Below are positions 1 to 32,000 of a stretch of 32,000 nucleotides of DNA, one piece after another. The position numbers and the translations under genes were made by a program. The notes beneath the pieces are model-generated. The model was not told where the DNA came from and did not search any database. It saw nothing but the letters and a program-made list of their open reading frames with translations. The stretch comes from Pyrodictium abyssi (GTDB taxonomy: Archaea; Thermoproteota; Thermoprotei_A; Sulfolobales; Pyrodictiaceae): the NCBI RefSeq assembly GCF_036323395.1, contig NZ_AP028907.1, forward strand, positions 2,040,001 through 2,072,000, in the 5' to 3' direction. Numbering within the stretch: position 1 is the stretch's first letter; every line of letters begins with the position of its first letter.

Positions 1-467
1 GCGCGGTCCTTGCGGTCGGCCTCTAGCCGCGGCTCGCCTCCGGGGACGAGGCGGCCCCAGGGGTCGAAGGCTAGCGCAGGCGAGACCCAGTACTTTATGC
101 CGAGCTCCCGTGCGACGCGAGACACTACGACGTCTACCCCGCCGCTTACTAGCGCGGATTCTATCCCGGCCTCCCTGAGTATGCGTACAGCCTCGTAGGC
201 GTCGCGGTTTATGGGTACGCTGGAGAAGAGCTCCTCTAGGTCCCACCGGGTTATACCGGGCATAGCCTCTATCCACGCGAGCGTGTCGAGGAACATCCAC
301 TCCCAGTAGCCTATCTTGCCCTCCATGAAGAGGCGGTAGTTCAGCTCGCTCTCTCTGGTCGTGCCGGCGCGCTCGTGTATGTAGCCCCAGCTGCTGCGTA
401 TAGGCAGTATGACCCCGTCCACGTCGAAGGCTACGAGCCTTATCCGGCACCTACTGGGCTCGTGCAA
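1..467 (-). CDS. HAD-superfamily phosphatase (phosphoserine-phosphatase-like), partial; C-terminus runs off the left edge
   Basis: Hand translation of the minus strand gives (M)HEPSRCRIRLVAFDVDGVILPIRSSWGYIHERAGTT...ESALVSGGVDVVVSRVARELGIKYW...DPWGRLVPGGEP. It has HAD motif I (DVDGV) and the S-G-G motif. An in-frame TAG lies just upstream of TTG at 467. The ORF is missing from the track because it has no stop inside the window. Confidence 0.6.
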   Translation of the reverse strand, partial: MHEPSRCRIRLVAFDVDGVILPIRSSWGYIHERAGTTRESELNYRLFMEGKIGYWEWMFLDTLAWIEAMPGITRWDLEELFSSVPINRDAYEAVRILREAGIESALVSGGVDVVVSRVARELGIKYWVSPALAFDPWGRLVPGGEPRLEADRKDR

Positions 468-513
468 TGCCCGCCCCTCTACCCCTCCCCGTGGCCCCTA
501 TGCGCCCAGCTCT

Positions 514-1257
514 ATGTGGCTGCCGCTACGCGTATCAAAGGGAGCCGGGCCCGCCTCTAGCCCCTGGAGGCGCGTAGCAGCCGTGAACCCCCTGCTTGCC
601 GTCCTCGTCCTCGCCCTAGTCTCGCTCCAGCTCCCCGCAGCTACAGACGCGCAGGACACGCCAGGCCCCGGAGACTACGCGGTCTACAGCGTCGAGGCGA
701 GCACCGGCGTAAAGCTGCAGGTGAGGGTGGACATACTTGATGCGGACGACGAGGGCTTCCTGGTAGAGACCCGCGTGGTGAATGCGAGCGGCGTAGGAGA
801 CCCAGTAGCCAGGCTCTTAGCCGGCGGGCTCGAAGGGAGGCACCGCATCCCCCGCGGCAACCGGGTAAACATGACAGCGCTTGTCATGCTCGGGGCGGGG
901 CCCGGTATACTCTACGTGGACCCCGGTAGCCTCCCAAATGGAGGTGTGGTGGAGAAGAGCCTCCGGTTCATGGGGGCGAAGCTAAGGATACGTGCAGCGT
1001 GGGACACAGGGAGCGGCTGGCTAAAGGCACCTAGCGGCCGATATCCGGGGTGCATCGAGGCGGCCCTACAGGCTCGAGGTAAGGCTCGTAGACTCCAGCT
1101 TCATGGACGCCACGAGGCCAACAAGCACCGGGTATTAATCCCTCCACAGCCTATACCTAACACGTATAGTGGAGGTAAGCCGCTTCCATGTCTACCCGTG
1201 TCTCCCGCTCCATCGCCCCCGTGGCCGTTAGCCTCCCCGGGAGCCTCTCCGGCGTAG
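514..1257 (+). CDS. Secreted or membrane-anchored hypothetical protein; N-terminal signal-like segment, 3' end doubtful (possible frameshift)
   Basis: This is an internal ATG of ORF 409..1257. It precedes the hydrophobic stretch VAAVNPLLAVLVLALVSLQLPAATDA, and upstream of it the ORF overlaps the HAD gene on the other strand. After about 1065 the codon usage becomes atypical for this genome, while another frame looks coding (see findings). Confidence 0.45.
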   Translation: MWLPLRVSKGAGPASSPWRRVAAVNPLLAVLVLALVSLQLPAATDAQDTPGPGDYAVYSVEASTGVKLQVRVDILDADDEGFLVETRVVNASGVGDPVARLLAGGLEGRHRIPRGNRVNMTALVMLGAGPGILYVDPGSLPNGGVVEKSLRFMGAKLRIRAAWDTGSGWLKAPSGRYPGCIEAALQARGKARRLQLHGRHEANKHRVLIPPQPIPNTYSGGKPLPCLPVSPAPSPPWPLASPGASPA

Positions 1258-2081
1258 CAGCTGTCGCGACCAGCCGCCCACAAGCCGTGGTCACGGTGGA
1301 GCAGCTCTCCGATAGGGGGATAGCCGTCGAGACCCAGGGCCCCCAGGGCCCAGCCCTACGCGCAGCCTACGAGGCCGCGAGGCTCCTCCTCGAGGCCCTG
1401 GGCGAGGAGGCCCAGCTACGCGTCACACTCGAGCTAGAGGAGCCCCTCATAAGCCCGGTCTCCTCAGCAGCGGCCGCTACGGCGGCGGCGCTCATAGAGC
1501 TCCTCGGGGTCGAGCCCGGCCCCCAGGAGCTAGCCCGCGTCCTAAACCGGGCCGTAGCGATAGCGTCCGGCAGGCCCCGCGCAGCGCTAACAGCAGCCGC
1601 CCTCCTCGGCGGCCTCGCCTCCGGCAGTGAGCAGCCGCCCTACTACGCGCGCCACCAGGTGGAGCCGCCGCGCTGGCGCATATACGTCGTCAAGCCCTGC
1701 AAGCCTCTAGCCGAGCCACCAGTACTCGTGTCCGCGGACCGGCTACTCCAGCTAAGCCAGGCAGCAGCCACCTTGCTAGCAGCAGCCGCTGTCGAGGGCT
1801 GGAACAACCGTCTAGCAAAGCTGATGGCGCAGGAGAGCCCATGGGACTACGCGGCCCCGGAGTATATCCGGCGTGCACGCACCGAGGCCCTCGAAGCAGG
1901 CGCAGTAGCCGCAGGCCTAGACCCCTACACCGGCGTACTCGTGGTTCTCGCAGAGGAGCCCGGGCCCGGCGAACGGGCAGCTGCCATACTAGAGGCGGCC
2001 CAGGGATGCCGGCCAGAACAGGTAGAGCTACAGGCGTCGGACAAGGGAGCACTGGTGCGCAGGGAGGCCGAGGAAGCCTAG
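1188..2081 (+). CDS. GHMP-kinase-fold protein with a degenerate phosphate-binding motif
   Basis: The 297-aa ORF has the GHMP layout. The N-terminus reads APVAVSLPGSLSG. The motif-II position reads PLISPVSSAAAATAAALIELLG instead of the canonical PxGSGLGSSAA. The C-terminus reads GAVAAGLDPYTGVLVVL. Specific function unknown. Confidence 0.5.
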   Translation: MSTRVSRSIAPVAVSLPGSLSGVAAVATSRPQAVVTVEQLSDRGIAVETQGPQGPALRAAYEAARLLLEALGEEAQLRVTLELEEPLISPVSSAAAATAAALIELLGVEPGPQELARVLNRAVAIASGRPRAALTAAALLGGLASGSEQPPYYARHQVEPPRWRIYVVKPCKPLAEPPVLVSADRLLQLSQAAATLLAAAAVEGWNNRLAKLMAQESPWDYAAPEYIRRARTEALEAGAVAAGLDPYTGVLVVLAEEPGPGERAAAILEAAQGCRPEQVELQASDKGALVRREAEEA

Positions 2082-2227
2082 CTCCGCGCCCCCGCTACAC
2101 CACGGCGCTCGTACGGGCCCCTGTCCTGCACCTTCTACGCAATAAGCCCGGGCAAGCCAGAAATACTCGCCCCTTGTACCTAGATGGTAGTATCTAGCTT
2201 CTCGCCGGAAGGGTGTGTCCGTGGGTC

Positions 2228-2479
2228 TTGGCCCGTATAATTATATACACGCGCAAGGCCCCAGTCCTCGTAAAGGATAGCCGCGGGGTAACAGTCGCAG
2301 CCATCTGTATGTGCGGGCTCAGCAAGAAATACCCATACTGCGACGGCAGCCACATAAAGACACAGGACGAGGAAGAAGGCAAGATCTACATATACGATGC
2401 ACAGGGAACCCGCATAGGCGAGATACCCGAGGAAAAAGCCAAGAAGCTGCTAGGAACAGAGAACCCCCGCACGGTTTAG
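2228..2479 (+). CDS. CDGSH iron-sulfur domain protein
   Basis: Contains the exact signature C-M-C-G-L-S-K-K-Y-P-Y-C-D-G-S-H (CxCxx[ST]xxxPxCDG[SAT]H). The ORF track starts at GTG 2213. The in-frame TTG at 2228 gives the family-typical N-terminus MARIIIYTRKAPVLV. Confidence 0.8.
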   Translation: MARIIIYTRKAPVLVKDSRGVTVAAICMCGLSKKYPYCDGSHIKTQDEEEGKIYIYDAQGTRIGEIPEEKAKKLLGTENPRTV

Positions 2480-2655
2480 CCACCGCCCTAGCCCCACGCC
2501 ATCTAGCCGGACAACGGCTATCACTCTCAGCTTCTTTCCATTGGAGCACCCTGCCCACCGGCATAGCGCACAGCAGCTACACAGGGCACCATGCACACAT
2601 AGCGCTGTGCAGAGCACCCCGGGCCCGAAGTCCCCGGGAGCCAAGGGATGCAGCA

Positions 2656-3342
2656 TTGACCCAGCAGCGGCTAAAGCTGGTACTCCTCGAATCACCGCTC
2701 GAGCTCGTGCCGAGAGAGCTATGGAGCCACCCCCAGGTAGCCTCGACAGCCAGGAAGTACGGAGCCAAGCCAGGCGAGATGCTCCTCGACAAGAGGCTAC
2801 ACTACCACGCCATGGCCAGCCTCCCGCAGAAGTGGAAGAGAGGACGCCCAGACATAGTATACATAACACTAATGCTGCTCATAGACTCGCTACTCAACCT
2901 CAAAGGCCACCTAGAGCTCTACATACACGTATACGACGGGCGCGTATTCGCCGTACACCCAGAGCTACGCCCACCAAGACACTACGAAGGCTTTAAGAGG
3001 ATCATGTCCCAGCTACTAGCCTACAACAAGGTACCACCCGGCGCAGACAAGCCACTCCTATGGCTCGAAGCCAACAGCCTAAAGGAATTCGTAGACCGGC
3101 ACGGCCGGATCATACTGCTATGGGAGCACGGCAAGCCAGCAACACCAGACACCGTGGTTGCGGACGCGCTCGAGTCTGGGCTCCCACTGGGCATCGGTAT
3201 GTTCCCCCGAGGAGACTTCAGGAAAACCACGCTAAGGAAGACGGCAAGAGCCTACAGCCTCGCCCAGGGAAGCCCGCTAAAATCGTGGACGGTCGCGCAC
3301 CTACTACTCTGCGCAGCCGAGAAACGGCTTCAACTCCTCTAG
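2656..3342 (+). CDS. nep1: Ribosomal RNA small-subunit methyltransferase Nep1/Emg1 (SPOUT family)
   Basis: The C-terminal 229 aa of ORF 2311..3342 begin (M)TQQRLKLVLLESPLELVPRE..., followed by ...DIVYITLMLLIDSLLNLKG...LLWLE. This is a typical Nep1 N-terminus and length. TTG 2656 is in frame. The upstream part of the ORF is Arg/Pro-rich junk overlapping the CDGSH gene. Confidence 0.8.
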   Translation: MTQQRLKLVLLESPLELVPRELWSHPQVASTARKYGAKPGEMLLDKRLHYHAMASLPQKWKRGRPDIVYITLMLLIDSLLNLKGHLELYIHVYDGRVFAVHPELRPPRHYEGFKRIMSQLLAYNKVPPGADKPLLWLEANSLKEFVDRHGRIILLWEHGKPATPDTVVADALESGLPLGIGMFPRGDFRKTTLRKTARAYSLAQGSPLKSWTVAHLLLCAAEKRLQLL

Positions 3343-3418
3343 GCCCCGGCAGGGACGAAGCCAGGTGTACCCGGGGGCTAGCTACGTGCATGATGCCCTT
3401 GGGGCGAAAACAACCTAG

Positions 3419-4003
3419 CTACCTAGCTGTGCACAGCCGCTGCTTCAGCTCGTCCAGTGCCTTGCTGTGCTCCTGTGTCCACAGCGCCTTGTCCTCTAGC
3501 TTTGGCTTGACTCTGTCCTCTATGAGTGATGTCAGCTGCTCTAGCAGGAGGATGATGTCGGTGGCTGCGCTCTCCCGGCTCGGGTAGCCGGAGAACTCCC
3601 CGGCAGGGTCTGGGCCATTATACTGGTAGGAGTGCAGCTCCCGCGCCATGCTAGTAGCTTGGCTGAGCCCATGGTAGCCTAGCTGTTCTAGCAGCTGTGC
3701 TAACGGCTTAAGCCGGGACGACGGTATAAGGGGTATAGCCCTCTCCTCCAGCCATTTTCTCTGCTCCTTGCCCAGCTTCTCCGCAATCCTGTCCTTCTCC
3801 AGGGCCAGCAGTGTCCCGAGCAGCGCCCTCCACGCCTGGAACGCTTTCCCCGCAGCGTTCCTGGTGTAGCCATGCTCGAGGAACTCTAGGGCCAGTAGTC
3901 CTTCTAGCAGTGCTTCTAGGGCCCGGGCAGCTGCGTAGCCTAGCCGGTTTCTCCTCGGCTTCGGTAATGGCTTGTCGAGCACAGTTGCGTCGAGAGAGCC
4001 CAC
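3419..4003 (-). CDS. PaREP1-family protein (archaeal all-helical family)
   Basis: The 194-aa ORF contains LEALLEGLLALEFLEHGYTRNAAGKAFQAWRALLGTLLA, which resembles the PaREP1 core (..G.yRNAAgKa.qA.ka). It is all-helical in character. Confidence 0.6.
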   Translation of the reverse strand: MGSLDATVLDKPLPKPRRNRLGYAAARALEALLEGLLALEFLEHGYTRNAAGKAFQAWRALLGTLLALEKDRIAEKLGKEQRKWLEERAIPLIPSSRLKPLAQLLEQLGYHGLSQATSMARELHSYQYNGPDPAGEFSGYPSRESAATDIILLLEQLTSLIEDRVKPKLEDKALWTQEHSKALDELKQRLCTAR

Positions 4004-4304
4004 GCCTGGTGCAGCCCCTCTACGGGGCTAAGGGTGCAACCGGTGCATATAACGCTTTAACCTCCTGTTGCAGCTCTTTACTGCGCCTACCGCGTTGCGC
4101 ACCGCAGGCTTCTACTGGCTAGGTTGTACCCAGCTTAGTGCCTGGCACATTCGGCTCTACGTGTGGTGGAGGCCCTGGTGGCTGCATCTCCGCGGGGCTA
4201 TGCTGGAGCAGGCGCGTAGTAGGGGGTGGTACGGCGTCTCGTGCGAAATAGAAGCTTTTTTAGTCTAGGCCTTCCGCGCGCCCTGCGGCGGAGAGGAATT
4301 TGCT

Positions 4305-5957
4305 ATGGGCCGGCTATGCAGCACGCTAGTAATACTGCTCCTCTTTTCAATGCTTTCGTTCGCGGCGCACGCGGGGACCTCAGAGGGTCAGCAGCCACTT
4401 GTAATGGCTGTGAACACAAGCTCAAACGTGATAGACGTCGATCTTTTCGATGCGGTTCTCATGACCCTGTCTGATAACGGCGTGGTTGAGATCTACAACA
4501 TTACCAGCGCTGGGCTTATCATGGTAGCCGAGACTAACCTAAGCGCTATTCATCCACGTGCTGTAGCGATTGCTGGCTGGGGGCTCTTGCTCGTCTGCAG
4601 CGAGAACGGCAGCATATACCTGGTCAACCCCGATGGGGGCCGCGTAGTGGACGTGTACAGGGGGCCAGCCTTTGGGCCCCTAAGGGACTGTGGGAGGGAG
4701 TGTATCCACCTAGGTGGAGGTGTTGTAGTGTTCAACGACTCTGTCGTGGTCCTTGATGTCGCGAGTAACGGGCTGGAAGAGACAGCCGTAGCCAGTAACT
4801 ACGGGGTTCTAGGGAGCTGGGACGCCTCGCTAATCGCGGCGGAACCCTATGTGGGCCTATCGCTGCTCTACGGTCAGCAGCCTCTAAAAGGCCCAGTAGT
4901 AGCGTACCTGGGTACGCGTGCTGGCGGCCTCGTAGCCGGGGCCTACGGGGCATTGACCTTCTCGCACGAGTCGATTCAGGTCAACTCCTCGCTCATAGGG
5001 GATGGTGTGGTCTGCGGGCTCTCTGTAGCGTCCGGCGCCTACTGGACACCGGAGTACATGGCGATAAGCATCAGCAGGGAGGGAGAGGGGCTAGTCCTGC
5101 TATACGAGCTGCCCGAGGTCGTCGGCGCAGGTGGCGGCATAAACCCCGTAGGTGCTGTGGCCATAGATGATGGAGTAGCCTCGGCTGCTTGGGTAGGGCG
5201 GCATAGCCTGGCCGTGGTGAGCCCGCAGGGAGCACTCTACATAGTCCAGGTACCCGGGAGCACTGTGGTAGAGAAGCATCAGCTCGGTATACCCCTCAAA
5301 GCTTGCACGGCTGCAGCCGTAGACGAGAAGTACGGCCTCCTCGCACTAGTAGGAAGAGACAATAGGGTATACATAGTCAGGCTCGGAGACAAGGAGCTGC
5401 CGCAGCCACCAAGCCACAGCGGAGAGGAGGCAACATCCCAGGCACCGGCGGCGCTAGACGGAGCTGGGGAAGCAGCCGGGGACACAGCCACTCCAAGCGA
5501 GACGCCCGCAGCCGAGACAACCCAGACTACAACCCACGCTACGGGCCCCACAACTGGGGCTCCGACCCCTAGAAACAGCCAAGCAGCGCAAACCACGACA
5601 ACAAAAACACATGCAGCAACAGTTACCGCGAGAACAGTAGCCAAGACAAGCCAGGCCAGCAAAGCGCGGGAAACGAGCCCAGAGGCGGAGTCCATCACAG
5701 CCACCGCCACTGAGGCACAGATGGCTACCGCTACACAGACACAGCACGGGCAGGGTGCGATCACTACAACACAGCAGAGCAGTAGTGGTATTGTGACGAG
5801 CAGCAGTCGGGAGGCAACCAGCGCCGCCAAGACAGAGCCAATAGGGCCCAATGGGGCTGAGACCGCTGGGCCCGGGCAGCAGTCCCTACCCCTATCAGCA
5901 GCTTTAGCGGTAGCAGTGGTAGCGCTCATACTCATGGCTGGCAGGCGAGTTCGGTAG
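4305..5957 (+). CDS. Cell-surface protein: signal peptide, beta-propeller-like domain, Thr/Ala/Gln-rich stalk, C-terminal TM anchor
   Basis: The N-terminus MGRLCSTLVILLLFSMLSFAAHAG looks like a signal peptide. Recurring blade-like strands are present: VVEIYNITS, SIYLVNPDGG, ALYIVQVPGS, RVYIVRLGD. A low-complexity T/A/Q/S-rich stalk spans roughly nt 5400-5880. The C-terminus is LPLSAALAVAVVALILMAGRRVR. Confidence 0.7.
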   Translation: MGRLCSTLVILLLFSMLSFAAHAGTSEGQQPLVMAVNTSSNVIDVDLFDAVLMTLSDNGVVEIYNITSAGLIMVAETNLSAIHPRAVAIAGWGLLLVCSENGSIYLVNPDGGRVVDVYRGPAFGPLRDCGRECIHLGGGVVVFNDSVVVLDVASNGLEETAVASNYGVLGSWDASLIAAEPYVGLSLLYGQQPLKGPVVAYLGTRAGGLVAGAYGALTFSHESIQVNSSLIGDGVVCGLSVASGAYWTPEYMAISISREGEGLVLLYELPEVVGAGGGINPVGAVAIDDGVASAAWVGRHSLAVVSPQGALYIVQVPGSTVVEKHQLGIPLKACTAAAVDEKYGLLALVGRDNRVYIVRLGDKELPQPPSHSGEEATSQAPAALDGAGEAAGDTATPSETPAAETTQTTTHATGPTTGAPTPRNSQAAQTTTTKTHAATVTARTVAKTSQASKARETSPEAESITATATEAQMATATQTQHGQGAITTTQQSSSGIVTSSSREATSAAKTEPIGPNGAETAGPGQQSLPLSAALAVAVVALILMAGRRVR

Positions 5958-6094
5958 CAGCCCCTTCTCGCTCCCGCTGCGCAGTCAATCCAGGGACCGG
6001 AGACAAGGCGTCCTCGCGGCCTTTTAGCAGACGGCGGGCTGCTTCGCCGGCTGCCTTCTCTTATGCAGGGGAAGGGGCTGCAGAGTAGAGGGGT

Positions 6095-6173
6095 TGGTGC
6101 GGCGGCCGGGATTTGAACCCGGGATCACCGGCTTGGGAGGCCGGCGTCCTAGTCCAGGCTAGACGACCGCCGC
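6095..6173 (-). tRNA. tRNA-Gly (anticodon CCC), CCA encoded, no intron
   Basis: The reverse complement folds by hand into a cloverleaf. Acceptor GCGGCGG pairs with CCGCCGC. D-stem GTCT pairs with GGAC. Anticodon stem CCGGC pairs with GCCGG, with loop CTCCCAA. T-arm is CCCGG-GTTCAAAT-CCCGG. Discriminator A is followed by CCA. Confidence 0.9.
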
Positions 6174-6238
6174 GCCCTTCTGGGCCCGCAGTGCTTGGCC
6201 CGGCCGCTCCATTGGAGTTTCTCCCCGTTGGGTCCGGG

Positions 6239-6246
6239 TTTATAGG
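6239..6246. promoter_or_regulatory. TATA-like box (tttatagg / cctataaa) between the divergent tRNA-Gly and ligT
   Basis: This is the only AT-rich octamer in the otherwise G+C-rich 6174-6288 spacer. It lies about 47 nt upstream of the ligT start and about 66 nt upstream of the tRNA 5' end. Which gene it serves is not determined. Confidence 0.3.
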
Positions 6247-6288
6247 GTTTCCCTGGGGCCTGGCTGTCCCCCGGGGTGTGGGTCTGGG

Positions 6289-6873
6289 TTGAGTGTTGAG
6301 CGGATACGCGCCTTCATAGCGGTCGATATCGAGGAGCCTAGTGTGGTTTCGCGGCTAGTGCAGATACGCGACGCGTTCGTCGCTACTGGTGCCCCTATGA
6401 AGCCTGTTGAGGACCATAACATGCATATTACGCTCCGGTTCCTCGGGAACATACCGTTTAGCCTCGTGGACGAGATTGAGCGTGTGATTGCCGCGTCTGC
6501 TCCCCGGCGTGTCGTGTTGAGGCTCCGGGGTGTGGGCGCGTTCCCGAGCCCGGTAAGGCCCCGTGTGATATGGGTTGGGGTCTCGGAGGGCGCGGGGGAG
6601 CTCGAGCGCATCTATAGGGAGATAGAGAAGGGGCTACGGCGGCTCGGGTTCCGGCCGGAGCGGGAGCAGTTCGTGCCGCATGTGACGCTTGCCCGGCTCA
6701 AGGGGTCGCGGAACCTTGAGCGCGTCGTGAAGCTGCTGCGGGAGATGGAGGACGTAGAGGTCGGGGAGATTGTGCTGGAGAGCGTGAGGCTCAAGCAGAG
6801 CATACTGACGCCGAGGGGCCCGATCTACCGGACGCTACGCGAGGTGAAGGCCGCCGAGGCTGCCGAGTCCTAG
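6289..6873 (+). CDS. ligT: RNA 2',3'-cyclic phosphodiesterase / 2'-5' RNA ligase (2H phosphoesterase, LigT/ThpR)
   Basis: Two HxT/Sx motifs sit at the canonical spacing: HITLRFLG and HVTLARLKG. The N-terminus RAFIAVDI and the 194-aa length are typical of the family. Confidence 0.85.
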   Translation: MSVERIRAFIAVDIEEPSVVSRLVQIRDAFVATGAPMKPVEDHNMHITLRFLGNIPFSLVDEIERVIAASAPRRVVLRLRGVGAFPSPVRPRVIWVGVSEGAGELERIYREIEKGLRRLGFRPEREQFVPHVTLARLKGSRNLERVVKLLREMEDVEVGEIVLESVRLKQSILTPRGPIYRTLREVKAAEAAES

Positions 6874-7372
6874 GACCTGCTCTATAAGCCGCCTAGTGAG
6901 CGACTAAGAGTAGAAGGCGGTGTTAGGGTGCCTAAGACCCGCTTTCTATCCCCACCTATGGTGTTTATGATGTGAGTGGGTTTGGATTTCGCAGGTGGTG
7001 CGGACTATTATTGTTACTATTCCCGCCATTCTAATCGCAGACTCTCAAGTAGTAGCTATGGGCTGTGAATCCCCGCTAGTACTCACGTACCACCATGTAC
7101 AGCGTTTGTATAGGGGACGTATATCCTTACATTTTATCTTACTCATGGTGTAATGTTCCACGACTCATGCTATAAGATGTGAGGCACCAAGACATTGGTT
7201 AGCATGAAGTCTAACAAGATAAACGTAAAAGACAAATAGATTAGAGTCTACAAGATCTCACCATGTTATTCAAAATTCATATAGAGATTTAAGACGTCGG
7301 GTAGCGAGTTGGGGTGGCTGCATTCCGGCCCTTCAGCGGAAGAAGGACTCCTCTAAGTTTTAATGAGCCTAC

Positions 7373-7400
7373 AGTTGCCAGTAATCCTCGGCAACTTTTT
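7373..7400 (+). terminator. Hairpin plus T5 run (terminator-like) inside the ORF-free AT-rich segment
   Basis: The stem agttgcc (7373-7379) pairs with ggcaact (7390-7396) across a 10-nt loop. The second arm runs into ttttt (7396-7400). Confidence 0.3.
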
Positions 7401-7484
7401 GTGAATCTGGTATGGCTTTTGGGCTGTGTATGGGCCCTATGAGCGTTTTAGGACTATTGTAGCGGCGTGTAGTGTGAAGCGTCG

Positions 7485-7844
7485 TTGTCTACTCTATTCA
7501 AGGATTCTAATAGTATTTCTCTAATAGGCTCTGGTAGATTTATCAACCTGTCTGATGCCAGGTTAGTTTCTGAATTGGTGGTTCGTCTGACCGGACTACG
7601 GACCAAGGTTAGGGTTGGTAGGCGTGGGGTCATAGTGATCCCTAAGGGTATTCGTGAGAGGCTCGGAATAGTGGAAGGTATGGTTCTCGAGCTGAGTGTT
7701 GAGGGTGACAGGATAGTTCTCCGTGCTAAGGATTTGTGGAGTGAGCTGAGAGAACGTGGTAAGAGGCTCAGAGTGAACATTGACGAAGCTGAGAAGGAAC
7801 TCGATGAGGATGAGGAGCGTTGGGTAGAAAGGCTAGAGCAGTAG
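7485..7844 (+). CDS. vapB: VapB-type antitoxin, AbrB/SpoVT (swapped-hairpin) DNA-binding domain
   Basis: Contains the AbrB-fold core VGRRGVIVIPKGIRERLGIVEGMVLELSVEGDRIVLR followed by an acidic tail. The true start is probably an internal GTG/TTG near 7574-7579. The gene overlaps the PIN gene start. Confidence 0.75.
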   Translation: MSTLFKDSNSISLIGSGRFINLSDARLVSELVVRLTGLRTKVRVGRRGVIVIPKGIRERLGIVEGMVLELSVEGDRIVLRAKDLWSELRERGKRLRVNIDEAEKELDEDEERWVERLEQ

Positions 7845-8272
7845 TAGACACCTACGCTATTATCGCTGACTTGACCGGCCAGGCTACGTCAAGAGCCGCC
7901 GAACTCCTCGAAGGAGTAAGGCTTGGAAGCATCGAGGGAATTCTGCACTATCTCGTAGTCTATGAGCTCTCCTACCACTGGAGGAGGGGCCGGCTACCTT
8001 TCAGAGATGAGGAGGAGTTACTGGATTTCATAGACTCGTATTTTACCGTAAAGGCGTTGGATAATGTTATCGCGGTAAAGGCTTCGGGGGTAAAGCTTCT
8101 CGGAGATCAGTTGCTAGCAAAAGCCGAGGACCCAAGGCTTCGCCGAAGGAGACTATCTGTAGCAGATGCAACAACGATAGCTATAGCCATGATGGAGAAC
8201 GCACCCATAGTAACAGGGGACGCCGACTTATCCTACGTCGCAAGAAATCTAGGCATTGGTATTATCTGGTAA
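7820..8272 (+). CDS. vapC: VapC-type toxin, PIN-domain ribonuclease
   Basis: PIN acidic residues are in context: VVDTYAII (D), VVYELSY (E), SVADATTIAIA (D), IVTGDADL (D). The 5' end overlaps vapB, the classic arrangement for a type II toxin-antitoxin pair. Confidence 0.8.
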   Translation: MGRKARAVVDTYAIIADLTGQATSRAAELLEGVRLGSIEGILHYLVVYELSYHWRRGRLPFRDEEELLDFIDSYFTVKALDNVIAVKASGVKLLGDQLLAKAEDPRLRRRRLSVADATTIAIAMMENAPIVTGDADLSYVARNLGIGIIW

Positions 8273-8337
8273 CGACATTGCGCTAAGCTATTTGATCTAA
8301 GCTAGTATATTGTAGAGTTTGATGATCTATAAGGAGC

Positions 8338-8386
8338 GGTCCTCCAAGCCAGTGATTCCGGGGTTCAAAATCCCGACCGCCGCACC
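8338..8386 (+). pseudogene. Degenerate copy of the 3' half of tRNA-Gly (anticodon stem through acceptor 3' strand)
   Basis: ggtcctccaagccagtgattccggggttcaaaatcccgaccgccgcacc aligns with the tRNA-Gly sense strand GGCCTCCCAAGCCGGTGATCCCGGGTTCAAATCCCGGCCGCCGCACC. There are about 6 mismatches and 2 single-base insertions, and the last 10 nt are identical. No matching 5' acceptor strand (GCGGCGG) lies upstream. Confidence 0.65.
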
Positions 8387-8582
8387 TCCCTCATGCCTTC
8401 GGAGCCGGAGGTTCCAGCTCCTAGCCCCGGCGGATCCGTCACGCAGTCATCTAGCCGGCTTATTCTACTCAAATCATAAGGATGTTGAGGCAGGACGTCT
8501 TTAGCTAGAACTCTTGTGGAGTGTTTATCCCTTCTAGCAGGAATTTGGATCTCCTAGCGATGGATAATGAAGCGGTGTAAGG

Positions 8583-9032
8583 CTAGCAGATATACTTTCT
8601 AGTGAGGCTACTTAGCTTGCTGCACAGCTTCTTTGTCTCCTCTATAAGGTCTTCGCGTATGCCGAAGTATATAGTACCGTCGAGCAAGGGACCTACAATG
8701 GTTGCATCTATCTGGTTCCTTGTAAGCTCCTCCACAATTCTCTCCGCTTCCTCGAGGCTTTCTACCTTGTAGCGCCTGTACTTGGCTACTACTATACCCC
8801 AGCAGCAGTCTGGCTTTACCCCTTCATCTCCTCGTGTAGGACCGCTGCTCCTTGGCTTGGGGAAGCAGTAGACCTCCAACTCTGTGCCGTCATCGAATAT
8901 GAGGTCGAATCCGTTGTCGCCTACCCTTGCTCCTACGACTTCCAGGCCTAGGAGCTTGCTAAGCTCTCTAGTAACCTCCTTCTTCCGGTCCTCCGATATA
9001 CCACCAAACATTACAGTTATATACAATCCCAA
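8583..9032 (-). CDS. Hypothetical protein, lower G+C, no recognisable family
   Basis: The 149-aa ORF (MGLYITVMFGGISEDRKKEV...) has a plausible protein-like composition and sits inside the low-G+C island. I recognise no motif. The start could instead be the internal MFGG. Confidence 0.5.
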   Translation of the reverse strand: MGLYITVMFGGISEDRKKEVTRELSKLLGLEVVGARVGDNGFDLIFDDGTELEVYCFPKPRSSGPTRGDEGVKPDCCWGIVVAKYRRYKVESLEEAERIVEELTRNQIDATIVGPLLDGTIYFGIREDLIEETKKLCSKLSSLTRKYIC

Positions 9033-9085
9033 ATCCTAAATCTAAGAGTTACATTACTCGAGAGCCGTATACTATGGCTTACGGT

Positions 9086-9373
9086 CTAATGAGTGCTAGG
9101 TGCCTTTTCTCCCTTACTACCCTGGTGGCGTTGCCAGAGCGTGTTTCCCTCCTCGTCTTCGATGGCTACTACCCGGTGGAGCGGTATAACGGTGCCGTCT
9201 TCTAGCACTAGGTGGCTCCGGGTCACCCTGGCTATGCGCTCCCGGGGTATCCTCTTGAGGCCGGTTGCTGTGCCGCGCTCGGCTATGACGACGTAGCCCG
9301 TGGAGGATGTGTGGAAAAACCTCGCTACGGCCTGGTGTATCTCTCCGCGCCGCCCGGTCAACAGTGCGTGCAC
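9086..9373 (-). CDS. DUF504 / MJ1316-domain protein (UPF0248; predicted RNA cyclic-end recognition domain)
   Basis: The C-terminal 95 aa of ORF 9086..9565 start from in-frame GTG 9373: (M)HALLTGRRGEIHQAVARFFH...YVVIAERGTATGLKRIPRERIARVTRSHLVLEDGTVIPLHRVVAIEDEEGNTLWQR. This matches the small archaeal UPF0248 pattern (...IP.HRI..I...G..lW.R). The upstream part of the ORF overlaps the flavin reductase gene and is Arg/Pro junk. Confidence 0.65.
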   Translation of the reverse strand: MHALLTGRRGEIHQAVARFFHTSSTGYVVIAERGTATGLKRIPRERIARVTRSHLVLEDGTVIPLHRVVAIEDEEGNTLWQRHQGSKGEKAPSTH

Positions 9374-9416
9374 CCTCCGGGGTGGTCTCCCAGGGGGTCT
9401 CCGCTGGCCCCTCCTT

Positions 9417-10022
9417 CTAGCTCCGCGGCGTCCTCCGCGGGGTGTATATGCCGCTGTTCGTGGTGAAGGCGCGGCCGGTGCTGTGGAGGAGTATCCTGGC
9501 CTTGCGCAGCTCCCAGCCGTAACGTGGGTTGTAGAGCCCGGCGTCAGCGTAGGCGGCGGCGACATCCGCTACTACTAGGTGGACGTCGTCGGCGAGGTCG
9601 CTGAGGACCCGGTATACCCGCGCCTCAACCACGCCTACCGGCCGCGGCTTGACCAGCCTCGGGGCCCCGGTGACCGTGTCGCGGGCGACCTCGGCGCCGA
9701 GGAGCCTCAGCTTGTCCACCTTCCTGCCGCTGGTCGTGCCGGCGGCGTAGACGAAGTCCACCTCGTCGACCGTGAATACGTTGACGGTGAATACTCCGGA
9801 CTCTATTATCAGCTCCGGGGTGTAGGCCTCCTTGTCGAGCGCCGCCACTATCCGCGGGGGCTCCTCGCTGAACGGCATGACCCAGGACGCCGACATGAAG
9901 TTTACCCGGCCCCGGGCCTCGGCTACGAGCACGTAGGCCGGCCGGGGTGCTAGGACGCGGGGCCACCGCTCGCCAGCGTCCACATAGCCCTGGGGGATTC
10001 CGGCCAAGACTGCTCCACCCAC
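9417..10022 (-). CDS. Flavin reductase-like FMN-binding domain protein (flavoredoxin family)
   Basis: The 201-aa ORF has the stretch VNFMSASWVMPFSEEPPRIVAALDKEAYTPELIIESGVFTVNV..., typical of the flavin reductase split-barrel domain. Confidence 0.75.
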   Translation of the reverse strand: MGGAVLAGIPQGYVDAGERWPRVLAPRPAYVLVAEARGRVNFMSASWVMPFSEEPPRIVAALDKEAYTPELIIESGVFTVNVFTVDEVDFVYAAGTTSGRKVDKLRLLGAEVARDTVTGAPRLVKPRPVGVVEARVYRVLSDLADDVHLVVADVAAAYADAGLYNPRYGWELRKARILLHSTGRAFTTNSGIYTPRRTPRS

Positions 10023-10190
10023 GGCACTACTGCCTAGGCCCGGTCCTCTTTACCGATGCCTGCCTCCCGGGGCCGCGTAGCCGCCGGGCAGATGTAGCCG
10101 GGGACGTACGCTATAATTGGGGGTCACGAGGGTAGGGCCTCCCTGGGGAAACCACTCGGCCGAGGACGAGGACGCGGGGTGTAAACACGT

Positions 10191-11645
10191 ATGAGCGCGA
10201 GGATACCCCTGAAGAGGGTTAGCGACTACGAATGGATGATACCCAAGGGCGCTAAGCCCTGCATGAGGGTCCCCTCGATAATCTTCGCCGACGACTTCCT
10301 GCTCGAGAAGATGAAGGGCGACCTCACGCTAGTACAGGCTGCCAACGTTGCATGCCTCCAGGGTATACAGAAGTACAGCATCGTGATGCCAGACGGCCAC
10401 CAGGGCTACGGCTTCCCCATTGGCGGCGTAGCGGCCATGTCTATAGACGAGGATGGTGTGATAAGCCCCGGCGGTGTGGGCTACGACATCAACTGTGGCG
10501 TGCGCGTCATACGTACAAACCTCGACGTAAAGGATGTGAAGCCTAAGCTACGCGAGCTCATAGAGGAGCTGTTCCGCAACATACCCAGCGGCCTCGGCAG
10601 CACAGGCAAGGTTCGTCTCAGCGTGCAGGAGCTAGACCGGGTGCTGAACGAGGGTGTCGAGTGGGCGGTGCAGAAGGGCTACGGCTGGGCTGACGACCCG
10701 GAGCACATCGAGGAGCGGGGTAGCTGGAGCCTGGCAGACGCTAGCAAGGTGAGCCAGCGCGCTAAGAGACGTGGTGCCGAGCAGCTAGGCACCCTCGGCA
10801 GCGGCAACCACTTCCTCGAGGTACAAGTTGTCGACAAGATATACGAGCCAGAGATAGCCAAGGCCATGGGCATAACCCACGAGGGCCAGATAATAGTTAT
10901 GGTGCACACCGGCAGCCGTGGCCTAGGCCACCAGGTCGCGAGCGACTACCTAATGATAATGGAGCGCGCCATGAGGAAGTACGGTATAAGGCCGCCAGAC
11001 CGCGAGCTGGCCAGCGTGCCCTACAGCACCCGCGAGGCCCAGGACTACCTCCGCGCAATGGCCGCTGCGGCGAACTTCGCCTGGACCAATAGGCAGCTCA
11101 TAACCTACTGGACGCGTGAGAGCTTCCAGCGCGTATTCCACCGCGACCCAGACCAGCTCGACATGAAGATAGTCTACGACGTAGCCCATAACATAGCCAA
11201 GATAGAGGAGCACGACGTAGACGGCAAGAAGATGAAGGTCATAGTGCACCGTAAGGGCGCTACAAGGGCCTTCCCGCCAGGCCACCCAGAGATACCCAAG
11301 GACTACCAGTCAATAGGCCAGCCCGTGCTCATACCCGGCAGCATGGGCACAGCGAGCTACATACTGGTAGGCGTCCCCACGGGCGCCCGCGCCTGGTTCA
11401 CAGCACCCCACGGCGCAGGCCGCTGGATGAGCCGCGCAGCAGCCAAGAGAAGCAGGAGCTACCACGAGGTCATAAGGGAGCTAGAGCAGAAGGGCATACT
11501 GATACGCGCTAGCAACCGCGCCACGGTTGTAGAGGAGATGCCACAGGCCTACAAGGACGTAGACCGCGTAGCCCTCGTAGCCCACAAGGTAGGCATAGCA
11601 AATATCGTCGTAAGGCTACGCCCCATAGCGGTAACGAAGGGCTAA
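10191..11645 (+). CDS. rtcB: RNA-splicing ligase RtcB (3'-phosphate/5'-hydroxyl RNA ligase)
   Basis: A full-length 484-aa RtcB with hallmark segments: MPDGHQGYGFPIGGV, GGVGYDINCGVR, LGTLGSGNHFLE, HTGSRGLGHQV, VAHNIAK, IHRKGAT, IPGSMGT, APHGAGR. No intein is present. Confidence 0.97.
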   Translation: MSARIPLKRVSDYEWMIPKGAKPCMRVPSIIFADDFLLEKMKGDLTLVQAANVACLQGIQKYSIVMPDGHQGYGFPIGGVAAMSIDEDGVISPGGVGYDINCGVRVIRTNLDVKDVKPKLRELIEELFRNIPSGLGSTGKVRLSVQELDRVLNEGVEWAVQKGYGWADDPEHIEERGSWSLADASKVSQRAKRRGAEQLGTLGSGNHFLEVQVVDKIYEPEIAKAMGITHEGQIIVMVHTGSRGLGHQVASDYLMIMERAMRKYGIRPPDRELASVPYSTREAQDYLRAMAAAANFAWTNRQLITYWTRESFQRVFHRDPDQLDMKIVYDVAHNIAKIEEHDVDGKKMKVIVHRKGATRAFPPGHPEIPKDYQSIGQPVLIPGSMGTASYILVGVPTGARAWFTAPHGAGRWMSRAAAKRSRSYHEVIRELEQKGILIRASNRATVVEEMPQAYKDVDRVALVAHKVGIANIVVRLRPIAVTKG

Positions 11646-11668
11646 CACCCGTCTCCTACCCGCTAGCA

Positions 11669-11673
11669 TTTTT
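11669..11673 (+). terminator. T5 run about 25 nt after the rtcB stop (archaeal oligo-T terminator candidate)
   Basis: The sequence gctagcatttttgcgc lies immediately downstream of rtcB. Oligo-T tracts are the usual archaeal termination signal. Confidence 0.3.
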
Positions 11674-11856
11674 GCGCACACAGGCTTAGCACAACCGCAT
11701 ACTTCTAGGCTCAGCTAGGCACCCCCGGCTAAGCCGTCCCTCTGCCCGTGTATGCGCAGTAGTAGACGATGGAGCCACCCTGTTGTCGTGAGCGTGGCTG
11801 GCATAAGAACCCCTATCAGCCAGCAGGTCCTTAGAGACTCCCCGGGGGCTGAGAGA

Positions 11857-12363
11857 ATGAGCGGTGAAGGCCCATTCGAAGACATTGAGAAGGGTCTACA
11901 CGAGGTACTAGCCAGGCTAGAGTGCCCCGGCTACGCACATGCACCTCACACAGCCGACGTCCTTATAGTAGCGCGTGGGCGCAGCCTTGAGGAGGCATTC
12001 GAGCAGGCAGCACGCGGCGTCTACGAGGTCATAACCGATACGGGCAAGGTCGAGCCGCGCGAGGAACGGGTAATAGAGACCAGCGGGGTGGACCTATACC
12101 AGCTCCTCTACCGGTGGATAGAGGACCTCCTCTTCTACACAGACAGCGAGGGCCTCGTGTTCTCCAAGTTCAAGGTGGAGCGCATAGAGCGGGTCGGCGA
12201 GGGCGAGGAGGCAGAATACCGTCTAAAGGGCAAGGCTTGGGGCGAGCCGTTCAACGAGGAGAAGCACCCGCACCGCACTATAGTCAAGGCGATGACGTAT
12301 GCTATGATGGAGATTGTGAAGGAGAATGGCTGCTGGCGGGTGCAGTTCGTAGTCGACATATAG
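11857..12363 (+). CDS. Archease (RtcB activator)
   Basis: From the internal ATG at 11857 the protein reads MSGEGPFEDIE...YAHAPHTADVLIVARGRSLEEAFEQAARGVYEVITD...LLYRWIEDLLFYTD...VKAMTYAMMEI. It has the conserved HTAD motif and the archease length (168 aa), and lies directly downstream of rtcB. Confidence 0.9.
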   Translation: MSGEGPFEDIEKGLHEVLARLECPGYAHAPHTADVLIVARGRSLEEAFEQAARGVYEVITDTGKVEPREERVIETSGVDLYQLLYRWIEDLLFYTDSEGLVFSKFKVERIERVGEGEEAEYRLKGKAWGEPFNEEKHPHRTIVKAMTYAMMEIVKENGCWRVQFVVDI

Positions 12364-12548
12364 CATGTGTCCGCCACTCTTGCCTCCTGCATCTACATGG
12401 CCGGTGTTGGGCCGGGTATACTGTCGGGTTTTCTACCCGGTGGAGCACTAATTTCACCCGTATTCTACGCGCTCTAGCCTCTGGTGGGCCCGTAGTGGGT
12501 CTCCTCGATAGCTTGCTACGCGGCCTAGTAGTACGCCGCCCCAGCGCT

Positions 12549-12866
12549 ATGGACGGAGACGCGCCCCGCGGGCCGCTAGCTGATAGGCTGCGTGAAGCCG
12601 AGGAGGCCCTGAGAAGCGTAATGCTCCCCGGCTACGATGTTGACATAGTCTCCGCGGGGCTCGTCGAGAGAATACGTGTGAGCCGCGACGGGAAATCCGT
12701 CATGGTCGTGCTCGGGTATAGCAAGAGCAATCCTGGCTGCAGCTTCTGCCGCTTCATAAGCAGCGTTGCGTGGGCCCGGATAGTCCGGGGGACTAGAGAG
12801 GCTCTGGCGGCTAGGGGGTTCACCAGGATAGTGCTCGTTGATGGCGCTACGGGTGCGGAGCTCTAA
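12549..12866 (+). CDS. DUF59 / MIP18-like Fe-S assembly family protein
   Basis: The C-terminal 105 aa of ORF 12114..12866 read MDGDAPRGPLADRLREAEEALRSVMLPGYDVDIVSAGLVERIRVS.DGKSVMVVL...C.FC. This resembles DUF59 (v.dPe...divslGlv..i.v). An upstream in-frame GTG near 12495 is an alternative start. Confidence 0.6.
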   Translation: MDGDAPRGPLADRLREAEEALRSVMLPGYDVDIVSAGLVERIRVSRDGKSVMVVLGYSKSNPGCSFCRFISSVAWARIVRGTREALAARGFTRIVLVDGATGAEL

Positions 12867-12892
12867 GCCCAGCAAGAAAGGGAGGATGAGGT

Positions 12893-14941
12893 CTAGTCCT
12901 CATTCGCGCCGGCTATGTGTCTGTCGAGCCAGTCTAGTATGAGCTGGAGCCTCTTCACGCGGTGCTTGGGCCTGCCGCTACGGGATAGGTCATGGTTCTC
13001 GCCGGGGAATATCGCTAGCTTCGTCTCCACGCCACGGAGCTTCAGCGCTGTGTAGAGCTGCAGCGCCTGGTCGAGCCAGCAGCGATAGTCCTCGCTAGAG
13101 TGGATTATCAGGGTCGGTGTACTAGCCTTGTCCATGTACTTGAGGGGGCTCTTGTCCCAGCAGAGGCTGCTGTTCCTCCATGGTGTGCAGCATAGCTGGT
13201 CTTCGACGAAGTACCAGCCTATGTCCGTGGTCCCGTACATGCTTATCCAGTTCGATATACCCCTCATGGATACTGCTGCGCGGAAGAAGCCTGTGTGGCC
13301 TATGATCCAGTTGGTCATGAAGCCGCCGTAGCTCCCGCCCATCACCGCGGCGCGGTCCCGGGGGAGCCCAAGCTTCTCCACAGCGTACTCGACGGCCTCC
13401 ATGAGGTCCATGTAGTCGCGTTCGCCGTACCCGCACCTTATATCGGCGAACTCCTCGCTATAGCCGTCGCTGCCCCGGGGGTTCACGTAGACGACGGTGT
13501 AGCCGCTGGAGGCTAGCACCTGGAACTCGTGCATGAACCCGTAGCCCCACATGGTCTTGGGGCCGCCGTGGATGTAGAGCACCCAGCCCTTCTCAGCCAC
13601 GCCCTCTGGTGGCCGGAGCACCCAGCCCTCTACGGTGGTGCCGTCGCTAGCCCTGAAGCTGAACCTCCTCGGCCGGGCTAGCCGGTAGCGCCTCCTCCAG
13701 GCCTCGGTGTGCCGTGTGACCCTGCGGGCCTCCCTGTCCCGGTACAGGTACAGCTCCTTGGGCTCCGTCGGGGTCATCATGGTGTAGGCTATTGTCGAGC
13801 CGTCCCGGCTAGCGGAGAACTCGTCTACCACGGCCTCGCCGGGGTCTAGTACGGGCTCCGGCTCCATGCCGGGCTGGACGCGGTACAGGGCTACACGCCC
13901 CGAGTCGCTCACGAGGAAGTATATGCCGCGCATAGTCCACTGTAGCTTCTTGAGGCAGCTACGGAACCGGACGTCGCTGTTCATAGTGTTCACGGCGTTG
14001 CGGTCCAGGCTACAGGTGAGGCACTCCAGGCTCCCTGTCTCGGGGTTTAGGAGCATTATCTTCTGGTGGCTCGAGAAGCCCCTCTCGCCGCGGTGCCCCA
14101 GGTAGGCTAGGAGCCTGCCGTCGGGGCTCCAGGCTAGCTCCCCGTAGCCCCTCAGGCCCTGGGCGACTACCCGCGCTTCCCCGGCCTCCACGTCGTAGAC
14201 GTAGACGTCGAGCAGGTATGGCCGCAACATGTCAGTGGCGACGCTCAGTGCTATCCTCTTGCCGTCGGGGCTCCACGCTACGTCGCCAACCTGTAGCCAG
14301 TCGAGGCCAAGCTCTATCCTCTCCATAACGCCGGAGTCCACGTCGACTATGAAGGGCTCTACACGGGTCTTGTAGACGAAGCCCTTACCGTTGAACCATA
14401 CTGGCAGCGTCTCTACCTCCTTTACGTCCTCGTCCGGCCTCCCGACCGGCAGCGCTGCTGCTATCCTCTTGCCGTCGGGGCTCCAGGAGAGCGAGACCAC
14501 GCCCTCGACCCGGGCTACTAGCTGGCTGGCGCCAGGCGCGTCGATGCTCGCTAGCCTGAGCTCTATACCCGGGAGCTTCGCGGCCCTCCGGTCCCTCTGC
14601 TCAGCCTTCCGGGCGAAGACGTAGCGCCGGCCATCCGGCCCTGGCACCGGGCACGTATCCCGGGGCCCACTCTGGAGCACAAACTGCTCGCTGCTGTCAA
14701 CCCTCACGGCTAGTATGCTCGACTCGTAGCTATCAGTGGCTAGGCTCACACGCGCAGCGGTGTAGAGAGCGTAGCGGCCATCGGGAGTCACAGCAGGGTT
14801 CGAGACGAGGACAAGACCGTCGAGGCTCTCCGGGCTAAGCCTCTTTTCAGCGCCGGGCACGGCTAGGCTCCTCCCACAGCCCGGGGGAACCCGCCACTCT
14901 ATGGTGAAAAGTGTCGTGCCGCTCCGTATAGTCGACCTCAC
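12893..14941 (-). CDS. S9-family serine peptidase (acylaminoacyl-peptidase / prolyl oligopeptidase-like): beta-propeller plus alpha/beta hydrolase
   Basis: Repeated propeller blades are present (SWSPDGKRIAAA, AWSPDGKRIALS, AWSPDGRLLAYL). The nucleophile elbow is GGSYGGFMT, followed by a C-terminal Asp/His region (SSEDYRC...GENHDL). An in-frame GTG at 14860 would remove the 41-nt head-to-head overlap with the next gene. Confidence 0.85.
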   Translation of the reverse strand: MRSTIRSGTTLFTIEWRVPPGCGRSLAVPGAEKRLSPESLDGLVLVSNPAVTPDGRYALYTAARVSLATDSYESSILAVRVDSSEQFVLQSGPRDTCPVPGPDGRRYVFARKAEQRDRRAAKLPGIELRLASIDAPGASQLVARVEGVVSLSWSPDGKRIAAALPVGRPDEDVKEVETLPVWFNGKGFVYKTRVEPFIVDVDSGVMERIELGLDWLQVGDVAWSPDGKRIALSVATDMLRPYLLDVYVYDVEAGEARVVAQGLRGYGELAWSPDGRLLAYLGHRGERGFSSHQKIMLLNPETGSLECLTCSLDRNAVNTMNSDVRFRSCLKKLQWTMRGIYFLVSDSGRVALYRVQPGMEPEPVLDPGEAVVDEFSASRDGSTIAYTMMTPTEPKELYLYRDREARRVTRHTEAWRRRYRLARPRRFSFRASDGTTVEGWVLRPPEGVAEKGWVLYIHGGPKTMWGYGFMHEFQVLASSGYTVVYVNPRGSDGYSEEFADIRCGYGERDYMDLMEAVEYAVEKLGLPRDRAAVMGGSYGGFMTNWIIGHTGFFRAAVSMRGISNWISMYGTTDIGWYFVEDQLCCTPWRNSSLCWDKSPLKYMDKASTPTLIIHSSEDYRCWLDQALQLYTALKLRGVETKLAIFPGENHDLSRSGRPKHRVKRLQLILDWLDRHIAGANED

Positions 14942-15563
14942 CCAGCCACTAGGGCCCGAGACCCGGGTCTACCCCGGCGACCCGCCAGTAAGAGTGGAGA
15001 CCATAGCCGAGATAGGGAGAGACGGCTACTACAACAGGGTTCTGCATATACACGAGCACGTCGGCACACACGTGGACGCGCCAGCCCACATGATAGAGGG
15101 AGGAGCCACTATCGACTCGATAGAGCCTACGCGGCTCGTAGCACCGGCGATAGTCATGGACTTGTCGAACGCGTGTGGCGCGGTCACTAGCCGCGAGATA
15201 CTGATGGCTCTCCGGCTCCGCCGGCTCCCCTTGCCCCGGGAGGGCTGGTACCTCCTACTACGCATCGGCGGTGGCTGCCGTAGCATCTCGGTAGAGGCTG
15301 CCGAGTGGATGGTCCGACAGAAGCTCGGGGGCTTGGGGGTGGACGCTGCTAGCCCGGATGGCCCGCCCTACAGTGTTCACCGGATACTCCTCTCCAGCGG
15401 CGTGGTGATAGTGGAGAACCTCCACATACCGGGTTGGCTCGACGGCGAAAAGGTTACGGTAATAGTGGCCCCTCTCCCGGTCAGGGGCGGTAGCGGTGCT
15501 CCTGCACGGGTGTACGCGCTGCTGGATGGCGGCAGACTGGGCGAGTGGCTCAGGGGAGAGTAG
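14901..15563 (+). CDS. Putative cyclase / kynurenine formamidase-like metallohydrolase
   Basis: Contains the family signature HVGTHVDAPAH (HxGTHxDxPxH). The N-terminus reads IVDLTQPL...YPGDPP and the C-terminus IVENL. Length is 220 aa. Confidence 0.7.
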   Translation: MVKSVVPLRIVDLTQPLGPETRVYPGDPPVRVETIAEIGRDGYYNRVLHIHEHVGTHVDAPAHMIEGGATIDSIEPTRLVAPAIVMDLSNACGAVTSREILMALRLRRLPLPREGWYLLLRIGGGCRSISVEAAEWMVRQKLGGLGVDAASPDGPPYSVHRILLSSGVVIVENLHIPGWLDGEKVTVIVAPLPVRGGSGAPARVYALLDGGRLGEWLRGE

Positions 15564-15661
15564 CGTATAACCCTCCACCCGTGTGTCCCTGCTCGGCTAG
15601 GGCCTGCTATCCGGTGGCGTGCAGCGTCTCGGCCTAGTCCTCTAAGCGGTGGCGGCAGAGG

Positions 15662-17251
15662 ATGACGCGCCGAGTAGGCGGAGACATCGATGTGGGCGGA
15701 GAGCTTGTCCTACGTGTACCCCCTCTACTGCGCTACGTAGCGCTCCCGGTGGCAGCGGCTGGCATCTCTCACTTACTCTCGGCAACCATAGGCTTTCTCG
15801 AAGGGGATACAGTCTACTCTACGGTGCTAATGCTCTGGGCAATCATATACCTCTCGGCATCGGTAGCCTGGATGTCGATACTCCAGCCCTCCCGCAGCCT
15901 ATCCAAGGAGGAGGCTCTAGTGCTAGTCGGGTTCAGCTGGCTCGCCACCCCGCTCCTCTCGGCCATTCCCGTCGCCTACGCGCTCGGCGTCCCGCTTATC
16001 GACGCGTGGTTTGAGTCGATAAGCGGCTTCACCACCACCGGTCTAAGCGTGTTCACGGGAGGTGTTGACCCCGATTACGGCAAATACGTGCCAGCAGTCG
16101 AGGAGCTCCCCCTCAGCATACTATGGTGGCGCGCGGTAACCGAGTGGCTTGGTGGCTTCGGCATAGTTGTAATGTTCTACGTGTTCGCCCGCCTAGGCGG
16201 CTTGCCGGCGCACCTGGTAGGCTTCGCTGAGGGGAGGTTCGAGCGGTTAGAGCCCAGCATAGCCAAGAGCATACAAGCACTCATGACGCTCTACATGTTC
16301 CTGACTACACTTGGCGCCATAATACTCTACCTAGCCGGGATGACGCCCATGGATGCTGTGTACCACTCGATGACAGGTATAGCGACAGGCGGCTTTAGCA
16401 CACATAGCGAGAGTATAGCCTTCTACAACTCAGTCCTGGTGGAGGCAGCAGCCATAGTAGTAATGGCTCTAGGCGCCGCCAACTTTGCAGACCTCTACGC
16501 AGTGGTTAAGGGGATCCCGAGGAGGTTTAGCCGCGAGATAGAATCCTTCATAGCAGTAGCAGCAACATCCATAGCGCTGGGCACGCTCATGCTCTACGTG
16601 ACCGGCTGGTCGCCCTACCACCCACTACGCGAGGCAGCATTCGACGTGGTAACAGCGCTCTCTGGCACTGGTTTCGGGATAAGCGACCTCTCGAGCGCCC
16701 CGGATGCGTGGAAAGCCTTCCTCGTACCGCTAATGCTCATAGGCGGCTCAGCATTCTCAACAACGGGCGGCATCAAGCAGTACCGGTTAATGGTCCTAGC
16801 GAAGAACATTGTCTGGACGGTGACAGAGACCGTCTACGGTACTAGCAGGATAACGGTACGCCGTGTCGGAGGCTACGTGGCGACCGAGCAGGAGCTTAGG
16901 AGAGTAATGACAATTGTAACACTGTTTGTCGTGACCCATGCTGCTGGGACACTGGCTCTGCTCCTCATTCTTCCCGACCGGAGCCTCGCGGACGCAGCCT
17001 TCGAGGCGGCAAGCGCTCTCGGCACAGTGGGGCTGAGCGTAGGCATAACAGGGGCCACTGCGCCGTGGCAGGCGAAGGCAGTACTAATGGTCCTTATGAC
17101 GCTGGGTAGGCTCGAGGTAGCAGGTTTCCTCTACATGCTCGCGGCGACGACGAGGATCACGAGAAACCTGCGAGCACAGAAGCGTAGAAAACCGGCCACG
17201 CTGGCGCTCTGGCGAGAGCCGCCGTACGCGCGTTCAGGTCTATACCCCTAG
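15662..17251 (+). CDS. trkH: TrkH/KtrB-family cation (K+) transporter membrane subunit
   Basis: The polytopic 529-aa protein has four pore-loop glycine motifs at regular spacing: SGFTTTGLSV, TGIATGGFST, LSGTGFGI, LGTVGLSVG. Confidence 0.85.
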   Translation: MTRRVGGDIDVGGELVLRVPPLLRYVALPVAAAGISHLLSATIGFLEGDTVYSTVLMLWAIIYLSASVAWMSILQPSRSLSKEEALVLVGFSWLATPLLSAIPVAYALGVPLIDAWFESISGFTTTGLSVFTGGVDPDYGKYVPAVEELPLSILWWRAVTEWLGGFGIVVMFYVFARLGGLPAHLVGFAEGRFERLEPSIAKSIQALMTLYMFLTTLGAIILYLAGMTPMDAVYHSMTGIATGGFSTHSESIAFYNSVLVEAAAIVVMALGAANFADLYAVVKGIPRRFSREIESFIAVAATSIALGTLMLYVTGWSPYHPLREAAFDVVTALSGTGFGISDLSSAPDAWKAFLVPLMLIGGSAFSTTGGIKQYRLMVLAKNIVWTVTETVYGTSRITVRRVGGYVATEQELRRVMTIVTLFVVTHAAGTLALLLILPDRSLADAAFEAASALGTVGLSVGITGATAPWQAKAVLMVLMTLGRLEVAGFLYMLAATTRITRNLRAQKRRKPATLALWREPPYARSGLYP

Positions 17252-17562
17252 GCCGTGCCCGTGGCGGCTTCGTGCTGCTCGGCAACGGTCTGGGGCGGGG
17301 ACACTATAGCGAAGAGGGGCCTTTCAGCCCCGGCCTTGAGTGCCTCCAGCAGCTTCCTAGCATAGATGGTGGCGCTGTAAACCTTATAGCTCCCCTTGAC
17401 GAACACCGGCTCTATGACGCCAAGCGCCTCTAGGCACTGGAACGCAGCCAGCACAAGGTACCGCGGTAGGCCGGTCTCGACAACTACGTCGCCCGGCGAG
17501 ACCACGTCCCTGGACACTATCGCTTCAAGTATTGTAGCCAGCCTCTCGCGGCTAGCATCCAC
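17248..17562 (-). CDS. Small winged-helix DNA-binding protein (putative transcriptional regulator)
   Basis: The 104-aa ORF reads LATILEAIVSRDVVSPGDVVVETGLPRYLVLAAFQCLEALGVIEPV, an HTH-plus-wing pattern. Its stop shares the palindrome CTAG with the trkH stop. Confidence 0.5.
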   Translation of the reverse strand: MDASRERLATILEAIVSRDVVSPGDVVVETGLPRYLVLAAFQCLEALGVIEPVFVKGSYKVYSATIYARKLLEALKAGAERPLFAIVSPPQTVAEQHEAATGTA

Positions 17563-17646
17563 GGCTACAACCCCAGGCTAGGATGTAGGCTAGCCCAGAG
17601 GCCTAGAACCGCGCCGGGCTAGTAACACCGGGGCCCGCGGGACCCC

Positions 17647-18336
17647 CTAGCCGTAGAGCACCCGGTCCAGGTCCCGGGTCTCCACCCTAGCTACACCGCC
17701 GGCGGGGTAGACTGATACGACGCTACGCTCCATGCAGCTCCAGCCCAAGGGCTCCCGCGTGGGCGCGGCAGCCGCCACGGCCGAGCCACCGCTATACATG
17801 ACGCAGAGACGGAGCCTCCCAGAGACAGCTAGCGCTGCCACCGGCGCTGGGGCCCGGCCCCTCGAGACCAGGGCCAGGACGAGCCCAGCACCGCCCCCAG
17901 CCCTCTCAGCTATCTTCGCAGCAAGCCTCTCGGGCCCCGCGCCGTCGCGGAGCAGCCTTGCGGCATAGGAGTACAGCACGGCCCTAGCGTCCCCTCGGGC
18001 TGGCGCAGGCGGGCTGCCCGTAACCAGGGCCTGGCGGCCGAGCCGCCGAAGGCTACACGCCATAATTCTCGCCGGAGCGCCGCTCGGCATGAACCCTGCG
18101 AAGAAGCTGCAGACCCCGCTACACAGCGCGTAGACCCCCAGGGTGCCTCCTGCAAGCCACGTTGCGGCGTCAACAGCCTCCCGTGGCTGGGCGGCCTCAT
18201 AGTACCGTAGACTCCAGTCGCCGGTGCGCCCCCTCTCACGGTAGGCTAGCAGCGTCACCGGCCCCCCAGAGAGGCCGCGGAGAGCGTCCAGAAGAGCATC
18301 GACAGCGCCGCGGGACACGACAGCTGCGAGCAGCAA
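17647..18336 (-). CDS. Hypothetical Ala/Gly-rich protein
   Basis: The 229-aa ORF is the longest frame here and has genome-typical codon usage. No family recognised. Confidence 0.4.
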   Translation of the reverse strand: MLLAAVVSRGAVDALLDALRGLSGGPVTLLAYRERGRTGDWSLRYYEAAQPREAVDAATWLAGGTLGVYALCSGVCSFFAGFMPSGAPARIMACSLRRLGRQALVTGSPPAPARGDARAVLYSYAARLLRDGAGPERLAAKIAERAGGGAGLVLALVSRGRAPAPVAALAVSGRLRLCVMYSGGSAVAAAAPTREPLGWSCMERSVVSVYPAGGVARVETRDLDRVLYG

Positions 18337-18344
18337 GACTCAGG

Positions 18345-18929
18345 CTAGCCCCCGTCCTCCCTGCCGCTGATAGACGTCGTGCTGGCCTTGTCTGTGCCCC
18401 GGGCTATAGGCTTGAAGCCCGAGGCACCAGCGGCAGCTAGCACCACGAAGGCCGGGATGGGGCTCCCGACGAGTGGCGCGGCGAGCAGCAGGAGAGCCGA
18501 CGCCATGTAGAGCTGCCCCGTCGGCGACCCGGCACCCTGGTAGACGGCGTAGCCGTAGACGATGAGCCCCGCTGAGCCTAGGAGCCAGGATGAGACAAGC
18601 AGCATCATAGCCAGGTCTACCGGCCAGCTCGCGTCTAGCAGAGCGCTCGCAAGAACAAGTGCTCCAGCGGCGGCAGCTGTGAAGCTGGCAAGCGAGGCTG
18701 TAAGAGCTCCGACAGCTCCTAGGCTGGCTGCGCCCGCCCGTGGCCGTGCAACAGCGGCAAACCCCAGCCCCACGAGGAGGCTGCCAGCGATGCCAGCTAC
18801 TAGGCCTGCCGTGGAGCCAGCAGGGCTCCTGCCCAGCAGGAGCCCAGCAGCAGAGAGCAGCAGGGCACCGCTAGGCACCGCGATATTAGCCTTAGAACCA
18901 GGCTTCAAAGCCATGGCGGGTATCTCCAC
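18345..18929 (-). CDS. Hypothetical polytopic membrane protein
   Basis: The 194-aa ORF has about 5-6 Ala/Leu/Gly-rich hydrophobic segments. It is tightly spaced with its neighbours on the same strand. Confidence 0.5.
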   Translation of the reverse strand: MEIPAMALKPGSKANIAVPSGALLLSAAGLLLGRSPAGSTAGLVAGIAGSLLVGLGFAAVARPRAGAASLGAVGALTASLASFTAAAAGALVLASALLDASWPVDLAMMLLVSSWLLGSAGLIVYGYAVYQGAGSPTGQLYMASALLLLAAPLVGSPIPAFVVLAAAGASGFKPIARGTDKASTTSISGREDGG

Positions 18930-18986
18930 ATATACTATCTGGGTGGCTACAGGCCCTAGAATACGGTACCCCCTACAATCCCGGGT

Positions 18987-20459
18987 CTAACCCCGCTTGC
19001 GTTTCTCGAGGAGCGCGTAGAAGAAGCCTATGGTCCCGTGGCGGTGTGGCCAAGCCCTCATCGTGCCGGGTAGTAACGGGGACTCATCGTACGGGCCCCG
19101 GAGCGGCACCAGCCTGAACTCGGGGTGCCGCTCGAGGAACCACTTGATGTTCCCCTCGTTCTCTTCGGGCAGAAGGCTGCACGTAGTGTAGAGGAGCCGG
19201 CCGCCCGGCTTTACGAGCCTCGCAGCAGCCTCCAGCATCTCCCGCTGCAGCTGCACTATCTCCTCGAGCCCCTCCTCTCGTATCCTCCACCGCAGCTCCG
19301 GGTTCTTCGCTATAGTGCCGGTGCTGGTACACGGGGCGTCCAGCATGACCCGGTCGGCTATCTCCTCGCCTAGCACGCGGGGCGCCTTCCTAGCATCCAT
19401 CTTGAATATCTTGACAATGGTTATACCCATGCGGCGGAGTATAGTTCTCATACGCTCTATGCGCTTCTCGTCTATGTCGAACGCGTAGATACGTCCATGG
19501 TTCTTCATCAACTCGGCCATGTGGCTGGTCTTCCCGCCAGGCGCGGCAGCCAGGTCGACAACGGTCATGCCCGGCTTCGGGTCCAGTATGAGTGAGGCAG
19601 CCGCGCTAGCCTCCTCCTGGATAACCATCTTGCCGCCCCGGTACAGCGGGCTGCTATCGAAGTCGAAGGGGCCCTGGAACTTCACCACGACCGGTACCCG
19701 CTTACTGACCACAGGGTCCTTGCCCTCCCGGCGGAGAGCCTCCACAACCTCCTCCACAGTGGCTTTCAGCGTGTTCACCCTGACGCTTATCAAAGGCTTC
19801 TGGTTGAACGCGCGGAACAGCTCCTCAGCCTCCTCCGGGCCCAGCAGCTCCCTCATACGCCGTATGAACCATGCTGGCAGCAGGTACAGCCACTCAAGCG
19901 CCTCCTCCACGCTACGGGGCCTCGGCCGGTACTCGAGCAGCCGGTCGAAGACCCTCCAGTAGTACATGCCCACGTATGGGTGCGTCACAGCCGATAGGTA
20001 GTCCGCTATACCCCACTTCAGCGTGTTAAGCGTAGTCCGGTCAGGGCGGTGGAACAACACGATATCGGCGGCGACCCGGAGCGCAGCACGCAGCCAGGGA
20101 TCGAGGATGAGCGGCGACTCGACCCCCGTCAGCTCCCGTGCGACCCGGTCGAGCAGTCCCATCCTCTTCATAGTATCGTAGAACACGGAGGTCAGCAGCC
20201 TATCAAGCCCAGTACCTAGTATGCCGTGTCGCCGGAACACTACGCGCTTCGCGTGCTGGCTCGGCTTAAACTCCTCGGCAGCCTTAACAGTCTCAACCAG
20301 TATCCGGAGGCCACGAGCCGGTACCGACAGCTTAGGCTTACTAGCCCTCTCTGCCTCAATAGCCTCCCATACCCGCCTAGCGAGACCCTCTAGCACTGCT
20401 TCTCCTCCGCGGTGGCCCGCCATGGCTAGCACACCCTCCCCGGCCAGCGGCATGGCCAA
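18987..20459 (-). CDS. NOL1/NOP2/Sun-family RNA (cytosine-C5)-methyltransferase with N-terminal NusB-like domain
   Basis: Has the SAM motif VVDLAAAPGGKTSHMA, the catalytic motif IV DAPCTSTGT and motif VI LLYTTCSL. Length is 490 aa. Confidence 0.9.
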   Translation of the reverse strand: MAMPLAGEGVLAMAGHRGGEAVLEGLARRVWEAIEAERASKPKLSVPARGLRILVETVKAAEEFKPSQHAKRVVFRRHGILGTGLDRLLTSVFYDTMKRMGLLDRVARELTGVESPLILDPWLRAALRVAADIVLFHRPDRTTLNTLKWGIADYLSAVTHPYVGMYYWRVFDRLLEYRPRPRSVEEALEWLYLLPAWFIRRMRELLGPEEAEELFRAFNQKPLISVRVNTLKATVEEVVEALRREGKDPVVSKRVPVVVKFQGPFDFDSSPLYRGGKMVIQEEASAAASLILDPKPGMTVVDLAAAPGGKTSHMAELMKNHGRIYAFDIDEKRIERMRTILRRMGITIVKIFKMDARKAPRVLGEEIADRVMLDAPCTSTGTIAKNPELRWRIREEGLEEIVQLQREMLEAAARLVKPGGRLLYTTCSLLPEENEGNIKWFLERHPEFRLVPLRGPYDESPLLPGTMRAWPHRHGTIGFFYALLEKRKRG

Positions 20460-20754
20460 AGCTGCAGTGTATACTCCCTAGGGGCTGGGGGTGGCTGCCC
20501 TCTACCCCAGCTGCGTTGTTAGTTTCTATCCGTACAAGGCCTAGCAGCTGTTTTGAATACATCGGTGCCGGGCACCACACGGACTAGGCGACGGATGCAC
20601 CTTGGGGCCTTGACAAGCAGCCGTTTTGGGCAGGGAAGCGGAATGAATGGATATACTGATCTAGCCTACTTATAGCCGGGGGCCTTATAGTAGGCTTAAG
20701 CGCTGCAGGACAGCGTGCAGCTCAGAACCCAGCCGGTGAAACAACTACGAGGCG

Positions 20755-21336
20755 ATGGTGTACGTCATGGCCCACCTACTAGGCGATATGGATGCAGTCG
20801 CCCAGGGCCTCTCCGTCATGAGCAGCAGGATACTCGTAGACAGCCTGCCGAGCCTGGTAGAGGAGCTCCTAGGGCCCCGTGAGGGCTCCGTAATAGTTGC
20901 TAGGCTCCTAGAGAAAGGCGCCCGTGAGGGATTCACCCGGTTTATGGAGAGGCTGGGCGTAAGCCCAGACAGTATGAAGCTAGAGCAAGTACTCGCTATA
21001 TTCGTGAGGCAAGAGGGGCAGCAGCCTCGGCACCCATTCCAGGTCTTTGACACAATGGAATGCATGGACGGTAAATGCGTACTAGAGAGCAGGAGATGCC
21101 CCTACAGCGACATAGCGGAGAGACACCCAACGGTAAAGGCTGTGTTCATAGGCACAGTGGCTGGTGTAGCGGCGGCACTAGGCTACCGTGTGCGCTGGCT
21201 AGTCACCCCGTCTGCAAGAAAGTATCTCTGCAGGGAAAGCAAGCCAGACATAATAATCTACATGGATGAAAACATTGAACTGCCAGCTTGCCGGCTCATA
21301 GTAGAGATGTACACGTGCAGCACCCCACAGAGCTAG
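20755..21336 (+). CDS. Hypothetical Cys-containing protein (possibly V4R-like small-molecule-binding domain)
   Basis: The 193-aa ORF contains ...ECMDGKCVLESRRCPYSDIAERHP...FIGTVAGVAAALGY..., reminiscent of V4R domains. This assignment is weak. Confidence 0.45.
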   Translation: MVYVMAHLLGDMDAVAQGLSVMSSRILVDSLPSLVEELLGPREGSVIVARLLEKGAREGFTRFMERLGVSPDSMKLEQVLAIFVRQEGQQPRHPFQVFDTMECMDGKCVLESRRCPYSDIAERHPTVKAVFIGTVAGVAAALGYRVRWLVTPSARKYLCRESKPDIIIYMDENIELPACRLIVEMYTCSTPQS

Positions 21337-22079
21337 AGGGGCGATATAGGCTTCTCAACGCTCCTCAGCATCTCGTACACCCTGTCCGCGTCTGTCTCGA
21401 CTCCTAGCCTCCGGGCTTCACGAGCTATGACCCTGGCAGCGGCCCGGAGAGCCTCCTCCACACTACCCCTCTCCACGGCCCTCTGGAACTCCGAGTCCTC
21501 GTCTATACGATAGTATATCGGCACACGGTCCTTAGCCCGAGGTATGAGCCGCTTGAGGACCGGCTTAACCCTCCACATGGCCTCGTAGAGCGTTCCGAGC
21601 CCCTTGTCGCCCTCAAGGCACTCCCTTATCCTGTCACGGGCATGCCGCGCTGCTACCCCGGTTCGTCCCTCAGTGGTCACCGCTACCCGGAGCCCGCCGC
21701 CGTAGAGGTCTAGCGTATAGGGCACAACTATCTCGGTCCTCTCCGCGTCCGTCGCGTCATTGACCCAGCGCCTGAGACTACGCGCAAGCCTCCACACAGC
21801 CTCGTTGACGGAAGGATTGTCAGTAGCCACCACAACTATATCGGCCCACTCGACATGGGGCCTGAGCGCCTCGGCATCACCCGCGTCCAGCTCCACAAGC
21901 TCCAGGCCGCTATCCCCCCTCGCCCGCCTCTGCAGCTCCTCCGAGAAGCTCAGCCCAACGACCCTCACGACAGCACCTGCCTGGCGGAACCAGAGCGCCC
22001 TACGCGTCCCAACGCCTCCCCCGCCGACAACGAGGACGCGCCTACCATCCATCTCGAGCCATAGTGGGACACGCACCAA
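21333..22079 (-). CDS. Precorrin-2 dehydrogenase / sirohydrochlorin ferrochelatase (siroheme synthase N-terminal-domain type)
   Basis: The N-terminal Rossmann motif is RRVLVVGGGGVGTRRALWFRQAGAVVRVV, followed by ADIVVVATDNPSVNEAV. This matches the CysG-N/Met8/SirC family pattern. Confidence 0.7.
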   Translation of the reverse strand: MVRVPLWLEMDGRRVLVVGGGGVGTRRALWFRQAGAVVRVVGLSFSEELQRRARGDSGLELVELDAGDAEALRPHVEWADIVVVATDNPSVNEAVWRLARSLRRWVNDATDAERTEIVVPYTLDLYGGGLRVAVTTEGRTGVAARHARDRIRECLEGDKGLGTLYEAMWRVKPVLKRLIPRAKDRVPIYYRIDEDSEFQRAVERGSVEEALRAAARVIAREARRLGVETDADRVYEMLRSVEKPISPL

Positions 22080-22170
22080 GGAGCCCCCAGGAGGCCGTAG
22101 AGCGGCGCATGGCTAAGAATGTATGCGTAGTAGCCTAGGTGAGCTCGGAGACAAGGAGAGATGAGAGGAG

Positions 22171-22296
22171 GCGGATCCCGGCTTGGGGGCGCTGCAGGGC
22201 CTCGCGGACCCCACAGCATCCCCCAACGCGGCCGGCTTAACTTCCGGGTTCGACATGAGTCCGGGTGTTGCCCGGCCGCTATGGCCGGGTCCGGGT
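22171..22296 (-). rRNA. 5S ribosomal RNA
   Basis: The reverse complement reads ACCCGGACCCGGCCATAGCGGCCGGGCAACACCCGGACTCATGTCGAACCCGGAAGTTAAGCCGGCCGCGTTGGGGGATGCTGTGGGGTCCGCGAGGCCCTGCAGCGCCCCCAAGCCGGGATCCGC. It contains the universal 5S core GAACCCGGAAGTTAAGC and aligns along its length with my recollection of Sulfolobus 5S. Helix I pairs 5' CCCGG/CGGA with 3' CCGGG/TCCG. The ends are good to about +/-3 nt. Confidence 0.85.
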
Positions 22297-22318
22297 ACAC
22301 TGCCCCAGGATTCCCGGG

Positions 22319-22326
22319 ATATTTAA
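22319..22326 (-). promoter_or_regulatory. TATA box for the 5S rRNA gene
   Basis: On the minus strand, ttaaatat is centred about 27 nt upstream of the inferred 5S 5' end at 22296. This is the canonical archaeal TATA-to-TSS distance. Confidence 0.5.
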
Positions 22327-22378
22327 CGGCTCCTCTGCACCTAGGCATGAGTAGTGGTGGCCTGTCCTGCCCGGTAAC

Positions 22379-23269
22379 GTGCTAGATGCAGACGCTAGGC
22401 GGCTCGCTGAGAGGTTCTGCAGAGAAGAGATAACGGTCTACCACATCTACAGCTGGCTAGCCGAGAAGGAGAAGGATCCTGCCCGGCGCGAACACCTAAG
22501 AAGGCTCGCGGAGCAGGAGCGGCGGCACTACGAGTTCTGGAGCCGCGTCCTCGGTAGCAGCTGCTGGCCCTACGGGGTAACCATGAGGAGGATAATGCTG
22601 CTCTACCGCCTCCTAGGGCCTGTGTTCACGCTCCGGCTCCTAGAGCGCGACGAGGAAGCCACGATAGAGCAGTACCAGAGGTTCCTCAGCCGCATAGGCG
22701 ACGAGCAACTGCGCCGAGAGCTAGAGCAGATAATACGCGAGGAAGAGGAGCACGAGGAGACACTACTCAGCGGCATCGAGGACGCGCGTGTAAAGTACAT
22801 GGGGTTCATAGCCCTGGGCCTCGCCGACGCTATAGTGGAGATAACGGGCGTCCATGCTGGCTTCCTCGGCGCGACCTCGAGCACCCTGCTCGCTGGCGTC
22901 GCTGGGCTGGTTGTCGGCTTCTCCGCAGCACTCTCCATGGCCGGTGCAGCGTATCTCCAGGCTAAGCATGGCCGCGAGACACGCCCGGTCATAAGCGCCG
23001 GTGTGACCGGCGTATCGTACATAATATCCGTGATACTCCTAGCGCTCCCATACTTCCTGCTAGCCAGCATGCTCGAGGCGTTCACAGCGTCGCTGATCCT
23101 GGCGACCGTGATAATAGGGGGCTTCACGTACTTCAGCGTGGTTGTGCAGAACAAGCCGTTCCTCAAGGAGTTCCTCGAGAGCACCGGGCTTATGATAGGC
23201 ACGGCGCTTGGTAGCTACGCGTTCGGCAAGATACTAGGAAGCCTGCTAGGCGTCGAGATGGCCCTATAG
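22379..23269 (+). CDS. Erythrin-VIT1 fusion protein (ferritin-like domain plus CCC1/VIT1 iron transporter; MbfA-like)
   Basis: The N-terminal ferritin/rubrerythrin-like helices carry E..H pairs: EEITVYHIY, EQERRHYEFW, EEEEHEE. The C-terminal VIT1-type membrane domain reads GLADAIVEITGVHAGFLGA followed by several TM segments. Confidence 0.8.
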   Translation: MLDADARRLAERFCREEITVYHIYSWLAEKEKDPARREHLRRLAEQERRHYEFWSRVLGSSCWPYGVTMRRIMLLYRLLGPVFTLRLLERDEEATIEQYQRFLSRIGDEQLRRELEQIIREEEEHEETLLSGIEDARVKYMGFIALGLADAIVEITGVHAGFLGATSSTLLAGVAGLVVGFSAALSMAGAAYLQAKHGRETRPVISAGVTGVSYIISVILLALPYFLLASMLEAFTASLILATVIIGGFTYFSVVVQNKPFLKEFLESTGLMIGTALGSYAFGKILGSLLGVEMAL

Positions 23270-23293
23270 CTTACGGGCAGAGGCGTAGCCAGG

Positions 23294-23875
23294 GTGGAGG
23301 CACGCGCGTTGAGCAGGAGCAGCTACGATAGAATAGACGAGAGAGAGCTCGGCAAGACTGTGCAGATACTTTACGAGGCCTTCCAGTCCATAGAAGCAGT
23401 AGGCGGCAGCCTCTCGCCCTTTGTGCCAACGCAGGACTACATTATAGAGCCCATACTACAGCTACTAGAAGCCATGGCCCGCGGGAGGCTCAACGAGACG
23501 GGGCAACGGAGGCAGCCTGTGTACTACGAGCCCGGTTGTGGCTCGGGAACAGTGGCGGAGAAGGCTGCAGAGAGAGGCTTCTACGTCATATGCCTGGAGC
23601 TTGACGAGTATCTCGCCCGCAGCGCGGCCCAAAGGCTCGCCAGGAGCCCCCATGCAGACACGGTGGTAGGCGACCTCTCGGTGTTCCGGCCGCGAGCAGT
23701 GGACGCGGTGTACGCCTACCTGCTTCCCCGGGCGGTACAGCGGGTCCTCGAGGCACTAAAGGGCGCAAAGGCTCCCCTGCTGAGCCTTGACTACCCCGCC
23801 GAGGACGATGGAGGGGCACTGTCGGCTGCGAGACTGGAGATAGAAGCCAGAAGTGTTTATACGTATGAGCTCTAG
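23294..23875 (+). CDS. Class I SAM-dependent methyltransferase
   Basis: Motif I is VYYEPGCGSGTVAEKAAERG, followed by an acidic post-I residue in VICLELD. Length is 193 aa. Confidence 0.7.
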   Translation: MEARALSRSSYDRIDERELGKTVQILYEAFQSIEAVGGSLSPFVPTQDYIIEPILQLLEAMARGRLNETGQRRQPVYYEPGCGSGTVAEKAAERGFYVICLELDEYLARSAAQRLARSPHADTVVGDLSVFRPRAVDAVYAYLLPRAVQRVLEALKGAKAPLLSLDYPAEDDGGALSAARLEIEARSVYTYEL

Positions 23876-24468
23876 GACTCACCCGGCGCTGTGAGCTGCC
23901 CTCGGCTTGGACGGTAGCGGCTACAAAGCACGGAGAGTATCCTCTCGCGATTCGGCTCTAGGTCCAGCCTCGTGAATACCATGTCCCTGCCATAGCCTAC
24001 TACGCGGCCACCGAGCTTATCCACCATTATCCTCCTCATGGGTATGTTGCTTGGATCGAAGTAGGCCTCTACAGCCTTGTACCCGTTCCCGAGGAGGCAT
24101 AGAGCTAGGAGCGCAGTCAGTGTTGTACCGAGCCCCCGGCCCTGTAGGTCGTCTCGGACCACGATGCCTAGCTCTGCTATGCCGCGTATACCGGTGTCAT
24201 ACGCCTCGATGCTAGCTACGGCTTCTCCGTCCCGTAGCCCGACTATTACCAGCCGCGCGTTGGACAGTATATCGTCCACCACTGGTTCCCAGTACTTGAT
24301 TGGCCTCAGGAACCTCAGCAGCACAGTGTCTAGGCTGAGCTTGCTGAAGAGGCTTAGCAGTAGGCTCCGTGCCTCCTCACCCGGTGCTGCAATCTCGACT
24401 GTTGTTCCATCCTTGAGGATAGCTGTGCCTGGTAGACTGCTGCACGTGAGCTTCGCTTGCCCATTCAA
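23872..24468 (-). CDS. GNAT-family N-acetyltransferase
   Basis: The acetyl-CoA-binding motif A is IVVRDDLQGRGLGTTLTALL (Q/RxxGxG/A). Length is 198 aa. Confidence 0.75.
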   Translation of the reverse strand: MNGQAKLTCSSLPGTAILKDGTTVEIAAPGEEARSLLLSLFSKLSLDTVLLRFLRPIKYWEPVVDDILSNARLVIVGLRDGEAVASIEAYDTGIRGIAELGIVVRDDLQGRGLGTTLTALLALCLLGNGYKAVEAYFDPSNIPMRRIMVDKLGGRVVGYGRDMVFTRLDLEPNRERILSVLCSRYRPSRGQLTAPGES

Positions 24469-24588
24469 GGAGCTTCTTCTCCTCCAGACCCATAGGTCAT
24501 ATCATGGCTGGAGCCTGATTAAAGCTCAGCGCCCACGGAGCCCTAGGGAGCTCAGTAGCCAGGCCCTCAGCGCGTACACTCGGCGCCC

Positions 24589-25389
24589 CTAGGGCTTAGG
24601 AGGAGCTGCGGAGCCGAGCGGCTCCTCCCGGAGTAGTGGCGCGTGCACGTACAGGTATAGCCCGGTAGAGCGGCTCCTAGCTATGAGCGGTGTGAGCACG
24701 GCTCCTAGCTCGCTTAGCCATGCACTGAGCCGCTCCGACGACACGACGACGTCCGCTACAACGGCTTCGCGTCTATCGCCGCGGCAGAATAGCCTTCCGT
24801 CCATGCAGGGCTCGATCCCCGAGACCTCGACGGTATAGGTCGCTAGCGGCTGGGTGGGCGGAGGCGCTAACGGGGGTAGCAGGAGTAGCACTCGTAGCCA
24901 AGTAGACTGCCGCCTTACCGGGGTACCCTGGATGATATGAGCCTCTACGGGGAACACGGTGTCTCCGTGGACAGCTTCTAGGGTTTCCCGCTTTGCTCCC
25001 AGAAGCTGTTCAAGCCTATAGGCTATGGACGCTAGCGTGCCAGCATCGTGGTAGTAGAGCTCGGCAGTCAGCAAGCCGTCCTTGCACCTTGTGGGCAGTG
25101 CTAGGCCGCCCGCCTCGGCGAGGCAGGCGCCGCGGAGCTGGATGCTCCCGGCGAATATGCCTCCAGCCATTAGGCCGTGGAGACGCCCGCCATAGGCCAG
25201 GTCGCCTGCAGCAGCATAGGGGACTCTAGACGGGACAGCAGCCGCAGCCAGTACTTCCTCGGCCATCTGCTGTGCCCCAGGTATAGTGGCTGCAGCGTGT
25301 CCAGGGGGACAGCTATATCTGGGCCCGTAGCGCGCTAGACCGGATATGCACAGAGGGCTGAAGCCCATACTAAGCAGCTCTGCCGGCAC
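24589..25389 (-). CDS. Hypothetical protein, divergent from the MoxR-module operon
   Basis: The 266-aa ORF has genome-typical codon usage. No family recognised. Confidence 0.45.
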   Translation of the reverse strand: MPAELLSMGFSPLCISGLARYGPRYSCPPGHAAATIPGAQQMAEEVLAAAAVPSRVPYAAAGDLAYGGRLHGLMAGGIFAGSIQLRGACLAEAGGLALPTRCKDGLLTAELYYHDAGTLASIAYRLEQLLGAKRETLEAVHGDTVFPVEAHIIQGTPVRRQSTWLRVLLLLPPLAPPPTQPLATYTVEVSGIEPCMDGRLFCRGDRREAVVADVVVSSERLSAWLSELGAVLTPLIARSRSTGLYLYVHAPLLREEPLGSAAPPKP

Positions 25390-25440
25390 TCAGCTTGCGG
25401 TGCTGGCCGCGACGAACCACGGACACGATGGTGGCTAGCC

Positions 25441-28400
25441 GTGTACCCAGAGCAGGGGGACGCTAGGATACAGCCAGCGGCTCTACTGCTGCTCCTGCTA
25501 GCGCTGGCCCCTCTACTGCAAGCGCCCATCCACGTGGTTCATGCCCATGCAGAGTCAGTGGACCTAGCTGACCAGCTCCGCCGCATACTAGACCAGCTCT
25601 ACAACAACTCCATAGGCTACGAGAAGGCAGCTAGGCTCTACAACAGCGTGGCATCGTGCTCGCGGCCCCCCGTCTCCGAGGCGGCCTCGCAGGCCGCCAA
25701 GGCGCTAGAATCCGCGGCAGAGGGCAAGGCTACAGCACAGCAGGTAGAGGAGGCGCTGCTGAGCTACGCCGCGGTGGTGGGGAGGCACCTGGACGCGCTA
25801 GCCAGCTGCAGCTCGGCCACGGTCTACCAGAGCCTCCTGCTAGCCTTCGCGGTCCCGACGCCCGCAGGCCTCCTCCCGGCCACAGCTCCCACGGACGCGA
25901 TGAGGCAGGCAGCGGCGGAGATAGCCTACAGTATAGTCCGCCAGCTCGCTGGCAGCGAGGAGCTAGCCAGCCAGGCATCACTCATAGCACGTGTAGACCC
26001 CTACGCGGCTCTGCTCCTAGCAGGGCTGGCTGGCAGAGTAGACCAGGGCTACTGGGCGTCCGTGAACGATAACACTACGAGCACGAGGGGGCTCTGCCTC
26101 GTCTACTCCCTCGCAGCGACAGACACGGTGCCCCAGGAAGCTGCAGCGGCGGCTCTAGCGGCGATAGCGGGGGCTAGCTACGCCTACGGCCCCGGCGCGG
26201 TGCTAGCGGAGGCAGCCAGCGCCCTCAAATCCGGGGACCTCTTCTGCTACACGGCTATCGTGAACCTGCTAGACGCCATGTACCGGGGCTACGTGGAGAA
26301 GCTGCTTCCCCTCTACAGGCTCCCCGGCAACTACACGCCTCCCCCGGAGCTGCTCCAGGCCCCCAGGATAGGCGGCATTGACGCGCTACGGCTAGTAGCG
26401 GCGACGGCCTCCGGGGAGGGGCTGACCCCGGCACTTGCCAGGATGGGTGGAGGAGTTGTAGCGAGCCCCTCGGGCGTAGCAGCTGTGCTGCGTGCATCCG
26501 GTGCACCGGTCCCCGAGACCCCCGGCGAGAACGGCTACTGCCTCGTCTTCAAGACAGCGTTGAAGAGCCTGCTCGAGGGCACTGTGGCGGAGACGCAGCA
26601 GGCCTGGAGCCTAGCGGCGGCAGCTGCGAGCCTATGCTACGCCCAGACCGGCTCCCCACAGCCCCTGATAGCCCTACTCCTCTTCCAGCCATTCGTCGAG
26701 ATAGACCCCTGGCTCGTAGCAGAAGGCGCAGCCAAGCAGGCACGGGTAGCTGGCGACCCGGGGCTCCAGGCCTACGCATCCAAGGCTTCTAGCCTACTCT
26801 GGAGCGGTAGGCTAGACGAGGCAGCCTCGCTCCAGCCGCCCTCCTCGCCCAACAGCGCTCTCGTCCACAGCCTACTCGTAGCAGCGGTGGAGGGGGTCAA
26901 GGAGGGCTTCAACCCCCTACTAGTAGAGGTTGACAATGCCACAGCGCAGCAACTCCTAGAGGCGGCGGGGCTCCCGTCGCCCCGCGATGCCGTGCTCGCA
27001 GCACTCGACCCCGCTAGGGTCATGGACGACATAGCCAGGGATAACACCACGCCTCCCCTAGAGCGCCTCGGCATATTCGCCCGGGCGGCCTCACTACGCC
27101 CCAGCAGCAGCGGTTACCTGCTCGACTACGCGGCTGTACGCGCGGTATCGTGGCTCGTAGTGCACATGTACCCGTGGCTCCGCGGCGGCGAGCAGCTGCC
27201 GCCGCCCGGCCAGCAGCCGGAGCCGGGCACCCTGCTCTCCTGGGCCCTTGGCTACGTGACCACGGCAGCGCCCCCGCAGCAGGAGGCACCGGCAGCGGGG
27301 CAGGAGCCCAGCGCGGGGGGCCAGACAGGCGGCCAGCCGGCGGCAACGCCCGAGAGCCCGGCCAGCAGCACGTCCAACGAGACGAGCATGACAGGCCCGG
27401 GCAGCGGGGCCGAGGCGGCGAAGGCAGCCCAGGAGGCAGAGCAGCTCGCAGACCAGCTAGAAGCCCTCGCCCAGGAGATAAAGAGCAGCCTCGGCGGCCA
27501 GGGCCAGGCAGAAGCCGTTGCCGGGCTCCTAGAGCAGATAGCCCAGAGCCTGCGCGAGGGAGACTACGCCTCGGCCGTGGCTGCAAGCCAGCAGCTACTA
27601 CAGATGCTCAACAGCGGGGACACAATCCCAGTGAGCCTCCTAGCCATGCTAGCCCAGAGCGGAGTAGATCCCCGCGAGGCAGCCCAGCTGCTCGCAATGG
27701 CGGCGAGTATACGCTTCAGCAACACCACGGTCACGATAGACCTAAGGGAGGCCAGCCAGCTAGCGGAAACACTCTCCAGTATAGACCTGGCCCAGGAAGG
27801 GCAGACCGGGCTAGAGAAGATCGCAGAGATAGCGGCGGACATAGGGAAAGCTGCCGCAGAGGCGGCCGGCCAAGCCACGGCCGGGCCACAGGCTGGAGGC
27901 GGCGCGGGGTCGGAGGGGGCGGCGGAGCTGCTCGAGATAAAGGGCCTAGGCGACCTAGCGGCCAAGCTATACAGCATACTCGGGGGACAGCCGTCAGGCG
28001 AACCAGCCGGGGCCCTGGACGCCATCGAGCTAACCGGCCCGGGCGGCGAGGGGGGCGAGAGCAACGCTACAGCCGGCCAGGAGCCGCCTATCCCGGAACC
28101 TCCCCGGCTCCCCAGTCTGCCGGGCCTCCCCGGGCTCGGCGACCTAGCTGTAGTTGCTGCCCCGCTAGCCCTGGCCGGTATAGCGATGCTAGCTGCTACC
28201 CGCTACCGTGAGCTAGCAGCTGCAGCAGCCAGAGTGCGGCTGGCTAGGCTAGAGCGCCGCCTATCCCGGGTGCCGGGGGCCGCGCAGCGGCCCGAGGAGA
28301 CCCGGAGGCTGGTAGTAGAGGTGTTTAGCCAGATACTCCGCGTGTACGAGACCGTCTACGCGCCACGGGCGGCTAGCGAGACTCACCGCGAGTACGCGGC

Positions 28401-28599
28401 CAAGCTTCCCGGGGACGAGAGGAGCCGCTACACTCCGGCGGCCAGCGTCTACGAGAAGGCGAAGTTTAGCAGCGAGCCCGTGAGCGAGAGTGACGTGGAG
28501 AAGCTTCAGAAGATGCTGTCCGAGATAAGACGTGCACTAGGCGCTGCGGGCGGGAGCCTGGCGGCAGCGGTGGCGAAGCTACTGGGTGGCAGGAAGTGA
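25441..28599 (+). CDS. Giant Ala-rich membrane protein: signal peptide, helical ectodomain of about 900 aa, one TM segment, cytoplasmic DUF4129-like tail
   Basis: The N-terminus has the hydrophobic stretch IQPAALLLLLLALAPLLQAP. The ectodomain is long, Ala/Leu/Gln-rich, with several N-x-S/T sequons. The TM segment is LAVVAAPLALAGIAMLAA. The tail reads ...LVVEVFSQILRVYETVYAPRAASETHREYAAKL...YTPAASVYEKAKFSSEPVSESDVEKL, resembling DUF4129 (..T.rEy...l....ye.a.y...p.s.e). The stop overlaps the next start (GTGA). Confidence 0.7.
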   Translation: MYPEQGDARIQPAALLLLLLALAPLLQAPIHVVHAHAESVDLADQLRRILDQLYNNSIGYEKAARLYNSVASCSRPPVSEAASQAAKALESAAEGKATAQQVEEALLSYAAVVGRHLDALASCSSATVYQSLLLAFAVPTPAGLLPATAPTDAMRQAAAEIAYSIVRQLAGSEELASQASLIARVDPYAALLLAGLAGRVDQGYWASVNDNTTSTRGLCLVYSLAATDTVPQEAAAAALAAIAGASYAYGPGAVLAEAASALKSGDLFCYTAIVNLLDAMYRGYVEKLLPLYRLPGNYTPPPELLQAPRIGGIDALRLVAATASGEGLTPALARMGGGVVASPSGVAAVLRASGAPVPETPGENGYCLVFKTALKSLLEGTVAETQQAWSLAAAAASLCYAQTGSPQPLIALLLFQPFVEIDPWLVAEGAAKQARVAGDPGLQAYASKASSLLWSGRLDEAASLQPPSSPNSALVHSLLVAAVEGVKEGFNPLLVEVDNATAQQLLEAAGLPSPRDAVLAALDPARVMDDIARDNTTPPLERLGIFARAASLRPSSSGYLLDYAAVRAVSWLVVHMYPWLRGGEQLPPPGQQPEPGTLLSWALGYVTTAAPPQQEAPAAGQEPSAGGQTGGQPAATPESPASSTSNETSMTGPGSGAEAAKAAQEAEQLADQLEALAQEIKSSLGGQGQAEAVAGLLEQIAQSLREGDYASAVAASQQLLQMLNSGDTIPVSLLAMLAQSGVDPREAAQLLAMAASIRFSNTTVTIDLREASQLAETLSSIDLAQEGQTGLEKIAEIAADIGKAAAEAAGQATAGPQAGGGAGSEGAAELLEIKGLGDLAAKLYSILGGQPSGEPAGALDAIELTGPGGEGGESNATAGQEPPIPEPPRLPSLPGLPGLGDLAVVAAPLALAGIAMLAATRYRELAAAAARVRLARLERRLSRVPGAAQRPEETRRLVVEVFSQILRVYETVYAPRAASETHREYAAKLPGDERSRYTPAASVYEKAKFSSEPVSESDVEKLQKMLSEIRRALGAAGGSLAAAVAKLLGGRK

Positions 28600-29957
28600 T
28601 AGGCCTCCGGGGCTTCCTCGCAGGGCTGGCCATAGTAGCCCTAGTAGCGGCTATACTGGCTGCACCCAAGGCTATCAAGCTGGGTACGGCGCCGGAGCTC
28701 CGCCTAGGCTCGCCCGGCGACACGGGGCCCAGCGGGCACAGCCTGTTAGCCCAGGTGTTATCCTCCCACGGGCTCCGTGTTGGGCTCTCATATAAGCCGC
28801 CCAGGGACTGGAACGGCTCATCGCTGGTTTACATTGTCGCGGGGCCCACCGAGTGCAGGACTGAGCTGCTCCAGGCGGTGGCGGAGGAGGCCCGGCGGCT
28901 CGCCTCCCAGGGCCTCCGCGTAGGCGTGGTGATAGCGGACGAGGGGCCGTGCGGCAAAACCCTGCTAGATATGCTGGACGCGCCCTTCCTCAGCACGGTC
29001 TCCGGTGCGCCCAGTGAGCCGTGGCTAGCACTCTACCAGGGAGGTGAACCCGTCCTCTACGCGATGTACAGCGTACCAACCATAACGTACATGGACGAGG
29101 GCTGGAGGCAGCTGGCCGTATCGCTCTACCCGCGTGGGCTCCCAGCAGCCCTAGAATGGCGAGGCAGCGTAGACGTCGTCTACATACCTGATAGCCACGT
29201 GTTCACGAACATGGTGATGAGCGCTGCCAACGAGACGGGGCTAGGCAACGCAGAGCTAGCAGTAACACTCGTAGAGAAGCTCGGCGGTGCAGACGCGCTA
29301 GTGCTCATGCCACTAGGCTTCTACCGGCTGATAAACCCCAGTATACCCCTGGTAGCCTACCTCCAACCCGGCGTCATTATAATCCGCCTAGTGGAGTGGC
29401 TAGCGGGCCTCGAGAAGACTATAGTAGAGGCTATGCTCTCCAACCCTCTCGCAGCCACGGTACTAGTGATAGGCGTGATGTCGGTACTCTACATTGTGTT
29501 CGCCCAAGCCTCGGGCAAGAAATGGGCAGCCGAGAAGCCGCCCGAGCAAGCCCAGCCGCCACGGCTCCTCGGCACATCCCCAGTGCTAGAGAAGCTACAA
29601 CGAGGCGTAGAGCTGTCCAGGCAGGAGGCCCGCCAAGCCCTAGCAGCGCTATACGAACTCGTGGACGAGGTCCTCAGGGTGCGCGTCGGCGCAGGGCTCT
29701 CGGAAGTACTAGAAGACGACCGGCTGCTGGAGAGGCTAGCCCGCGAGGCCGGGATAGACCCCGGCGAACTCCGCCGCGGGCTCGAGGCTCTGCACCGGCT
29801 CTACACGGCTAAGATAAGGGAGGGCCGGCTTCTACCACTCGTCGTGTCCTGGAAGCGTAGGCTATACTACGTGCTGGAGCGCGTAGAGCCACTACTCGAG
29901 TCCATAGGTGCTGGCCTGGAGGAGGCTAGGAGCATTGAGTACAGCCTCGCCCGCTAG
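28596..29957 (+). CDS. DUF4350-like membrane protein
   Basis: The N-terminal TM segment is [18 protein letters not shown]. It is followed by [20 protein letters not shown]...SLVYIVAGP...GVVIADEG...[29 protein letters not shown], then a second TM and a helical C-terminal domain. This pattern matches my memory of the DUF4350 proteins that precede MoxR in DUF4129-DUF4350-MoxR-DUF58 operons. Confidence 0.55.
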
Positions 29958-29961
29958 GCTT

Positions 29962-30888
29962 GTGGCCGGCCTCGCGGAGAAGGTGGCGCGGGAGGTATCA
30001 AAGGTAGTATACGGGCTAGAGGACGAGCTAAAGATAATACTGGCATCGCTGCTCGTCGGCGGCCATGTGCTCCTCGAAGGCATGCCCGGGGTAGCCAAGA
30101 CGACGCTAGCCAAGGCCCTCGCATCCAGCATGAGGCTCGAGTTCCGGAGGATACAGTTCACTCCCGACCTGCTACCCAGCGACATAATAGGCACGATGAT
30201 CTACGACCAGAGGAGCGGCGAGTTCAGGCTACGCCGCGGCCCGGTGTTCACCAACATCCTCCTCGCCGACGAGATTAACCGCGCCTCGCCCCGGACCCAG
30301 AGCGCGCTCCTAGAGGCGATGCAGGAGCGCCAGGTAACCATAGAGGGCAACACGCTCCCTCTGCCCGAGCCATTCCTGGTCATAGCCACGCAGAACCCCA
30401 TAGAGCTCGAAGGGACGTTCCCGCTCCCCGAGGCCCAGATAGACAGGTTCCTCGTCAAGGTATCCATACCAATGCCGGGCCGGGAGGTTCTGCGCAGGAT
30501 ACTCCGAGGCCTAGAAACCATCGAGAAGTGGCCCGTAGAGCCCGTGGCGAACCGCGACGAGATACTGGAGGCCCGTAGAGCCATATGGCGCGTCGAGGTC
30601 AGCGACCCCGTAGTAGACTACATCATAGACCTCGTGGAGGAGACCCACCGCCACCCCGACGTGAGGCTAGGAGCCAGCCCCAGAGCAGCCATAGCACTGC
30701 AGCAGCTAGCCCGGGCCCTCGCAGCCATGGAGGGCAGGGGCTACGTCATACCAGACGACGTGAAGACCGCGGCCCGGTACGTCCTTGTACACCGTATAAT
30801 CCTCCGGCCCGAGGCCGAGGCGGAGGGCCGCCGGCCCGAAGACGTGGTAGAGTCGGTACTGTCCAGCGTCCGCGTACCAGTACCGTAG
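29962..30888 (+). CDS. moxR: MoxR-family AAA+ ATPase (AAA_3)
   Basis: Walker A is [18 protein letters not shown] and Walker B is [31 protein letters not shown]. Sensor segments VIATQNPIE and PEAQIDRF follow. The C-terminal lid reads [14 protein letters not shown] 29962 lies right after the upstream stop, whereas the track's 29908 start would overlap that gene by 50 nt. Confidence 0.9.
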
Positions 30889-30970
30889 AGAAGCCTCCGG
30901 GGGACCGGCGGAGCCGGGGAGCAGGAGCGCCTTGGCCGAACAGAGCCTCTTTGACAGGATAAGCGAGCTC

Positions 30971-32000
30971 ATGGCCCCCGTGACGCCGCGCGGCCATGCC
31001 GTGCTCTTCCTGTCGGCGAGCCTTCTCGCGGCGGGGCTCCTGGCGGGGCCGGGGAGAGCCCCAGCCCTTATGTCTGCTGGGCTAGCGCTCCTGCTCCTCG
31101 TGATAGTAGAGCGCGAGGTGTTCCTAGCCCGTGCGGCAGCGCTCTCCCGTATCGACGCCAGGTGGGTGATCGAGCACCCGCTCGTAGAGGGGCGTCCCTC
31201 CCTCGTGAAGCTGGTGCTGGAGAACAGGTCGCTCACCCCTATAGAGCACCTGGAGGTGTACGACAACCCTCCACGCCTATTCCACTGGGCCGGCGAGGCC
31301 CCGCCGCGCGCAGTGGTAGCCCTCCCGGCCATGGGCGTGGTGGAGGTCAGCTACACGGTAGTGCCGGTCGTTGGGCGCCACGAGTGGGGAGGCCCCCTAA
31401 GGCTCGTAGCAGAGGATGTACTCGGCTTCTTCCGTGCCGAGAGGCTCGTAGACCAGGGGCTCCCCGTGGTGAACGTCCAGCCCCGGCTACTGGACGTGCC
31501 CCGGCGCCGCGCGGCTCTCCCCACGGTGCTCCAGCCTGGCGGTGTAGCGAAGCTGCGCCGCCGCGGCGTCGGCTCCGAGATAATGGAGCTACGCGAGTAC
31601 ACGCCCGACGACGATATACGCCTCGTCGACTGGAAGGCCTCGGCCCGCGCTGGCCGCCTAATGGTCAAGGTGTTTGAGCAGGAGTCAGTGCTCCGCGTAG
31701 CAGTGGTTGTGGACGCCCACCCATCGATGTTCCGTGGCGTGCTCGGCGAGACCAAGATAGAGTACGCGGCCCGCCTAGCAGCGTCTATCGCCGAGTACCT
31801 TGCCCGCCGCGGCGACGTCTACCGAGTCTACCTCGCCGACCCCAGCGGCCGGATGTACTCGACTCCGTGGCTCCACGGCCGCGGGAGCGGTGCGCTCGCC
31901 CGCCGCTTCATAGCCGAGAAGCTCTCGTGGCCCCGTAGCCCAGGGCAAGCCCCGGAGCCGCGGCGCCGCGCCAACGCGATAGTGGAGGCACTCCTGTCCA
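30971..32000 (+). CDS. DUF58 (vWA-like) protein, partial; continues past the right edge
   Basis: Hand translation gives MAPVTPRGHAVLFLSASLLAAGLLAG (TM)...VVEVSYTVVPVVGRHEWGGPLRLVAEDVLGFF...GSEIMELREYTPDDDIRLVDWKASARAGRLMVKVFEQESVLRVAVVVDA.... This includes the DUF58 hallmark (EfrglReY.pGD..R.IdWkatAR.g.l.vre.e.e). It is absent from the ORF track because it has no stop in the window. An alternative TTG start lies at 30932. Confidence 0.8.
   Translation, partial: MAPVTPRGHAVLFLSASLLAAGLLAGPGRAPALMSAGLALLLLVIVEREVFLARAAALSRIDARWVIEHPLVEGRPSLVKLVLENRSLTPIEHLEVYDNPPRLFHWAGEAPPRAVVALPAMGVVEVSYTVVPVVGRHEWGGPLRLVAEDVLGFFRAERLVDQGLPVVNVQPRLLDVPRRRAALPTVLQPGGVAKLRRRGVGSEIMELREYTPDDDIRLVDWKASARAGRLMVKVFEQESVLRVAVVVDAHPSMFRGVLGETKIEYAARLAASIAEYLARRGDVYRVYLADPSGRMYSTPWLHGRGSGALARRFIAEKLSWPRSPGQAPEPRRRANAIVEALLS

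Follow-up and report, generated by a model that had tools for sequence, protein, structure and literature searches.

What do the four genes at the right-hand end of this stretch of DNA (the window, 32 000 nt) encode, and do they belong together? A sequence-only reading had described them as co-directional and tightly coupled, of hyperthermophilic archaeal origin and the best candidate there for an undescribed system. The origin is supported, the DNA being that of Pyrodictium abyssi (g2 is 100% identical to a P. abyssi protein at NCBI), and the reading frames are all present on the + strand, overlapping or nearly abutting from 25441 to the window edge at 32000:

25441..28599, + strand: g1, ORF of 1052 aa
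28596..29957, + strand: g2, ORF of 453 aa, its start overlapping the g1 stop (GTGA)
29935..30888, + strand: g3 (MoxR), 317 aa from TTG 29935, with AAA_3 and AAA_lid_2
30932..32000, + strand: g4 (DUF58), incomplete at the window edge, Pfam DUF58

The junctions match the sequence as they had been read: a GTGA start/stop overlap joins g1 and g2 (28596-28599), the g2 stop (TAG, 29955-29957) is followed by GTG 29962, and the DUF58 gene begins at most 82 nt after g3, at either ATG 30971 (82 nt) or TTG 30932 (43 nt). Three starts are candidates for g3 (GTG 29908, TTG 29935 and GTG 29962), and TTG 29935, giving the 317-aa form, is the choice of the gene callers in all orthologues. The junctions within the window are −4, −23 and +43 nt, a pattern found again in the related loci L003, L001, L004, L008 and L016. 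Purifying selection acts on each of the four genes (dN/dS of 0.12-0.32 across g1-g4 against a 95.7%-identical relative). The operon is genuine and tightly packed, and its arrangement is far beyond chance, because identical genes, order and overlaps occur in many independent loci.

The unit is also larger than the four genes first described, having six, g1-g6. Contig L003, 95.7% identical to the window, and eleven further archaeal loci show the operon running on with g5, a polytopic membrane protein of 375–415 aa with a predicted 6-8 helices, and g6, a two-helix membrane protein of 80–97 aa; neither matched a Pfam family. Both recur as conserved members of this operon. A comparison of orthologues, which the sequence-only reading had proposed as a check, gave synteny in multiple archaeal lineages, with g1-g6 in the same arrangement in P. 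occultum, L003, P. delaneyi, Pyrodictiaceae metagenome-assembled genomes and L016, a distant archaeal contig of 42% GC with a confident DUF4350 match. In distant lineages the six-gene set recurs permuted once and without MoxR twice. The permuted locus, L019 (MoxR-DUF4129-polytopic protein-g6-DUF4350-DUF58), has 4-nt overlaps at four of its five junctions and a 53-nt overlap at the fifth, and its order thus points to a functional module rather than an inherited gene order. No MoxR gene was found on the L011 and L013 contigs, where g4 directly follows g2; MoxR may be dispensable there or encoded elsewhere.

g1 is predicted to be a type I membrane glycoprotein, with a signal peptide in addition to the giant single-pass layout and cytoplasmic tail previously proposed:

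aa ~1-37: signal peptide
aa ~38-575: outward-facing domain, all-helical and conserved, with 6 conserved Cys
aa ~576-900: low-complexity/coiled-coil linker
aa 902-920 (nt 28144-28200): transmembrane helix, from hydropathy
aa 964-1024 (nt 28330-28512): cytoplasmic DUF4129 domain, from Pfam

The DUF4129 match scores 32.4 bits, above the cut-off of 24.8. All eight N-glycosylation sequons and all six cysteines lie before the transmembrane helix. Against the same relative, the outward-facing domain has a dN/dS of 0.23, the linker 0.65 and the tail 0.16. Long orthologues (970-1171 aa) are found in Pyrodictiaceae only; elsewhere the DUF4129 protein has ∼340 aa, and its alignment with g1 is restricted to the final ∼190 aa of the latter. 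The confinement of the giant ∼860-aa outward-facing part to Pyrodictiaceae suggests a gain in that family and a genus-specific surface interaction.

The second protein, g2, has the two transmembrane helices expected of it, with the intervening domain predicted to face outward:

aa 6-24: N-terminal anchor helix, from hydropathy
aa ~25-284: outward-facing DUF4350 (GldG-like) domain, with near-invariant C87 and C119
aa 285-303 (nt 29448-29504): second transmembrane helix, from hydropathy
aa 304-453: helical, conserved, cytoplasmic tail

Its suggested likeness to DUF4350 fails as a direct Pfam match, which is below threshold (16.4 bits against a cut-off of 30.4, E = 0.012), but holds through its family. 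Only 106 homologues were found among 1.84 billion representatives, and 36 of the best 60 match DUF4350 (best E = 1e-13). A Pyrodictiaceae g2 profile aligned from end to end with one built from 18 homologues, 17 of them DUF4350-positive (hhalign probability 100%, E = 3.4e-53). By these comparisons g2 is established as a divergent DUF4350 protein.

g3 is the canonical MoxR AAA+ ATPase it was taken to be (AAA_3 223 bits, AAA_lid_2 89 bits), with Walker A (GMPGVAKT), Walker B (LLADEINRA), sensor 1 (ATQNP), the Arg in AQIDRF and sensor 2 (GASPRA) all intact, and the closest solved structure by sequence is 2R44 (E = 1.7e-85). Hydropathy gave no hydrophobic helices, indicating a soluble protein, and MoxR has neither sequons nor Cys. 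The DUF58 (vWA-like) assignment of g4 is secure (63.7 bits against a cut-off of 23.4), and its full-length counterpart in L003 has 467 aa. At the N-terminus two transmembrane helices form a hairpin, and a beta-rich domain and a vWA-like domain follow. In the alignment, positive residues flank the N- and C-terminal sides of the hairpin while the short inter-helix loop is neutral, and the protein has no Cys and one sequon only; its bulk is probably cytoplasmic. The two had been regarded as cytoplasmic chaperone-like partners, which is right for the soluble MoxR but too simple for DUF58, tethered to the membrane by its hairpin. The metal-binding MIDAS motif of g4 is DAHPS instead of DxSxS; where the first Ser would stand, orthologues have H, W, L, T, A or R. 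Since the motif is incomplete, classical metal-mediated ligand binding by g4 is uncertain. A sequence search found no solved relative of g4.

The Cys and sequons of g1 and g2 all fall within the predicted outward-facing parts, and the charge distribution around the helices is in keeping with the predicted topology. From this topology, together with the gene content, order, coupling, conservation across archaeal lineages and domain identities described above, we think it rather probable that the window holds the first four genes of a six-gene operon for a membrane-embedded envelope complex with a MoxR/vWA remodelling module, a member of the DUF4350 (arCOG01314)-MoxR-vWA system. The helical, Cys-paired, sequon-rich domain of g1 and the GldG-like DUF4350 domain of g2 would face outward and g5 would be the membrane core, while the cytoplasmic face would carry the g1 DUF4129 tail, the helical g2 tail, both ends of g6, the Ig-like and vWA parts of DUF58, and MoxR.

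A mechanism can be modelled on NorQ/NorD (PMC9976466), RavA/ViaA (PMC3893208) and CbbQ/CbbO (PMC4660213), which likewise combine a MoxR-class AAA+ ATPase having all catalytic motifs with an adjoining vWA-type partner. The general binding and remodelling model given in PMC9976466, a hexamer with one vWA adaptor bridging to the client, is likely to be common to these pairs and the present one. The MoxR hexamer would dock onto DUF58 at its vWA domain. This membrane-tethered adaptor would in turn grip the complex by a tail in the cytoplasm, that of g1 (DUF4129), that of g2 or both, and ATP hydrolysis would remodel, assemble or switch the complex and so control the action of the outward-facing domains at the cell surface. 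The clients would most likely be the membrane proteins of the operon itself, whereas the client is a soluble or respiratory enzyme in the characterized pairs; the adaptor here also differs in being a membrane-tethered DUF58 with an incomplete MIDAS.

Some observations count against the envelope complex. These are the incomplete MIDAS itself, the lack of MoxR in L011 and L013, and the AlphaFold2 models, which were poor both for g5 (pLDDT 47) and for g1 (all-helical, mean pLDDT 58). Foldseek searches with these models returned nothing informative and so gave no fold-level support for any activity.

To call the system undescribed was an overstatement. The DUF4350 (arCOG01314)-MoxR-vWA neighbourhood, with accessory membrane proteins, was predicted by comparative genomics to be a secretion or membrane-remodelling complex (Makarova, Galperin and Koonin 2015; PMC5898192, section 3.2, Table 2). 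That no role is established for the DUF4129/DUF4350 version is borne out, as the literature searched held no functional study. The components shared with the system outlined in that section are a DUF4350 protein anchored in the membrane, whose flavodoxin-like (GldG-like) domain faces outward, a MoxR/GvpN-type AAA+ ATPase encoded next to it, a protein with Ig-like and vWA (DUF58) parts, and accessory membrane proteins (with ‘2-3 TMs’ and ‘5 TMs’ there). Unlike it, the present operon has an extra ∼150-aa cytoplasmic tail on g2 and a DUF4129 subunit, unnamed in the text of that section, with its giant Pyrodictiaceae-specific outward-facing part. Two further differences count against our reading: the Ig-like S-layer proteins of the 2015 neighbourhoods (arCOG02487, arCOG02884, pfam07760) are absent here, and the Ig-vWA protein, which we place in the cytoplasm, is regarded in section 3.2 as ‘likely secreted’, which would set it apart from MoxR.

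The same section favours protein secretion or translocation, reasoning from the connection of GldG with gliding and type IX secretion, and from an excess of membrane and extracellular components. Here, g5 would be the channel and g2 an outer scaffold, with MoxR/DUF58 powering or gating the export of g1 or of substrates encoded elsewhere. The conserved, polytopic g5, of a family without assignment, would suit this, as do the DUF4350 homologues of g2 that match IFT52_GIFT (one) and ABC_transp_aux (two). However, MoxR ATPases are known, in PMC9976466 as in general, as remodelling chaperones rather than translocation motors. No candidate cargo gene is conserved beside the module, g5 has no detectable similarity to known channel families, and L011 and L013 lack MoxR. 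We consider secretion possible but unlikely.

A MoxR-vWA system for surface sensing or conflict, in which the variable g1 domain senses an external signal or invader and MoxR/DUF58 sets a threshold and transmits inward, is more doubtful still. The MoxR-vWA-beta-propeller ternary conflict systems (Kaur et al. 2020, PMC7159879) and the Esr pathway (bioRxiv 10.64898/2026.09.08.750141) also pair MoxR-vWA, a module that acts in sensing pathways, with a large variable surface protein. The outward-facing domain of g1 varies greatly in sequence and in length (340 to 1171 aa) over lineages in which MoxR is 72% identical, and g3 weakly matches bpMoxR (35 bits against a cut-off of 27). Yet the loci and their surroundings hold no kinase, phosphatase, FHA, toxin, nuclease, beta-propeller, transglutaminase or other effector gene, and PADLOC matched none of its systems beyond generic AAA+ similarity. 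The context is stable and chromosomal, in housekeeping synteny conserved across three Pyrodictium species with no variable island, and with a dN/dS of 0.23 the outward-facing domain of g1 shows no hint of diversifying selection.

Characterized MoxR/vWA pairs often insert metals, according to the account in PMC9976466, and g3 is weakly similar to the chelatase subunits BchD and ChlI, so that maturation of a metal site in a membrane protein, as by NorQ/NorD, CoxD/E or the chelatases, was weighed. It is improbable: the chelatase scores are far under the cut-off (68 against 500 bits), g5 and g6 have no evident conserved His/Cys metal-site pattern, the conserved cysteines are outward-facing pairs only, and no conserved redox enzyme lies nearby.

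DUF4129 usually makes up the C-terminal domain of a membrane transglutaminase, and in TgpA it forms the cytoplasmic C-terminus of the membrane partner. B. subtilis yeaC-yeaD-yebA is a MoxR-DUF58-transglutaminase operon, and we take the two genes upstream of P. aeruginosa tgpA to be MoxR and DUF58 genes. A transglutaminase-like enzyme had been expected just past the window edge, which would make this a TgpA/YebA-like system, and UniRef names g1 orthologues ‘Protein-glutamine gamma-glutamyltransferase...’. The operons compared, PA2875-PA2874-tgpA, in which tgpA is co-transcribed with its two upstream genes (PMC3507681), and the Bifidobacterium PFNA cluster (PMC8430577, PMC12067865), share with ours a MoxR gene followed by a DUF58 gene and, next in line, one or more membrane proteins whose extracytoplasmic domain is large. 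In our operon, however, DUF4129 sits on a non-enzymatic helical glycoprotein, and the DUF4350 protein, g5 and g6 stand in place of the enzyme. Profile searches at E ≤ 1 found no transglutaminase core or DUF3488 in g1, g2, g5 or g6; g5 follows DUF58 in L003, P. occultum, P. delaneyi and every other locus extending past it; and in Pyrodictium loci convergent ABC transporter genes end the operon. The transglutaminase system is essentially refuted.

That g2 serves this branched-chain-type transporter as a GldG-like subunit, for which its DUF4350 kinship to GldG and ABC_transp_aux and the transporter's position just downstream might speak, is hardly credible and disfavoured by synteny, since the transporter lies on the opposite strand and is missing from L016, L019 and L021, where the module persists, and neither an ABC ATPase nor a permease is encoded within the operon itself. 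The outward-facing domain of g2 nonetheless belongs to the superfamily of the GldG, ABC_transp_aux and IFT52 GIFT proteins, a placement made through DUF4350, the HHpred result reported in section 3.2 of PMC5898192 and the few homologues matching PF09822 or PF23355. Unlike GldG-type proteins, g2 has no ABC transporter partner in its operon and has added a second transmembrane helix and a cytoplasmic tail.

The four co-directional genes that a sequence-only reading had placed at the right end of the window were confirmed by an ORF listing and by reading of the sequence, as was the GTGA overlap joining the first two at 28596-28599.

25441-28599, forward strand: g1, DUF4129 protein, 1052 aa (ORF listing and direct reading)
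28596-29957, forward strand: g2, DUF4350 protein, 453 aa, GTG start within the GTGA containing the stop of g1
29935-30888, forward strand: g3, MoxR, 317 aa from TTG 29935; alternative starts at GTG 29908 and GTG 29962
TTG 30932 or ATG 30971 to 32000, forward strand: g4, DUF58 protein, truncated at the window edge

The 317-aa form of g3, chosen by the gene callers in every orthologue, overlaps g2 by 23 nt. Since g2 matches an NCBI Pyrodictium abyssi protein at 100% identity, the hyperthermophilic archaeal context had been correctly recognized. A divergently transcribed 225-aa gene without a Pfam match (24592-25266, reverse strand) lies 174 nt upstream of g1; its position is kept in three Pyrodictium species and not in other Pyrodictiaceae loci, and the intergenic region common to the two genes contains a TATA-like CTATATC, seen by eye, at ~25312-25321.

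The conserved unit is larger than the four genes seen in the window and comprises six. The right flank was inferred from a proxy, a 23-kb contig (L003) that is collinear with window positions 22262-32000 at 95.7% nucleotide identity. On this contig the DUF58 protein is 467 aa long and is followed, with a 4-nt overlap, by a gene for a 409-aa polytopic membrane protein (g5) and, 8 nt after g5, by a gene for a 92-aa two-helix protein (g6); the unit ends at a convergent branched-chain-type ABC transporter. Both are conserved partners, g6 with 2 helices and g5 with 6-8, and neither gave a Pfam or PADLOC match or a named relative.

Comparison of gene neighbourhoods showed the six-gene set to be syntenic in related loci and on a distant archaeal contig. 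All six genes are found in the same order in Pyrodictium occultum (L001) and Pyrodictium delaneyi (L004, L005), and the order is the same, as far as the contigs reach, in Pyrodictiaceae metagenome-assembled genomes (L006-L011, with L011 lacking MoxR) and on a Desulfurococcales contig (L012). The distant contig, with 42% GC (L016, L017), also carries the six genes in this order; its g1 is only 342 aa long and its g2 matches DUF4350 with confidence. The three cultured Pyrodictium genomes were not among the matches of a genome scan with a DUF58 alignment. A six-gene conserved core, including two families without a Pfam match, is described here for the first time.

The module also exists in permuted and MoxR-less versions, which are likewise new. 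In locus L019 (4778-10780) the order is MoxR, a 340-aa DUF4129 protein, a 363-aa polytopic protein, a 79-aa g6 homologue, a 481-aa DUF4350-like protein and DUF58, with an overlap at every junction; the 363-aa polytopic protein has no detectable homology to g5 of the Pyrodictiaceae. On two metagenome-assembled contigs, DUF58 comes immediately after the DUF4350 gene, with a gap of ~38 nt in a Pyrodictiaceae genome (L011, 1-2135) and ~57 nt in Hyperthermus (L013, 3760-6342). Since no MoxR gene was found anywhere on these contigs (8.4 and 16 kb, respectively), the module is in some cases encoded without the ATPase. A further locus (L021, 1-4098) encodes a DUF4129-like protein, a polytopic protein, a g6 homologue, a g2 homologue and then a PspC-domain protein, with neither MoxR nor DUF58 adjacent, and may represent the module in reduced or split form.

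The DUF4129 assignment of g1 was borne out by Pfam (PF13559, 32.4 bits against a cut-off of 24.8, aa 964-1024), and g1 orthologues score 38.5 bits. Apart from a signal peptide, the protein has a single transmembrane helix (aa 902-920); an Arg-rich stretch and then DUF4129 come after it, in a tail at aa 921-1052. DUF4129 contains the invariant motifs SETHREY and YEKAKFS. All 6 cysteines and all 8 N-x-S/T sequons precede the transmembrane helix, and the six cysteines are kept in a 30%-identical orthologue. AlphaFold2 modelled the outward-facing domain as entirely helical (mean pLDDT 58; 70-92 in patches); for this domain a Foldseek search of the PDB gave no informative structural neighbour, the matches being generic helical-repeat proteins only (best E-value 0.49). 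Since the ~340-aa g1 proteins of other lineages align only with the last ~190 residues (juxtamembrane segment, transmembrane helix and DUF4129), the N-terminal ~570-aa domain and the linker are a Pyrodictiaceae-specific addition. This large, lineage-specific and predicted outward-facing part of the DUF4129 subunit in the Pyrodictiaceae is a further new finding. Relative to L003, dN/dS within g1 was 0.23 (outward-facing domain), 0.65 (linker) and 0.16 (tail), and it was 0.12-0.17 for g2, g3 and g4; all four genes are under purifying selection. The orthologues of g1 in P. delaneyi and P. occultum (P0007 and P0009) carry the UniRef name 'Protein-glutamine gamma-glutamyltransferase...'. No transglutaminase core was detectable in either, and the name, which is misleading, probably reflects only the DUF4129 domain.

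The DUF4350 assignment of g2 did not stand on the direct Pfam match, which was under the cut-off (16.4 bits against 30.4, E = 0.012), and was established through the family instead. A word-indexed search of 5.8 billion proteins returned four g2 relatives, all Pyrodictium-like. A HMMER search of 1.84 billion cluster representatives with a profile of these four gave 106 homologues at E <= 1e-3, and 36 of the best 60 of the 106 match Pfam DUF4350 themselves (best E = 1e-13). Nine Pyrodictiaceae-type g2 sequences were then built into a profile and compared, using hhalign, with one built from 18 longer homologues, of which 17 match DUF4350 at E <= 1e-3. The two profiles aligned with a probability of 100% (E = 3.4e-53, 431 columns). 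Since the alignment spans the whole of g2, from the N-terminal anchor helix through the outward-facing domain and second transmembrane helix to the cytoplasmic tail, the assignment holds, and g2 represents a divergent branch of the DUF4350 family. Among the near-invariant positions are D42, G47, C87, C119, N205 and E273. Both cysteines of g2, like both of its sequons, fall within the outward-facing domain, and a conserved helical tail of ~150 aa (aa 304-453) follows the second transmembrane helix. Homology between the cytoplasmic tails of g1 and g2 was considered and rejected (hhalign probability 5%). A tblastn search of plasmids gave no match to a bona fide DUF4350 homologue.

The reading of g3 as a canonical MoxR AAA+ ATPase was upheld by strong Pfam matches (AAA_3, 223 bits; AAA_lid_2, 89 bits), and Walker A and B, sensor 1, the Arg finger and sensor 2 are intact as read from the sequence. 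The closest solved relative is 2R44 (E = 1.7e-85). The region matching AAA_3 also matches PF20030 (bpMoxR), at 35.2 bits against a cut-off of 27, a score far lower than the 223 bits for AAA_3. For g4, the vWA-like DUF58 domain was likewise recovered (PF01882, 63.7 bits against a cut-off of 23.4; orthologues 66 bits), and no sequence match was found among solved structures. The MIDAS motif is incomplete, reading DAHPS rather than DxSxS; across the orthologues the Asp is retained, whatever stands at the first Ser position (H, W, L, T, A or R), and the second is mostly S or T. In two bacterial DUF58 proteins from the same alignment, the motif is DCSPS or DQRSS. The N-terminus of g4 consists of two hydrophobic helices separated by a short neutral loop, with conserved basic residues on both outer sides, and the protein has no cysteine and only one sequon. 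These features favour a cytoplasmic location, on the side of MoxR, for the Ig-like and vWA parts of g4. For all components, the topology that we infer derives from the distribution of charge, cysteines and sequons.

The locus is a new instance of a computationally predicted system. Of the seven papers in which a full-text search found DUF4129 or DUF4350, one bears directly on it. According to Makarova, Galperin and Koonin (2015; PMC5898192), arCOG01314 (DUF4350) is anchored in the membrane and has an extracellular domain of flavodoxin-like, GldG-like type, and its operons usually include a MoxR-type ATPase (COG0714) and an Ig-vWA protein; further members are S-layer-like Ig proteins and membrane proteins described as having '2-3 TMs' and '5 TMs'. 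In the window, g2 is a membrane-anchored protein of the DUF4350/arCOG01314 type (hhalign probability 100%), the MoxR/GvpN-family ATPase g3 (COG0714) overlaps or abuts it, and g4, like the Ig-vWA protein, combines DUF58 (63.7 bits) with a beta-rich region between the hairpin and DUF58. The published system has accessory membrane proteins with 2-3 and ~5 helices, and the conserved partners here have 2 (g6) and 6-8 (g5); arCOG03875, arCOG07126 and arCOG11232 are candidate counterparts. A difference is that the window operon has no Ig-like S-layer-type gene (arCOG02487/02884, pfam07760). None was found in the operons of L001, L003, L004, L016 and L019 either, where the neighbours have no Pfam match or only unrelated ones; in the 2015 paper such proteins are frequent, not universal, components of arCOG01314 neighbourhoods (PMC5898192). 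Our literature search found no later experimental work on the arCOG01314 system and no mention of the Pyrodictium locus tags; a paper on tat-fimbriae proved to be unrelated.

Gene content, coupling, conservation and domain identity are established for the module. As to mechanism, the analogy with MoxR/vWA chaperone pairs makes remodelling driven by MoxR and DUF58 most likely. The products of g1, g2, g5 and g6 would form a membrane complex with DUF58 tethered alongside. A cytoplasmic MoxR hexamer would bind the vWA domain of DUF58, following the hexamer-plus-one-vWA mode that the authors of work on NorQ/NorD, one of the MoxR/vWA chaperone pairs with known clients, propose as general (PMC9976466). 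DUF58 would in turn engage a cytoplasmic tail, either DUF4129 or that of g2, and ATP hydrolysis would assemble, remodel or switch the complex, and thereby control the outward-facing domains.

Five alternatives were weighed against this remodelling mechanism. The most plausible is a true secretion system with g5 as its channel. The arCOG01314 neighbourhood has been proposed to be a novel secretion or membrane-remodelling complex (PMC5898192). The AlphaFold2 model of g5 (6 sequences) was unusable, with a mean pLDDT of 46.9. A surface-sensing or conflict module ranks second. However, no effectors are present, synteny is stable and there is no diversifying selection; unlike the MoxR-vWA-beta-propeller conflict systems, the operon and its flanks contain no beta-propeller sensor, effector or signalling domain, and PADLOC found no system match. 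Third is a cofactor-insertion system.

A transglutaminase system, fourth in plausibility, is effectively refuted. In Pseudomonas aeruginosa, TgpA is essential, has an active periplasmic transglutaminase domain and is co-transcribed with two upstream genes (PMC3507681), and the Bifidobacterium PFNA cluster is similar to MoxR-DUF58-transglutaminase operons (PMC8430577, PMC12067865). As in the TgpA/YebA-type systems, MoxR and DUF58 genes stand side by side here, but the next partner is not a transglutaminase. A transglutaminase-like gene had been expected just past the right edge, and in L003 that place is taken by g5. The transglutaminase core with its Cys-His-Asp triad (PF01841) gave no match at E <= 1 in g1, g2, g5 or g6, and the N-terminal polytopic DUF3488 domain gave none in any component. 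The transglutaminase association is thus not applicable to this branch, and the sequence-only reading was partly supported: its domains and archaeal context stood, whereas its transglutaminase did not. The weakest alternative, that g2 serves the neighbouring ABC transporter as an accessory subunit, is opposed by the opposite strand of the transporter and by its lack of conservation (the convergent ABC genes are absent from L016, L019 and L021), and in contrast to GldFG-type transporters no ABC ATPase or permease lies in the operon, the only ABC genes being convergent.

To the remodelling mechanism a broader proposal can be added, which we consider rather improbable: that the module is a distinct, ancient archaeal envelope machine, perhaps a new ATP-controlled surface-assembly or secretion apparatus, which in the Pyrodictiaceae would be adapted by g1 to anchor or organize an extracellular matrix peculiar to the genus (cannulae or S-layer). 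MoxR-DUF58 pairs that have DUF4350 and DUF4129 partners are found widely, and their parts list is sharpened here to a six-gene unit that survives changes in gene order and in which MoxR is not always co-encoded. To our knowledge, Pyrodictium is not genetically tractable; the defined protein set and topology model could be tested in an archaeon that has the module and is amenable to genetics. Should the module prove to be a new system for envelope assembly or secretion, it would close a gap in the biology of the archaeal cell surface.

The remaining features of the window lie outside the operon.

6098-6173, reverse strand: tRNA gene (61.8 bits)
7485-7844 and 7820-8272, forward strand: overlapping ORFs of a VapBC-type toxin-antitoxin pair
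8583-9032, reverse strand: 149-aa ORF without a Pfam match
22173-22292, reverse strand: stand-alone 5S rRNA gene (67.6 bits)

No 16S or 23S rRNA gene was found in the window. The toxin-antitoxin pair (MazE/AbrB-type antitoxin, 39.8 bits; PIN-domain toxin, 38.6 bits) and the 149-aa ORF belong to a low-GC islet at 7001-9000, where GC is 0.47-0.50 compared to 0.59-0.68 elsewhere in the window. Since the tRNA gene lies ~1 kb upstream of the pair, the islet may be a small acquired element.
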